Positions 1-64,000 are shown, counted from the first letter of the stretch. The stretch is DNA of 64,000 bases from Chromatiales bacterium (GCA_020445605.1 JAGRGH010000054.1:18705-82704); one strand, 5' to 3'. Translations and numbers: made by a program. Notes: generated from the letters alone by a model not told the origin.

Positions 1-627
1 ATCATCGGCGGTGAACGCCGCGATCTGCCGGTAGCTCGTGATGCCCATCTCCTTGAGCATGGCCTCGATCTTGGGCCCGATGCCGTTGATGAGTTTCAGG
101 TCGTCGTTGCTGGTCGGCGCGTCGCCGGCCGTGCGTGTGGCGATTTCCGCAACGCGCTTGCGCGCCTCCGCGGCGGACGCCGGTGGTTTTGATGCCGGGG
201 CTGCGGCGGGTTTCGCGGCGGCCTTTGGACGCGGGGCGGCACGCTTTGGTTTCGGGGCGGGATTCGCGGCCGCGGACCGGGCCGCTTTCAGCTGCTTGTC
301 CAGATCCCCGGCTCTTGCTTCGCAGTCGTCCGCGCGTTGTTCGGCGGCCTGCAGCGCGGCGGTCGCGGCAGTGTGATCCGCGCGGAGCTTCGCGCTGTCC
401 TTCTCGGCCTTCGCGAGTGCGGCGCGGGCCGTGTTCGCTTGGGCGGTTTCATCGGCCAGGCCTTTGCGCAGGGCCTCGTTGCGGTCGCGTTCATCCTCGA
501 ACCGCGGCCCCCATTCGGCGACCAGCGCGCTGCGCACGCCGCGGCCGCGGCTGAACCAGCCAATGCCGATGCCGATGGCCAGTGCGATCAGCAGGAATAC
601 GACGATCTCGGTGATGGCGTAGAGCAT
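1..627 (-). CDS. Membrane-anchored coiled-coil protein with C-terminal helix-hairpin-helix motif (partial; C-terminus beyond window start)
   Basis: Reverse-complement translation from ATG at 627: MLYAITEIVVFLLIALAIGIGIGWF (one TM), Ala/Lys/Pro-rich coiled region, then DDLKLINGIGPKIEAMLKEMGITSYRQIAAF (HhH). Frame is open to coordinate 1. ATG overlaps the stop of the upstream OmpA-family gene (ATGA). Confidence 0.5.
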   Translation of the reverse strand, partial: MLYAITEIVVFLLIALAIGIGIGWFSRGRGVRSALVAEWGPRFEDERDRNEALRKGLADETAQANTARAALAKAEKDSAKLRADHTAATAALQAAEQRADDCEARAGDLDKQLKAARSAAANPAPKPKRAAPRPKAAAKPAAAPASKPPASAAEARKRVAEIATRTAGDAPTSNDDLKLINGIGPKIEAMLKEMGITSYRQIAAFTADD

Positions 628-2249
628 CAGGGCGTCTCCGATACCAGCAGTTGTACGTAACGTTCGGCGTGGCGCGCGGCGACCGGTTCGGGCGCGGCCG
701 TGGCCCTGAGGCCGATGCGCGTGCCGTCGATCCCGGTCGCGGTCAGTGCCGTCTGCACGGCCTCGGCGCGGGCGCGCGCGCGCCGGGCGCCGTCGGCGCT
801 CGGTGCGTCGATGTATTCCAGCGTCACCGTCAGGCCCGGGTAGCTCGCGAGGATGTCGGTGATCCACTCGATCTGATGGCCCATGCCGGCGCCGATCTCG
901 GTCGAGTACTCGGGGAACAGCAGCACCGAGCCGATGCGTTCGTCGATCAGGCTCTGCACCTCTTCGGCACTACGAGCGCGCGGCTTCAGGTCGACGCGCG
1001 TGGTCCCCGGCGCGAGCACCTGGGTCAGCAGGCGGCTCAGCGAGTCGGCCTCCGCCAGCGTGTCCACGCTGCCTTCGACGAGGGTCTCATCGCCGATCAT
1101 GTACAGCGCGAAGTCCGACAGGAACTGCAAACGTGACAGCGCGGCGGCGAACCGCACGTTGGCGTCCAGCGCCGCGATGTCGCGATCGACATCGACCTGC
1201 GACTGCACCCTTGTGGCGCCCAGCACGGCACGCGCGACGGTTTCGGTCACCTGTCGATCACGCTGGCTGCCGACCGTGCCGTTCAGCGTGAGTTGTCCGC
1301 CTGCGACGGTCGCTGCGATCTGCGCGGGCAGCAGTGGTTTGACCGAGATGTCGGTCGTGATCAGAAAGCCGCGGGCCAGTCGGCCGAGGCGCGCCAGCGC
1401 GGCCTCGCGGGCGGCCGTTTCCGCTGCACGGCCACGCAGCTCGACCGTATCGCCGCGCAGTACCAGCGAACCGGTATGCAGTTCGCGCAGCGCGCGGAGC
1501 AGCACGGAAATCGCGCCCTCCCAGCCGCTCGCGGCGGAGTCCGACACGCTGATGCTCGGGTCCACGGCGTCCGTGCCGAAGATCGCGCGCGCGGGGCTCA
1601 GCACGCGGTTGGCCAGCGCCGGGTGCGCCAAAGTCGCACGCAGGGCCAGGCGGTCGCCGTCCCAGCGCATCGCGAGCGCAGCGTCGGCGGGCAGCGTCGT
1701 CGAGTCGGTGTTCTGTGTCCCGGCCTTTGCCGGCGGTGCGGGCGACTGTGCTGCAGGCCTCGTGGTCTCGGTGCTGACTGCCGGAGCCGGAGCCGGAGCC
1801 GGGGTCGGTTTGACGGTCGCAGGGGCGGGCTCGGGTTTCGCGGCAGCCACGGGTGCTGGCGCAACCGGCACGGGCGCTGCCGCGGGCGGTGCGGCAGTCG
1901 GGGCCGGCGTTGCGATCACCGGCGCGTCGGCCGGGCGCGATGCGATGAATCGCGCGACGCGCACGCCGTCGACAGCCTCGGCGACCTGCTCGATCGTCCA
2001 GCGGCGGTCCGGCGACAGCGACGGGCCGCGCAGGGTGCCGTCACGGCCGTCGAAAGTGATCTCATCGACGAGTTCGCGCAGACCCGCATGGTCGAGGGCC
2101 GCGCTGGTGCGCTCGTTGAGATCGCGCTGTTCGCGCGGGATCGCCCAGAGCACGCTCACGACGACCAGCACGACGAATGCGAACCACAGCAGGTTCAGCC
2201 TGGTGCGTTCGCGTGCCTGGATGGCAGCGACTTCTTCGCTGGGGGTCAT
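627..2249 (-). CDS. OmpA-family envelope protein: N-terminal TM anchor, Pro/Ala-rich linker, BON-like repeats, C-terminal OmpA-like peptidoglycan-binding domain
   Basis: 540-aa ORF. N-terminal hydrophobic segment LLWFAFVVLVVVSVLWAI. Linker PAPTAAPPAAAPVPVAPAPVAAAKPEPAPATVKPTPAPAPAP. C-terminal LTVTLEYIDAPSADGARRARARAEAVQTALTATGIDGTRIG resembles the OmpA_C motif. Confidence 0.6.
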   Translation of the reverse strand: MTPSEEVAAIQARERTRLNLLWFAFVVLVVVSVLWAIPREQRDLNERTSAALDHAGLRELVDEITFDGRDGTLRGPSLSPDRRWTIEQVAEAVDGVRVARFIASRPADAPVIATPAPTAAPPAAAPVPVAPAPVAAAKPEPAPATVKPTPAPAPAPAVSTETTRPAAQSPAPPAKAGTQNTDSTTLPADAALAMRWDGDRLALRATLAHPALANRVLSPARAIFGTDAVDPSISVSDSAASGWEGAISVLLRALRELHTGSLVLRGDTVELRGRAAETAAREAALARLGRLARGFLITTDISVKPLLPAQIAATVAGGQLTLNGTVGSQRDRQVTETVARAVLGATRVQSQVDVDRDIAALDANVRFAAALSRLQFLSDFALYMIGDETLVEGSVDTLAEADSLSRLLTQVLAPGTTRVDLKPRARSAEEVQSLIDERIGSVLLFPEYSTEIGAGMGHQIEWITDILASYPGLTVTLEYIDAPSADGARRARARAEAVQTALTATGIDGTRIGLRATAAPEPVAARHAERYVQLLVSETP

Positions 2250-2394
2250 ACGCGGGTTCCGGGTTGTTATGCGTCACGATGGCCGTCACGGGGGTGCCGA
2301 CCGTGGCCCGCTGCTTCTGACGGGCTGTCCGGCGATTTTAGCAGCACGGCGCGAGAGTGCATGGCCAAGGCAACGCCGTGCCGGCCGGGGTGGG

Positions 2395-3456
2395 TCAGAA
2401 CGCGTCCGCGGGCAGAAGCTCGACCGGCAGGCGATACCTGGATGCACTGCGCATGATCGCTCCGTCGATGCGCTCGCGCGCTTGGTCATCGAGTTCGTCG
2501 CGCCAGCGTTCGTCGCAGCGCACATCACCCGCGCCGCCCAGCCGCATGGCATTGCCGAGGATGTGGTGTTCCACACCGCGAAAATCGGCGGGCAGCGTGT
2601 GACGCTCGAGTCCCAGCGCATCGGTGAGCCGGTCAACGGCCGTTTGTGGCTGGCTGCAGAGCGTTTCGTAGTGCAGCACCGAGCGCCGCTCGAAACGACG
2701 GAGTACGCGCTCGATCTGCGCCTGTTCGCGCGCCCAGCGGGCGACGGACGCCTCCAGCGGCATGCCCCATTTGCGCCGCACCGATGCCGCGAACGCGCGC
2801 GGGTCGCGCACGAGATGCACGGCCGTCAGCTGCAGACGCGGGTCGCGCGCCAGGTGATTCAGTCGATGCGGCGACTTGGCGGCATCGACAAATGCCTGGG
2901 CGCCGAAATGGGCCAGGGCCGTGTCGACCAGCACGCGGTTTGCGGCCAGCGCACGGCGCAGCTCTCCACTGGTTCCGGGCAGGCGCCACAGCAGGGCGTC
3001 ACGCAGCGGTTCGACCTTGCCCAGTGCCCCCGGCAGCGGCCCGGTCAGCAGGCGATTGCGCCGGCCGTCGGCACTGAGCGCAAAGCGGGTGCCGAAGTTG
3101 CGGAAGTCAAATGGCAGCTTCGCCACCGCGAACGCCGCGGCGAGTTCACGAAAAAACACGCAGTCCGGCACGCGCGCCCCGCACGAGCAGCGATAGTCCT
3201 CGCCGTCGTTCCATGACCAGCCCTCCGCCTCGCTGATCGTTGCGATCCGCGGGTGGGTATTCAGCAGGAACGCGAGCAGCGTCGAGCCCGAATATGAGGA
3301 GGCGCTGATGTAGAGGTACGGGATCACGCCCGCGCTCGCAGTGGCTCGAATCGCTTCGCCTCGATCCGCCAGGCGCGGGCGGATGCCGTGAGCACCAGAC
3401 AGGATGGCCCGCCATGGGTCCGCGCGCGACCGGCCGCGCCCGGGTTCAGAATCCAC
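2395..3456 (-). CDS. Sulfotransferase-family protein (start uncertain)
   Basis: PAPS-binding P-loop-like motif VIPYLYISASSYSGSTLLAFLL in the N-terminal region. The ORF as tracked overlaps the upstream metallophosphoesterase gene by ~130 bp, so the true start is probably internal, near 3330-3360. Confidence 0.5.
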   Translation of the reverse strand: MDSEPGRGRSRADPWRAILSGAHGIRPRLADRGEAIRATASAGVIPYLYISASSYSGSTLLAFLLNTHPRIATISEAEGWSWNDGEDYRCSCGARVPDCVFFRELAAAFAVAKLPFDFRNFGTRFALSADGRRNRLLTGPLPGALGKVEPLRDALLWRLPGTSGELRRALAANRVLVDTALAHFGAQAFVDAAKSPHRLNHLARDPRLQLTAVHLVRDPRAFAASVRRKWGMPLEASVARWAREQAQIERVLRRFERRSVLHYETLCSQPQTAVDRLTDALGLERHTLPADFRGVEHHILGNAMRLGGAGDVRCDERWRDELDDQARERIDGAIMRSASRYRLPVELLPADAF

Positions 3457-3854
3457 GGCCGTGCATCGCGGTCGATGACCAGCCGGTGGCTGTGTCCGTA
3501 GACCACGGCACGTGCGCCCGCGTGCTTGTCGCGCAGTCTTGCGTGACGCTGCGCGACCGTGCCGGCACGGTGGCCGTGTTCAACGGCGAGTCGCCCGCCC
3601 GGCAGCTCGATGTCGGTTTCCCATGGCAGGGTCGCAAGCGCCGTGTGATCGATTGCGGGCCAGCCGCGCGGTTCGTCATTGTTGCCGCGCACCGCGATGA
3701 CGTTTCCGCTGCGCGGACGGAGTTCGCGCAGCACCTCGAGCGCGCCGATGTCGCCGGCGTGGACCGCAATGTCGCAGTCAGCGACCAGCGCCGCGATGCG
3801 CGGGTCGAGCATGGCGTGGGTGTCGGAAACGATCGCCACGCGAACGGGCGGCAT
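3324..3854 (-). CDS. YfcE-like metallophosphoesterase (MPP superfamily phosphodiesterase)
   Basis: MPPVRVAIVSDTHAM...VHAGDIG...VRGNNDE...GHSH: canonical metallophosphatase D-x-H / GD / GNHD-like / GH motifs. Start taken at the second Met (3854), which gives a 19-bp gap to the SDR gene. Confidence 0.7.
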   Translation of the reverse strand: MPPVRVAIVSDTHAMLDPRIAALVADCDIAVHAGDIGALEVLRELRPRSGNVIAVRGNNDEPRGWPAIDHTALATLPWETDIELPGGRLAVEHGHRAGTVAQRHARLRDKHAGARAVVYGHSHRLVIDRDARPWILNPGAAGRARTHGGPSCLVLTASARAWRIEAKRFEPLRARA

Positions 3855-3873
3855 GGGGGTGCCTGCGTGTGGT

Positions 3874-4620
3874 TCAGCCAGCGGACGGGGCGAGCCGCAG
3901 ACCATGACTCGCCGTGGCCGGTTCCAGCAGCTGGATGAACGCCGGTGCGATCATGGCGGGGTCGGTCGTCGCGTCGGCTGGCTCGGCCGGGAACGCCTGC
4001 AGGCGCAGGCGCGTGCGCATCGGCGGCGGCACGACGGCCGCCACGCGCACCGGCGTGTCGTTCATTTCATCGGTCAGCACCTCGCGCAGGGCGATGCGAC
4101 CGGCGTTCGCTGCGGCGTAGGCGCCCCAGTACGCGCGGTGCGTGCGCGCCGGCTCGTCCTCGGTGAACACGATCGTGGCCGTATCGCGTTCGAGCAGCAG
4201 TGGCAGGCAGGCACGCACGAGCAGAAATTCCGCGGTCAGATTCAGCTGAACGGTGCGTTCCCACACGCCCGCATCGAAATGCCGCACTGGCGAGAGCATG
4301 CCGAGTTGGGCGGCACACAGCACCAGCCCGTCGAGGCGGCCGATCTGCTCGCGCACGACGGCGGCGGCACGTTCGAAATCCGCTTCGGTGGCGGTGGCCA
4401 GATCCAGCGGCAGCAATGCCGGTTCGGCGCCGTTGCCAGCCGTGATTGCGTCGTAGGTGTCTTCGAGCTTGCGCAGCACCCGCCCGACCAGGACCACGGT
4501 GGCGCCATGCGCGGCGCAGGCCAGTGCCACGGCGCGGCCGAGGCCGTCACCGGCGCCGGTGACCAGAATCGTCTGGCCGGTCAGCACATCGGCCCGTGGC
4601 TGCGAATCGTTGGTGTTCAT
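3874..4620 (-). CDS. Short-chain dehydrogenase/reductase (YciK-like SDR)
   Basis: ILVTGAGDGLGRAVALACAAHGATVVLVGR Rossmann TGxxxGxG motif and SDR architecture. The start overlaps the rmuC stop by 4 nt. Confidence 0.75.
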   Translation of the reverse strand: MNTNDSQPRADVLTGQTILVTGAGDGLGRAVALACAAHGATVVLVGRVLRKLEDTYDAITAGNGAEPALLPLDLATATEADFERAAAVVREQIGRLDGLVLCAAQLGMLSPVRHFDAGVWERTVQLNLTAEFLLVRACLPLLLERDTATIVFTEDEPARTHRAYWGAYAAANAGRIALREVLTDEMNDTPVRVAAVVPPPMRTRLRLQAFPAEPADATTDPAMIAPAFIQLLEPATASHGLRLAPSAG

Positions 4621-5963
4621 TCGCCGTCGGCCTCGGAACCGTCGGCGGGCAGCGGGGCATCGGCAGCGGTTTCCCCACCCGGATCCAGGGTGCGCGTGCG
4701 CGCATCGATCGGCTCGGGTTCCTCGAGTTCGCGCGTCGCCTGGATGCCCATCTCCGGAAAGCGCCGCAGGCTCGGCAATACCTGCCGGTTCAGCGAACCG
4801 ACCGCACGGTTGAACTGTTCGACCGAGCCGTTGAGGCTCTTGCCGAGACGACCGAGATGTTCGGTCAGGGTCGCCACGCGCTTGTAGAGTTCCTGGCCCA
4901 GATCGCGGATCTGTTCGGCGTTTTCACTGATGGCCTGCTGCTGCCAGCCGTAGGCGATCGCGCGCAGCAGCCCGATCAGGCTGGTCGGTGTGGCGAGCAC
5001 GACGCGCTGCGCCATCGCGTCCTCGAGCAGGCTCGCGTCATGATCCAGCGCTGCGCTCAGGAACTGGTCGCCGGGCACGAACAGCACGACGAATTCCGGC
5101 GAGCGCTCGAACTGCGCCCAGTAACTCTTGGCGGCCAGTTCGCGCACCCGCGCGCGCATGCCGCGGGCATGCCGGGTAAGGTGCTGGGCCGTCTCTTCCG
5201 GCGGCGACTCGATCGCACTCAGATACGCGTCCAGCGGCGTTTTCGCGTCGACGATGACTTCGCGTCGGTTCGGTAGCCGGACGATCATGTCCGGACGGGA
5301 CTGTCGGCCGTCGACGTTGGCAGTTTCCTGTTCCACGAAGTCACAGTGCTGCACCATGCCAGCGAGCTCGACTAGGCGTTTGAGCGTCAGCTCGCCCCAG
5401 CGCCCGCGCACCTCCGGCCGGCGCAGTGCCTGCACGAGATTGCGGGTCTCGCTCTGCAGCTCGCGCTGGGTTTCGGCCATCGCGCTCAAGTGCTGCGTCA
5501 CCGCGCCGTAGGCCTGCTGGCGGGCGTTCTCGATGCGCGCGAGTTCGCGCTCGGTCTTCGAGAGCGCCTCGGCGACCGGCTTCACCAGTCCCTGCAGGGC
5601 CTGGTCACGACGCTCGAAGTCGGACTTCGCACGGGCCTGGATCTGTTCGAAGCGCTCGCCGGCCAGTTGCAGGAACAGTTCGTTGTTGACCTTCAGCGCA
5701 CTGGAGGAGAGCTGCGCAAAGGCGCGCGCCAGATCCTCGCGGGTACCGCGCAACAGCGCCATTTTCTGCTGCTCGGCCTGTTCCTCGGCGGCGAGTCGCG
5801 CCTCGAGCGCGCGCTTTTCCTCGCCCAGCGCACGCAGCTCGCGCGACATGCGTTCGATGCGCCGCTGCTCGAAGATGAACACGGCCAGCGCGCCGACCAG
5901 AAGCGCGATGACCACGGCCATCCAGAAGCTCAGCAGATCGGGCTGCCAGGTCTCTACACCCAT
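4617..5963 (-). CDS. rmuC: DNA recombination protein RmuC
   Basis: 448 aa with N-terminal TM segment, long coiled-coil, and conserved RmuC C-terminal region (FVVLFVPGDQFLSAALDHD...). Follows gph/ubiG as in many gammaproteobacteria. Confidence 0.85.
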   Translation of the reverse strand: MGVETWQPDLLSFWMAVVIALLVGALAVFIFEQRRIERMSRELRALGEEKRALEARLAAEEQAEQQKMALLRGTREDLARAFAQLSSSALKVNNELFLQLAGERFEQIQARAKSDFERRDQALQGLVKPVAEALSKTERELARIENARQQAYGAVTQHLSAMAETQRELQSETRNLVQALRRPEVRGRWGELTLKRLVELAGMVQHCDFVEQETANVDGRQSRPDMIVRLPNRREVIVDAKTPLDAYLSAIESPPEETAQHLTRHARGMRARVRELAAKSYWAQFERSPEFVVLFVPGDQFLSAALDHDASLLEDAMAQRVVLATPTSLIGLLRAIAYGWQQQAISENAEQIRDLGQELYKRVATLTEHLGRLGKSLNGSVEQFNRAVGSLNRQVLPSLRRFPEMGIQATRELEEPEPIDARTRTLDPGGETAADAPLPADGSEADGE

Positions 5964-6619
5964 GCCAGCACCTCGTGCGGGTGATCGATGATGCCGTCCG
6001 CACCCCAGGTCTCGGGCCGGTCGTCGGGGCCGATGTAGCCGAAGCGCGCGACCAGCGTGCGCGCGCCGGCGCGCCGGCCGGCCTCGATGTCGCGCTCGGC
6101 ATCGCCCACATACAGGCTCGTGTGCGGCGCACAGCCGGCCCGGGCGCAGGCGGCGAGGATCGGGTCCGGATGCGGCTTGGCCCGCGGCAGGGTGTCGCCA
6201 CTGATCGCGCAGCAGGCGCGCGTGTGCAGGCCCAGTGCCACGAGCAGCGGATCGGTCAGCCGGCCGGGCTTGTTGGTGACCACGCCCCAGCCGGTGCCAC
6301 GCCGTTCCAATGTTTCCAGCAATTCGGGCATGCCTTCGAACAGCGTCGATTCGGATGTGATGTCCGCGCGGTACAGATCCAGCAGTTGCAGGCGCAGGGC
6401 ATCGAAGGCGGGGTCGTCGCGACCGACCCCGAGACCATGTTCGATCATTGCGCCGGCACCGTGCGAGACGTGCGGTCGCAGCGCGGCGAGCGACAGGGCC
6501 GGCTCGTCGCGGTCGGCGCGCAGCCGGTTCACGGCGCGCAGCAGGTCCGGTGCGGTGTCGACCAGCGTGCCGTCGAGGTCGAACAACACCAGCCCGATGG
6601 GTCCATTTGGGCCGCTCAC
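5954..6619 (-). CDS. gph: Phosphoglycolate phosphatase (HAD superfamily)
   Basis: [12 protein letters not shown] (HAD motif I), VVTNKP (motif II), [12 protein letters not shown] (motif IV). GTG start at 6619 overlaps the ubiG stop (GTGA); classic ubiG-gph arrangement. Confidence 0.75.
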
Positions 6620-7329
6620 GCGTCCTCGCGCCGATACCACGCGAGGTAGTTCACGTCGACGCCGGGTCCGAGCCGATAGTTTCGTGTCAGCGGGTTGTAG
6701 TGCATGCCGGTGATTTCGCGCAGCGTGAGGCCGGCCGTGCGGGACGCCTGATCGAGTTCGGACGGGCGCAGGAGTTTCGCGTAGTCGTGCGTGCCGCGGG
6801 GCAGGAGCTTCAGGACATACTCGGCGCCGACGATCGCCATCAGCCATGCCTTCGGCGTGCGGTTGATGGTCGAGAAGAACACCGATCCGCCGGGACGCAC
6901 GAGCGTCGCGCAGGCGCGCACGACCGAGGCCGGGTCCGGCACGTGTTCGAGCATCTCCAGACAGGTCACCACGTCGAATCCCGCCGGCTCCGCGGCCGCG
7001 AGGGTCTCGGCGCTGGTGTGCCGATAGTCGACGCGGGTGCCGGATTCGATTGCATGCAGGCGCGCAACGGACAGCGGCGCCTCGCCCAGATCAATGCCGA
7101 CGACGCTGGCGCCACGCGCGGCCATGGATTCGGCGAGAATGCCTCCGCCGCAGCCGATGTCGACGACCCGCAGGCCGTCGAGATCGACGCGTGCGTCGAT
7201 GAAGTTCAGCCGCAGCGGGTTGATGTCATGCAGGGGTTTGAATTCGGAGTCCGGGTCCCACCAGCGACTGGCGAGCGCCTCGAATTTGGCGAGTTCGGCG
7301 GCGTCGGCGTTCAATGGCGTCGCGGTCAT
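6616..7329 (-). CDS. ubiG: Ubiquinone biosynthesis O-methyltransferase UbiG
   Basis: [22 protein letters not shown]...[13 protein letters not shown] (SAM-binding) ...[13 protein letters not shown]. Near full-length match to the UbiG family. Confidence 0.9.
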
Positions 7330-7388
7330 GTTCGTTTGCTGCCCCATGTCTGCATGTCAGTGTACCGGCCACGTGGGAACGCCGCGAG

Positions 7389-7589
7389 ATGAATGCCGGC
7401 TGGGTCGCCGCCTTTGCGCTCTGGCCACTGGCGGGCGTTGTCGTGACCGCCCTGGTCAATCAGTTCTACCGGCGACGGCATGGTTGCGAACTGGTTGGTC
7501 CGCCGCCGGCGCCGATCGACATCCTGATCCGGATGTACCTGTGGCCGCTGTTGATCATCGCGGCCTGGTGGGTGCGCCGTGGCCGGTGA
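7389..7589 (+). CDS. Small hypothetical two-TM membrane protein (66 aa)
   Basis: MNAGWVAAFALWPLAGVVVTALVNQFYRRRHG...LWPLLIIAAWWVRRGR: two hydrophobic helices. Sits between divergent ubiG and convergent anmK. Coding status uncertain. Confidence 0.3.
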   Translation: MNAGWVAAFALWPLAGVVVTALVNQFYRRRHGCELVGPPPAPIDILIRMYLWPLLIIAAWWVRRGR

Positions 7590-7594
7590 CGCGA

Positions 7595-8704
7595 TCAGAG
7601 TTCCAGAAGCCGGCCCGGATAGATCGCTCCGCTGATGGTGTTTTCGCTCGCGCCCGTGATCGATGCCAGCGCCAGCGGTCGTCCGGCCAGGCGCTCGCGG
7701 GCGAACCACGCGAATGCCGCAGCCTCGACCCAGTCCGGCCCGATGCCGAGCGCCAAGGTCGTGTCCACGGCGCATCCTGAACGGCTCGCGATGCGTTCGA
7801 GCACGAAGCGGTTGTGCGCACCGCCGCCACAGGCATGGATCGTCTGCGCCGGCGCGCAGGCACGCGCGACCGTAATGGCGGTCAGTTCCGCCAGCGTGCG
7901 CTGGATGTCGGCCGGCGGCAGTTCCAGCCCGGCCGTGCGTGCATTGAGCCAGCCGCGACTGAACAGTTCCGGACCCGTGCTTTTCGGCGCGCGCCGCGCG
8001 AAGTAGGGCTCGTCGAGCAGCCGTGCCAGCAGTTCCTCGCTGAGCCGGCCGCTGGCCGCCCACGCGCCCTGGTCGTCATAGGCGAGCCCGGCGTGGTGGG
8101 CGCGAAACCAGAGGTCCAGCAGCGTGTTGGCGGGGCCGCAGTCCGAACCCGTCGGCAGGGTGTTTTCGCCGATCGGCAGCAGCGTGACGTTCGCGATGCC
8201 GCCCAGATTCACGATGGCGCGTGACTGCGAGCGGTGCGCGAACATGCGCTGGTGGAAGGCCGGCGCGAACGGCGCGCCCTGGCCGCCGGCGGCCATGTCG
8301 CGGCGACGGAAGTCGGCGACCACCGTGATGCCGGTGCGCTGCGCGAGGCGATGCGGATCGCCGATCTGGAGCGTGAATGGTCGCGCGCCGTCCGGGCGGT
8401 GGCGAACGGTCTGGCCGTGGCTGCCGATGGCGGCAATCCGGCGCGGTTCGATTCGCAGCGCTGCGAGCAGCCCCAGCGCGGCCGCGGCGAGTTCCTCGCC
8501 GAGCCAGTGATCGGTCGCGCCGAGCAGGTCGAGTCCGTCCTCGCCTGGCTGTTGCAGCCGACGGATGTCGGCCTGCAATTCGGGCGGCAGCGCATGGCTG
8601 TGGGTCCCGACCAGCGCGGGCCGAGTGCCGGCGCAGTCGAGCAGCGCGCAGTCGATCGCGTCGACGCTGGTGCCGGTGATCAGGCCGAGGAAGAGGTCGG
8701 ACAT
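7595..8704 (-). CDS. anmK: Anhydro-N-acetylmuramic acid kinase
   Basis: MSDLFLGLITGTSVDAIDCALLD...GGGAHNRFVL: full-length AnmK signature. The anmK / M23 peptidase / tyrS neighbourhood matches Pseudomonas. Confidence 0.9.
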   Translation of the reverse strand: MSDLFLGLITGTSVDAIDCALLDCAGTRPALVGTHSHALPPELQADIRRLQQPGEDGLDLLGATDHWLGEELAAAALGLLAALRIEPRRIAAIGSHGQTVRHRPDGARPFTLQIGDPHRLAQRTGITVVADFRRRDMAAGGQGAPFAPAFHQRMFAHRSQSRAIVNLGGIANVTLLPIGENTLPTGSDCGPANTLLDLWFRAHHAGLAYDDQGAWAASGRLSEELLARLLDEPYFARRAPKSTGPELFSRGWLNARTAGLELPPADIQRTLAELTAITVARACAPAQTIHACGGGAHNRFVLERIASRSGCAVDTTLALGIGPDWVEAAAFAWFARERLAGRPLALASITGASENTISGAIYPGRLLEL

Positions 8705-8752
8705 GGGGTGGCGCGAGTAGCGGAGCAGTACCCCGGGCGGCGCGCAGACGGA

Positions 8753-10087
8753 CTAGGGCGCGGCGCTCGCGAACAGGGTGCGGCCGAGCAGATCGAGCTG
8801 GGCCAGCAGCGGTGCGGACTCGGCCTCGAACGCCTCGCGGTATTCCGGCGCGATCGGCTCGGCGCTCGGCAGTTTCACGCGCTGCGGATTGACGTGACTG
8901 CCGTTGACGCGGAACTCGTAATGCAGGTGTGGCCCGGTGGCGAGCCCGGATTGGCCGACATGGCCGATGATCTGACCCTGGCGGACCCGCTCGCCTTTAG
9001 CTGAACCCTTGCCGTAACGCGACAGGTGCGCATACAGCGTCGAGCGGCCGTTCGCATGCTTGATCTCGACCGTGCGACCGTAACCGCCCTTGGTGCCGCG
9101 GAACTCGATCGTGCCATCGCCCGCGGCGCGCACCGGGGTGCCGGTTGCGGCCGCGTAGTCGACGCCCTTGTGCGCACGGATCTTGTTGAGGATCGGATGC
9201 TTGCGCCCGAGGCTGAAGCCCGAGGTGATGCGCACGATGTCGATCGGGTTGCGCAGGAAGGCCTTCTGCATGCGCTTGCCGTCGGGCTGGTAGTAGCTGC
9301 TGCGTCCGCGTGAGTCGGTAAAGCGCAGGGCGCGCAGGACGCGGCCCTGATTGACGAACTCCGCGGCGATCAGGTCGCCTTCGCGCAGCCGTTCGCCGTC
9401 CATGTAGAGTTCGTCGTAGACGACCGTGAAGGTGTCGCCGGCGCGCAGCTCCTGCGCGAAGTCGATATCCCAGCCGAACACATCGGCGAGCTGCATGATC
9501 AGGCCGTCGCTGAGTCCCGCGCGCTGGCCGGCGTCGAACAGCGAGGAGTCGATGGTCTCGGACACCCAGGTCCGGCGGCGCTCCACGTCCTGCTCGATGC
9601 GCTCGAAGCGCCAGCCGTCGTCGGCACGCTGGGCGGCGAGCGTGATGATCGGATCCGGGAGGACTTCCAGACGCTCCAGCCGGCCGTCCTCGACCGTCCC
9701 CAGCCGCACGGTCTGGCCCGGGTGCAGATTGGCCATCTCGCGGGTTTCGCGGCCCAGTTCCATGATCTCGTGCAGGGTCCGGGCGCTGACCCCGGCGCGC
9801 TGGAACAATGCGGCAAGGTTGTCACCGCTGGCGACCGTGAATTCGGTCCATTGCCGGGCATCGGCAACCGGGGCGGGATCGCCGGGCGCGGCGCTGCTGG
9901 TGGCCGGCGGCAGTTGCAGCGGGATGACGATGCGCCCGGTTGCCGGGGCCGTTGTGCCGGAGTCGTCGCCGCCGATCAGATACCAGCCGGCCGCACCGAG
10001 GGCCACGACCACAACCAGCGCGGCGATCAGGCCGCCGCGTGAGCGCTTGGGGGGTGTCGGGTCCAGTCGGGCGCTGTAGTCTCGCAT
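8753..10087 (-). CDS. M23-family peptidoglycan DD-metalloendopeptidase with OapA/LysM-like N-domain
   Basis: HKGVDYAAATGTPVRAAGDGTI...YGRTVEIKHANGRSTLYAHLS...GPHLHYEF (M23 zinc ligands HxxxD and HxH). N-terminal TM plus LysM/OapA-like segment. Start at MRDYSARLD (10087). Confidence 0.85.
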   Translation of the reverse strand: MRDYSARLDPTPPKRSRGGLIAALVVVVALGAAGWYLIGGDDSGTTAPATGRIVIPLQLPPATSSAAPGDPAPVADARQWTEFTVASGDNLAALFQRAGVSARTLHEIMELGRETREMANLHPGQTVRLGTVEDGRLERLEVLPDPIITLAAQRADDGWRFERIEQDVERRRTWVSETIDSSLFDAGQRAGLSDGLIMQLADVFGWDIDFAQELRAGDTFTVVYDELYMDGERLREGDLIAAEFVNQGRVLRALRFTDSRGRSSYYQPDGKRMQKAFLRNPIDIVRITSGFSLGRKHPILNKIRAHKGVDYAAATGTPVRAAGDGTIEFRGTKGGYGRTVEIKHANGRSTLYAHLSRYGKGSAKGERVRQGQIIGHVGQSGLATGPHLHYEFRVNGSHVNPQRVKLPSAEPIAPEYREAFEAESAPLLAQLDLLGRTLFASAAP

Positions 10088-10245
10088 GATCAGATCGTCG
10101 CAAGCTGCTGGACGAAAAAGGTTTTTACGACCGCGGCCGTTCTGGGCGGGCACGGTACCTGATTCGCCCGCGCACCCGCAAGCGGCATGACGGCGTGGCC
10201 GCGTTGCGGTAGAGTCGCTGCGCCCGCGCACGACCCCGGCGATCC

Positions 10246-11439
<1,194 letters not shown>

Positions 11440-11470
11440 ACGTCAGAACGAGGCCGAGGTCGGAGGGCGT

Positions 11471-13195
<1,725 letters not shown>

Positions 13196-13217
13196 GCGGC
13201 CGCGCCAGCAGCAGTTC

Positions 13218-14444
13218 GTGCCGAACTTCCGCTACAAGGCCGCGACCGCGGGTGGTGAAACCGTAGACGGCGAGATCGATGCCGACTCGCGTGCGCGTGC
13301 GGTCGCACAGTTGCAGTCGCAGGGCTACATCCCGATCCGTATCGACGAAGTCCGCGCGCAGTCCACCAGCGGACGTCTGCTGTCGCTGCGGCTCGGCGAG
13401 GGTGGTCGGCGGGTGTCGGCGAAGGAAATCACGCTCATCACCAGCGAACTCGCAACGCTGTTGCGCGCCGGTCTGCCGCTGGATCGTGCGCTGACGATCC
13501 TCATCGAGATCAGCGACACGCCGCGTGTCGTCGAACTGCTCCAGCGCATTCAGAAACAGGTGCGCGGCGGCACTGGACTCGCCGATGCCCTCGAGGCACA
13601 GAGCGGCGTGTTTTCGCGGCTCTATGTGAGCATGGTGCGCGCCGGCGAGGCCGGCGGTGCGCTGGAGACCATTCTCGACCGGCTGTCGAAATATCTCGAA
13701 CGCGCCCGCGAGCTGCGCGCGACGGTGACCAATGCGCTGATCTACCCGACGATTCTTGCGGTCGTCGCGGGGCTGTCGGTCGTGTTTCTGCTGACCTTCG
13801 TCGTGCCGAAGTTCGAACAGCTGTTTCAGGACGCGGGCAAGGCCCTGCCGTTTGCGACCGAGATTGTGATCGCCGCGGGCCGGATCCTGCGGGAATGGTG
13901 GTGGGCGCTGCTGCTCGCGATCGTACTGGGCTGGGCGGCGTTGCGCACGCAGCTCGCAAATCCGGAATTCCGGCGCAGTTGGGACGCGTTCTGGCTCAGG
14001 CGCTGGGTGATTGGCGACCTCATCCGCAAGGTCGAGACCGCGCGCTTCGCCAGGACGCTCGCAACGCTGCTGAACAACGGCGTGCCTTTGCTGTCTGCGC
14101 TTGAGATCGTGCGCGAGACCATCGGCAACCGCGTGCTGGTCGTCGCAATCGCCGACATCACCAAGGGGTTGCGCGAAGGCCAGCGCATCGCCGATCCGCT
14201 GCTTGCGACCGGACTGTTTCCGCCGCTGGCGATCCAGATGCTGAAGGTCGGCGAGGAGACCGGGCAGATGGAAGGCATGCTCGAACAGGTCGCCGAAACG
14301 TATGATGTCGAGGTTCGCAACGCCGTAACGCGGGCCGTTGCGCTGCTCGAGCCCGTGATCATCATCGTGCTCGGACTGCTGGTGCTCGGCATCATCGTCT
14401 CGATCATGGTGGCGATCCTGAGCATCAACGACTTGGCTTTTTGA
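13218..14444 (+). CDS. gspF: Type II secretion system inner-membrane platform protein GspF
   Basis: 408 aa with two GspF/PilC repeats (...LLRAGLPLDRALTIL... / ...LLNNGVPLLSALEIV...). GTG start 22 nt after gspE. Confidence 0.9.
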   Translation: MPNFRYKAATAGGETVDGEIDADSRARAVAQLQSQGYIPIRIDEVRAQSTSGRLLSLRLGEGGRRVSAKEITLITSELATLLRAGLPLDRALTILIEISDTPRVVELLQRIQKQVRGGTGLADALEAQSGVFSRLYVSMVRAGEAGGALETILDRLSKYLERARELRATVTNALIYPTILAVVAGLSVVFLLTFVVPKFEQLFQDAGKALPFATEIVIAAGRILREWWWALLLAIVLGWAALRTQLANPEFRRSWDAFWLRRWVIGDLIRKVETARFARTLATLLNNGVPLLSALEIVRETIGNRVLVVAIADITKGLREGQRIADPLLATGLFPPLAIQMLKVGEETGQMEGMLEQVAETYDVEVRNAVTRAVALLEPVIIIVLGLLVLGIIVSIMVAILSINDLAF

Positions 14445-14478
14445 ACCGCGTAGCGGCGGAACGAACCGGAGATCTGTC

Positions 14479-14916
14479 ATGCAACATCGATCCTGCAATG
14501 CGCCACGCCGGGCGCGCGGTTTCACGCTCATCGAGTTGATGGTGGTCATTGCCATCCTCGCGCTGCTCGCCGGGCTGGTCGGTCCGGCCGTCATGAAGAA
14601 GCTCGGCAAGGCCGAATCCGATGCGGCGCGCCTGCAGATCGAGGATCTGGCCGCCTCGCTGGATCTGTACCGACTGGAGAACGGGCGTTATCCGACGACC
14701 GCGCAGGGTCTGGGCGCGCTGATCGAGGCGCCGGGCGATGCGCCGAACTGGAACGGGCCGTACCTGCGCAAACAGAAGGTGCCGAACGATCCCTGGGGTC
14801 GTGAGTATCAGTACCGCTCGCCGAGCGACCACGGCGACTACGAGATCGTCTCGCTCGGTTCGGACGGCAACGAAGGCGGCGACGGCGACGCGCGCGATAT
14901 CCGCAGCTGGGAGTAG
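14479..14916 (+). CDS. gspG: Type II secretion major pseudopilin GspG
   Basis: Prepilin signature RG|FTLIELMVVIAIL and the conserved GspG C-terminus SLGSDGNEGGDGDARDI. Confidence 0.9.
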   Translation: MQHRSCNAPRRARGFTLIELMVVIAILALLAGLVGPAVMKKLGKAESDAARLQIEDLAASLDLYRLENGRYPTTAQGLGALIEAPGDAPNWNGPYLRKQKVPNDPWGREYQYRSPSDHGDYEIVSLGSDGNEGGDGDARDIRSWE

Positions 14917-14923
14917 CGCCGCC

Positions 14924-15382
14924 ATGGCCGGGCGCCGGACGCCGGCGGGCGGGTTCACAATCCTCGAACTCGTGGTCGTGCTGGCCGTGCTGGCTCTGGT
15001 CGTGGCGCTCGCGGCACCGCGCTTCGCCCGCGGCATCCAGGCCGCGGCGCTCGATTCCACGGCCCGCGAGCTGCTCGCGGGGCTCAAATACACCCGCAGC
15101 CACGCCGTGTCCGAGCACGACGAGGCGGTCTTCTATCTGAACCTCGAGGACCGCTGGTTCCGTCTGCCCGGTTCGGATCGGCGCCACGGTGTTCCGGAGA
15201 ATCTGGATATGGAACTCGTCACCGTCGAATCCGAACGCGACGGCGAGGTCGGCGGCGCGATCCGCTTCTTTCCCGACGGCAGTTCGACCGGCGGACGGGT
15301 GTCACTCGTCGTCGGCGAGCGCAAGCGTCATGTGGACGTGGACTGGATGGGCGGCCGTGTGCGGATCCTCGACGAGTCCTGA
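14924..15382 (+). CDS. gspH: Type II secretion minor pseudopilin GspH
   Basis: MAGRRTPAGG|FTILELVVVLAVLALV prepilin N-terminus; size and position after gspG. Confidence 0.7.
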   Translation: MAGRRTPAGGFTILELVVVLAVLALVVALAAPRFARGIQAAALDSTARELLAGLKYTRSHAVSEHDEAVFYLNLEDRWFRLPGSDRRHGVPENLDMELVTVESERDGEVGGAIRFFPDGSSTGGRVSLVVGERKRHVDVDWMGGRVRILDES

Positions 15383-15794
15383 GCGCTCGCTGCGCGGCGC
15401 GCGCGAGGGCGGATTCACGCTGCTCGAGGTGGTCGTCGCGTTCGCGGTCGCGGCCCTTTCGATCGGCATCATCTACCAGATCTACGCCAGCGGGCTGCGC
15501 GCCACCGCGATGGCCGAAGAGTACACCCGCGCCGCCATGCTGGCCGAGGCCGCACTGGCGCAGACGGGCATCGAGGAGCCGCTCGTCGAGGGCGATCTGG
15601 AGCTGGAGTCTCCCGATGAGGCCTTTCGGCTGGAGCGGAGTATCGAGGCGGTCGAGATCGAGGAACCCGACGGACTCGCCGGCGTGGAGCTGCAGCAGAT
15701 GTATCGCGTCGTAGTGACCGCCCGCTGGGAGGCCGGCGGCAAACCGCGCGAGGTGCGGCTCGAGACACTCCGGCTCGCGAACGTCGAGCCGTAG
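15357..15794 (+). CDS. gspI: Type II secretion minor pseudopilin GspI (start uncertain; overlaps gspH 3' end)
   Basis: GG|FTLLEVVVAFAVAALSIGIIYQ prepilin N-terminus and GspI-like size. Earliest in-frame GTG is at 15357; the leader would be unusually long (~19 aa). Confidence 0.6.
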   Translation: MCGSSTSPERSLRGAREGGFTLLEVVVAFAVAALSIGIIYQIYASGLRATAMAEEYTRAAMLAEAALAQTGIEEPLVEGDLELESPDEAFRLERSIEAVEIEEPDGLAGVELQQMYRVVVTARWEAGGKPREVRLETLRLANVEP

Positions 15795-16015
15795 CGCCGG
15801 TGTTCAGACCGATCCGGTCCGTGCCGAAAGGGCCGCGGGTACGCTGGTCCGCAGGCAGCAGCGACCGGCTTGCGTGGTATTTCAGCTTTCCGTAATATTC
15901 CCGGTTTCGTTGTGTCTGGGCGAACGCGTCGATGGTGCTCAGCGATCCAGAGGCCGGCGACGGCTTTGCCCGGGTCATTTCGCGCCCGAACTGTTCGCTG
16001 AACTGGCGTCAGACC

Positions 16016-16438
16016 ATGCGGTTCTACGCGTGGATGTGCGTGGTGTCGATCGGCATCGCGCTGGTCTTCGCGGTCCAGGGGATATGGATGATCCTGCCGT
16101 TCGCCGGCGCGGAACTGCTGGCGCTCGGTGTGGCGCTGTACTGGGTGGCCTGTCGCACCCACGAGTGCGAGGTCGTCAGCGTCGGGCCGCAGAGCATCGT
16201 CGTCGAGCGCGGGCGCACGGCGCCACGGGTGCACCTGGAATTTCCGCGGGCCTGGACCCGGCTGGAACTCGAGCCGCGGGTCAATGCGTCGCGCTCGCAT
16301 CGCCTGCTGCTGCGGGCGTCGGGACGCAGCACCGAACTCGGCGCGTTTCTGACCAACGCCGAGCGTGAGGAACTTGCCGGCGTGCTGCGAACTGCGATGT
16401 TGCGACCGGCACTGCGTGATGGCGCGCAACGAACATAA
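16016..16438 (+). CDS. DUF2244-like two-TM membrane protein typically found upstream of coxB
   Basis: MRFYAWMCVVSIGIALVFAVQGIWMILPFAGAELLALGVALYWV...; conserved position immediately 5' of coxB in gammaproteobacteria. Confidence 0.5.
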   Translation: MRFYAWMCVVSIGIALVFAVQGIWMILPFAGAELLALGVALYWVACRTHECEVVSVGPQSIVVERGRTAPRVHLEFPRAWTRLELEPRVNASRSHRLLLRASGRSTELGAFLTNAEREELAGVLRTAMLRPALRDGAQRT

Positions 16439-16444
16439 AGACGA

Positions 16445-17299
16445 ATGATTCCTGAAATTGGGAGACCCAAGGCCGTGATTTCGAGCAAAATCGTATTGCG
16501 CACGCTGGTCGCCATGGCGCTGACCATGGTCGGCACGGCGCGTGCCGAATGGGCGCTGAATCTGCCGAAAGGCGTGACGCAGATCAGCCACGAGGTCTAC
16601 GACCTGCACATGATCGTGATGTGGATCTGTGTGGTGATCGGCATCGGCGTGTTCGGCGTGATGTTTTACAGCATTGCCAAGCACCGCAAGTCCAAGGGCG
16701 TGGTTCCGGCGCACTTCCACGAGAGCACGGCGGTCGAGGTGGCCTGGACCGTGATCCCGTTCGTGATCCTGATTGCGATTGCCATCCCCGCGACCAAGAC
16801 CCTGGTCAACCTCTACAACAGCGATGACGCCGACATGACCATCAAGGTCACCGGCTACCAGTGGAAGTGGCATTACGAATACCTCGATGGCAACGTGGCC
16901 TTCTACAGCCAGCTCGACAGCGCGAGCAATGCCGCACGCCAGCTGGGTTCGGGCATCGACCCGAAAACGGTTGAAAACTACCTGCTGAATGTCGACAAGC
17001 CGCTGGTCATCCCGGCCGGCAAGAAAGTGCGTTTCCTGGTCACCGCGAATGACGTGATCCACGCCTGGTGGGTGCCTGCGATCGGCTGGAAGATCGACGC
17101 GGTTCCAGGCTTCGTCAACGAGATGTGGACGAAGGTCGACCAGCCCGGCACCTATCGCGGCCAGTGCGCTGAACTCTGCGGCAAGGATCACGGCTTCATG
17201 CCGGTCGTCGTGGAGGTCAAACCCGAGGCTGAATACCACACTTGGCTGGCCGCCCAGCAGGGCGAGGGCGCGAACACCCGCGTCGCCGTTGCCAACTGA
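16445..17299 (+). CDS. coxB: Cytochrome c oxidase subunit II
   Basis: CuA-centre ligands in HAWWVPAIGWKIDAVPG...GQCAELCGKDHGFM; two N-terminal TM helices. Confidence 0.9.
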   Translation: MIPEIGRPKAVISSKIVLRTLVAMALTMVGTARAEWALNLPKGVTQISHEVYDLHMIVMWICVVIGIGVFGVMFYSIAKHRKSKGVVPAHFHESTAVEVAWTVIPFVILIAIAIPATKTLVNLYNSDDADMTIKVTGYQWKWHYEYLDGNVAFYSQLDSASNAARQLGSGIDPKTVENYLLNVDKPLVIPAGKKVRFLVTANDVIHAWWVPAIGWKIDAVPGFVNEMWTKVDQPGTYRGQCAELCGKDHGFMPVVVEVKPEAEYHTWLAAQQGEGANTRVAVAN

Positions 17300-17322
17300 T
17301 TACGAGACTGGAGAACCGAACG

Positions 17323-18906
17323 ATGAGCACTGCGACTGCAACGCACGACGACGCGCATCATGATCACGGCCCGGCCTCGGGGCTGTGGCGCTGGGTCACG
17401 ACGACCAACCACAAGGACATCGGTACGCTGTACCTGATCTTCGCCATGGTGATGTTCTTCATCGGTGGCGCGATGGCGATGGTGATCCGCGCCGAGCTGT
17501 TCCAGCCCGGACTGCAGGTCGTCGATCCGCATTTCTTCAACCAGATGACCACGCTGCATGCGCTGGTCATGATCTTCGGCGTGGTCATGCCGGGTTTCAC
17601 CGGGCTTGCCAACTGGCAGATTCCGATGATGATCGGCGCGCCGGACATGGCGCTGCCGCGCATGAACAACTGGAGCTTCTGGCTGCTGCCGTTTGCGTTC
17701 AGCCTGCTGCTGCTGACGCTGTTCATGAATGGCGGTGGGCCGGCTGCCGGCTGGACTATGTACCCGCCGCTGGTGCTGCAGGGTGGTGACGGATTCCCCT
17801 TCATGGTGTTCGCGATTCACCTGGCCGGCATGTCGTCGATTATGGGTGCGATCAACATCATCGTCACGATCCTGAACATGCGCGCGCCCGGCATGTCGCT
17901 GATGAAGATGCCGCTTTTCGTCTGGGCCTGGCTGATTACCGCCTACCTGCTGATCGCGGTGATGCCGGTACTGGCCGGTGCCGTGACGATGCTCCTGACC
18001 GACCGCTTCTTCGAGACCAGCTTCTTCACGGCCGGCGGTGGCGGTGACCCGGTGATGTTCCAGCACATCTTCTGGTTCTTCGGGCATCCCGAGGTCTACA
18101 TCCTGATTCTGCCGGCGTTCGGCGTGGTCTCGCAGATCATCCCGACGTTCGCGCGCAAGACGCTGTTCGGCTACAGCTCCATGGTCTACGCCATGGCATC
18201 GATCGCGTTCCTGTCGTTCATCGTCTGGGCGCACCACATGTTCACGGTCGGCATGCCGCTGATCGGCGAGCTGTTCTTCATGTATGCGACGGTGCTGATC
18301 GCCGTGCCGACCGGTGTGAAGGTGTTCAACTGGGTCGCGACCATGTGGAAAGGCGCGATGACCTTCGAGACCCCGATGCTGTTCGCGCTCGGTTTCGTGG
18401 TGCTGTTCACGATCGGCGGTTTCTCCGGGCTCATGCTCGGCGTGGCGCCGGTGGACTTCCAGTACCACGACACCTATTTCGTCGTGGCTCACTTCCACTA
18501 TGTGCTGGTGTCCGGCGCCATCTTCTCTCTCATCGCCGCGACGTATTACTGGCTGCCGAAGTGGACCGGCAACATGTACGACGAAAAGCTCGGCAAGATC
18601 CACTTCTGGTTGTCGATGATTTCAATGAACGTGCTGTTCTTCCCGCAGCACTTCCTTGGTCTCGCCGGCATGCCGCGCCGCATTCCGGACTATGCCGTGC
18701 AGTTCACCGAGTGGAACGTGATCTCGTCGATCGGTGGTTTCGCCTTCGGTCTCAGCCAGCTGCTGTTCCTTTGGATCGTCATCAAGGCGATCCGCGGCGG
18801 TACGAAAGCGACCGGCCAGGTCTGGGATGGGGCGCATGGTCTGGAGTGGACGCTCCCGTCGCCGCCGCCCTACCACAGCTTCACGGAAGCCCCCGAGGTC
18901 AAGTAA
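17323..18906 (+). CDS. coxA: Cytochrome c oxidase subunit I
   Basis: WVTTTNHKDIGTLYLIFA..., 12-TM haem-copper oxidase signature, HPEVYILILP. ATG at 17323 preceded by GGAGAA. Confidence 0.95.
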   Translation: MSTATATHDDAHHDHGPASGLWRWVTTTNHKDIGTLYLIFAMVMFFIGGAMAMVIRAELFQPGLQVVDPHFFNQMTTLHALVMIFGVVMPGFTGLANWQIPMMIGAPDMALPRMNNWSFWLLPFAFSLLLLTLFMNGGGPAAGWTMYPPLVLQGGDGFPFMVFAIHLAGMSSIMGAINIIVTILNMRAPGMSLMKMPLFVWAWLITAYLLIAVMPVLAGAVTMLLTDRFFETSFFTAGGGGDPVMFQHIFWFFGHPEVYILILPAFGVVSQIIPTFARKTLFGYSSMVYAMASIAFLSFIVWAHHMFTVGMPLIGELFFMYATVLIAVPTGVKVFNWVATMWKGAMTFETPMLFALGFVVLFTIGGFSGLMLGVAPVDFQYHDTYFVVAHFHYVLVSGAIFSLIAATYYWLPKWTGNMYDEKLGKIHFWLSMISMNVLFFPQHFLGLAGMPRRIPDYAVQFTEWNVISSIGGFAFGLSQLLFLWIVIKAIRGGTKATGQVWDGAHGLEWTLPSPPPYHSFTEAPEVK

Positions 18907-18961
18907 CCCGTTCGGCCCGTACGCCCCTTTCCGGGGCGTGCGGCGCGGTTAGCTAAAGCGA

Positions 18962-19090
18962 CATGCAACTGACGATGAAAGACCCAGCCGATCCGGCACT
19001 GCGTCGATCCAATGTGCGGCTCGCCATCATTCTGGCTGCGGTCGCGCTTGTGGTGTTTGTCGGCTTCATCGCGTACACGGGGACGGCGTG
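18962..19090 (+). CDS. Small single-TM protein (42 aa) translationally coupled to ctaG
   Basis: MQLTMKDPADPALRRSNVRLAIILAAVALVVFVGFIAYTGTA. Its stop overlaps the GTG start of ctaG (GTGA). Not in the ORF track because it is under 60 aa. Confidence 0.4.
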
Positions 19091-19642
19091 AGCGACAACG
19101 AGCTCAAGCGTCGTAACCGTCGGCTGGTCACCCGCAGCTGGGCGGTGGTCGTGCTGAGTTTCGCGTTCGGATTCGCGCTGATTCCGCTCTACGACGTGAT
19201 CTGCGAAGTCACGGGACTGAACGGCAAGTCGGCGACCCTGCAGGCCGCGCAGCTGCCACCGAGCTTCGAGCCGGACCCGAGCCGCACGATCACGGTCGAA
19301 TTCGCCGGCTCGCTGAACGAGTACATGCCGTGGGAGTTCCGCCCGACGCACACGACCATGCAGGTGCATCCGGGCGAGATCTACGACGCCGCGTTCATCG
19401 CGCGCAATCGCACGGACCGCGCGATGGTCGGTCAGGCGACGCCGAGCGTGGCGCCTTCCGAGGCCGCGACCTATTTCGTGAAGACGGAGTGTTTCTGCTT
19501 CACGAACCAGCCGCTCGCGGCCGGCGAGGAAAAGACCATGCCGCTGCGCTTTGTGATCGACCCGCGGCTGCCGAAGAACGTCAAGCGACTGACCCTGCAT
19601 TACACATTTTTCGACATGACCGACAAGGCCACGAAAGGCTGA
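19088..19642 (+). CDS. ctaG: Cytochrome c oxidase assembly protein CtaG/Cox11
   Basis: YDVICEVTGLNGK...CFCFTNQ: Cox11 copper-chaperone signature with the CFCF motif. Confidence 0.9.
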   Translation: MSDNELKRRNRRLVTRSWAVVVLSFAFGFALIPLYDVICEVTGLNGKSATLQAAQLPPSFEPDPSRTITVEFAGSLNEYMPWEFRPTHTTMQVHPGEIYDAAFIARNRTDRAMVGQATPSVAPSEAATYFVKTECFCFTNQPLAAGEEKTMPLRFVIDPRLPKNVKRLTLHYTFFDMTDKATKG

Positions 19643-19689
19643 GTGGGTCGACTACATGACAAACTGATTTTCAGGTGAGGATCTGAGAG

Positions 19690-20553
19690 ATGGCACATCA
19701 CGATACCGGACACTATTACGTGCCCCACGGCAGTCACTGGCCGATCCTGGGCTCAATTGGACTGACCGCGCTTGTTTCGGGCGCGGCCATCCTGATGAAT
19801 GGCTATGGCAGTGGCCCGGTTGTGCTGGGCGTTGGCGCCGTCATCGTACTGATCATGCTGTTTGGCTGGTTCGGCACGGTGATCCGCGAAAGCGAAGGCG
19901 GCATCTACAACATGCACGTGGACCGTTCGTTCCGCATGGGCATGGGCTGGTTCATTTTCTCCGAAGTCATGTTCTTCGCGGCATTTTTCGGCGCGCTGTT
20001 TTACGCGCGCGTATTGTCTGTGCCGTGGCTGGGCGGCGATGATGCAGTCACCCATCAGACCCTGTGGGGCGCCTTCCAGGCCATGTGGCCGACCAACGGT
20101 CCGGCGAACATCGGCGGCACCTTCGAGCCGATGGGGGCGTGGGGCCTTCCGGCGCTCAACACGCTGATCCTGTTGACCTCTGGCGTTACCGTGACTTGGG
20201 CGCATCATGCGCTGAAGGCCGACAAGCGCGGTCAGCTCGTGCTGGGTCTGCTGGCCACGGTTGCGCTGGGCTTCCTGTTCGTTGCCTTGCAGGCGTTTGA
20301 ATACCACCACGCCTACAGCGAACTCGGCCTGACGCTGGGCAGCGGTATCTACGGTTCGACGTTCTTCATGCTGACCGGTTTCCACGGCATGCATGTGACC
20401 ATCGGCGCGATCATCCTGACGGTCGTGCTGCTGCGCGCGATGCGCGGCCATTTCACGCCGGATCGGCACTTCGCGTTCGAAGCCGCGGCGTGGTACTGGC
20501 ACTTCGTCGACGTCGTCTGGCTCGGTCTGTTCATCTTCGTTTACTGGCTGTAA
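19690..20553 (+). CDS. coxC: Cytochrome c oxidase subunit III
   Basis: 7-TM subunit III; conserved FMLTGFHGMHVTIG and WYWHFVDVVWLGLFI. Confidence 0.9.
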   Translation: MAHHDTGHYYVPHGSHWPILGSIGLTALVSGAAILMNGYGSGPVVLGVGAVIVLIMLFGWFGTVIRESEGGIYNMHVDRSFRMGMGWFIFSEVMFFAAFFGALFYARVLSVPWLGGDDAVTHQTLWGAFQAMWPTNGPANIGGTFEPMGAWGLPALNTLILLTSGVTVTWAHHALKADKRGQLVLGLLATVALGFLFVALQAFEYHHAYSELGLTLGSGIYGSTFFMLTGFHGMHVTIGAIILTVVLLRAMRGHFTPDRHFAFEAAAWYWHFVDVVWLGLFIFVYWL

Positions 20554-20565
20554 CACAGACCAACG

Positions 20566-20601
20566 AACCGGGGCATGCGCCGAGCGGTGCATGCCCCGGT
20601 T
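20566..20601. terminator. 13-bp-stem hairpin after coxC (putative intrinsic terminator)
   Basis: aaccggggcatgc-gccgagcggt-gcatgccccggtt is a perfect 13-bp inverted repeat, 13 nt after the coxC stop. The following T-tract is weak (tcgcgtattgatt). Confidence 0.45.
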
Positions 20602-20705
20602 CGCGTATTGATTCGGGGGTGTTGCGCGTGCGCGGGGGCACTGTCCGGATGGATCTGCCGCCACCGAACCGGCGCCCGCCGACTGGGCTCAGTCGGTAGC
20701 GGGCA

Positions 20706-20918
20706 TTACTGGCGCAGTCCGTGCGGCTGAATCCAGCCCAGTCCCCAGGCCACGAACAAAAGCAGGAACAGCGCTACGGACAGCCCGATCCGCACGGTCA
20801 GTGCCCTTACGGTGCGGTTGCCCTGGCCGCGGTCGGTCAGCATGAAGCGCATCGCCGAGGCCAGGCTCGCGACGATGGCGATCAGCACGATGACGATGAC
20901 AATCTTCGTGAAATTCAT
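20706..20918 (-). CDS. Twin-transmembrane-helix small protein (DUF2909-like), cox-cluster associated
   Basis: MNFTKIVIVIVLIAIVASLASAMRFMLTD...LSVALFLLLFVAWGLGW, 70 aa. Only this C-terminal part of the 336-aa tracked ORF looks real. Confidence 0.6.
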   Translation of the reverse strand: MNFTKIVIVIVLIAIVASLASAMRFMLTDRGQGNRTVRALTVRIGLSVALFLLLFVAWGLGWIQPHGLRQ

Positions 20919-20972
20919 GTTCGCGGGCCTTGAAGCGGGCAGGAATTGTAGCATCGCCCGGGGGTTGTCCCG

Positions 20973-21695
20973 TTGAGCCCCGGGCGCTGTCGGTGGTCGC
21001 CCGCGGCCGTTGTACTGTTGCTTTGCGGTACCGCAGTCCTCGCGGGGCTGAGCCTGTGGCAATGGTCGCGCTCCGGCGAGAAGCAGCGGCTGATCGATGA
21101 ACGTGTGGCCGCCGAGGCGCATGGACAGTTCGCCACCCCGGAGTCGATTCGCGCTGATCCGGGCCGATTCCGGTACTGGCAGTTCGATGCGGACGGACGG
21201 TATCTCGCCGGGGCGAACTGGTTGATCGACAATCAGGTGCGCGACGGACGGCTCGGCTACTCGGTGCTGAGCCTGTTTCGGACCAGCGACAGCGAACTTG
21301 CACTGATCGTCGATCGGGGCTGGATTCCGGCCGATGCGGCGGGAGTCGCGGACGGGCTGGATGGCCCGGGTGCATCCAGCCGGATACGCGGCCGGCTCGT
21401 CGATGCGCCGGATGTCGGTCTGCGACTGGGTAGCGCGGCGGAAATGGCCGTTCCCGGCATCGTGCAGTACCTGGATATCGATGCCGTTTCGGCGCGACTT
21501 GGAAGGCCGCTGCTGCCGCTGGTGCTGGAACTCGATGCGGACGCACCGGGCGCATTCGAGCGCAGGCGGGTCAGTGCGGACCCATTCGGTCCGGACAAGC
21601 ATCGCGCGTACTCTGTTCAGTGGGCCCTGCTCGCGGTCGTGTACGTCATCGTATTCACGCTCGCGCGCTGTGCACGTCGTGGAGAAGGCAAATGA
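20973..21695 (+). CDS. SURF1-family cytochrome oxidase assembly protein
   Basis: N- and C-terminal TM helices, central periplasmic domain, C-terminal YSVQWALLAVVYVIVF typical of SURF1. TTG start per ORF track; true start uncertain. Confidence 0.8.
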   Translation: MSPGRCRWSPAAVVLLLCGTAVLAGLSLWQWSRSGEKQRLIDERVAAEAHGQFATPESIRADPGRFRYWQFDADGRYLAGANWLIDNQVRDGRLGYSVLSLFRTSDSELALIVDRGWIPADAAGVADGLDGPGASSRIRGRLVDAPDVGLRLGSAAEMAVPGIVQYLDIDAVSARLGRPLLPLVLELDADAPGAFERRRVSADPFGPDKHRAYSVQWALLAVVYVIVFTLARCARRGEGK

Positions 21696-22306
21696 ACACA
21701 TCGCAATCTGCTTCACAGCGCCCCGCCGCGTCCGGGAGCGGGCGGCGTACGCTCGTGCTCGTGTTTCTGCTCGGCGCGGCGCCGGTCGTCGGCGCGTACC
21801 TGCTGTTCTATTTTTTTCCGGACTGGATACCGCGTTCGACCATCAACCACGGCACGCTGGTGTCGCCGGCCCGGCCGCTTTCCGTTGAGAAGATCGTCGA
21901 TGCCGATGGCAAGCCGCACGGCATCGAATTTCTGCGCGGACACTGGACCTATGTGCATTTCGTCGATGGCGGCTGCGACGACGACTGCGCGAATGACCTC
22001 GTCGCCACGCGCCAAGTGCGCCTGACCACCGGCAAGGATATACAGCGCGTGCGCAGGGTCCTGGTTGCGTCCGGCAGTGCGGTTGCGGGCCTGCGCTCGC
22101 AGCTGCTCGCGGCGCATCCCGATCTCATGATCGTGTCGCTTTCGGGCGATGCGGTCGCCTTCCGTGGACAGTTCGAGTCGGCGACCGGTGCGCGCATGTT
22201 CCTGGTCGACCCAATCGGCAACTTCATGATGTATTACGTCGACCGTGATCCAAGCGCCATGCGCAAGGATCTGGCTCGCCTGCTGAAGGTCTCGACCGTT
22301 GGCTGA
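21692..22306 (+). CDS. Cox-cluster membrane protein with SCO1/SenC-like thioredoxin-fold motif (variant CxxxC = CDDDC)
   Basis: N-terminal TM (LVLVFLLGAAPVVGAYLLFYFF). GHWTYVHFVDGGCDDDCAN resembles the SCO motif GHW..L.FFG.T.CPDVCP. ATG overlaps the SURF1 stop (ATGA). Confidence 0.5.
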   Translation: MNTSQSASQRPAASGSGRRTLVLVFLLGAAPVVGAYLLFYFFPDWIPRSTINHGTLVSPARPLSVEKIVDADGKPHGIEFLRGHWTYVHFVDGGCDDDCANDLVATRQVRLTTGKDIQRVRRVLVASGSAVAGLRSQLLAAHPDLMIVSLSGDAVAFRGQFESATGARMFLVDPIGNFMMYYVDRDPSAMRKDLARLLKVSTVG

Positions 22307-23297
22307 CGGGGGACGCCGGTTTGCGCTGATCGTGTTTGCGGCGCTGGCGCTCGCGGCCATCGTCGTACCGCTCGGTGCGTATGTGCGTCTGTCCGACGCG
22401 GGGCTGGGCTGTCCGGACTGGCCGGGCTGTTATGGACAGATTGGTGTTCCGGAAGCGGCCCATCACATCGAACAGGCGAATCTCGCCTATCCCGAACGCC
22501 CGGTCGAGGCCGCGAAGGCGTGGAAGGAAATGATCCATCGCTACTTCGCTGGGGCGCTGGGACTGCTGATCCTCGTCGCCGCGATCGTGGCGATCGTTCG
22601 GCGCCGGCTGCCGGATCAGCCGGTCGCACTGCCGGTGTTTCTGCTCCTGCTTGTCATCTTTCAGGCCGCGCTCGGCATGTGGACCGTGACCTGGCTGCTG
22701 AAACCGGCCGTTGTGACCGCCCACCTGATCGGCGGCATGGCGACACTCGGGCTGCTCGCGTGGCTGGCGCTGCGGGTCGGTCGCCCAGCGCGGTTGGAAG
22801 TGAGTGCCGGCACGCGCTGGCTGGCGCGCGCCGCACTGGTCGTTGTCATCGCGCAGATCACGCTCGGCGGCTGGGTCAGCACGAACTATGCGGCGATCAT
22901 CTGTGATGACTTCCCGACCTGTCAGGGCCGGTGGTGGCCGCCGATGGACTTCGCCGACGCCTTTCATATCTGGCGCGGGCTGGGGATCGACTACGAGGGC
23001 GGGGTGCTCGGCAACGACGCGCGCGTCGCCGTGCAGATGACCCACCGGATCGGCGCGCTCGTCACCCTGCTGTTCGCCGGACTCGCCGCGGTCGGCGCGC
23101 TGCGCGCACGCAGTGCCGCGGTGCGCGGTCTGGGCGTGCTGGTGGGAGTCGCGCTGGGCGCGCAGATTGCGCTTGGCATCGGCAACGTCCTGCTCGATCT
23201 GCCGCTCAGTGTCGCCGTCGCCCACAATGCCGTTGCAGCCGCGTTGCTGCTGTCGCTGATCTGGCTAAACTACGTCTATGTCCGCGCACCTGAGTGA
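22299..23297 (+). CDS. ctaA: Heme A synthase (COX15/CtaA)
   Basis: Multi-TM protein with conserved His-containing helices ([36 protein letters not shown]). Confidence 0.85.
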
Positions 23298-24171
23298 CAC
23301 CGGCGAAACGCCCCTGTGGCGCGAGTATCTGGAGCTGACCAAGCCCCGGGTCGTCGCGCTGCTCGTGTTCACGGCCCTGGTCGGGATGCTGCTGGCCGTT
23401 CCCGGCGCCGTGCCGTTTCGCGTGCTGTTCTACGGCAACCTGGGCATTGCGCTCGCCGCCGCCGGGGCCGCGGCGATCAACCATGTGGTCGACCGGCGGA
23501 TCGATGCCGTCATGGCGCGTACCCATGCTCGGCCGGTGCCGACCGGGCAGATCGAGTCGCGCGACGCCCTGATGTTTGCGTTCGGGCTGTCGGCCGCGTC
23601 GATGCTCGTGCTGGTGGTGTTCATCAACGTGCTGACCGCGGTGCTGACTTTCGTGTCGCTGATCGGCTACGCGGTCATCTACACGATGTACCTCAAGCAT
23701 GCGACGCCACAGAACATTGTGATCGGCGGTGCCGCGGGCGCCGCGCCGCCGCTGCTCGGCTGGACGGCAGCAACCGGCTCGGTCGATCCGGGCGCCCTGA
23801 TGCTGTTCCTGATCATCTTCATCTGGACGCCACCGCATTTCTGGGCGCTGGCCATCGCCCGGAAGGACGACTATGCGAACGCGCGCGTGCCGATGCTCCC
23901 CGTCACCCATGGTGACGCGTTCACCCGCACGCACGTGCTGCTCTATACGCTGCTGCTGCTGGCCGCGACCCTGCTGCCGTTTGCGACCGGCATGTCCGGC
24001 GGGTTCTATCTCGGCGGTGCGCTGGCGCTCAATGCCGGTTTCCTCTACTACGCCTGGAAGCTCAAGTTCGATTCCGATCCGAAACTGCCGATGCAGACCT
24101 TCGGCTACTCGATCATCTATCTCACGGCCCTTTTTGCATACCTGCTGATCGATCACTACTTGGCCCACTAG
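23278..24171 (+). CDS. cyoE: Protoheme IX farnesyltransferase (heme O synthase)
   Basis: [24 protein letters not shown]..., UbiA-family Asp-rich motifs ([19 protein letters not shown]). Start overlaps the ctaA 3' end. Confidence 0.9.
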
Positions 24172-24565
24172 CCGGGACTTGATCCGTAGCCGAAGCTTTC
24201 GGCCGGGTCGCGCTTCGATCGATCCAATCAATATCGGGTGATCTGACGCGTCGGACGCTGGTCCGACGCCGGTCGTGGCGTGCCTGATCGATGGAATGCG
24301 CGACTGGCATTGGTGTTGAGTTGGTCGGACTCGGCGGACGCGCGGCGGCCCGCGGTAGGCTTTTGCGCGAGCTTGTTTGACGACGTTCTCGGACGGTTGA
24401 TCAGTCCCGCTGATATTTTTCGCCCATCGAAAAACAATGCCGCCGACGGGTCCATGGCGGTTTGCTGGATGCAAAGTGTGATTCCGGTTCCGGGCGTGCG
24501 CAACGCCTGGCGGGCGTGGCGAACGGCAAAGGCAATCAACCACTCGGTCATGGGGGCGGGCGACG

Positions 24566-26893
24566 ATGGATGTCAGTCAAGGGGGTTTGTGCGCGCTGGG
24601 CGCGCGGTTGGGGCGAGGCATTGGACGCATAATCGTCTGCTTCGGTGCGGTCGGGCTGTTCGCATCGGGACAGGTACTTGCCGCCTCCGGCGGGCTGCTG
24701 TCGCTGCAGATCCCCGGGATGGTGCCGGCATACGCCCCCGGCGTCACCAGCTACACCATTCCGGACGACGGAACATGCTCGATCCCCGTCACGGCCACGC
24801 TGAACGATCTCTCGCTCAGTCTTTACGTGCAGAGCAATCCGACGGTGAGCGGCGCGACCGCCAACGCGTGGGTCTGCGGGAGCCACAGCACGCTGTCGGT
24901 CGTTGTCTACAGGAACTGGAGCGAGGTCGAGCGTCTCAGCATCACCAAGGGTGATACCGCGTCGCTGCCGGTAACGCCACCCCCCGAACCAACGCCGCCG
25001 GACGAGCCGGAGGAGACCGCCGCGGGCAGCGGTGGCGCACTGGCTTCCCTTGTCGTTGCCGGCCTGAGCCCGGCATTCTCCGGCGCGACGCACCACTACA
25101 CGATGCCGGACCCTCCGAGCTGTTCGGTGCAGGTCAAGGCGACGCTCGCCAATCCGCAGCATCAACTCCAGGTGCAGGGCAATCCCACCACGAGCGGCAG
25201 CACCGTCAGCGCATGGGTCTGCGACGGCCACCCCAAACTGAGCATCGTCGTCTACTCGAACTGGACCGAGGTCGGCCGTTACACGGTGTACAAGGCGTCC
25301 GAAGGTCTGCCGCCCGATCTGCCGGTCGACGATGGCGGTGGCACTCCATCACCCGGCGGCTCCGAACCCACGATTGGCGACGGTGGCGCAGACAGCGGCA
25401 GCGGTGGCGGTGATGCCGGCGGTTCGCCCGGCAGCGACTATGAGCCCAGCCCGACCGGGTATGCCGAGGCGGCGCGGATGCTGTCATACGCAAGCTTCGG
25501 GCCCGACCCCGAATCACTCAATGATTTTGTCGATCTGGGTGCAGACGCGTGGCTGGATGCGCAGTTCGCCATGCCGGCGAGCCTGATCCCGAACACCGGT
25601 GACATGAACGGCTTGCGCGCGCAGGTCTTCGCGAACATGGCGACCGGTGAGGGTCAGCTGCGCCAGCGCGTGATCTTCGCGCTGGGGCAGATTCTCGTCG
25701 TGTCCGCTAACAAGAACGTCAACGCCTACGAGATGGCGCCATGGGTGCAGTTGCTGTCGGACAACGCCTTCGGGAACTACCGAACCCTGCTGCGTCAGGT
25801 GTCGATCAGCCCATCAATGGGCAAGTACCTTGATCACGCCAACAGCCGCAAGGCCTCGGCCACGACGGCGCCAAACGAGAACTACCCGCGCGAGCTCATG
25901 CAGCTGTTCAGCATCGGGCTGTGGCAGCTGAAGCAGGACGGCAGCCAGGAGCTGGACGGCACAGATCAGCCGATCCCGACCTATACCCAGAACGAGCTGC
26001 GCGAAGTCGCCCGGGCCCTGACCGGATGGACCTATCCGACCGCACCGGGGGCGCAGCCGGGCAATACCAACTGGGAGTATTTCGTCGGTGATATGGAACC
26101 GCGGGTCGCCAATCATGACGCGGGGGCCAAGACCCTGCCGGGCGGCTACGTGATTCCCGCCGGGCAGACGCCGGATCAGGATCTCGACAGTGTCCTCGAC
26201 TTTCTGTTCCATCATCAGAACGTCGCGCCGTTCGTCGCCACGCGCCTGATCCGCCTGCTGGTTACGAGCAACCCCTCGCCGGAGTACATCGCGCGCGTCG
26301 CGGATGCGTTCGATGACAACGGAACTGGCGTGCGCGGAGATCTGAAGGCGGTTATTCGCGCGGTGCTGACCGACGTCGAGGCCACCGATGCGGAGGTTGC
26401 CGGACGTGCGCGACTCAAGGACCCGATCGTGTACTTCATCGGTCTGGCTCGGGCACTGTCCGCGACCTTCAATGATCCATCCGGCTATCAGTACGTCTTC
26501 GCGAATCTGTCCGAGCATCTGCTGACGCCGCCGTCGGTTTTCAGCTTCTACTCACTGATGGCGACGTTGCCCGGTGATGCCCAGCAGTTTGGCCCGGAGT
26601 TCCAGATCTATCCGCCCTCGCTTGCGATTCAGCGCGCGAACCTGGTCTATCAACTGCTGACCAATCAGTTCGGCTCCGCGCTGCAAGTAGACCTTTCACC
26701 CTATCTCGCCCTGGGCGGGAACGTGTCGGATCTGCTCGACAAGATCAACGCGGATCTGTTGCAGGGCCGGATGTCGACCGAGTTGCGGACCATCATCGAG
26801 ACGGCGACGAACGCCGCATACGACGACACCCAGCGCGTGATCGGCGCGCTCTATCTGACGGCCGTTTCCGGCGAATATCAGGTGCAGCAATGA
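24566..26893 (+). CDS. Secreted protein: signal peptide, two tandem cadherin-like beta-sandwich domains, Gly/Ser/Asp-rich linker, C-terminal DUF1800 domain
   Basis: Two ~100-aa repeats, LLSLQIPGMVPAYAPGVTSYTIP...VTATL... and LASLVVAGLSPAFSGATHHYTMP...VKATL... (the L.sL.vs.G.LsPaF....YtV signature of the Pfam cadherin-like domain). C-terminal 470 aa with DUF1800 hallmarks (MAPWVQLLSDNAFGNYRTLLRQVSISPSMGKYLDHANSRK...LMQLFSIGL...TGWTY). Confidence 0.75.
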   Translation: MDVSQGGLCALGARLGRGIGRIIVCFGAVGLFASGQVLAASGGLLSLQIPGMVPAYAPGVTSYTIPDDGTCSIPVTATLNDLSLSLYVQSNPTVSGATANAWVCGSHSTLSVVVYRNWSEVERLSITKGDTASLPVTPPPEPTPPDEPEETAAGSGGALASLVVAGLSPAFSGATHHYTMPDPPSCSVQVKATLANPQHQLQVQGNPTTSGSTVSAWVCDGHPKLSIVVYSNWTEVGRYTVYKASEGLPPDLPVDDGGGTPSPGGSEPTIGDGGADSGSGGGDAGGSPGSDYEPSPTGYAEAARMLSYASFGPDPESLNDFVDLGADAWLDAQFAMPASLIPNTGDMNGLRAQVFANMATGEGQLRQRVIFALGQILVVSANKNVNAYEMAPWVQLLSDNAFGNYRTLLRQVSISPSMGKYLDHANSRKASATTAPNENYPRELMQLFSIGLWQLKQDGSQELDGTDQPIPTYTQNELREVARALTGWTYPTAPGAQPGNTNWEYFVGDMEPRVANHDAGAKTLPGGYVIPAGQTPDQDLDSVLDFLFHHQNVAPFVATRLIRLLVTSNPSPEYIARVADAFDDNGTGVRGDLKAVIRAVLTDVEATDAEVAGRARLKDPIVYFIGLARALSATFNDPSGYQYVFANLSEHLLTPPSVFSFYSLMATLPGDAQQFGPEFQIYPPSLAIQRANLVYQLLTNQFGSALQVDLSPYLALGGNVSDLLDKINADLLQGRMSTELRTIIETATNAAYDDTQRVIGALYLTAVSGEYQVQQ

Positions 26894-26916
26894 GCGGTCA
26901 AGGGAGGAAGTCAGCC

Positions 26917-28263
26917 ATGCGCAAGACCAATCGCTCACGTCGGATGTTCCTGTCCCGCTGCGCGGGTCTCGGCGCCGCCGCGGCGGGATTCGGATGGGGT
27001 GGGTTTCCGCGCGCGGCCCGCGCCGCCGTGAGTGACTACAAGGCACTCGTGTGCGTGCAGCTGCTCGGCGGCAATGACGGCAACAACGTCATCGTGCCGG
27101 TGGACTCCGGTCGATACAGTGCGTATCAGGCGATGCGCGGCGGATTGACGCTGTCGGGCAGCGAGTTGCTCGATCCGATTGCCGACGCGCTCGGCAATCC
27201 ATATGCGCTGCACTACGGGCTGACCGAAATCCACGATCTCTACGAGAGCGGCCGCGTGGCGTTTGTCCTGAATACCGGAATGCTGCACGGGCCGCTGACG
27301 CGCGCCCAGTATCTCGCGGGACAGAATTCGCCAAGCAACCTGTTCTCGCACTCCGATCAGACCGTGCAGATCCAGACCGGCACGCCGGTCCCCGACGGCA
27401 GGGGCTGGGGCGGTAGGCTGCTGGACCTGTTTGCGGTCGGCGACAGTCTCGCGGCGGTCTCGGTCTCCTCGCCCAGCCTGCTGTTGCAGGGGGCCAATAT
27501 CGCCCCGAACATCGTGCCGCCCGGTTCGGACCTTGGCATCTGGGGCATGGGCTTGTGGCCGCAGTCCGCGGCCGCGGCACGACGCAGCGCGCTCGAACAG
27601 ATCGCCTCGATGGGCTCGTCTGACCCCATCGTGGCGCGCGCGAACGCAACGCTGGCAGACGGCGTTGCGCTTTCCGATACCCTGACCTCAGGCGCTGCGC
27701 TGCCGGCCCTGTCGACGGACTTGCCGGCAACGTCGATCGGTAATCAGCTGAAGGAGGTTCTGCGGCTGATCCGCTCGCGCTCGGCGGCCGGGCCGGGCCG
27801 CCAAGTGTTCTACTGTACCTTGGAAGGTTTCGATACCCATGGCGGGCAGGACTGGCAGCACTGGTCGCTGCTTTCGCAGCTGTCACAGGCGGTTGCGGCC
27901 TTCCATGAATCAACGGTGGAGGCGGGGCTGTCCGACCAGGTCGTACTGTTTACGCAATCGGAGTTCGGTCGCACCCTGCAGCCCAGCGGATCGGGCTGTG
28001 ATCACGGCTGGGGCAGCCATCATTTCGTGGTCGGTGATGCGGTACAGGGCGGAATCTACGGCCAGATGCCGACCTTCGCGCTGGGTGGCCCGGACGATGC
28101 CAACAACCGCGGCGTATGGATACCGACGATCGGCACCGCGCAGTACGGTGCGACGCTGGGCCGCTGGTTCGGCGCCAGCGATCTGGCTCTGGAATCGGTG
28201 TTTCCGAATCTGTCAGCGTTCCATGCCAGCACCTACGGTACTGATGTCGGATTCATGGGATAG
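26917..28263 (+). CDS. DUF1501 domain protein with Tat signal peptide (sulfatase/alkaline-phosphatase-like fold), partner of the DUF1800 protein
   Basis: SRRMFLSRCAGLGAAAAGF (twin-arginine motif); DUF1501 core (ALVCVQLLGGNDGNN...TLEGFDTHGGQ...GCDHGWGSHHFVVG). RBS GGGAGGA before the ATG at 26917. Confidence 0.8.
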   Translation: MRKTNRSRRMFLSRCAGLGAAAAGFGWGGFPRAARAAVSDYKALVCVQLLGGNDGNNVIVPVDSGRYSAYQAMRGGLTLSGSELLDPIADALGNPYALHYGLTEIHDLYESGRVAFVLNTGMLHGPLTRAQYLAGQNSPSNLFSHSDQTVQIQTGTPVPDGRGWGGRLLDLFAVGDSLAAVSVSSPSLLLQGANIAPNIVPPGSDLGIWGMGLWPQSAAAARRSALEQIASMGSSDPIVARANATLADGVALSDTLTSGAALPALSTDLPATSIGNQLKEVLRLIRSRSAAGPGRQVFYCTLEGFDTHGGQDWQHWSLLSQLSQAVAAFHESTVEAGLSDQVVLFTQSEFGRTLQPSGSGCDHGWGSHHFVVGDAVQGGIYGQMPTFALGGPDDANNRGVWIPTIGTAQYGATLGRWFGASDLALESVFPNLSAFHASTYGTDVGFMG

Positions 28264-28301
28264 GAGAGGCCGGCGAACGCGTGCGGGGATTGCCGAAAAG
28301 A

Positions 28302-28321
28302 AAGGGGCCTGCCGGCCCCTT
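28302..28321. terminator. Bidirectional intrinsic terminator between the DUF1501 gene and rpoH
   Basis: aaggggcc-tgcc-ggcccctt is a perfect 8-bp GC-rich stem, with T-rich flanks on both strands (cttgtt on +, tcttttcgg on -). Confidence 0.55.
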
Positions 28322-28347
28322 CTTGTTGAGGTCTGATTCCGGTTCGA

Positions 28348-29205
<858 letters not shown>

Positions 29206-29303
29206 TTGGTTGACCCCTCGTGGATTAGCACTCGGTCAGTTGGAGTGCCAAAGCGTATAAGAGTTCAACGATATTCTCAACTGCCACGGTCGGAAATTTC
29301 GGC

Positions 29304-30254
29304 TCAGGCCGGCTGGATGCGCCGCAGATGCCGGGCGACCGACAGCCAGGCCCCGCCCAGTCCCAGTGCCACGCCGACGCCGAGTACCGCGGCCGTGGTC
29401 TGGAGCCCCGGAAAGCCGACTGTGACACTGCCCTCGTACAGGGTCGCCAGACGTTGCACCGGGCCGGCCAGGGCCAGCAATGCGGCGCTGCACAAAATCC
29501 AGCCGAGCAGGGCACCGAGCAGGCCGTACCAGAGCCCGGCGTAGAGAAACGGCCGGCGAATGAACGCATCGTCCGCGCCGATGAGCTTTTCGACCTCGAT
29601 TTCCCGCCGGCGGTGCTGGATCTCCAGCCGGATGGTGTTGCCGACGATCATCACCACGGCCAACGCCAGCAGCACCCCGATCACGATGGCCCCGCGCCGT
29701 CCGGCGGCGAGCAGGGCGTCGGCGCGCTCGATCCAGCCACGATCGAGGCTCAGCGCGTCCACCCGCGCGTCGGTCCGCAGGGTCGCCGCGAGCGCGGGGG
29801 CGTCGACACTGGCCGGCAGGGTCAGCAGGATCGTCGCCGGCAGCGGCGAAACCTCGAGCAGGTCGAGCGCATCGCCGAGCCCGCTGTACTCGCGGAACTC
29901 GGCGGTTGCCGCCGCCTTGTCGACGTAGTGCGCGGAACTGATTTCCGGGCGCGTGGCCAGTTCCGTGGCGAGTGCCTGGCCGGCGGTGTCGTCGACGGCC
30001 GCGGCCAAAAACAGCGAGATATCCGCCTCCGTATAGGCCTTCGCGGTGACGGCCTGCGCGCCGCTGGCGAGTTCCACCAGCGCGGCCGGCAGAGCCAGCG
30101 CGACGGCAATCACCCCCATCGTCAACACGCTGGCGAGTGGCGCGCGCAGCAGCCGGCCGAGGCTCGAGACCGCCGCCTCGCCATGCCGTGTGGCCCAAGC
30201 GCTGATGCGCCAGCCGCGGGATCGCGCGCGGCGCGCGCCCGTTCGCGGGCTCAT
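29304..30254 (-). CDS. ftsX: Cell-division ABC transporter permease FtsX
   Basis: 4-TM FtsX architecture (LGRLLRAPLASVLTMGVIAVALALPAAL...). The tracked 506-aa ORF is over-extended; the real ATG at 30254 overlaps the ftsE stop (ATGA). Confidence 0.9.
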   Translation of the reverse strand: MSPRTGARRARSRGWRISAWATRHGEAAVSSLGRLLRAPLASVLTMGVIAVALALPAALVELASGAQAVTAKAYTEADISLFLAAAVDDTAGQALATELATRPEISSAHYVDKAAATAEFREYSGLGDALDLLEVSPLPATILLTLPASVDAPALAATLRTDARVDALSLDRGWIERADALLAAGRRGAIVIGVLLALAVVMIVGNTIRLEIQHRRREIEVEKLIGADDAFIRRPFLYAGLWYGLLGALLGWILCSAALLALAGPVQRLATLYEGSVTVGFPGLQTTAAVLGVGVALGLGGAWLSVARHLRRIQPA

Positions 30255-30913
30255 CCGGAGTCCCCGACCAGCCGTCCGCCGCGCAGCGTCAGGCGCCGAT
30301 GCCCCATGCGCTCGACCAGCGCCAGATCGTGGGTCGCGATCAGCACCGTCACGCCGACGTGGTTGAACAGTTCGAACAGCCGCATGATCTCGGCGGAGAG
30401 TTCCGGGTCCAGGTTTCCGGTGGGCTCGTCGGCGAGCACCAGCGCCGGACGATGCACGATTGCTCGTGCGATGCCGACGCGCTGCTGTTCGCCGCCGGAC
30501 AGCTCGATCGGGAAGCGTTCGCGGTGGCTCAGCAGGCCGACCTTGTCGAGCGCCGCATGCGTGCGTTTGAGAATGTCGCGATGCGCAATGCCGCGTACCA
30601 CGAGCGGCAGCGCGACGTTGTCGAACACTGTGCGGTCGAACAGCAGGTGATGGTCCTGAAACACGATGCCGAGCTGCCGGCGGTGGTCGGCGATGCGCCG
30701 GTAGGGCGTGCGGTTCAGGTGCCGGCCGTTGACATGCAGCTGACCACGGGTCGGGCGTTCGATCAACGCCAACAGTTTCAGCAGGGTGCTCTTGCCGGCG
30801 CCGGAGTGCCCGGTCAGAAAACACATCTCGCCGGGATCGACATGCAGGTCAATGTCGACCAGCGCGTCGTGCGGGCCCGGGTAGCGTTTGGAAACGCCCT
30901 CGAAGTGGATCAC
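30251..30913 (-). CDS. ftsE: Cell-division ABC transporter ATP-binding protein FtsE
   Basis: Walker A GHSGAGKST, ABC signature LSGGEQQRV, Walker B LVLADEPTGNLD; 220 aa. Confidence 0.95.
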   Translation of the reverse strand: MIHFEGVSKRYPGPHDALVDIDLHVDPGEMCFLTGHSGAGKSTLLKLLALIERPTRGQLHVNGRHLNRTPYRRIADHRRQLGIVFQDHHLLFDRTVFDNVALPLVVRGIAHRDILKRTHAALDKVGLLSHRERFPIELSGGEQQRVGIARAIVHRPALVLADEPTGNLDPELSAEIMRLFELFNHVGVTVLIATHDLALVERMGHRRLTLRGGRLVGDSG

Positions 30914-30921
30914 GGGCGGCG

Positions 30922-31911
30922 CTAGCGTCCCAGCAGTGCGTCGACAAACGCCGCGGCGTCGAAGTCGCGCAGGTCGTCCTCGCCCTCGCCGACACCGATC
31001 AGGCGGATCGGCAGCCCGAGTCGCCCGGCGATCGCGAACGCCACACCGCCGCGCGCCGTGCCGTCGAGCTTGGTCAGCGCAAGGCCCGTGACGCCGACCG
31101 CCGCGCGGAACTGCTCGGCCTGGGCGATGGCGTTCTGTCCGGTGCCGGCGTCGATGACCAGCAGCACCTCGTGGGGTGCCTCCGGGTCGAGCTTGGTGAG
31201 CACGCGCCGGACCTTCTTGAGTTCGTCGATGAGGTTCGACTGGGTGTGCAGCCGTCCGGCCGTGTCGGCGATCAGCACGTCGACGTCACGCGCCCGGGCG
31301 CGCTCCAGGGCGTCGTAGATCACCGCAGCCGAGTCCGCACCGTGTGCCTGCGCGACGACCGCGGCGCCGACACGCTCGCCCCAGCGTTGCAGCTGGTCGA
31401 TCGCGGCGGCGCGGAAGGTGTCACCGGCGGCGAGCAGTACCGAGTGACCCGCGTGCCGGAAACGCGCGGCGAGCTTGCCGATCGTGGTGGTCTTGCCGGC
31501 GCCGTTCACGCCGACGGTCAGAATCACATAGGGGCGTCGGGCCGGGTCGATTTCCAGAGGCGCGCTGACCGGTTCAAGCAACTCGATCATCGCCTCGCGC
31601 AGCGCATTCCATAGCTGTTCGGGTTCGCCCGGGCGTTGCCGCGCGACGCGTGCCTTCAGCGTCCCGATGATGCGTTCGCTGGCCTCGACGCCGACATCGG
31701 CGCCGAGCAGCACGGTTTCGATCTCGTCGAGCAACGCCGCGTCGAGTTCGCGTCGACCCGCGAACAGCGCCGCGAGCCCGTCGCCGAGCCGCGCGCGGGT
31801 CTTGCCGAGGCCGGTGCGCAGCCGCGCAAACCAGCCGCGCGGCGCATCTTCGGGAACCGATGCGCTGTCCGCCGGGTCAGAAACCGGCGTCTTTTTGCCA
31901 AATCCAAACAT
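30922..31911 (-). CDS. ftsY: Signal recognition particle receptor FtsY
   Basis: SRP GTPase NG domain: GVNGAGKTTTIGKLA, DTFRAAA, IADTAGR, LTKLDGTA. Confidence 0.95.
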   Translation of the reverse strand: MFGFGKKTPVSDPADSASVPEDAPRGWFARLRTGLGKTRARLGDGLAALFAGRRELDAALLDEIETVLLGADVGVEASERIIGTLKARVARQRPGEPEQLWNALREAMIELLEPVSAPLEIDPARRPYVILTVGVNGAGKTTTIGKLAARFRHAGHSVLLAAGDTFRAAAIDQLQRWGERVGAAVVAQAHGADSAAVIYDALERARARDVDVLIADTAGRLHTQSNLIDELKKVRRVLTKLDPEAPHEVLLVIDAGTGQNAIAQAEQFRAAVGVTGLALTKLDGTARGGVAFAIAGRLGLPIRLIGVGEGEDDLRDFDAAAFVDALLGR

Positions 31912-31984
31912 GCTATAGCATGGCCGTTCAGGGTACGGCGCATCCTAGCACCTCCCAATTGCAATCACGGTAAGGAACTTCCCG

Positions 31985-33370
31985 ATGCGATCAACTGACT
32001 CGGGCGCGCTGGCGCTCGTGGCCGCCGTCACGCTGGGCTGCGGGGTCACCGCACATGCCCGCACCAGTGAATTCATGCTCGACAACGGAATGAAGGTCGT
32101 TGTCGTCGAAGACCACCGGGCGCCCGTTGCGACCGCGCAGGTCTGGTACCGCGTGGGTTCCTCCTACGAAATCGATGGCGTGACCGGCGTGTCGCACGCG
32201 CTCGAGCACATGATGTTCAAGGGCACCGAGTCGGTTCCGCCCGGCGAGTTCTCGCGCATCATCTCGGAGAACGGCGGCACCGAGAACGCGTTCACGAGCC
32301 GTGACTACACGGCCTATTTTCAGACGCTTTCGGCCGATCGCCTGGAAACCGCGTTCCGGCTCGAATCCGACCGCATGCGCAACCTGACCCTGCCGCCGGA
32401 GGAGTTCGCCAAGGAACTCGAAGTCGTCAAGGAAGAGCGGCGCCTGCGCACCGAGGACCGGCCCACGTCGCTGACCTATGAACGCTTCAACGCCGTGGCG
32501 TTTCTCTCCAGCCCGTACCGCACGCCGGTGATCGGCTGGATGGACGACCTCGATCACATGACGGTCGATGATCTGCGCGACTGGTACGCGCGCTGGTACG
32601 CACCGAACAACGCCACACTCGTGGTCGCCGGGGATGTCGACCCGCAGGAAATTCTCGCGCTCGCGCGCAATTACTACGGGGTGCTGCCGCGCGCTGAGAT
32701 TACGCCGCCCAAGCCGCGCGCGGAGATTGCCCAGGCGGGCGAACGGCGGGTCGTCGTCAAGGCGCCGGCCAAGCTGCCGTACCTGCTCATGGGCTACAAG
32801 GCGCCGATTCTGGGAACGGCGGAAGCCGACTGGGAGCCGTACGCCCTGATGGTCGCCGCCGAGGTGCTCGGTGGCACTTCGGGTTCGCGGCTACAGCGTG
32901 ATCTCGTGCGCGGGCGCGAGATCGCGGCCTCCGTGGATGCCGATTACGACTACATGGATCGCCTGCCGGGGCTGTTCCTGCTCGACGGCGTACCGGCGCC
33001 CGGCAGCGATGTCGCCATCCTCGAAGCCGCCCTGCGCGAGCAGGTGCGTCAGCTGCGCGACGAACCGGTCACCCGGGACGAACTGGATCGCGTCGTTGCC
33101 CGCGCCGTGGCCGCGAACATCTTCGAACGCGACTCGGTGTTCTATCAGGCCATGCGCGTGGGTTCGGCCGATGTCGTCGGTGTGGACTGGCGCGTGCTCG
33201 ATGAGCTCCCGGACCGGCTGCGCGCGGTGACCCCCGAGCAGGTGCAGGCCGTCGCGCGCAAGTATCTGGTCGATGATCGGCTGACCGTCGGCGTGCTAGA
33301 CCCGCTACCGATCGATGCCGCCCAGACGCGCAAGCCGCTGAACCTGAAGGGGGCGCGCAATGATGTTTGA
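31985..33370 (+). CDS. M16-family zinc peptidase (active, HxxEH)
   Basis: HALEHMMFKGTE inverted zinc-binding motif with downstream E; signal peptide. Divergent from ftsY, as at the Pseudomonas PA0371/0372 locus. Confidence 0.85.
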   Translation: MRSTDSGALALVAAVTLGCGVTAHARTSEFMLDNGMKVVVVEDHRAPVATAQVWYRVGSSYEIDGVTGVSHALEHMMFKGTESVPPGEFSRIISENGGTENAFTSRDYTAYFQTLSADRLETAFRLESDRMRNLTLPPEEFAKELEVVKEERRLRTEDRPTSLTYERFNAVAFLSSPYRTPVIGWMDDLDHMTVDDLRDWYARWYAPNNATLVVAGDVDPQEILALARNYYGVLPRAEITPPKPRAEIAQAGERRVVVKAPAKLPYLLMGYKAPILGTAEADWEPYALMVAAEVLGGTSGSRLQRDLVRGREIAASVDADYDYMDRLPGLFLLDGVPAPGSDVAILEAALREQVRQLRDEPVTRDELDRVVARAVAANIFERDSVFYQAMRVGSADVVGVDWRVLDELPDRLRAVTPEQVQAVARKYLVDDRLTVGVLDPLPIDAAQTRKPLNLKGARNDV

Positions 33371-34682
33371 TCTCGCCACCCTGCGTGCGCCGGCCGGCGC
33401 GCTGGTTCTGCTGATTGCCGGGCTTGCGCACGCGGGCACTCCGATCGAGTCGTGGACGACCGTCAATGGCGCACGCGTGCTGTTCAGTCCGGCGCCGGAC
33501 CTCCCGATGATCGATGCCCGCGTGGTGTTCTCTGCCGGCAGTTCGCGCGACAGTACGCTGGCCGGCCTCGCGGCGCTGACCAACGGTCTGCTGAGCGAGG
33601 GCGCGGCTTCCTGGAGCGCCGATGAACTGGCGGAACGCCTCGATCGCGTCGGTGCGCAGTTCTCCAGCGGTTCACTGCGCGACATGGCCTGGGTGTCGAT
33701 TCGTTCGCTGGCCGAGCCGCGCTATCTCGACGTGGCCGTCGAGAATGTCTCAGCGGTACTGAGCGCGCCGCGTTTTGAGGCAGCGGCGGTCGAGCGCGAT
33801 CGCAATCGCATGCTCAGCGTGCTGAAATCCGAGGCGCAGTCGCCGGGGAAGATCGCCGAAAAGGCGTTCTATCACGTGGTCTACGGCGACCATCCCTACG
33901 GTTCGCCGTCGAACGGCACCGAGCAGTCGCTCGCGGCCATCACCCGTGATGACATCAAGGACTTCCACAGTCGCTACTACGTGGCCCGCAATGCCGTGAT
34001 CGCCATCGTCGGTGCGCTCGACCGCAGCCAGGCCGAGGCACTCGCCGAGCGCATGATTGCCGGTCTTCCGGCGGGCGAACCCGCGCCGGAGATCGCGCCG
34101 GTGCCTGCTGCGGCGGCAGGGCGCACCGAGATCTCGCATCCGTCCACCCAGAGCCACCTGTATCTCGGGCAGACCGGTATGCGTCGCGGCGATCCCGACT
34201 ATTTCGCGCTGTTCGTCGGTAACCATGTGCTTGGCGGCAGTGGGCTCGTGTCATTGCTCGCCGAGGAAGTGCGTGAAAAGCGCGGACTTTCCTACAGCGT
34301 GTCGAGCGATTTTTCGCCGATGCAGGTCGAAGGGCCGTTCGAGACCGTGTTGCAGACCAAGAACGAGCAGATCGGCGAGGCCGAGCAGGTCGCGCGCGAA
34401 ACCATCCGCGCGTTCATTGCGAACGGGCCGTCCGCCGCGATGCTGGAGCGTTCGAAGAAAAACATCACGGGCGGATTTCCGTTGCGCATCGACAGCAATG
34501 CCAAGAAGGTCCAGTACCTCGCGATGATCGGCTTCTACCGGCTACCGCTCGATTGGCTCGACCGGTTCAACGAGCGCGTGGACGCGGTGACGGCCGAACA
34601 GATTCGCGATGCCTTCCGCCGCCGTGTGGATCCCGACCGGTTCGCGACCGTCGTGGTCGGCGGGGCGGCGGGCGGCGGTTGA
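33360..34682 (+). CDS. M16-family peptidase paralog lacking the HxxEH motif (probable non-catalytic partner subunit)
   Basis: M16 fold (signal peptide, two-domain architecture, FSAGSSRDSTLAGLAALTNGLL in place of HxxEH). Overlaps the upstream M16 gene by 11 nt. Confidence 0.8.
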   Translation: MMFDLATLRAPAGALVLLIAGLAHAGTPIESWTTVNGARVLFSPAPDLPMIDARVVFSAGSSRDSTLAGLAALTNGLLSEGAASWSADELAERLDRVGAQFSSGSLRDMAWVSIRSLAEPRYLDVAVENVSAVLSAPRFEAAAVERDRNRMLSVLKSEAQSPGKIAEKAFYHVVYGDHPYGSPSNGTEQSLAAITRDDIKDFHSRYYVARNAVIAIVGALDRSQAEALAERMIAGLPAGEPAPEIAPVPAAAAGRTEISHPSTQSHLYLGQTGMRRGDPDYFALFVGNHVLGGSGLVSLLAEEVREKRGLSYSVSSDFSPMQVEGPFETVLQTKNEQIGEAEQVARETIRAFIANGPSAAMLERSKKNITGGFPLRIDSNAKKVQYLAMIGFYRLPLDWLDRFNERVDAVTAEQIRDAFRRRVDPDRFATVVVGGAAGGG

Positions 34683-35262
34683 GCCAGCCCCGCGCACCGG
34701 CATCGTCGGTCCGTATCGTCGGCGGGCGCTTTCGCAGCCGGCGCGTTCCGTTCGAGCCGGGACCGGGGCTGCGGCCGACTCCCGATCGAGTGCGCGAAAC
34801 CCTGTTCAACTGGCTCGTGCCGGTCGTCACCGGGGCGCGCTGTGTTGACCTCTACGCGGGCACCGGCGCGCTTGGCATCGAAGCGGTCTCGCGCGGCGCC
34901 TCAAGCTCGCTGCTGATTGAATCCGACCGCCGGCGCGCCGGCGCGCTGACCGCAACCTGTGCGCAGTTCGATGTCGATCGTCTGCGCGTCGTCCATGCCG
35001 ACGCGCTCGCGTGGCTCGATGCGGCCGCGCCGGGATCGATCGACATCGCCTTCGTCGATCCGCCGTTTGCCGATCGGCTGCATGCGCGGACCGTGGAGCG
35101 GCTCGCCAGTACCTGCGTGCTTGCGCCCGGCGCGCATGTCTATATCGAATATCCGCTAACCGGCCCCGCGCCGGATTGTCCGGCCGGCTGGCGACGCCAT
35201 CGTTCGCAGCACGCCGGCGACGTCGCGTATGATCTGTGGATCACCCCGCCCGGCGATCCGGC

Positions 35263-35266
<4 letters not shown>
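34679..35266 (+). CDS. rsmD: 16S rRNA (guanine966-N2)-methyltransferase RsmD
   Basis: [12 protein letters not shown]...[19 protein letters not shown]...FVDPPF: RsmD signature. TTG start overlaps the M16 stop. Confidence 0.8.
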
Positions 35267-36004
<738 letters not shown>

Positions 36005-36005
<1 letters not shown>

Positions 36006-37690
36006 TGGCCGGGTTGCGCGCGATCGTTTTTCTGCTGGCGTTCGGCTGGCTTGCCGTTGGTCAGGCAGCGGGTCCGCGCGAGGCCGGCATCGCCACGGCC
36101 CATCCGGCCGCCACGGCCGCCGGGCGCGCCGTACTCGAACGGGGCGGCAATGCGTTCGATGCGGCGGTCACGATCGCCGCGGTTCTGGCGGTGGTTGAAC
36201 CGTATTCCAGCGGCCTTGGAGGCGGCGGATTCTTTCTGCTGCATCGCGCCAGCGACGGCCACGAGACCATGCTCGATGCCCGCGAACGGGCACCGCTGGC
36301 CGCCACGCGCGATATGTACCTGGACGTTGACGGCCGCCCGTGGCCCGGGCTGTCCATCGACGGTCCGCTGGCGGCGGGCATTCCCGGTCTGCCCGCCGCG
36401 CTGGTGGACCTCGCCGCACGCTATGGCACGCGCCCGCTCGCCGAGCTGCTGGCGCCGGCGATCGCCGTGGCCCGCGACGGCTTCGAGGTCGATGAGATCT
36501 ATCGCAGTCTCGCCGCGCTGCGTTTGCAGGCACTGCGTGCATCCAAGGTCGCCGCGCGCGTGTTTCTCGATGACAACGCTGTTCCGGCGGCAGGCACCGT
36601 GATCCGCCAGGCGGAGCTGGCCGAGACGCTCGGGCGCATTGCCAGCGAGGGCCGGGCGGGCTTCTACGCCGGTGTTCTCGCGCAGCGGCTGGTCGACGGC
36701 GTGCACGCGGCCGGCGGCGTGTGGACCCTCGACGATCTCGATAGCTACCGCACCGTGGAGCGCGAGCCGGTACGCTTCGAGTACCGCGGATTTCGCGTCA
36801 GCTCGGCCGCACCACCATCGTCGGGTGGCGTGGTGCTCGCCGAGATTCTCAACCAGCTCGCCGCCGTGGATCTGCATGCGCTCGATCCCGCCGCGCGCAT
36901 GCACCGGATCGTCGAGGCCATGCGCAGGGCCTATCGCGATCGTGCGGAATACCTCGGCGATCCGGATTTCGTCACGATGCCGCTGCAACGGCTGCTGTCG
37001 ACCGACTACGCGCGCGGGCTCGCGGCTTCGATCGATCCGGCGCGCGCGACGCCGAGCGATTCGCTGGCGAAGCTCGCCGAACCGGCCGGGGCGGGCCGCG
37101 ACACCACGCACTTTTCGGTGCTCGATTTCGACGGCAATCGGGTTGCCGCGACCCTGAGCATCAACTATCCGTTTGGCAGCGGGTTCATGCCGGCCGGCAC
37201 GGGCGTGCTGCTCAACGACGAGATGGACGACTTCGCCGTCGCCGCCGGCGTGCCGAACGTGTACGGCCTGATCGGCGCATCCGCGAATGCCATCGCACCC
37301 GGCAAGCGCATGCTGTCGAGCATGAGCCCGAGCTTTGTCGATGACGGCCATCGGCTCGCGATCCTCGGCACGCCGGGCGGCAGCCGCATCATCACGATGG
37401 TGCTGCTGGCGATCCTGGAGTTCGAGCGCGGGGTGGCGGTCGACGACTGGGTCGCGGCGCCGCGCTTCCATCACCAGTACCGACCCGACGAGATCCAAGT
37501 CGAGCCGGAATTCGCCGTCGATTTTGCGCTCGATACATTGCGGGAGCGCGGCCATCAGGTGCGCGTGCTGGAGGAGCGATACGGCAACCTGCAGGCCGTC
37601 ACCTGGGATCGGGGCGCGGACCGCACGGCGGCCGCCAGCGACCCGCGCGGCGTCGGTGCCGCCGCGGTGTTCTCCCCAAGGAAGCGCTGA
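36005..37690 (+). CDS. ggt: Gamma-glutamyltranspeptidase
   Basis: Signal peptide; conserved GGT motifs incl. the autoprocessing threonine region (AGRDTTHFSVLD) and TPGGSRII. ATG overlaps the ferredoxin stop by 1 nt. Confidence 0.9.
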
Positions 37691-37893
37691 TCGATCCACC
37701 CGCGTCGCCAGCGCCACGGAACCGAAAAAGCGTCGTTTTTCGGCCCGCCCGGCCCTGAAAAACCGCTCCGAATTTGGGGCAACGGCCCCAGCGCAACCCC
37801 CTTGCGCTTCTCTGAGGATGTTCTATACAGAAGTAGAAGCGAACACCAAAGTCACTGCTTTTTTTGCCCGACAGCTGATGTAGAGGTTTGATC

Positions 37894-38190
37894 ATGCGGC
37901 GTCCAACCCATCCCGAAATCGGCGGGTGGTTCACTGATGTGGACGGCTCCCTGTTTGAGGTCGTAGCCACGGACGCCGATCGCGCGACGATTGAAGTCCA
38001 GTATTTCGACGGCGCGGTCGAGGAATTCGATTTCGACACCTGGGAAGCGATGGAACTGCGCCATGCCGAACCGCCCGACGACTGGTCCGGGGCGCTGGAG
38101 CTGGATCGTGACGATTACGGCGTCGATCTCGACAATCCGATGGAAGCGGAACCGATGAACGTGCTGGACGTTATAGATCGCGACTATTGA
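37894..38190 (+). CDS. Small acidic hypothetical protein (conserved gammaproteobacterial family of unknown function)
   Basis: MRRPTHPEIGGWFTDVDGSLFEVVATDADRATIEVQYFDGAVEEFDFDTWEAMEL...; very acidic. RBS-like tagagg upstream. Confidence 0.5.
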   Translation: MRRPTHPEIGGWFTDVDGSLFEVVATDADRATIEVQYFDGAVEEFDFDTWEAMELRHAEPPDDWSGALELDRDDYGVDLDNPMEAEPMNVLDVIDRDY

Positions 38191-38400
38191 ATCGGCCCAG
38201 TCGCGCAATCCGGGCGCGGTCGGGGTCGGCATGGCACAGGTGGACGTTCCGGACCGTGACCCCGCCGGGAGCGGGGTGGTCAAAGCCACGCAGCGCATTG
38301 ACGCTGCGCGACGCATGCCAGGGTCGGACTGCTTGGGTCGCCCGCGACACCGCGTCAGCGGGATGGCGTGGGACGGCCTACAACAACAGGAGATCGGCTT

Positions 38401-38910
38401 ATGAGGCGTCTGTACTTTCTCTTGCCGAACACCGGCACCGCGCGCCAGGTCGTGCGCGAATTGTTGCTCGCCCGGGTTGAGGAGCGGCACATCCATGTCG
38501 TGGCCCGCGATGGCACCGCGATGGAAGACCTGCCCGAGGCGAACCTGCTGCAGAAGAGCGATTTCATCCATGGAGTCGAGCAGGGTCTGGCCGTGGGCGG
38601 CGCGACCGGCGTTCTGGCCGGATTGATTGCCGTCACGTTTCCACCCGCAGGTCTCGCGCTGGGCGGCGGTGCCGTATTGGCGACCGCGCTTGCCGGTGCG
38701 GGGATCGGTGCGTGGGTGTCCGGCATGATCGGCACGGATATTCCCAACTCGCGCCTGCGTGAATTCGAATCGGCGATCGAGGATGGGCACATCCTGATGA
38801 TGGTCGACATCCCGAAGGCTCGTGTCGACGAGGTATCGAGAATGGTCCGCGAACACCACCCTGAAGCGGACGTTCATGGTACCGAGCCGGCGATTCCGGC
38901 CTTTCCGTAG
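38401..38910 (+). CDS. Hypothetical membrane protein with glycine-zipper TM segments
   Basis: AGGAG RBS 8 nt upstream of the ATG at 38401. GVEQGLAVGGATGVLAGLIAVTFPPAGLALGGGAVLATALAGAGIGAWVSGMIG: GxxxG-rich helices. Confidence 0.45.
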   Translation: MRRLYFLLPNTGTARQVVRELLLARVEERHIHVVARDGTAMEDLPEANLLQKSDFIHGVEQGLAVGGATGVLAGLIAVTFPPAGLALGGGAVLATALAGAGIGAWVSGMIGTDIPNSRLREFESAIEDGHILMMVDIPKARVDEVSRMVREHHPEADVHGTEPAIPAFP

Positions 38911-39079
38911 CGACCCAATCGGGATCACGGGCGGCGGCTGCGCAACGAGTCGTCTCCGCGAATCTTGCAGGCGCGGCGCGAGCCGTGGCAGGCAAGCAAG
39001 TGCCGTGGCCACGCCGCGCGTGTGTTTTGGAGTCCCGGTCGATCCGGGGCGAAAACGGCGTTCTCGATCTTGCGATGAC

Positions 39080-39120
39080 GGGTCCGGCATCACCTCGGCC
39101 GGGCCCGATTTTTTTGCGTT
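39080..39120 (+). terminator. Rho-independent terminator (+ strand)
   Basis: gggtccggc-atcacctcg-gccgggccc forms a 9-bp stem (one G-U pair), followed by gaTTTTTTTgcgTTTTTcc. Confidence 0.55.
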
Positions 39121-39182
39121 TTTCCTGCGGCTGCGAATTGGCTCTGGTGCACGCGCTCAGCCCGCAATGCGGCTGTAGAAAT

Positions 39183-39566
39183 TCAGCCAGCCAGCACGAC
39201 CCAGTCAGCCTCGATCCTCACCGGTACGGACTTGAGCCTTTGCCCCGCGCAGGGGCCGTGCACGCAGCGTCCGGTCTCGATCTCGAACAGGGCGCCGTGC
39301 ATCGCGCACTGGATGAACTCCCGCTCGTGATCCAGGAACCGGTGTGGTGCCCAGTCGAGCGGGGCACCGGTATGAGGGCAGCGGTTTTCGTAGGCGAACA
39401 CCGCGGCGTCACGACGCACGACGAACAGGTCCGCCGTCGAGCCGGCACGATGGCTGAAACGGGTCGCTTCGGGCCAGCGCAGCCCGCGGCTGTCGATCGG
39501 GTCCAGTGCCGTCCATTCACACAGGCGCACGCATGGTCTGCGCGGCGCCTGCATAGGATCGGTCAC
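39183..39566 (-). CDS. Rieske (2Fe-2S) domain protein
   Basis: CPHTGAPLD...CAMHGALFEIETGRCVHGPC: both Rieske CxH boxes present. Confidence 0.8.
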   Translation of the reverse strand: MTDPMQAPRRPCVRLCEWTALDPIDSRGLRWPEATRFSHRAGSTADLFVVRRDAAVFAYENRCPHTGAPLDWAPHRFLDHEREFIQCAMHGALFEIETGRCVHGPCAGQRLKSVPVRIEADWVVLAG

Positions 39567-41740
39567 GAGGCCAGCCAGCGCGACGGTTCGGAGGCCAGGC
39601 GCGCGTTGGTCAACTGACGGCGCAGTGCCTCGATCTCTTCGCGCGCCTCGTCGCGCACGAGCTTGAGTTCGGCTCGCAGGGCCTTGACGAGATCGCCGTC
39701 GGAGTTGGCCTGTGCTGCGCGGATTGCATCGACATGCGACTCGACCACGGCGGTGAGTTCAGCGACCCGCCACTCGTTTTCCGTTGCGCGCTTTGCTGCC
39801 TCCTGTTCGGCAGACTTCGCCTTCGCGAGCTGCGCATCGAACTGTGCCATGCGTTGCTCGGCTTCCGCGGCCTGCTTGTTCGCCGCGGCGCGCTGACGCT
39901 CGGCCTCGTCGAGCTTGCGTTGCATGGTTTCGTGATCGAGCTTTGCAGCGGTGAGTTCCTCGCTGCGCTGTTCCAGCTGTCGTTTGAGTTCAGTGAGCTT
40001 TGCGTCGAACTGGGTCGCACGCTCCGCGTTCGCCTTGTTGCGCTCGCCGTTGGCCTCGAGTTCGCGTGCGACATCCTCGAGTTCGTGCTCCAGGGCTTCG
40101 CGATCCAGCTTCGCCGCGTTGAGTTCGTCGGCGCGCTGCTCCAGTTCGCGTTGCGCCTGTGAATATTGCTCGCGAAGTTCGGCGGTCACGCTTTCGATCA
40201 GGCGATCGCGTTCCGATTCCAGTGCGGCAATGGCGGCCGCATGCGATTCGCCGGCCTGTACACTTTGTGCGCGCAGTGTCTCGATTTCCGCACGCAGGGC
40301 CGCCGCTTCGCGACCGGCCGTGGTATTGAGTTCATCGAGTGTTTCGGCGCGGGCCGCGATCTCTTCGCGCTCGTTCTTGAGCGTTTCATACTCCGAGCGC
40401 AGGGCCTCCAGCGCGATGCGCGCCTGATCTTCGCGGGCACGTGAGACCGTTGTGGCGCGGGCCTGCTCGGTGAACTTGAACAGGCGGCTGCGAAGTTCCG
40501 TCACCTGTGCCTCGGCCTTGCGTCGCGCGGTTTCGCTGTCGTCCAGCCGGGCCTCGATCAGCGCATAGATCTCGTCGGCACCTGCTTCGATCACGTCGGA
40601 GTCGCCTGCGGCTGCTGGCGAGGAAGCTGTGGTTTGCCCGTCGGGCTTCGAACGCTGGCCCGAGGATTTGCTGTCGGCAATGGGCACGGACATCTGCACG
40701 GCTTCTTCCTTGAAGGCCCTGAGTGCCGGAATACCCCCGCGCAGCACGAACGCTTCAAGCCCGCGTTCGACCAGCAGGTAGGCCGCGGTGGTTGAATTCG
40801 CGCCGTCCTCGCAGATCGTGATGTAGGGCGTGTCGCGCTTGAGTTCGTTCGCGCGCGCGCGGATTTCGCGTACCGGCAGATGGGCGACCGGTTCGGTTCC
40901 TTCGGGCAGCGGCTCATCGGTCTCGCGGACATCCAGCCAGTGCGCGCCCTTGTGCGTGCGCTGAATGGCCTCGGCGGCATCCACGAAGCGCACGATCGGT
41001 TTCTTGATCAGCTCGACGAAATCGTCCTTGCTCAGGCGCAGCAGTGTGACCGGCCCATCGGCGGTGACACTCGTGGAACGCCTTGCGCCAGACAACAACG
41101 CCTCTTCGCCAAAGCTGTCGCCCTCGGAAAGCGTTGCGAGCAACATGGGCCGGTCGTCGCGCGAACGCCGCTCCACCGTGCAGCGCCCGGTCTTGATGAC
41201 GTAGTAGTAATCGCCGGTGTCGCCCTGGCGGATGATGCGGTCGCCGTCGGCGACCTCGAATTCCTGCATGCGCATGAGGACCGACTCGATGTTCGCCGGC
41301 GAAATGCGATGGAACAGTGGCGAACGCAGGGTCTTGGACATCCAGTCGTCGGCGCCGTCCGGATCGACCTCGCTGACCTTGTGGTCGGCCAGGCGTTCCT
41401 CCTCAAGCACCTTGTTGAGCTTGCCGGTATTGACCGATGCATAGCGCAGCGTGGTGAGTGCCTTCGCCGTAAGTTCGCGCGGAATGCGGTGCGCCAGCGG
41501 AAAGCGTGCGGTCGGTGATCCGGCGGCGACGGCATCCACTTCGGTGCCGCCGGAATAGAAGCCGACATAGCCCCGAAGCAGGTAGATCGACACGGGCGCG
41601 GCATCGCCGCGGTTGAACAGCACCGAGCGCGGTGGCGCGGTCTGCACCGTGACCGCGTCGCCCAGGCGTGCGAACGCTTCGTCGGACAGCGTATTGAACG
41701 GCACGAAGCCGCGCAGGGTGTCGAGGTCGGGGTTGTCCAT
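39563..41740 (-). CDS. Multidomain protein: two cyclic-nucleotide-binding domains, a rhodanese-like domain, and a ~350-aa C-terminal coiled-coil
   Basis: cNMP domain 2 has FGEEALL...RRSTSV (CAP-family phosphate-binding cassette). Rhodanese-like loop YITICEDGANSTTAAYLL. C-terminal heptad-rich Ala/Glu/Arg/Leu region (AELREQYSQAQRELEQRADELNAAKLDREALEHELE...). Stop overlaps the Rieske gene start by 4 nt. Confidence 0.75.
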   Translation of the reverse strand: MDNPDLDTLRGFVPFNTLSDEAFARLGDAVTVQTAPPRSVLFNRGDAAPVSIYLLRGYVGFYSGGTEVDAVAAGSPTARFPLAHRIPRELTAKALTTLRYASVNTGKLNKVLEEERLADHKVSEVDPDGADDWMSKTLRSPLFHRISPANIESVLMRMQEFEVADGDRIIRQGDTGDYYYVIKTGRCTVERRSRDDRPMLLATLSEGDSFGEEALLSGARRSTSVTADGPVTLLRLSKDDFVELIKKPIVRFVDAAEAIQRTHKGAHWLDVRETDEPLPEGTEPVAHLPVREIRARANELKRDTPYITICEDGANSTTAAYLLVERGLEAFVLRGGIPALRAFKEEAVQMSVPIADSKSSGQRSKPDGQTTASSPAAAGDSDVIEAGADEIYALIEARLDDSETARRKAEAQVTELRSRLFKFTEQARATTVSRAREDQARIALEALRSEYETLKNEREEIAARAETLDELNTTAGREAAALRAEIETLRAQSVQAGESHAAAIAALESERDRLIESVTAELREQYSQAQRELEQRADELNAAKLDREALEHELEDVARELEANGERNKANAERATQFDAKLTELKRQLEQRSEELTAAKLDHETMQRKLDEAERQRAAANKQAAEAEQRMAQFDAQLAKAKSAEQEAAKRATENEWRVAELTAVVESHVDAIRAAQANSDGDLVKALRAELKLVRDEAREEIEALRRQLTNARLASEPSRWLAS

Positions 41741-41946
41741 CTGCTGGATACCGGGGTTGTCTCGAGCGCGGGTGCGCGCACGCGTTGCGGGAAGTGTAGC
41801 TTTTTCGCGCGTCGCGGTTCATGACGGAATTGGCAGATTGACGAACGGTCCCCAGGTCGCGGTCGTCGGCTCGGACGAGAACCGGCCCGCGTGGCCCGCC
41901 CTGCTAGAATCGCGCCCCGCCTCTCCCACACCCAGTGCGTTTCCAA

Positions 41947-43779
41947 ATGACCGCGTCCGCGCGTCCCGGCAGTCTGGTCCTGTACAAGTCCGCACCCGCG
42001 CGGGTGGTCTCGATCACCGACAAGATCGAGATCGTGCCCGCCGACGGCCGTCTGCGGCGGGTGCGCGACAAGGACATCGTGGTGCTGCATCCCGGCCCGG
42101 TCGGTGACCTGAATGCGCTCGGCAGCCCGAGTGGCGAGATCGAGGCCGCACACGAATTGCTCGGCGACGAGACCATGAGCCTCGCCGAACTCGCTGAGCT
42201 GATCTACGGCGAGTTTCGGCCCGACACGGCCTGGGCGACCTGGCAACTCATCGACGACGGGCTGTGGTTTGCCGGCTCCGTGGAGCGCGTGACAGCACGA
42301 CCGGCCGTCGAGGTCGCCGAGCTGCGCGCCGAGCGCGAGCGCAAGGCGCTGGAGAAGGCCGCCTGGGAGGGCTTTCTCGAACGCGCCCGCGCACGCAGAC
42401 CGCTGACCGACGCCGAGGACCGGCGCTACACGGTCGAGGTCGAGGCCGTGGCGCTGGGCAGGAGCGAGTCGTCTCGTGTGCTGAAGGCGCTCGATCTCGC
42501 GCAGACGCCTGAAACCGCGCACGCCTTCCTGCTCGAAGCCGGGGTCTGGCAGCCGCGTCGCAATCCGTACCCCGAGCGCTTCGGTCTGCCGGTCGACGAT
42601 GCCGACGGAACGGTCGGCGAGCTGCCGGACGAATCGCGCAGCGATTTGACCGGGACGCCTGCCTACGCGATCGACGACGCCGACAACACCGACCCGGACG
42701 ATGCCATCGCGCTCGACGGCGACCGTTGCTGGGTGCATGTCGCGGATGTCGCCGCGCTCGTGGCGCCGGAAAGTGAACTGGACATTGCCGCCCGCGAACG
42801 AGCTTCGAATCAATACCTGCCGGAGCGCACGGTGCACATGCTGCCGCGCGCCATCACCGAACGACTCGGCGTTGGCCTCGCGGCGGAATCCCCGGCCCTG
42901 TCCATCGGCTTCGTGCTGGATGCCGACGGCGCGCCCGGCGACGTGCAGATCGAAACCGCCCGCGTGCGGGTCGCGCGCATGAGCTACGAGCAGGCCGAGA
43001 CCAGACTCGATGCCGATCTGGCGCCGTTGTGGGCGATTGCCGAACGTCTGCAACAGCGGCGGCTCGCGGCCGGCGCCGTGCGGGTGCGACTGCCCGAAGC
43101 GCGCGTGCGTGTACTGCCAGACGGCGCGATCGACATCCGCGAACTGCCGCCGCTGCGCGCGCGCGATCTCGTCACCGAGTGGATGCTGGCGGCCGGTGAG
43201 GCGGTCGCGATCTGGCTGGAAGAACGGAGCATCGCCGCGCCGTTCGTGACACAGGGTCCGCCCGATGAGCGCGTGCCGCGACCCGGCGACGCGATGTCCG
43301 GGCAGTACGCGTTCCGGCGGGCGTTTCAGCGCGCGGTCATCCGCACTGGCGCGGCGCCGCATGCGGGGCTGGGGATCACGCGCTATGTCCGTGCGACCAG
43401 CCCGCTACGGCGTTACGCGGACCTAGTCGTGCACCAGCAACTGCGCGCGGCGTTGGCCGGTGCTACGCCGCTGGACCACGAGGCGATGCTCGAGCGCATC
43501 GCTGCCATGGACAACCTCGCTGGTGCCATCGCGCGGTCCGAGCGATTTTCCAACCTGCACTGGAAACTCGTGTGGCTCGGCGAGCAGCAGGGCTGGAAGG
43601 GCGAGGCGGTCGTGGTGGAACTCGGCGAGCGCGGCCGGGGCACCGTCATCGTGCCGTCGCTGGCGCTGGAGACGAAGGTGCGGCTGCCGGACGGCGCGCG
43701 ACTCGACGACCGCATCGAACTGAGCCTGGACCGCGTGGATCTTCCCGCACAGATCGCCTACTTCCACACGAAGCGCTAG
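41947..43779 (+). CDS. RNB-domain exoribonuclease (RNase II/R family)
   Basis: AIDDADNTDPDDAIALD and ATSPLRRYADLVVHQQL RNB catalytic motifs; S1-like C-terminal segment. Confidence 0.85.
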   Translation: MTASARPGSLVLYKSAPARVVSITDKIEIVPADGRLRRVRDKDIVVLHPGPVGDLNALGSPSGEIEAAHELLGDETMSLAELAELIYGEFRPDTAWATWQLIDDGLWFAGSVERVTARPAVEVAELRAERERKALEKAAWEGFLERARARRPLTDAEDRRYTVEVEAVALGRSESSRVLKALDLAQTPETAHAFLLEAGVWQPRRNPYPERFGLPVDDADGTVGELPDESRSDLTGTPAYAIDDADNTDPDDAIALDGDRCWVHVADVAALVAPESELDIAARERASNQYLPERTVHMLPRAITERLGVGLAAESPALSIGFVLDADGAPGDVQIETARVRVARMSYEQAETRLDADLAPLWAIAERLQQRRLAAGAVRVRLPEARVRVLPDGAIDIRELPPLRARDLVTEWMLAAGEAVAIWLEERSIAAPFVTQGPPDERVPRPGDAMSGQYAFRRAFQRAVIRTGAAPHAGLGITRYVRATSPLRRYADLVVHQQLRAALAGATPLDHEAMLERIAAMDNLAGAIARSERFSNLHWKLVWLGEQQGWKGEAVVVELGERGRGTVIVPSLALETKVRLPDGARLDDRIELSLDRVDLPAQIAYFHTKR

Positions 43780-43849
43780 AGGTCCTGAAGCCGGGCATGT
43801 CCCGACTGCACGACGAAGCTGAAGCCTTCGAACTACGCTGGTGGGGCTG

Positions 43850-44482
43850 TCATTCTTGAACTGGAATCCTTCCGAGCACTTCAATCTCGCCGTCGTCAAG
43901 GATCTTGCCGACCAGCAGCTCGCCGATGCCGATCAGCTCCAGCGTCAGCGCATCGATGTTCGGGCGATGATTCACGAAGACGATTGGCGACGTTCCGCGA
44001 TGCTTCGCGAGCAGGGCGCCTGCCGCAGCCAGGAATGCTTCCTGCCCCGTGGTGTCCTCGACCGGCCGTTGTCGCAGGTCCGGATCGGCGATGAACTTCC
44101 CGAATGCGATCTGCGCGGTCTGTGTACAGCGGCACATGGGCGAGCTGATCACGACCGGGTTGATATCGTGTGCCGAGAATGCCGCGCCAACCGCGCGTGC
44201 CTGGGCGCGGCCTTCCTCCGTCAGGATGCTTTCGCCCACACAGTTGCCGCTTGAATCCCACACCAGCATGTTCGTGCCGTCGCGGTTTCCGCCGGATTCC
44301 GCGTTGCGCATCAAAACGACCATGTTCGGGTCGTGGCGCAGTTTCTCCCAGAGACCAACGTCTGCTGTTGCGGTTGATGACAGCAGCACGAGCACGATCA
44401 TCCAGTTCAGTGTAGCTGTTGATTCGCGCCGCTGGGGTGAGCAATCGATCTGCCCGAACCGGCCGCATGGCAGCCGTGCCAT
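43850..44482 (-). CDS. Histidine-phosphatase-superfamily (phosphoglycerate-mutase-like) protein with RHG changed to RNA; probable signal peptide
   Basis: VVLMRNAESGGN aligns to the branch-1 RHGES motif with Asn (AAC) in place of the phospho-acceptor His. VISSPMCRCTQTAQIA and VNHRPNI match the family. An internal Met at 44404 would start with a signal-peptide-like MIVLVLLSSTATA. Confidence 0.55.
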   Translation of the reverse strand: MARLPCGRFGQIDCSPQRRESTATLNWMIVLVLLSSTATADVGLWEKLRHDPNMVVLMRNAESGGNRDGTNMLVWDSSGNCVGESILTEEGRAQARAVGAAFSAHDINPVVISSPMCRCTQTAQIAFGKFIADPDLRQRPVEDTTGQEAFLAAAGALLAKHRGTSPIVFVNHRPNIDALTLELIGIGELLVGKILDDGEIEVLGRIPVQE

Positions 44483-44486
44483 CGGC

Positions 44487-45119
44487 TTAGCAGGTGTGTT
44501 GGGGCTTGTTTCGCGTCAGGCCCATCCCGGCGAGTCCGAGGCCGAACAATGCCAGGATGCCGGGTTCAGGGACTGCGACGCGGACCAGCCAGTTACCCCA
44601 GGCCGCATTGGTCCAGTCGGATGCGTCCGAATTGAGGATGACGCGGGATCTGTCCGAATTCGAGCCAGGGGGCGCGGTGTAGAAGCTATACCGCAGGGTG
44701 GCGCCACCAACGCCGTCCAGTGCATTGCCATCATCAAACAGCCCCTGGGCGGAGAAGGTTCCGCCATCTGCGATGGACTGGGAAAATGTCCGCCCCAGCA
44801 GATCGATCAACGACAGCATCGGCGCCGAGGCCGCGCCGTCATACGGGGGGGCGAAGCCTGCGTTGGTGAACAGCGTGGTGACTTCCGAGATCGTCGCATG
44901 GCGCCACCCCTGGAAATCGCCACCGACACCAAAATGACTGGAAACATCGTCGAAAGAACGGCCCTGTGAGCTCGTAAGATCCAACCACAGAAGGTTCTGA
45001 TCTGTATCGGTCGTGGTCATGCCGTTGTCGATCAGGACCGCAGATGCGGGGCTCGCCAGCAGGCCAATTGCGGCGAACGTCAGGCAGCGGGCCGTGGTAA
45101 GCGCTCTGATTTTCGTCAT
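44487..45119 (-). CDS. Secreted DUF1566 (Lcl C-terminal-like) domain protein with PEP-CTERM sorting signal
   Basis: Signal peptide MTKIRALTTARCLTFAAIGLLASPASA. LIDNGMTTTDTDQNLLWL...GGDFQGWRHATISEVTTLF (DUF1566 pattern). C-terminal VPEPGILALFGLGLAGMGLTRNK is canonical PEP-CTERM (PEP + TM + basic tail). Confidence 0.75.
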   Translation of the reverse strand: MTKIRALTTARCLTFAAIGLLASPASAVLIDNGMTTTDTDQNLLWLDLTSSQGRSFDDVSSHFGVGGDFQGWRHATISEVTTLFTNAGFAPPYDGAASAPMLSLIDLLGRTFSQSIADGGTFSAQGLFDDGNALDGVGGATLRYSFYTAPPGSNSDRSRVILNSDASDWTNAAWGNWLVRVAVPEPGILALFGLGLAGMGLTRNKPQHTC

Positions 45120-45195
45120 GATTCGGTCACCCTCATGAAGTGTCAGCAGGTCCGGCGCAGCGCCAGACGCAACACGACCCTAACATGATCGGACT

Positions 45196-47241
45196 TCAGT
45201 CGTCCTGGCGCGGGCGGTGCGCGGCGGTCAGCGACTGCTGCACCTTCGGCGGTGCCGGTTCGTAGCGTGCGAACTGCATGGTGTAGGCGCCGGCGCCGGC
45301 CGTGAGTGAACGCAGGCGCGTTGCGTAGTCGTCGAGTTCGGCCAGCGGTGCCTCCGCCGTAATGGTCAGCGTGCCGTCGTCGGACGCATCCGTGCCAAGA
45401 ATGCGCGCACGGCGCGAGGCCAGATCGCCGCTGATGTCGCCGATGGAGGCCGCGGGTGCGCGCACCTGCAGGGCTGCAATCGGTTCAAGCACGATCGCCC
45501 CGGCGTTGCCGACCGCATCGATGAATGCCTTGCGTCCGGCCGTCACGAACGCGACTTCCTTCGAATCCACCGAATGGGTCTTGCCATCCGTGACGGTCAC
45601 GCGCACGTCCACGACCGGAAAGCCCGCGATCGCGCCGCCTTCGATGACCTGCCGCACGCCTTTTTCGACGGCCAGGATCAGCGACGCCGGGATCGCGCCG
45701 CCCGTGACCCTGTCGACGAATTCGAATCCCGCACCGCGTTCCAGCGGCTCGACTTCGAGCATCACCTCGCCGAACTGACCGGCCCCGCCGGTCTGCTTCT
45801 TGTGCCGGTGATGGCCGGATGCCGAGCGCGTAATCGTCTCGCGATACGGCACGCTCGGTGGCCGTGTGGCGACGCGCACGTGATAGCGGTCGTCCATCTT
45901 CTCGAGCGCGACGCGCAGGTGATATTCGCCGAGCCCGCGCAGCACGGTCTCGTTGGCCGAGATGTCGTGCTCGATGCTCAGGCACGGGTCCTCGGCGACG
46001 ATGCGGTGCAGAACGTCTGAAACCTTCTGTTCGTCACCGTGGCTCTCGGGCGTCAGCGCCAGCCTGACCACGGGCGCGGGCAGGTCCCAAGGCTCCGCAT
46101 GCAGGTCATCGAACTCGTGCGTGCCGTGCAGGATCGCGTCCAGGTGCAGGTCGTCGACCTTGGCCACGGCACAGATCGCGCCGGGACCTGCGCGTGGAAT
46201 CTCCAGGTGTTCCTTGCCGTGCATGCGAAACAGATGACCGACCTTGAACGAATGGTTGCCGTCGTCGATCAGCAGCGTGTCGCCCCGACTGATCACACCT
46301 TGGTGCACGCGCAGGGTGCCGAGCTTGCCCAGGAACGGGTCGTAGTCGATCTTGAACACATGCGCGAGCACGGGCCGGTCGGCGTTCGGGCGCGCGAGCA
46401 GGCGTTTGGCCTTGTCGCCGTGGCCGGCGATGAAGAAATGCGGCGTGCCCTCGAGCGGGTTCGGCGCGAGTCGTTCGACGACATCGAGCAGTTCCGCGAT
46501 GCCGGCGCTGCTGCGCGTCGACGTGAAACACACGGGGATCAGGTGCCCCTCTCGTAGCGCCTGCTCGAACGGGTCGTGCAGGGTCGCGGGGTCCACGTCG
46601 CCTTCTTCCAGATAGCGCTCGGTCAGTGCATCGTCGACCTCTACGACCTGTTCCATCAGCGCCTGGTGCGCCTCGGCGACCGAAGAGAAATCCGCCTGCC
46701 CAGCGGCATGGTCGAAGCAGTCGACCACCCGGCTTGCCCCGCCGGCCGGCAGGTTCACCGGCAGCACCTCGGGACCGAAGGCCTCACGCAGCTCGGCGAT
46801 GCGCGCGGCCAGCTCGCCTTCGCCGGCGGCGTCGATCTTGCTGATGACGATCATCGCGGCCATGCCGTGCGCGCGGAGCTGTTCCATGACACGGCGGGTG
46901 ACCGGCTCGATTCCGGCGGTGGCGCTGACGACCAGCACGGCGCATTCGACGGCGGGCAGGGCGCTCAGGCTGCGGCCGATCAGGTCCGGGTCGCCGGGGG
47001 TGTCGAGGATGTTCACGCGCACCCCGGCGTGGCTGAAGCCGAGGATCGTGGTGTTCAGCGAGTGGTGATGGCGCTGTTCGAGCGGGTCGAAGTCCGACAC
47101 CGTCGTGCCGCGCTCGATCGAGCCCGGCTCGTTCAGCACGCCCGCCGCGACCAGCAGCGCCTCGGCCAGCGAGGTCTTGCCGCAGGCGGCGTGGCCGACC
47201 AGGGCCAGGTTGCGTCGCTGTTCGAGTCGGGTATCGGCCAT
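45196..47241 (-). CDS. Elongation factor G paralog (EF-G-like translational GTPase, divergent G1 motif)
   Basis: 681 aa with five EF-G domains. G1 is VGHAACGKTS instead of AHIDAGKTT; DTPGDPD (G3), SKID (G4). Confidence 0.85.
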   Translation of the reverse strand: MADTRLEQRRNLALVGHAACGKTSLAEALLVAAGVLNEPGSIERGTTVSDFDPLEQRHHHSLNTTILGFSHAGVRVNILDTPGDPDLIGRSLSALPAVECAVLVVSATAGIEPVTRRVMEQLRAHGMAAMIVISKIDAAGEGELAARIAELREAFGPEVLPVNLPAGGASRVVDCFDHAAGQADFSSVAEAHQALMEQVVEVDDALTERYLEEGDVDPATLHDPFEQALREGHLIPVCFTSTRSSAGIAELLDVVERLAPNPLEGTPHFFIAGHGDKAKRLLARPNADRPVLAHVFKIDYDPFLGKLGTLRVHQGVISRGDTLLIDDGNHSFKVGHLFRMHGKEHLEIPRAGPGAICAVAKVDDLHLDAILHGTHEFDDLHAEPWDLPAPVVRLALTPESHGDEQKVSDVLHRIVAEDPCLSIEHDISANETVLRGLGEYHLRVALEKMDDRYHVRVATRPPSVPYRETITRSASGHHRHKKQTGGAGQFGEVMLEVEPLERGAGFEFVDRVTGGAIPASLILAVEKGVRQVIEGGAIAGFPVVDVRVTVTDGKTHSVDSKEVAFVTAGRKAFIDAVGNAGAIVLEPIAALQVRAPAASIGDISGDLASRRARILGTDASDDGTLTITAEAPLAELDDYATRLRSLTAGAGAYTMQFARYEPAPPKVQQSLTAAHRPRQDD

Positions 47242-47367
47242 TGGAGGGAAGTCTAGCCGATTGCGGTTGGCGGCAACGCGTCCCCCTCCGCCGCCACGCT
47301 TGCCGCCGGGCCGGTTACGGCCTCAGACTTCCGCTTCAATAACAATTCAGCGATTCGGGGAACGTCC

Positions 47368-48066
47368 ATGAGAGCATTACCGCTGCAACGCGGAGCGGCT
47401 ATTGGCCTGCTGATCCTTGCGCTGTCCGCCACACCCGCCCGGGCGACTTTGATCGACAACCTCGACGGTACGGTGTTGGACGACGTAAGTGGATTGGTTT
47501 GGACGAAGAACGCGAATCTCGCGGCGAGCAACACCTTCGGTGTGGGCGGCATCGCTGCTACCGGGAGGATGACCTGGGACACCGCCCAGGCGTGGATCGC
47601 GGCGATGAACGCGGCGAACTATCTGGGCTTCAACGACTGGCGACTGCATACGATCACCGACACCGGCGCGCCGGGCTGTGACTTTGCCTTCACGGGTACG
47701 GATTGCGGCTACAACGTGGATCTGGGCACGGGAGAACTCGCGGACCTGTGGTACCGGGCCCTGGGTAACATCCCTTACTACGACACCAGCGGTAACGGAC
47801 CCCAGGCCGGCTGGGGCCTGACCAACACCGGCCCGTTCGACAATATGCAGTCCGACTACTATTGGTCGGGTACCGAGTACGCACCCAGTACCGTTAACGC
47901 GTGGACCTTCCACACGGACCGCGGCTACCAGGACCTCAACCTTAAGACCAATCTCTTCTATGGTTGGGCGGTTCGTACCGGCAATGCCGGCGTACCGCTG
48001 CCGGGAACGGCACTGCTGCTGGGGCTGGGGTTGCTCGGCCTGACGGCACGTCGCCGTCTTGCGTGA
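47368..48066 (+). CDS. Secreted DUF1566 domain protein with PEP-CTERM-like C-terminus (VPLP variant)
   Basis: Signal peptide. LIDNLDGTVLDDVSGLVWTKNA...FNDWRLHTI...YYWSGTEYAPSTVNAWTFHTDRGYQD...YGWAVR (strong DUF1566 pattern). C-terminal GVPLPGTALLLGLGLLGLTARRRLA. Confidence 0.7.
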   Translation: MRALPLQRGAAIGLLILALSATPARATLIDNLDGTVLDDVSGLVWTKNANLAASNTFGVGGIAATGRMTWDTAQAWIAAMNAANYLGFNDWRLHTITDTGAPGCDFAFTGTDCGYNVDLGTGELADLWYRALGNIPYYDTSGNGPQAGWGLTNTGPFDNMQSDYYWSGTEYAPSTVNAWTFHTDRGYQDLNLKTNLFYGWAVRTGNAGVPLPGTALLLGLGLLGLTARRRLA

Positions 48067-48076
48067 CCCCGGCGCC

Positions 48077-48345
48077 GTAGGGTGCGTACCACGCACCATT
48101 TTCGGCGCATGATCACTCCATACGGTGCGCCGTGCGCACCCTACTCACACCGCACATGTAGGGTGCGTACCACGCACCGCATACGGCATTTCAGACTTCC
48201 GGTGCGCCGTGCGCACGCTGCCCACACCGCACATGTAGGGTGCGTACCACGCACCATATCCGGCGCGTGATGATTCGACTCGGTGCGCCGTGCGCACCCT
48301 ACTCACTGGCGGCTGGCTCCGCTGCGCCGTTCGCACCCTGCCCAC
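48077..48345. repeat. Three and a partial fourth tandem copies of an ~80-bp REP-like element, each with imperfect inverted repeats
   Basis: gtagggtgcgtaccacgcacc at 48077, 48158 and 48235. Its imperfect reverse complement cggtgcgccgtgcgcaccctac(tcac) at 48123, 48200 and 48281, with a degenerate copy at 48319. Period 77-81 bp. Intergenic between the PEP-CTERM gene and cinA. Confidence 0.7.
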
Positions 48346-48508
48346 AGTGCACACCTGCGCAATGCGCGCCGTTTGCGCGGCGCCTGGCCGGCGGGTCGGA
48401 ATACTCGGACACGACTCCGTCAAATCAGCCGACAAGCGGTCCGTGCCGGCCTGCTAGACTTCCGGCGGTGCGATTTGCAGTCTGGCCCCGCTGCCCCCGG
48501 AGCGTGTC

Positions 48509-48994
48509 TTGAGCGACCTTCTCAACCTGCTGGTGAGTTTCGCCGGAGAGCGGCTGGTCGCGCGCGGCTGGAAGCTGGCCGTGGCCGAATCCTGCACCGG
48601 CGGGTGGATCGGCAAGGCCATCACGGATGTCTCGGGCTCCTCGGCCTGGTTCGAGCGCGGCTTCGTGGTCTACAGCAATCAGGCGAAGGTCGACCTGCTC
48701 GGGGTGAAGCCGGCGACGCTGGAGGCCTATGGCGCCGTCAGCGAGCCCACCGCCCGCGAGATGGCGGACGGCGCGCTGGCGCGCTCGCGCGCGCAACTCG
48801 CCGTGGCGGTCACCGGCATTGCCGGCCCGGACGGCGGCAGCCGCGAGAAGCCCGTCGGCACGGTGTTTCTGGCCTGGGCCGCGCGCGACGAGGAGACCCG
48901 CGTGCAGCGCATGCGCTTTCTCGGCGATCGTGCCGAGGTGCGGCTGCAATCGGTGCAATCCGCGCTGCAGGGGGTCGTGGACCTGCTGTCCTGA
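48509..48994 (+). CDS. CinA C-terminal-domain protein (PncC-like NMN deamidase)
   Basis: [39 protein letters not shown]...[12 protein letters not shown]: CinA_C signature. Short form upstream of recA, as in Pseudomonas. TTG start. Confidence 0.8.
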
Positions 48995-49042
48995 TCCGGC
49001 CCGCGGCCGGCCGTCCTGCCGCCGTTGCGTCGCGACGCCCGG

Positions 49043-49062
49043 TTACTGTATGTTTAACCAGT
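49043..49062 (+). promoter_or_regulatory. Putative LexA (SOS) box upstream of recA
   Basis: TACTGTATGTTTAACCAGTA is a palindromic CTGT-N8-CCAG, one mismatch from the gammaproteobacterial CTGT-N8-ACAG consensus. It lies 58-77 nt upstream of the recA ATG. Confidence 0.55.
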
Positions 49063-49119
49063 ATCGGCCTGCGAGCGAACGGGCCACCCGAAAACAAGCT
49101 GCCAAAGAGAGTTTCAACG

Positions 49120-50160
<1,041 letters not shown>

Positions 50161-50205
50161 CGGTGTGCTGAAACTCTGCCGAATCGGCGCTAAGAGGTTG
50201 TTGAA

Positions 50206-50226
50206 AAAGGCCCATCCATGGCCTTT
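50206..50226 (+). terminator. recA intrinsic terminator
   Basis: aaaggcc-catccat-ggccttt is a 7-bp stem followed by tcc, 46 nt after the recA stop. A second 11-bp-stem hairpin follows at 50235-50262 (gcaaccgaaaa-gcgcgg-ttttcggttgc). Confidence 0.55.
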
Positions 50227-50483
50227 CCAACCTCGCAACCGAAAAGCGCGGTTTTCGGTTGCTCACGAAAATCAAACACTTGGGTGTTCGATTTTCGGGC
50301 GAGACGTTCATGTCTCGCGATAGCAGGCTGTTGAAAAGAGAATTTCAACAGCCTGCTAAAGTCGGCGTGTGAATGCCCGTTACTCCGTGTAGAGATCGCT
50401 GGTTCGGTCGCCTCCGCCGTGTCGTGTTCCTGCCATAGCCAATTTCTCGATCCAGCCGCTGAACGCCGGGGGCGACGCGCGGC

Positions 50484-51092
50484 ATGACCGGTGCGCGCCG
50501 CGAAGTCCCGGGCGAGGCCCGCCGCCGACTCGATGACTGGCACGGCCGGCTGGTCAGTCGCCGGCGGTTTCTGATCTCGGCCGCGGGCGGCTCGCTCGCG
50601 CTGGTGTTTGGCCTGCCCGCCGCACCCGCCGTCGCGGTCGCCACGGAACCGGTCGCGATTGCGCCCACGGCCGCGCAATGGAGCCTGCTCCACGCCGTGC
50701 AGAATCACCTTTTCCCGTCGGAACCGGATGCACCGGGCGCGCGCGAGATCCGCGCGCTTGCCTATCTGCGCGGCGTGCTGGCCGACCGCGGCGTGGATCG
50801 TGAGGAACGCGAGTTCCTGGTGCGCGGCACCACCTGGCTGGACGAAATTGCCCGGGAGCGCGAGAAGGGACTGTTCGTGAATCTCGATGCCGAGGCGCGC
50901 GAGCGCGTGCTGCGCCAGGTCGCGCAATCCGATGCCGGCGAAAACTGGCTGTCGACGCTCCTGTACTACATTTTCGAGGCCCTGCTCCAAGATCCGATCT
51001 ACGGCGGCAACCCGCGCGGCGCGGGCTGGCAGTGGCTCGAGCATGATCCCGGCCAACCAAGGCCGAACCCGCGCAACCGCTATCGCTCATGA
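50484..51092 (+). CDS. Gluconate 2-dehydrogenase subunit-3-family small subunit (Tat signal) of a GMC dehydrogenase complex
   Basis: VSRRRFLISAAGGSLALVFG twin-arginine signal; WSLLHAVQNHLFPSEPDAPGAREIRALAYL family motif. Confidence 0.75.
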   Translation: MTGARREVPGEARRRLDDWHGRLVSRRRFLISAAGGSLALVFGLPAAPAVAVATEPVAIAPTAAQWSLLHAVQNHLFPSEPDAPGAREIRALAYLRGVLADRGVDREEREFLVRGTTWLDEIAREREKGLFVNLDAEARERVLRQVAQSDAGENWLSTLLYYIFEALLQDPIYGGNPRGAGWQWLEHDPGQPRPNPRNRYRS

Positions 51093-52780
51093 GCCAGGAC
51101 TTCGACGTCTGCGTGATCGGCTCCGGCGCGGGCGCGGGGCCGGTCGTCTGGTCGCTGGTGCAGGCCGGCTATTCCGTCGTTGTGCTGGAGAAGGGGCGCT
51201 GGCTGCGCGACGCCGACTTCGCCAAGGACGAGCTCGCTTGCTCGCTGCGAAAGTTCTACACGCCGAAGCTCGCCGACGAGCAGCACGTGATCGAGGACTA
51301 CGACGGGCAGGGCGGCTTCAACGCCGTGCCGACCTCGGTGTCCGGCTGGGATTTCTGGAACGGCAATATCGTCGGCGGCGCGACGAATTTCATGAGCGGC
51401 TTCTTTCATCGAATGAGGCCGGTGGATTTTCGCCTGCTCAGCGAGTTCGGCCCGATCGACGGTGCGAACATGGTCGACTGGCCGATCGACTACACAGCGC
51501 TGGCACCGTATTACGACCGGGTTGAAAGCGCCGTCGGCGTATCCGGTCGCGCCGAGGACGCGCCACATGCGGCTCCGCGCGCGCATGCCGAATACCCCTA
51601 TCCGCCGACACGCGAACACCCGATCGCGGGCTGGATCGATGCGGCCGGAAAAAATCTCGGCTGGCAACCGATGACCGTGCCGCGGGCGGTGCTGTCACGC
51701 CCGGCGAACGAACGCGGCGGTTGTTCGTACTCAGGTTACTGCGGCAGCTACGGCTGCGCGACCGGGGCGAAGGGGAGTTCACGCGTCGCCCTGATCGAAC
51801 CCGCGGTGCGCACCGGGCGCTGCAAGCTGATCCCCGAAGCGAAGGCCTATCGGCTGATTTCCGACGATCAGGGGCGCGTCACGGGTGTGGACTACTACGA
51901 CCGTGCCGGACAGGCCAAGCGCATCGGCGCGAAGCTCTATGTCGTCGCCTGCCAGGCGATCGAAACCGCCCGACTGTTGCTGTCCTCGCCGGGGCCGCGT
52001 CACGCCGACGGGCTTGGCAACAACACGGGCCAAGTGGGGCGCAACCTGCTGTTCTCCGCCGGTGGCTCGGGCAGCGGAACGTTCTACTACGCCGATCTCT
52101 CTGAAGATCGCGCAAAAGAGCTGCGCGAATTCGGCAGTTTCGTCAATCGGGCGCTCAGCGACTGGTATGTGATCGACGACCCGGATTTCGGTCGCGCGAA
52201 AGGCGGCACGATCGAATTCCTGTTCAGCCATCCGAACCCGGTCGCACGCGCGAATCGGTTGAAATGGGGCGAGGACGGACTGGTCTGGGGCCGACCCCTG
52301 AAACGGCGCTTGGAAGAAGGTTTTCGCGGCGAGCGCACGCTGCGATTTGAAGTCTTCTGCGACTGGCTGCCGACGGACAACTGCTTTGTCTCGCTCGACC
52401 CGCAGGTGCGCGACAGGTGGGGCTCGCCGGTCGCGCGGGTGCGCGTGGGTTACCACCGCCACGACCTTCGCGTCGGACAGTTCCTATCCGAACGCGGTGA
52501 ACGATTGCTTACGGAACTCGGCGCGAGTGGCGTGAACTCCAGCGTTTCCGGTGCGCCACCGGCGAACCTCGTTGCCGGCGGCTGCCGGTTCGGGACCGAT
52601 CCCGCGACCAGCGTGCTCGACCCCGACTGCCGCATCCACGACGCGGACAACGTCTATGTCACGGACGGTTCGTTCATGCCCACGGGCGGCAGCGTGCCCT
52701 ACACCTGGACGATCTACGCGAACGCCTTCCGCGTCGCCGACCGCATCATCGAGCGCCTCGGCGGAAAGCGTTCGGCCTGA
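51089..52780 (+). CDS. GMC-family FAD-dependent oxidoreductase (large dehydrogenase subunit)
   Basis: DVCVIGSGAGAGPVVWSL (GxGxxG FAD-binding); GMC C-terminal domain with GGCRFGTD...HDADNVYVTDGS. ATG overlaps the small-subunit stop. Confidence 0.85.
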   Translation: MSQDFDVCVIGSGAGAGPVVWSLVQAGYSVVVLEKGRWLRDADFAKDELACSLRKFYTPKLADEQHVIEDYDGQGGFNAVPTSVSGWDFWNGNIVGGATNFMSGFFHRMRPVDFRLLSEFGPIDGANMVDWPIDYTALAPYYDRVESAVGVSGRAEDAPHAAPRAHAEYPYPPTREHPIAGWIDAAGKNLGWQPMTVPRAVLSRPANERGGCSYSGYCGSYGCATGAKGSSRVALIEPAVRTGRCKLIPEAKAYRLISDDQGRVTGVDYYDRAGQAKRIGAKLYVVACQAIETARLLLSSPGPRHADGLGNNTGQVGRNLLFSAGGSGSGTFYYADLSEDRAKELREFGSFVNRALSDWYVIDDPDFGRAKGGTIEFLFSHPNPVARANRLKWGEDGLVWGRPLKRRLEEGFRGERTLRFEVFCDWLPTDNCFVSLDPQVRDRWGSPVARVRVGYHRHDLRVGQFLSERGERLLTELGASGVNSSVSGAPPANLVAGGCRFGTDPATSVLDPDCRIHDADNVYVTDGSFMPTGGSVPYTWTIYANAFRVADRIIERLGGKRSA

Positions 52781-52843
52781 CGCCGTCACGCGATCCGCGC
52801 GGGCATAATCCCCGGCCAGTCATTCCGGATTGGCGAGCGACTC

Positions 52844-54106
52844 GTGCAAATCACACAACCCCTGATGGGTCTGGCCGGGCTCGTGCTGCTTGCGTGGCTG
52901 CTCGGGCCGCGTCGTGAGGCGCCGGGCTGGCGCCTGCTTGCCGCAGGCATTGGCATGCAGTTCGTGCTGGCACTCCTGCTGTTGAAGGTGCCGGCCTTTC
53001 AGTCGGCCCTCGGTTCGATCAACAGGCTCGTCCAAGACGTCGTGGATGCGACACAGGCCGGCGTGCGATTCGTGTTTGGTTATCTCGGCGGCGGTACGCA
53101 GCCGTTCGAGCTGTCGAACGTCGGTTCGACCTTCATCCTCGCGATCCAGGCAATGCCGCTGATCCTGGTCATGAGTGCGCTCTCGGCGCTGCTGTTTCAC
53201 TGGCGGGTGTTGCCGGTGATCGTGCGTGGATTTGCATGGATGCTGCGGCGGTTGATGCGTGTAGACGGCCCGCTCGGGCTCGGCACCGCCGCGAATGTCT
53301 TCGTCGGAATGGTCGAAGCGCCGCTGCTGGTGCGTCCGCATCTGCGCACGATGAGCCGCGCCGATCTGTTCGCGCTCATGGTTGCCGGCATGGCGACCAT
53401 CGCGGGTACCGTGATGGCGCTGTATGCGAGCGTGCTGAATCCCGTTTTGCCGGGCGCGCTCGGACACCTGCTGACTGCTTCGCTGATTTCCGCGCCCGCG
53501 GCGATCCTGATCGCGCGGATTATGCAACCGCCGTCGCTGGCCGCGGGTGAACACCCTGTCACCGTTGCCGACGACGCACCGGGCGACGACTCACCGCGCA
53601 GCGCCATGGACGCGATCGCGCGCGGCACGGTCGACGGCCTGCGTCTGCTTGCGCATGTCGTGGCCATGCTGTTGGTGCTGGTTGCGCTGGTGACACTGGC
53701 CAACCAGCTGCTCGGCTGGCTGCCGGAGGTCGGTGGCGCCCGGTTGAGCCTGGAGCGAATGCTCGGCTGGCTCATGGCGCCGCTGGCGTGGATGATCGGC
53801 ATTCCCTGGGCCGAGGCCCAGGCCGCCGGCAGCCTGCTGGGTATCAAGACGGTGTTGAATGAATTGCTGGCCTACCTGCAGCTGGCGGGGGAGGGCGGGG
53901 CGGGTCTATCCGGGCGCAGCCGGCTGATCCTGACCTATGCGCTGAGCGGATTCGCGAACCTCGGCAGCCTCGGCATCATGCTCGGCGGGCTGGGCGCAAT
54001 GGTGCCCGAACGCCGCGCGGAGATCGTTGCGCTGGGCATGCGCTCGGTCGCGGCCGGCACGCTGGCGAGCCTCTGCACCGGGGCGGTTGTGGCCGTGTTG
54101 GCCTGA
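52844..54106 (+). CDS. nupC: NupC/CNT-family concentrative nucleoside transporter
   Basis: CNT family features (N-terminal Nucleos_tra2_N-like helices, FVFGYLGG, C-terminal GFANLGSLGIMLGGL). GTG start. Confidence 0.8.
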   Translation: MQITQPLMGLAGLVLLAWLLGPRREAPGWRLLAAGIGMQFVLALLLLKVPAFQSALGSINRLVQDVVDATQAGVRFVFGYLGGGTQPFELSNVGSTFILAIQAMPLILVMSALSALLFHWRVLPVIVRGFAWMLRRLMRVDGPLGLGTAANVFVGMVEAPLLVRPHLRTMSRADLFALMVAGMATIAGTVMALYASVLNPVLPGALGHLLTASLISAPAAILIARIMQPPSLAAGEHPVTVADDAPGDDSPRSAMDAIARGTVDGLRLLAHVVAMLLVLVALVTLANQLLGWLPEVGGARLSLERMLGWLMAPLAWMIGIPWAEAQAAGSLLGIKTVLNELLAYLQLAGEGGAGLSGRSRLILTYALSGFANLGSLGIMLGGLGAMVPERRAEIVALGMRSVAAGTLASLCTGAVVAVLA

Positions 54107-54228
54107 GGCCGAATCAGGGAGTCGACGTTCGTCCGGGGGGGGGCGGAACTGGCAATTTCTGTAATTATGGATTATGAATATACCTCCAGAGCGCGGTTGA
54201 GCCCGGCCCCGCGACTGCACCGGAACCG

Positions 54229-54906
54229 ATGATCGAACCCCTTGCCCAGCGCCCGTTGTATCTCGATGTCGCCGACCGCGTGCGCGAGCTCATCTATCGC
54301 GCGGAACTCAAGCCGGGCGACTGGATCGACGAGCCGGTCCTGTGCGCGCAGCTCGGTATCAGCCGCACGCCGTTGCGCGAGGCGCTGAAGGTGCTGCATG
54401 CGGAGAACCTCGTGGAACTCGTGCCGCGCCGCGGCTGCCGCGTGAATGCGCTCGACGACGAGGCCCTGCTGGAGCTGTTTCCGGTCATGGCGAGTCTCGA
54501 GGCCCTGTGTGCCCGATTCGCCACGCAAAAGCTGCGACCCGCGGAGCTGAAGCGCCTCGAGCGCATCCATGCCCGCCTGGAGGAGTTCGCCGAGGCCCAG
54601 GATGTCGATCGTTACTACGAGGCCAATCGCGAGTTCCATCGGGCGATTCAGGATCTCGCCGCGAACCGCTGGCTGCATCGCATCACCGGCGAACTGCGCA
54701 ACGTGCTGGTGTTGGCACGGCATCGGCAGCTGACCATGCCCGGTCGGCTGAACGCCTCGCTTGCCGAACATCGCGAACTGATGCGCGCGCTGCGGATCGG
54801 CGATGCCGATGCCGCCTACCGTGCCATGCATGAGCATCTGTGTCGTCAGGAACGCGCCCTGCGGGCCGCACCGGATGACAGTCCGCGCACGGTGGCGCGG
54901 GCCTGA
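54229..54906 (+). CDS. GntR-family (FadR/FCD subfamily) transcriptional regulator, probable malonate-cluster regulator
   Basis: N-terminal wHTH (EPVLCAQLGISRTPLREALKVL) plus FCD C-terminal domain. Lies at the head of the TRAP/matA/matB cluster; MatR in Rhizobium is a GntR regulator. Confidence 0.85.
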   Translation: MIEPLAQRPLYLDVADRVRELIYRAELKPGDWIDEPVLCAQLGISRTPLREALKVLHAENLVELVPRRGCRVNALDDEALLELFPVMASLEALCARFATQKLRPAELKRLERIHARLEEFAEAQDVDRYYEANREFHRAIQDLAANRWLHRITGELRNVLVLARHRQLTMPGRLNASLAEHRELMRALRIGDADAAYRAMHEHLCRQERALRAAPDDSPRTVARA

Positions 54907-54996
54907 GGCAGCGGAGACGTTCCGTGACGAATTGATTGTCGACCACCAATAATCGTGACGATGCCAATCGTCGCGCACAACCCCGAGGAGTGAATC

Positions 54997-55995
54997 ATGA
55001 TCAAGCTGAAGAAACTGGCCGTTGCGGCGGCCACGGTCGTGGTGCTGGGTAGTTCCGGTTCGGCGAACGCCCTTGAACTGCGTGCCTCGCATCAATGGCC
55101 GGGCGGTACCGGCGATATCCGCGACGAGATGGTCCAGATCATCGCGCGGCACATGTCGGCCAACAGCACCGGCGTTGACATCAAGGTGTACCCCGGCGCC
55201 AGTCTGTTCAAACCGAAGGAGCAATGGGGCGCGATGACCAAGGGTCAGCTCGACATCACCGCCTTTCCGCTGGACTATGCCGGCGGCCGACACCCCGAGT
55301 TCAACCTGACGCTGATGCCTGGTCTGGTCAAGAACCACGACCACGCAGCGCGCCTGAACAGCTCGGCGTTCATGCGCAAGATCAAGGCGATCATGGAAGA
55401 GCAGGGCGTCATGGTGCTGGCCGACACCTGGCTCGCCGGTGGTTTCGTGTCGAAGAAGAACTGCATTCTCGAACCGGACGACGTCAAGGGGCAGAAGTTC
55501 CGCGCCGCCGGCAAGGCCTTTGACCAGATGCTCGCCGCAGCCGGCGCGACCATCTCGTCGATGCCGTCGTCGGAAATCTACACCGGCCTGCAGACCGGGG
55601 TGCTCGATGGCGCCAATACTTCGTCCGAATCGCTCGTTTCCTACCGGCTGTACGAGCAGGTCTCGTGCCTGACCGCACCCGGCTCAAGCGCACTGTGGGT
55701 CATGTACGAGCCGATCCTGATGGCGAAGAGCAGCTTCGCAAAGCTCTCCCCCGCGCAGCAGCTCGAGCTGATGAAGGCTGCCGGCAAGGCCGAGCAATAC
55801 GCCCTGGAACAGGCCAAGCATGCCGATACGCAATTGGTGGAGACCTTCAAGAAGGCGGGCGTGAAGGTGGTCGAGATGACCGACGAGCAGGCTGCCAAGT
55901 GGCGCAAGATCGCTGATACCTCGAGCTACAAGGCGTTTGCCGACAACGTGAAAGGCGGTCGCGAACTGCTCGACATGGCGCTGTCGGTGGAATAG
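54997..55995 (+). CDS. dctP: TRAP transporter solute-binding protein DctP family
   Basis: Signal peptide and DctP fold (ELRASHQWP...); GAGGAG RBS upstream. Confidence 0.9.
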   Translation: MIKLKKLAVAAATVVVLGSSGSANALELRASHQWPGGTGDIRDEMVQIIARHMSANSTGVDIKVYPGASLFKPKEQWGAMTKGQLDITAFPLDYAGGRHPEFNLTLMPGLVKNHDHAARLNSSAFMRKIKAIMEEQGVMVLADTWLAGGFVSKKNCILEPDDVKGQKFRAAGKAFDQMLAAAGATISSMPSSEIYTGLQTGVLDGANTSSESLVSYRLYEQVSCLTAPGSSALWVMYEPILMAKSSFAKLSPAQQLELMKAAGKAEQYALEQAKHADTQLVETFKKAGVKVVEMTDEQAAKWRKIADTSSYKAFADNVKGGRELLDMALSVE

Positions 55996-56069
55996 CCGTC
56001 TGCGAGGGATGCCGCTCTGCCACGCGAGCGGCATCCCGGCTGTTCAATCGAACCGCTGGATACCCGACA

Positions 56070-56609
56070 ATGAACTTCTGCATCGATGTTTACCTGAAAG
56101 CGGTTGAGGGGCTGTCGCGTCTGCTCGGTTATATCGCCGCGCTGCTCCTGATCGTTTCCGTGGTCGTCGTCTGCCAGATGGTGTTCGTACGCTTCGTGCT
56201 GAACGAGCCAACGCAGTGGCAGACCGAATTCGTGACCTACGCATTGCTGGCGTCAACCTTTATTGGCGCGCCGTGGGTGCTGCTGAAACGGGGCCATGTG
56301 TTTGTCGAGCTGGTGCCGATGATGCTTGGCGCGCGCGGACGATTCCTGATGGCCTTGCTTGCCTACGTCGTCTCCGCCGCGTTGTGCATCATGCTGACGT
56401 GGTACGGGTTCGAGTTCTGGAAAGAGGCGTGGGATGGCGGCTGGACATCGGAGAGTATCTGGGCGCCCAAGCTGTGGAAGGCCTATGCGGCGATGCCAAT
56501 TGGATTTTTCGCCATCAGCCTGCAATACATTGCGGACGTGATCTGCCTGCTGAACGGGCGCGATCACCCGTTTGGACTTGAACCCGCCACGCCCCCGGAG
56601 GTGTCCTGA
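56070..56609 (+). CDS. dctQ: TRAP transporter small permease DctQ family
   Basis: 4-TM, 179-aa protein located between dctP and dctM. Confidence 0.8.
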   Translation: MNFCIDVYLKAVEGLSRLLGYIAALLLIVSVVVVCQMVFVRFVLNEPTQWQTEFVTYALLASTFIGAPWVLLKRGHVFVELVPMMLGARGRFLMALLAYVVSAALCIMLTWYGFEFWKEAWDGGWTSESIWAPKLWKAYAAMPIGFFAISLQYIADVICLLNGRDHPFGLEPATPPEVS

Positions 56610-57925
56610 TGGACCCGTTGAGCATGGGCGGGATCGCCGCGCTGACCCTGATCGTGATGCTGTTGATCGGCATGCCGGTCGCCTTCGCGCTGGGTGCGAC
56701 GGCGGTTGTGTTTCTGCTGATCGAGAGCGGGCCCGGGAGTTTCTCGGTGCTCGCCGAGACCCTGTTCGGATCGCTCAATGAGTTTGCATTGCTGTCGATC
56801 CCGATGTTTCTGGTCATGGGTGCGGCGATCGCGGCGTCACGCGCGGGAGCTGATCTCTATGAGGCGATCGACCGCTGGCTGTACAAGGTGCCCGGTGGTC
56901 TGCTGATCTCGAACATCGGCGCCTGCGGTATCTTCGCCGCGCTGACCGGCTCGTCGCCGGCGACCTGTGCCGCGATCGGCAAGATGGGCATCCCGGAGAT
57001 GCGCAAGCGTGGCTATCCGGCGAGCCTTGCGACCGGTTCGATCGCCGCCGGCGGCACGCTGGGCATCCTCATTCCGCCGTCGATCACGATGATCGTCTAT
57101 GGCATTTCCACCGAAACCTCGATCGGCCGCCTGTTCGCGGCCGGCCTCGTGCCGGGCCTGATGTTGATCGCCCTGTTCATGGCCTGGTCACTGTTCTACG
57201 CCTACAGCAAGGGCTACCGGTTCACCGAGGCGGACAAGCATTTTTCGCTGCGTGACAAGCTGGTCATCCTGCCCAAGGTGCTGCCGTTTCTGACCATCAT
57301 CGTGCTCGTGCTGTGGGCGCTGTACGGGGGGGTCGCGACGCCGTCGGAGGCCTCGGGCGTCGGCGCCATGGTGTGCCTGTTGTTGGTCATCATCATCTAC
57401 CGCGTGTGGCAGCCGAGAAAGCTGTGGGAGATCGTCAGTTCGGCGACGCGCGAGTCTGTGATGCTGATGATGATCATCGGCATGGCGGGCCTGTTCAGCT
57501 ACATGATGTCGAGCCTGTACATCACACAGGGCATCGCGGAATACATCGCTGGGCAGGATCTGGACCCTTGGCTTCTGATGCTGTATGTGAACCTGTTTTT
57601 GCTGGTGGCCGGGTTCTTTCTACCGCCGGTCGCCGTCATTCTCATGACGGCACCAACCCTGGTGCCGATCGTGATCGCGGCCGGGTTTGATCCGATCTGG
57701 TTCGGCGTGATCCTGACGCTGAACATGGAGATCGGGCTGATCACCCCGCCGGTCGGCCTGAACCTCTATGTGATCAACGGCATCGTGCCGGATGTCAGCC
57801 TGAAGACGATTCTCATCGGCGCATTACCGTTCATGCTGTGCATGGTGCTGGGCATCGTGTTGCTGATCCTGTTCCCGAAGATTGCGCTGTGGCTGCCGGA
57901 CGTGCTGATGGGTCCGGTGCGTTAG
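56609..57925 (+). CDS. dctM: TRAP transporter large permease DctM family
   Basis: 438-aa 12-TM DctM signature (LSIPMFLVMGA..., GSIAAGGTLGILIPPS). ATG overlaps the dctQ stop. Confidence 0.9.
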   Translation: MDPLSMGGIAALTLIVMLLIGMPVAFALGATAVVFLLIESGPGSFSVLAETLFGSLNEFALLSIPMFLVMGAAIAASRAGADLYEAIDRWLYKVPGGLLISNIGACGIFAALTGSSPATCAAIGKMGIPEMRKRGYPASLATGSIAAGGTLGILIPPSITMIVYGISTETSIGRLFAAGLVPGLMLIALFMAWSLFYAYSKGYRFTEADKHFSLRDKLVILPKVLPFLTIIVLVLWALYGGVATPSEASGVGAMVCLLLVIIIYRVWQPRKLWEIVSSATRESVMLMMIIGMAGLFSYMMSSLYITQGIAEYIAGQDLDPWLLMLYVNLFLLVAGFFLPPVAVILMTAPTLVPIVIAAGFDPIWFGVILTLNMEIGLITPPVGLNLYVINGIVPDVSLKTILIGALPFMLCMVLGIVLLILFPKIALWLPDVLMGPVR

Positions 57926-57946
57926 TTGCGCGATGCGCCCAAGTCC

Positions 57947-58657
57947 ATGTCGCCACGGGCATTGCTCTTCGATGTGTTCGGCACCTGTGTGGACTGGTAC
58001 GGCGGCGTGTCACGCGCGGTTGCTGCTGCGTTCGCCGCAGATGGCCTTGTCGCGGATGCGGCGAGCTTCACGCTGGCCTGGCGCAGGGCGTATTTCGACG
58101 GCATGGCCGAGGTGCGCGCCGGCCGCGCACCGTGGCGCCGCATCGACTCGATTCACCGCGATGCGCTTGATGCACTCATCGCGGAGAACCGTCTGGATGC
58201 GCTCTCCGCAGGTGATCGTGAGCGGCTTGCCCGCGCGTGGCACGCACTGGACCCGTGGCCGGACGTCGGTGAAGGGCTTGCGCGAGTCCGCGCACACCGA
58301 TGGGTTGCGACCCTGTCGAACGGCAACCTGGATCTGCTCATCGACCTCGCGCGGCACGGTGGGCTTGCCTGGGATGCGCTGTTCTGCTCCGACCTGTTCG
58401 GCTGTTTCAAGCCCGATCCGCGAACCTATCTCGGCGCGTGCCGGCTCATGGGGCTTGAGCCCGGGCAGGTCATGATGGTGGCCTGCCATCGTTCGGATCT
58501 CGACGCCGCGGCGCGATCCGGTCTGCGTACGGTATTCGTTGCGCGACCCATGGAATACGGCGGTAAAACCCAGGCCGATTGCGCGAACGAAGGTGAATTC
58601 GATCTCGTCGTGGCTGGGTTCACGGAACTTGCCGCGCGTCTGGAGACGATGCAGTGA
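57947..58657 (+). CDS. HAD-superfamily hydrolase, (S)-2-haloacid-dehalogenase-like
   Basis: ALLFDVFGTCVDW (motif I, nucleophile Asp), SNGN, and C-terminal D-containing motifs. Confidence 0.65.
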   Translation: MSPRALLFDVFGTCVDWYGGVSRAVAAAFAADGLVADAASFTLAWRRAYFDGMAEVRAGRAPWRRIDSIHRDALDALIAENRLDALSAGDRERLARAWHALDPWPDVGEGLARVRAHRWVATLSNGNLDLLIDLARHGGLAWDALFCSDLFGCFKPDPRTYLGACRLMGLEPGQVMMVACHRSDLDAAARSGLRTVFVARPMEYGGKTQADCANEGEFDLVVAGFTELAARLETMQ

Positions 58658-60060
58658 GTGCGCGTGGCTGGTTCGAGCGCCTGCTCGACACCGTGGCCGA
58701 TCATGGCCGCGATCTGATTGGCCTGCGCGATCCTGACGAACGCGATGCGCCGTCGAATGCCGAGCTGTGCCACCGACTGGTCGACGGTGTGGGCGAGGCA
58801 TCGAATATCGCGCTGGCGCGCGAAATCCTTCAGCGCTGGACGGGCATGGACGAGGTCGGGCGGCGTGAGTTCGTCAATCTGCTCGCGGTCGAGTTCGATC
58901 CGGATCCGGACGCCATCGTCCGCGCGGCGGGTGCGTACCGTGCGCGCGATCCCGAGCGCCTGCGCGAGCTGCTCGAAGCGACCGAGCCACCGCGCCAGGA
59001 ACTGTTCCGGCGCCTGAACATGGCGCCGGGCGGCACCAAGGTTCTCGTCGACATGCGATCCTTCCTGCTGGGTGAACTGCGCGAACATCCGGAGTTCCGC
59101 AACGTCGATGCCGATCTTCAGCATCTGCTGGGATCGTGGTTCAACCGTGGCTTTCTGCGTCTAGAGCGCATCGACTGGAATTCGCCTGCGGAGATACTGG
59201 AGCAGCTCATTCGCTACGAGGCCGTGCACCCGATGCGCGGCTGGGACGACCTGCGTCGCCGGCTCGCTGCGGACCGCAGGTGTTTCGCATTTTTTCACCC
59301 CGCGCTCGCGCAGACACCGCTGATCTTCGTCGAGGTTGCGCTGACCAGGGGCGTCAGTGCTTCGATCGCGCCGCTGATCGATCCGCAGGCGCCGATTGCC
59401 GATCCCGCGATTGCCGACACCGCCGTGTTCTATTCCATCAACAACGCGCTGACGGGCCTGCGCGGCGTGAGCTTCGGCAACTTCCTGATCAAGCAGGTCG
59501 TCACGGAACTCGGCGCCGAGTTTCCGGACATCGATACATTCGTGACCCTGTCACCGGTCCCCCGCATGCGCAGCGCGCTCGGCGAGTTGCTTGGACAGGA
59601 CTCTGCCACCGCGGATGAATTGCGCCTGCTGCTGGCCCGGCACCAGGCGGCGCTCCGGGAAGCCAGCGCCTGTGACCAGCCGCTCGCGGCGCTGGACCGG
59701 TTGCTGGAGCGAGACCTGCCAAGGGAATTGACCGGATTCGTCGGCGCGGTGCTGCGCGAGCTTGCGCTGTTCTACCTCCTGCGCATGAAGCGCCGCGCTC
59801 ATGCCGTGGACCCGGTGGCGAATTTTCACCTCTCCAACGGCGCGCGACTGGAACGCATCAATACCGTCGCGAACCCCTCTGAACGCGGCCGGCGCGAGTC
59901 CTGGGGCTGCATGGTCAATTACCGTTACGACGGCGCCACTGTGGTCGAGAATCACGAGGCCTACGTCGGCGAAGGAAAGATCGCGCTGTCAAAGGAACTG
60001 GATCGCCTGAATCGACAGCTCGCAAGTGTCCTGACACGTGAAGCCTCGGAGGTGCACTGA
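58654..60060 (+). CDS. matA: Malonyl-CoA decarboxylase
   Basis: VFYSINNALTGLRGVSFGNFLIKQVVTELGAEFPDIDTFVTLSPVP closely matches the MCD catalytic region (compare human MLYCD [29 protein letters not shown]...LSPIP). GTG start overlaps the HAD stop. Confidence 0.85.
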   Translation: MSARGWFERLLDTVADHGRDLIGLRDPDERDAPSNAELCHRLVDGVGEASNIALAREILQRWTGMDEVGRREFVNLLAVEFDPDPDAIVRAAGAYRARDPERLRELLEATEPPRQELFRRLNMAPGGTKVLVDMRSFLLGELREHPEFRNVDADLQHLLGSWFNRGFLRLERIDWNSPAEILEQLIRYEAVHPMRGWDDLRRRLAADRRCFAFFHPALAQTPLIFVEVALTRGVSASIAPLIDPQAPIADPAIADTAVFYSINNALTGLRGVSFGNFLIKQVVTELGAEFPDIDTFVTLSPVPRMRSALGELLGQDSATADELRLLLARHQAALREASACDQPLAALDRLLERDLPRELTGFVGAVLRELALFYLLRMKRRAHAVDPVANFHLSNGARLERINTVANPSERGRRESWGCMVNYRYDGATVVENHEAYVGEGKIALSKELDRLNRQLASVLTREASEVH

Positions 60061-60081
60061 CATGGGCCCCTGGCAACCGAC

Positions 60082-60879
60082 ATGCAACTGCTGACGCTGT
60101 TGGCAGCGGGCGCGGCGGCTGGCACCGCGGCAGGCCTGCTCGGCATCGGTGGCGGGGTCATCATCGTGCCCGTGCTGTCGCTGGTGTTTGCGGCCGAGGG
60201 CGTCGATCCGGCGATCCTCATCAAGGTCGCCGTCGGTACTTCGCTGGCGACCATCGTCGTCACGGCCATTTCATCGGTGTGGGCGCACCACCGCCGCGGC
60301 GCCGTGCGCTGGAACCTGGTCAGGGTCATGACGCCGGGCGTGGTCGTCGGTTCGCTGTTCGGTGCCTGGCTCGCCGACCTTGTTCCCGCCTACTGGCTGA
60401 CCATTGCGTTCATCGTTTTTCTCGTCGGCGTTGCGCTGCAGATGGCCTGGGGACCGGTCCGCGCGCACGGCGAACTGCCCGGGCCGATGCGCCTGCGTGG
60501 CGTGTCCGCCGTCGTCGGTTCGATCTCCGCGTTGATGGGTATCGGCGGCGGCGCCCTGCATGTGCCATACCTGAGCTGGCATGGCGTGCCGGTCAAACAG
60601 GCGATCGCGACCGCCGCATCCATCGGCTTTCCGCTGGCGCTGGCCTCGAGCATCGGCTTCGTGCTGACCGGACTAGACGAACCAAACCTGCCGCCGCACA
60701 GTCTCGGCTACATCAACCTGCCGGCGTTTGCCGGCGTGGTGACCGCGAGCATTCTGTTCGCGCCGCTCGGTGCGCGACTGGCGCATCGCTTGCCGGACAA
60801 GGTGCTGAAGCGCTCGTTTGCGGTGTTCCTGTTCATTCTGGCCATGCGCATGGCCTACGACTTCGTGCTCAAACCATGA
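60082..60879 (+). CDS. TauE/SafE-family anion exporter-like membrane protein
   Basis: LGIGGGVIIVPVL ... MGIGGGALHVPYL: duplicated 4-TM TauE/SafE signature. Confidence 0.8.
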   Translation: MQLLTLLAAGAAAGTAAGLLGIGGGVIIVPVLSLVFAAEGVDPAILIKVAVGTSLATIVVTAISSVWAHHRRGAVRWNLVRVMTPGVVVGSLFGAWLADLVPAYWLTIAFIVFLVGVALQMAWGPVRAHGELPGPMRLRGVSAVVGSISALMGIGGGALHVPYLSWHGVPVKQAIATAASIGFPLALASSIGFVLTGLDEPNLPPHSLGYINLPAFAGVVTASILFAPLGARLAHRLPDKVLKRSFAVFLFILAMRMAYDFVLKP

Positions 60880-62399
60880 ACGACGAAAACCTTTACCTGC
60901 GTTTTGCGCGCGAGCGCTTCGCGCATGGCGGCGACCGCGACTTTCTGATGTCGCCCGGTCGCAGCGCGCTGCGCTATGCCGAACTCGATGCGGTGACCGG
61001 CCGCATGCAAAGCCGTCTATGCGATCTCGGTGTGCTGCCCGGTGACCGGGTGATGGTGCAGGCCGGAAAGTCCGCCGAGGCCGTGGTGTTGTATCTCGCC
61101 TGTCTGCGCGCCGGGGCGATCTACATTCCGCTGAACACGGCGTATACCGCGGCGGAGATCGAATATTTCATGGCCGACGCCGAACCACGGCTGTTCGTAT
61201 GCCAGCCAGAGACCGAACCCGGACTCGCAGCCGTGGCGAAACGCGTCGGCGTGCCGCATCTGCGCACGCTCGGCATGGCCGGTGACGGCAGCCTGCTGAA
61301 CGCGCTGGATGCGCTCGATCCGCAACCTGCCGTGGTGCCGCGCGCTGGCGATGATCTGGCCGCGATTCTCTATACGTCGGGCACGACCGGTCGATCCAAG
61401 GGCGCGATGCTCAGTCACGCAAATCTGCAGTCGAACGCCGAGGCGCTGTACGAGTACTGGCAATGGCGCGATGACGATGTGCTGCTGCACGCATTGCCGA
61501 TCTTCCACGTGCACGGGCTGTTCGTCGCCCTGCACTGCGCGCTGCTGGGTGCCTCGCCGGTACATTTTCTGCCGCGGTTCGATCCGGCCGAAGTCATCGC
61601 GCGGTTGCCACGCAGCACGGTGATGATGGGCGTGCCGACGTTCTACACACGATTGCTCGCAACGTCGGCGTTCACCGCCGATGTGTGTGCAGGCATGCGC
61701 CTTTTCATCGCGGGTTCCGCGCCGCTGCTTGCCGAGACCCACCGTGAGTTCGAGGCACGCACCGGCCATCGCATCCTCGAACGTTACGGCATGACCGAGG
61801 CGGGCATGATCACCTCGAACCCGTACGCCGGCGAGCGGCTGGCCGGCACGGTTGGTTTCGCGTTGCCGGGCGTGAGCGTGCGCATTGCCGACGAACAGGG
61901 ACGTGAAGTGCCGCGCGGGGAGACCGGTGTGCTGGAACTCACCGGTCCGAATGTATTCAAGGGCTACTGGCGCATGCCGGAGAAGACCGCCGCGGAGTTT
62001 CGCGCGGACGGCTGGTTCATCTCCGGCGATCTCGCGACCATGGATGAGTCCGGGCGGGTCAGTATCGTCGGCCGCGCGAAGGACCTGATCATCTCCGGCG
62101 GTTACAACATCTATCCGAAAGAAATCGAGGGCGAGATCGACGCGGTCCCCGGCGTGCGCGAGTCTGCCGTGGTCGGTGTGCCGCATCCGGATTTCGGTGA
62201 GGGCGTGGTGGCGGTGGTCGTGGCCGATGGCAGCCGGTCGCTTTCCGAAGCCGATATTCTCGCCCCGTTGCAGGGCCGGCTCGCGCGTTTCAAGCAGCCC
62301 AAGCGTGTGTTTCTCGTCGACGAACTGCCGCGCAACACCATGGGCAAGGTACAGAAGGCCCGGCTTCGCGAAACCTACAGGAATCTTTTCCCGTCATGA
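60876..62399 (+). CDS. matB: Malonate--CoA ligase (malonyl-CoA synthetase)
   Basis: Near co-linear with Rhizobium MatB: AILYTSGTTGRSKGAMLSHANL (AMP-binding), HALPIFHVHGLFVA, YGMTE, GPNVFKGYWRMPEKTAAEF, GYNIYPKEIE, PRNTMGKVQK. ATG overlaps the TauE stop. Confidence 0.9.
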   Translation: MNDENLYLRFARERFAHGGDRDFLMSPGRSALRYAELDAVTGRMQSRLCDLGVLPGDRVMVQAGKSAEAVVLYLACLRAGAIYIPLNTAYTAAEIEYFMADAEPRLFVCQPETEPGLAAVAKRVGVPHLRTLGMAGDGSLLNALDALDPQPAVVPRAGDDLAAILYTSGTTGRSKGAMLSHANLQSNAEALYEYWQWRDDDVLLHALPIFHVHGLFVALHCALLGASPVHFLPRFDPAEVIARLPRSTVMMGVPTFYTRLLATSAFTADVCAGMRLFIAGSAPLLAETHREFEARTGHRILERYGMTEAGMITSNPYAGERLAGTVGFALPGVSVRIADEQGREVPRGETGVLELTGPNVFKGYWRMPEKTAAEFRADGWFISGDLATMDESGRVSIVGRAKDLIISGGYNIYPKEIEGEIDAVPGVRESAVVGVPHPDFGEGVVAVVVADGSRSLSEADILAPLQGRLARFKQPKRVFLVDELPRNTMGKVQKARLRETYRNLFPS

Positions 62400-62866
62400 G
62401 CGAACATTCCGGTGAGCAGGCCGGGCCCGGCCTCATGCCGCGCGCGGTGCTCGAACAACGCATCCTGGAGGGCATTCCGCTGGCGACGGCGATGAACTTT
62501 CGCGTCATGGAACTGGACGACACTTCGATCACGGTCTGTGGCGGCGGCAACCAGAACATCAACGTACATGGCACGGCATTTGCGGGTTCGCTGTATGCCG
62601 TCTGCACGCTAGCGGCCTGGGGGCTGGTCACGGCGCGATTGCCGGAAGGCGCCAGCGTCGTCATGCAGGAAGGTGCGATCCGCTATCGCAGACCGGTGAT
62701 CGGTGACATCGTCGCGCGCTGTGAACTCGATGCCCAGACGCTCGACTCATTCGTGGATACGGTCGCCCGCACGGGTCGCGGTCGCATTCAGGCCGAGATC
62801 ATCGTGCCCGCTGAAAAAGGTCCGGCCGTTGAGTTCATGGCGACTGTCCATGCGCGCATGCCGTAA
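62396..62866 (+). CDS. Hotdog-fold thioesterase-like protein (YiiD C-terminal domain family)
   Basis: 156 aa with central GTAFAGSLYAVCTLAAWGLV typical of YiiD_C/PaaI-like hotdog domains. ATG overlaps the matB stop. Confidence 0.55.
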   Translation: MSEHSGEQAGPGLMPRAVLEQRILEGIPLATAMNFRVMELDDTSITVCGGGNQNINVHGTAFAGSLYAVCTLAAWGLVTARLPEGASVVMQEGAIRYRRPVIGDIVARCELDAQTLDSFVDTVARTGRGRIQAEIIVPAEKGPAVEFMATVHARMP

Positions 62867-62884
62867 CGTACAGGAACGCAGAAC

Positions 62885-63865
62885 ATGCAGATCAAGGCCA
62901 TTCGCATGCACGCCCACGGCGGACCAGAGGTACTGCGCTGGGAAGAGGTCGAACTCGTCGAGCCTGGCCCGGGCAGCGTGCGGGTGCGTCACCATGCGGT
63001 GGGCCTGAACTACATCGACGTCTATCACCGCACGGGGCAGTACCCGACGCCGTCTCTGCCCTGCACGATCGGGATGGAGGCCGCCGGGGTCGTCGAGGCC
63101 CTCGGGGATGGTGTCGGCACGCTCGCCGTGGGCGATCGTGTGGCCTACGCCACACCGCCGCTCGGTGCCTATGCCGAGGCGCGCAATCTGGCCGCGGACC
63201 GGCTCGTGAGACTGCCCGATTGCATATCGTTCGAAACGGGCGCGGCCATGATGCTCCAGGGCATGACGGTGGAATATCTGCTGCGCCGAACGTATCCGTT
63301 GCAGGCCGGGCAGACCGTACTGTTCCATGCCGCGGCCGGCGGCGTGGGTCTGATCTTCTGTCAGTGGGCGCGACAGATCGGCGCGACGGTGATCGGCACG
63401 GTCGGCAGCGCGCAGAAGGCCGACCTCGCGCGGGCGCATGGTTGTACGCACACCATTCTCTATCGCGAAGAGAACGTGGTGGAGCGCGTACGCGAATTGA
63501 CCGGTGGCAAGGGTGTCGACGTGGTCTACGACGGTGTCGGCAAGGATACCTGGATCACCTCGCTCGACAGCCTGCGCGTGCGCGGGATGATGGTGAGTTT
63601 CGGTAGTTCCTCGGGCAAGGTGCCGCCGCTGGAACTGGCCGACCTCACCTCGCGCGGCTCGCTGTACCTGACCCGCCCGACCCTGATGACCTATACCGCG
63701 GCGCCGGATGAGTTGCAGGCCAGCGCGGCCGCGCTGTTCGGCATGGTCGATCGTGGCATCGTTTCCATTCCGGTGAACCAGCGTTATCCTCTGGCGCAGG
63801 CCTCCGACGCCCACCGGGCGCTGGAGGCGCGCGAGACCGTTGGTTCCAGCGTGCTGGTGGTCTGA
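62885..63865 (+). CDS. qor: NADPH:quinone oxidoreductase (zinc-independent MDR family)
   Basis: MQIKAIRMHAHGGPEVLRWEEVE..., GxGxxG-like AAGGVGL, and size (326 aa) typical of Qor. Confidence 0.85.
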   Translation: MQIKAIRMHAHGGPEVLRWEEVELVEPGPGSVRVRHHAVGLNYIDVYHRTGQYPTPSLPCTIGMEAAGVVEALGDGVGTLAVGDRVAYATPPLGAYAEARNLAADRLVRLPDCISFETGAAMMLQGMTVEYLLRRTYPLQAGQTVLFHAAAGGVGLIFCQWARQIGATVIGTVGSAQKADLARAHGCTHTILYREENVVERVRELTGGKGVDVVYDGVGKDTWITSLDSLRVRGMMVSFGSSSGKVPPLELADLTSRGSLYLTRPTLMTYTAAPDELQASAAALFGMVDRGIVSIPVNQRYPLAQASDAHRALEARETVGSSVLVV

Positions 63866-63872
63866 GATCGAG

Positions 63873-63935
63873 AGCAGCCAGCAGCCAGCAGCCAGCAGCC
63901 AGCGGCCAGCAGCCAGCAGCCAGCAGCCAGCAGCG
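63873..63935. repeat. Heptanucleotide tandem repeat (AGCAGCC)x9 with two single-base variants
   Basis: 4x agcagcc, 1x agcggcc, 3x agcagcc, 1x agcagcg, read directly from the sequence. Lies between the qor stop (63865) and the next ATG (63970). Confidence 0.85.
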
Positions 63936-63969
63936 AGCCTAAGGTAAACCAGACTCTGGGGGAGGACCC

Positions 63970-64000
63970 ATGATTCAGAAACTTGGCGCCTGCATGCTCG
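63970..64000 (+). CDS. Start of an unidentified gene (MIQKLGACML..., partial)
   Basis: ATG at 63970 preceded by GGGGGAGGA. Only 10 codons are inside the window. Confidence 0.35.
   Translation, partial: MIQKLGACML

Follow-up and report, generated by a model that had tools for sequence, protein, structure and literature searches.

Malonate utilisation by mat genes is known from matPQMAB of Sinorhizobium meliloti and matRABC of Rhizobium leguminosarum (Chen et al. 2010 and An & Kim 1998, as cited in PMC5237526), and the passages of PMC5237526 on these systems describe both together with a GntR-type regulator. The matPQM genes of S. meliloti have served for malonate uptake (PMC13134296). A second group of relevance is the family PF09500. 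[quoted passage not shown] 2021 on these enzymes (PMC8666670), and MadB of Xanthomonas is a further malonyl-ACP decarboxylase of this family (PMC12093956).

The window, i.e. the complete stretch of 64 kb of DNA that was analyzed, originates from an uncultured Chromatiales MAG. Between positions 54229 and 63865 it carries ten genes, all located on the + strand, in the order gntR, dctP, dctQ, dctM, HAD, matA, tauE, matB, hot-dog and qor. Taken as a whole, the locus is best explained as a chromosomal malonate-utilisation operon composed of a mat core and a MadB-type hot-dog decarboxylase, a reading which we hold with a probability of about 70%. The genes and the additional elements were as follows:

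54161..54183, no strand assigned: putative operator, AT-rich palindrome GTAATTATGGATTATGAATATAC upstream of gntR
54229..54906, + strand: gntR, GntR/FCD-family regulator (MatR/GtrA-like), first gene (PF00392 64 bits, PF07729 94 bits)
54931..54950, no strand assigned: second palindrome ATTGATTGTCGACCACCAAT in the gntR-dctP spacer, inside a promoter-like site (54924-54953)
54997..55995, + strand: dctP, TRAP solute-binding protein, MatP-like (PF03480 157 bits; NF037995 140 bits, cut-off 50)
56006..56037, + strand: intercistronic dctP-dctQ hairpin, 12-bp perfect G+C-rich stem with an 8-nt loop
56070..56609, + strand: dctQ, TRAP small membrane subunit (PF04290 99 bits)
56609..57925, + strand: dctM, TRAP large permease (TIGR00786 363 bits, cut-off 268)
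57947..58657, + strand: HAD type II hydrolase, predicted to be carbon-attacking, mat-linked subgroup (TIGR01428 161 bits, cut-off 125)
58654..60060, + strand: matA, malonyl-CoA decarboxylase, GTG start (PF05292 312 bits, PF17408 95 bits)
60082..60879, + strand: tauE, TauE/SafE (TSUP, DUF81) anion permease (PF01925 188 bits, residues 6-257 of 265)
60876..62399, + strand: matB, malonyl-CoA synthetase (NF005702 794 bits, cut-off 558)
62396..62866, + strand: MadB-like hot-dog protein (YiiD_C / Mad family), predicted malonyl-thioester decarboxylase (PF09500, TIGR02447)
62885..63865, + strand: qor, NADPH:quinone oxidoreductase (NF008024 409 bits, cut-off 348)

Gene content and order agree with the preliminary description; all ten genes were found and passed the family cut-offs. 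The same holds for its identification of matA and matB, for the TRAP transporter and GntR regulator accompanying them, which the family matches bear out, and for the position of tauE between matA and matB, seen here as well as in related loci. Additionally, it had stated that all genes are joined by overlaps of 1-4 nt. This applies to four of the nine junctions, namely dctQ/dctM (1 nt, TGATG), HAD/matA (GTGA), tauE/matB and matB/hot-dog (ATGA in each case), whereas the remaining five are gaps of 18-90 nt: gntR-dctP (90 nt), dctP-dctQ (74 nt, including the 12-bp perfect hairpin), dctM-HAD and matA-tauE (21 nt each) and hot-dog-qor (18 nt). The single operon proposed there is plausible as one transcription unit since the genes are co-directional throughout and no convincing terminator was found. 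A terminator search resulted in eight terminator-like matches, all of them within coding sequence, and the shuffle expectation of 5.6 +/- 2.7 was not exceeded. The hairpin between dctP and dctQ carries no T-tract and for this reason probably serves processing or stability and not termination; the fold of the whole spacer amounts to -36.4 kcal/mol (z = -4.1). The same block of genes was seen again in independent genomes and metagenomes with protein identities of 53-85%, and the arrangement is well beyond chance.

Judged by its sequence the locus is a real operon for malonate uptake and breakdown of known type, with a predicted mat core of GntR regulator, MatPQM-type TRAP transporter, MatA and MatB. 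A profile search revealed a complete DctPQM set, for which a role as malonate importer is predicted. DctP is 52-80% identical to DctP proteins encoded beside matA elsewhere, and DctM shares 58-85% identity with DctM proteins adjoining matA/matB in Gamma- and Alphaproteobacteria, including 58-64% with the matAB-adjoining TRAP genes of Neorhizobium, Pelagibius and Granulosicoccaceae loci. MatA, whose N-terminus MSARGWFERLLD is kept in orthologues, matched the solved MCD structure PDB 4KSA with 352 bits, and MatB matched the R. palustris MatB (PDB 4FUQ) with 633 bits. Malonate would be imported by the TRAP transporter and activated to malonyl-CoA by MatB, from which MatA would form acetyl-CoA.

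Sulfoacetate is an isostere of malonate, and close relatives of MatB carry the JGI name malonyl-CoA/methylmalonyl-CoA synthetase. An association with sulfite, sulfoacetate and 3-sulfolactate has been described for relatives of TauE/SafE (PMC10413263). One could thus ask for a different short dianion, such as methylmalonate, sulfoacetate or tartronate, as the true substrate instead of malonate. However, we consider this very unlikely: MatB clears the malonyl-CoA synthase model widely, with the solved R. palustris enzyme as a very close relative, an MCD is present in the locus, the TRAP genes have their orthologues beside matAB in rhizobial-type loci, and no gene of the sulfoacetaldehyde pathway was found within the locus.

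The regulator next to the transporter genes contained both GntR and FCD domains in a domain search; an adjacent GntR-type regulator is also a feature of mat-type systems. Its position and strand were identical in seven related loci (L001, L004, L009, L012, L017, L172 and L173); it is co-directional here and divergent in Thiosocius teredinicola and in alphaproteobacterial loci. The palindrome upstream of gntR overlaps a promoter-like site picked by eye at 54150-54178 (TGGCAA at 54150-54155, a 17-nt spacer and TATGAA at 54173-54178). Its consensus TGTAATTAnTAATTATGAATTA[C/T] precedes gntR in 7 loci that cannot otherwise be aligned, with a perfect 22-bp palindrome in L017, and matched once in the 64-kb window compared to 0 expected matches. 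The conserved palindrome likely marks an autoregulated promoter, where the GntR/FCD repressor would bind upstream of its own gene until malonate or a derivative relieves the repression. The second palindrome, in the gntR-dctP spacer, was not conserved when compared with related loci.

In more than 20 loci a TauE with 51-82% identity is encoded either in the slot separating matA from matB or immediately ahead of matB. The slot between matA and matB is occupied in this way in many Gammaproteobacteria, including the cultured T. teredinicola. Family and position suggest a conserved accessory permease, possibly serving as a channel through which malonate or a comparable small anion passes. The gene next after the MadB-like one is qor in L088 (72% identity), L091, L092, L093 and L095, whereas qor is absent at this position in L004, L007, L172 and L177. 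Qor is a peripheral, loosely attached neighbour which recurs in a subset of the loci only.

The ORF of the HAD protein opens with a TTG at 57926; in the orthologues and in the public gene call the start is the ATG at 57947. The protein belongs to the clade of L-2-haloacid dehalogenase and cis-epoxysuccinate hydrolase, with 3UMC, 3UMG and 8WMT as best PDB matches. Present are the motifs FDVFGT, WRRAY, LSNGN and FKPDP, the residues Asp9, Arg46, Ser124/Asn125, Lys155, His181 and Glu203, and an Asp nucleophile that is not accompanied by the second Asp typical of phosphatases, together with equivalents of Arg41, Ser118 and Lys151 (L-DEX YL numbering). The Asp-His-Glu triad and the cap Arg (D9, H181, E203 and R46) align with D18, H190, E212 and R55 of RhCESH[L]. 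These features argue for a genuine carbon-attacking type II hydrolase, and since it appears to be one, a halogenated or otherwise 2-substituted acid is a possible substrate. Ser175 and Asn177, which we take to be the halide-pocket residues of L-DEX YL, are not present in the HAD protein, where by our by-eye assignment the region reads V-A-C-H-R-S-D. The classical haloacid dehalogenases 1JUD, 1QQ5 and 2NO4 scored only 35-64 bits. The substrate-holding residues Q20, R59 and Y192 of the cis-epoxysuccinate hydrolase CESH[L] are not conserved and are replaced by F11, F50 and S183, respectively. Family membership and position would fit a lineage-specific accessory hydrolase attacking a small substituted acid at carbon 2.

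The mat-linked HAD is limited to the closest relatives of the window, homologues of 54-55% identity that are equally similar occur in unrelated contexts, and Qor and OYE differ from locus to locus. On these grounds HAD, TauE and Qor might all be regarded as passengers without any role in malonate metabolism, kept by operon inertia only. We rate this as rather unlikely, since TauE is kept in the same slot across families, even in loci that lost matA, and since the translational coupling of HAD with matA is still seen at 53% identity and HAD has a conserved signature of its own (WRQAYFDG and CHR[S/G/K]D, compared to WRAGYAPA and AAH[P/N]xD in generic relatives).

The hot-dog protein had initially been described as a thioesterase, and on current evidence this assignment has to be given up. 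It matched PF09500 (106 bits vs 27), the family of the experimentally shown malonyl-ACP/malonyl-CoA decarboxylases, and TIGR02447 (99.3 bits, cut-off 97.1) as well as PDB 8AYV, 3LMB, 1T82 and 1SH8. The catalytic loop is intact (N54-I-N56-V-H58-G-T60-A-F62-A-G-S65); N54, N56, H58, T60, F62 and S65 align to N43, N45, H47, T49, F51 and S54 of Shewanella oneidensis MadB, and the loop is invariant in 35/35 matB-linked homologues (34 loci and the window protein). The sections of PMC8666670 on mutagenesis report the MadB mutants N43A, N45A, H47A, T49A, S54A and D79A and name Asn45 as essential. At the loop base the window clade carries Gly-Gly-Gly at positions 49-51, whereas the unlinked members carry Ala-Pro-Leu (Ala in 27/27, Pro and Leu in 81%); Pro39 of MadB, part of a Pro39-Asn43-Ser54 hydrogen-bond network, is absent in the window clade. 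A PDB search for similarity to characterised thioesterases yielded only PaaI (E = 0.09-0.47), and none of the Pfam thioesterase families (4HBT-type) matched at E <= 0.001, where YiiD_C and DUF4442 were the only hits. This lack of significant matches and the membership in a decarboxylase family speak against an acyl-CoA thioesterase of the PaaI/4HBT type. We interpret the protein as a MadB-type decarboxylase that most likely also decarboxylates malonyl-CoA.

The CoA-recycling or proofreading shunt suggested earlier for thioesterase and HAD thereby loses its basis. An alternative version of this view is the use of halogenated malonate, with X-malonate being converted via X-malonyl-CoA and X-acetyl-CoA to X-acetate by the thioesterase and further to glycolate by the dehalogenase. 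PF09500 is still named 'putative thioesterase', the HAD protein passes the cut-off for haloacid dehalogenase type II, and the PDB labels its closest solved relatives, 3UMC and 3UMG, haloacid dehalogenases. Even so, both versions are highly improbable: decarboxylase activity has been shown for PF09500 in the work covered by the cited sections, the best PaaI match reached only E = 0.09, and HAD and hot-dog protein do not co-vary, the latter occurring in dozens of HAD-less mat loci.

A MadB-like gene directly follows matB in 34 loci, compared to 28 unlinked ones, and the matB-linked Mad proteins form two coherent clades. In most of the linked loci both genes share an NTGA stop/start overlap. An in-frame MatB-YiiD_C fusion was found in two independent assemblies representing one lineage. 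A T-run differing by 2 nt gave rise to it, and since a 98%-identical relative is unfused and the 150 best family representatives contained no other such fusion, the event is recent and rare. The matB-madB pair can also be found detached: in L001 both genes moved jointly to a separate operon, and in a Ca. Thiodiazotropha lotti MAG a solitary pair lies between dnaE and accA. Together, matB and the MadB-like gene make up a conserved module of two translationally coupled genes, a link found in many marine sulfur bacteria.

Furthermore, matA is dispensable in the locus. It is absent from L102, L125 and L116, where the matB-madB pair persists, these loci being contigs from metagenomes or, in a single case, from a MAG, and their genomes could carry matA elsewhere. 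In L090 a matA relic of ~40 codons of the C-terminus was left between dctM and tauE, with tauE, matB and madB intact. The module would therefore seem to work in some lineages without a nearby matA, and the hot-dog decarboxylase may replace the classical malonyl-CoA decarboxylase. In the cultured T. teredinicola the cluster lacks the hot-dog gene, so the pathway can do without it.

For S. oneidensis MadB the cited sections of PMC8666670 give a Km > 5 mM for malonyl-CoA and a preference for malonyl-ACP. A comparison of linked and unlinked Mad proteins showed no clear difference in the active site, so the sequence gives no support for a CoA preference. The hot-dog protein could accordingly be a true malonyl-ACP decarboxylase. 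During a flood of malonyl-CoA from MatB, excess malonyl-ACP charged by FabD would be converted to acetyl-ACP, which primes fatty-acid synthesis and frees ACP, while the catabolic flux would run through MatA only. In L102 and L125 the genes pabC-mltG-tmk-holB follow immediately downstream of the mat module, and the matB-madB pair adjoins accA in Ca. T. lotti; both surroundings we take to be fatty-acid-synthesis neighbourhoods in E. coli-like gene orders. However, the matA-less loci L102 and L125 (TRAP, TauE, MatB and MadB-like protein) and L090 with its relic would then lack an acetyl-CoA route within the locus, and both the coupling and the fusion to a CoA-forming enzyme better fit a shared CoA intermediate. 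We therefore regard the role in fatty-acid synthesis as a doubtful but serious alternative to the malonate operon with a second, MadB-type decarboxylase.

Compared to matPQMAB and matRABC, the locus shares the GntR-type regulator, MatA and MatB as well as the order transporter, matA, matB, and its TRAP genes are predicted to encode a malonate importer of the MatPQM type. It differs by a regulator that is co-directional, forms the first gene and has its own conserved palindrome. The additions outside the described mat systems are TauE between matA and matB, the matA-coupled HAD and the matB-coupled Mad-family hot-dog protein.

The latter resembles MadB and MadA (YiiD) as a stand-alone hot-dog protein of ~145-156 aa with the identical loop N-x-N-x-H-x-T-x-F-A-G-S. 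Unlike the characterised members, which act in the initiation of fatty-acid synthesis and have unrelated neighbourhoods, it is coupled to matB in a malonate operon, and its clade is set apart from other Mad members by GGG instead of A-P-L at the loop base.

HAD shares the type II fold, Asp nucleophile, cap Arg, Ser/Asn, Lys and water-activating His-Glu with PA0810 (3UMC), Rha0230 (3UMG) and RhCESH[L] (8WMT; PMC10869282). It differs from generic relatives by its subgroup signature and from RhCESH[L] at the three substrate-holding positions.

TauE corresponds in Pfam family and size to TSUP (TauE/SafE/YfcA/DUF81) transporters such as TauE of Cupriavidus necator, and kbuT in the methylcitrate cluster of Neisseria is a precedent for a TSUP member within an organic-acid catabolic cluster (PMC10413263, PMC12671195). 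No TSUP member is known to be linked to malonate, and two features distinguish the loci described here, the slot separating matA from matB and the ATGA overlap by which tauE is coupled to matB.

The malonate cluster consists of ten consecutive genes on the + strand (window 54229-63865). From sequence comparison, all ten products could be firmly assigned to families:

+ strand: regulator with GntR and FCD domains
+ strand: DctP, DctQ and DctM, TRAP transporter; DctM scores 363 bits with TIGR00786 (cut-off 268)
57947-58657, + strand: HAD type II hydrolase (HAD enzyme); TIGR01428 161 bits (cut-off 125)
+ strand: MatA, with MCD_N and MCD domains; 352 bits to 4KSA, a bacterial MCD structure
60082-60879, + strand: TauE, a TauE/SafE (TSUP) permease; 188 bits
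+ strand: MatB, malonyl-CoA synthase; NF005702 794 (vs. 558), 633 bits to R. palustris MatB 4FUQ
62396-62866, + strand: hot-dog protein with a YiiD_C domain (PF09500); TIGR02447 99.3 (vs. 97.1)
+ strand: Qor, NADPH:quinone reductase; NF008024 409 (cut-off 348)

The identities of matA and matB, which the preliminary description had left to alignment, are upheld by the matches to 4KSA and 4FUQ. Its view that the genes overlap throughout holds for four junctions, namely dctQ/dctM (1 nt), HAD/matA (GTGA), tauE/matB and matB/hot-dog (both ATGA), whereas the other five are gaps of 90, 74, 21, 21 and 18 nt. The HAD ORF opens with TTG at 57926; the start used in orthologues and in the public gene call is the ATG at 57947.

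The neighbours of the cluster are housekeeping genes (EF-G, recA and RNase II, besides a NupC-type transporter), and a rhodanese gene starts downstream of it at 63970. The spacer between qor and the rhodanese gene contains a 7-nt tandem repeat (AGCAGCC, 63873-63938, 9.4 copies, 94% matches). Across dctPQM (55000-58000) the G+C content was 0.61-0.63 compared to 0.65-0.69 in the flanks, which may reflect membrane-protein composition or a separate origin of the transporter genes. Of the ORFs at 47368-48066 and 48283-50160, one carries Lcl_C and PEP-CTERM domains and the other is the recA ORF. Although 625 aa are given for the latter, the RecA domain does not begin until residue 286, and the true start is therefore probably internal.

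Upstream of gntR an AT-rich palindromic motif with the consensus TGTAATTAnTAATTATGAATTA[C/T] was common to seven loci, the remaining spacer sequence being unalignable. An Oceanospirillaceae MAG carries it as a perfect palindrome of 22 bp. In the window of 65% G+C there was a single match (54161-54183; 0 expected), overlapping a promoter-like site recognized by eye (TGGCAA-17-TATGAA). This arrangement points to an autoregulated unit headed by gntR. Nine consecutive G residues (54135-54143) just upstream of the putative operator/promoter could be a slippage-prone tract. The gntR-dctP spacer contains a second palindrome (54931-54950) that overlies a promoter-like site; it was rejected as operator because it is not conserved in the relatives, the conserved motif being the one upstream of gntR. 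The dctP-dctQ spacer harbors a strong hairpin (z = -4.1) without a T-tract, as would be typical of differential expression of the binding protein versus the membrane subunits. A terminator scan gave eight terminator-like matches, all within coding sequence and not in excess of shuffled sequences (5.6 +/- 2.7), and no Rfam element turned up in the region.

The product of the gene directly after matB had been described as a hotdog thioesterase, and PF09500 still bears the older name 'putative thioesterase'. Whaley et al. showed malonyl-ACP decarboxylase activity for E. coli YiiD (MadA) and for MadB of Shewanella oneidensis (PDB 1T82), a stand-alone protein; these enzymes also act on malonyl-CoA (Km > 5 mM), with malonyl-ACP preferred. 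Their active-site loop depends strictly on Asn45, and Asn43, His47 and Thr49 are important as well (PMC8666670). The window protein aligns with 1T82, 8AYV and 3LMB and keeps the full set of loop residues (N54-I-N56-V-H58-G-T60-A-F62-A-G-S65), which are invariant across all matB-linked homologues. At the loop base, the clade of the window protein has GGG versus A-P-L in other Mad members. PaaI-type thioesterases matched at E = 0.09 only. On current evidence the protein is not a thioesterase, and we assign it to the Mad decarboxylase family.

In total, 142 homologues were recovered, many of them from marine sulfur oxidisers, both free-living and symbiotic. NCBI lists an identical hot-dog protein under a Chromatiales bacterium MAG. 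Their genes are annotated as 'thioesterase domain-containing protein' (JGI and some NCBI records) or otherwise as 'YiiD C-terminal domain-containing protein' (NCBI). Within the representative library, a protein of 3265 aa (P0344) had 19 partial matches to the YiiD_C profile, for which repetition or mis-assembly may account. No paper in the open-access literature searched ties MadB/YiiD_C to malonate, MatB or mat operons, mat-type gene contexts are undiscussed in the Mad papers, and no relevant description of malonate in Thiodiazotropha was found.

To determine the linkage of the hot-dog gene, metagenomes were scanned with an alignment of mat-linked hot-dog proteins, and the 80 returned loci were re-annotated and pooled with the genome set. 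A matB gene was located immediately upstream in 34 loci of the pooled set and was lacking in 28; for 27 further loci the upstream sequence was too short to judge. Linked proteins fell almost exclusively into two clades of a neighbour-joining tree, apart from the unlinked ones, and in most linked loci the matB stop overlaps the hot-dog start (ATGA, GTGA or TTGA). In three close relatives with a split operon (L001-L003) both genes were relocated together behind an OYE reductase gene. Furthermore, a MAG of Ca. Thiodiazotropha lotti (L175) carries the pair alone (MatB 69%, hot-dog protein 57% identical to the window), and neither transporter genes nor matA nor tauE are located within 10 kb. In two separate assemblies, differing by one base in 1029, the genes are fused in frame:

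L102 4468-6429: MatB-YiiD_C fusion ORF of 653 aa with AMP-binding, AMP-binding_C and YiiD_C domains
L105 2-1060: the same fusion

The fusion arose because a T-run is two T shorter than in the 98%-identical unfused relative P0386. It is recent and rare; profile and fusion-protein searches revealed no further case among the 150 best of 2,493 family representatives. Taken together, matB and the MadB-like gene form a conserved module.

The distribution of matA and the hot-dog gene bears on the function of this module. Judged on their contigs, matA is absent from L102 and L125 (DctPQM-TauE-MatB-hot-dog, with no space for matA), L116 (TauE-MatB-hot-dog-CitMHS transporter) and L090, and these genomes may encode matA elsewhere. 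The dctM-tauE spacer of L090 is 300 nt long and still encodes ...SWRCMVNHRYGQAAMVAHHEA... (L090 3040-3130), a relic matching the MatA C-terminus (window counterpart ...SWGCMVNYRYDGATVVENHEA...), while tauE, matB and the hot-dog gene are intact (55-78% identity). In this lineage matA was deleted. The reverse was found in the cultured Thiosocius teredinicola, whose complete genome (CP019936, 4115994-4137511; L176) has a divergent GntR gene followed by DctPQM-MCD-TauE-MatB and lacks a YiiD_C gene in the cluster. Both genes are present in the window and in L177. Such an either/or/both distribution is the pattern expected of two enzymes sharing one job. Taken with the coupling to a CoA-forming enzyme, it favours malonyl-CoA decarboxylation over other readings of the hot-dog enzyme's role, and its reinterpretation as a decarboxylase is well supported by the comparative evidence.

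The genes adjoining the module are relevant for a second explanation:

L102 6426-9061: mat module directly upstream of pabC-like, mltG/yceG and tmk genes
L125 6426-11511: the same, with holB and tatD in addition
L175 8475-13212: matB-madB pair between dnaE and accA-tilS

Genes of the pabC-mltG-tmk-holB type come after fabF in E. coli-like gene orders; the surroundings in L102, L125 and Ca. T. lotti are fatty-acid-synthesis neighbourhoods. The hot-dog enzyme might then buffer or prime the malonyl-ACP pool while cells grow on malonate. This has some support from these neighbours, from the substrate preference of the characterised enzymes, and from the alignment, where no active-site position convincingly separated matB-linked from unlinked Mad proteins on the question of CoA versus ACP.

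Malonyl-CoA decarboxylation nevertheless remains our preferred reading. In its widest form, to which we assign a probability of about 0.35, YiiD_C would be a non-homologous, hot-dog-fold replacement of MCD/MatA and form with MatB a minimal malonate to acetyl-CoA module, the mat-linked HAD enzyme then hydrolysing a 2-substituted dicarboxylate such as halomalonate. The two-gene module is supported by the pair's solitary occurrence in Ca. T. lotti, its fusion in one lineage and its retention where matA was deleted. Malonate is a common metabolite of plants and sediments and an inhibitor of succinate dehydrogenase; MatAB and the Mdc/Mad multi-enzyme decarboxylases are the known routes for its use. 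Should the hot-dog protein act as a malonyl-CoA decarboxylase, a third and very small (about 145 aa) enzyme solution would be added, and engineers of malonyl-CoA and acetyl-CoA levels would gain a compact part. The Mad family would then have a wider physiological role than fatty-acid initiation, and the 'thioesterase' annotation of these genes would be corrected.

The HAD gene was confined to the nearest relatives of the window (L001-L008 and L172), always between dctM and matA and overlapping the matA start, down to 53% identity. It was absent from L088, L009 and every more distant locus of the genome and metagenome sets. The second Asp of HAD phosphatases is missing. Among solved structures it matches best PA0810 (3UMC), Rha0230 (3UMG) and the cis-epoxysuccinate hydrolase RhCESH[L] (8WMT), with much lower scores for classical L-DEX enzymes. 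CESH[L] uses an Asp-His-Glu triad and a cap-domain Arg (PMC10869282). The window enzyme likewise has the triad D9, H181 and E203 and the cap Arg R46, but the substrate binders Q20, R59 and Y192 of CESH[L] are absent, which speaks against a cis-epoxysuccinate hydrolase. The 25 best homologues, including all verified mat-linked ones, share WRQAYFDG and CHR[S/G/K]D, in place of which more distant homologues have WRAGYAPA and AAH[P/N]xD. Two of the latter (Rubrivivax and Elioraea, 54-55% identity) are located in unrelated contexts that give no clue to the substrate. With its own signature and an intact triad, the enzyme represents a distinct, catalytically complete subgroup. Its expected reaction is cleavage of a C-X bond, or of a strained C-O bond, at C2 in a small acid. 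Malonate is readily halogenated at C2 by hypohalous acids. Because of the extra Arg beside the catalytic His in the mat-linked subgroup, one may speculate on halomalonate or a similar dianion as substrate.

The position of tauE between matA and matB, already pointed out in the preliminary description, recurs in the relatives and in T. teredinicola; where matA is missing, tauE lies right before matB. TauE identities were 77-82% in the relatives of the window and 51-66% in more distant Gammaproteobacteria. The TSUP family is poorly characterised, with members tied to the export of sulfite, sulfoacetate and 3-sulfolactate (PMC10413263) and one proposed as 2-oxobutyrate transporter in the Neisseria methylcitrate cluster (PMC12671195). 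The most economical guess is that TauE moves malonate or a like small anion. An operon-borne TauE offers a handle on this family, and the cultured T. teredinicola is a ready system for it.

From the genome set, qor had seemed never to be conserved. This was overturned by five loci of the metagenome set (L088 with 72% identity, L091, L092, L093 and L095), in which qor follows the hot-dog gene as in the window; it is recurrent, not universal. In L001-L003 and L172 the cluster is bordered by an OYE reductase gene, and other loci carry neither gene. We regard both reductases as neighbours with a loose association only. Genes for OYE-type FMN reductases and for aldehyde dehydrogenases are found repeatedly at mat-cluster edges (L001 4990-6006, L172 1002-2126, L004 4203-5696, L116 957-2552) and could relate to a malonate-semialdehyde source or electrophile stress.

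Two malonate systems are established: matRABC of Rhizobium leguminosarum, encoding the GntR-type MatR, MatA, MatB and the carrier MatC (PMC5237526), and matPQMAB of Sinorhizobium meliloti with a TRAP importer and the GntR-type regulator GtrA (PMC5237526; PMC13134296). We searched 80 matA loci, one genome per species, with the ten window proteins. The order TRAP-matA-matB recurred in Gammaproteobacteria and Alphaproteobacteria (Neorhizobium, Pelagibius) with DctM 58-85% identical, and Bosea and Pseudomonas carried matA-matB only. Regulator, transporter, MatA and MatB therefore belong to the already known malonate system, and this core is ordinary. The locus as a whole is a mat operon with three additions: a putative decarboxylase of the Mad family coupled to MatB, a TSUP permease inside the operon, and a HAD type II subgroup dedicated to it.
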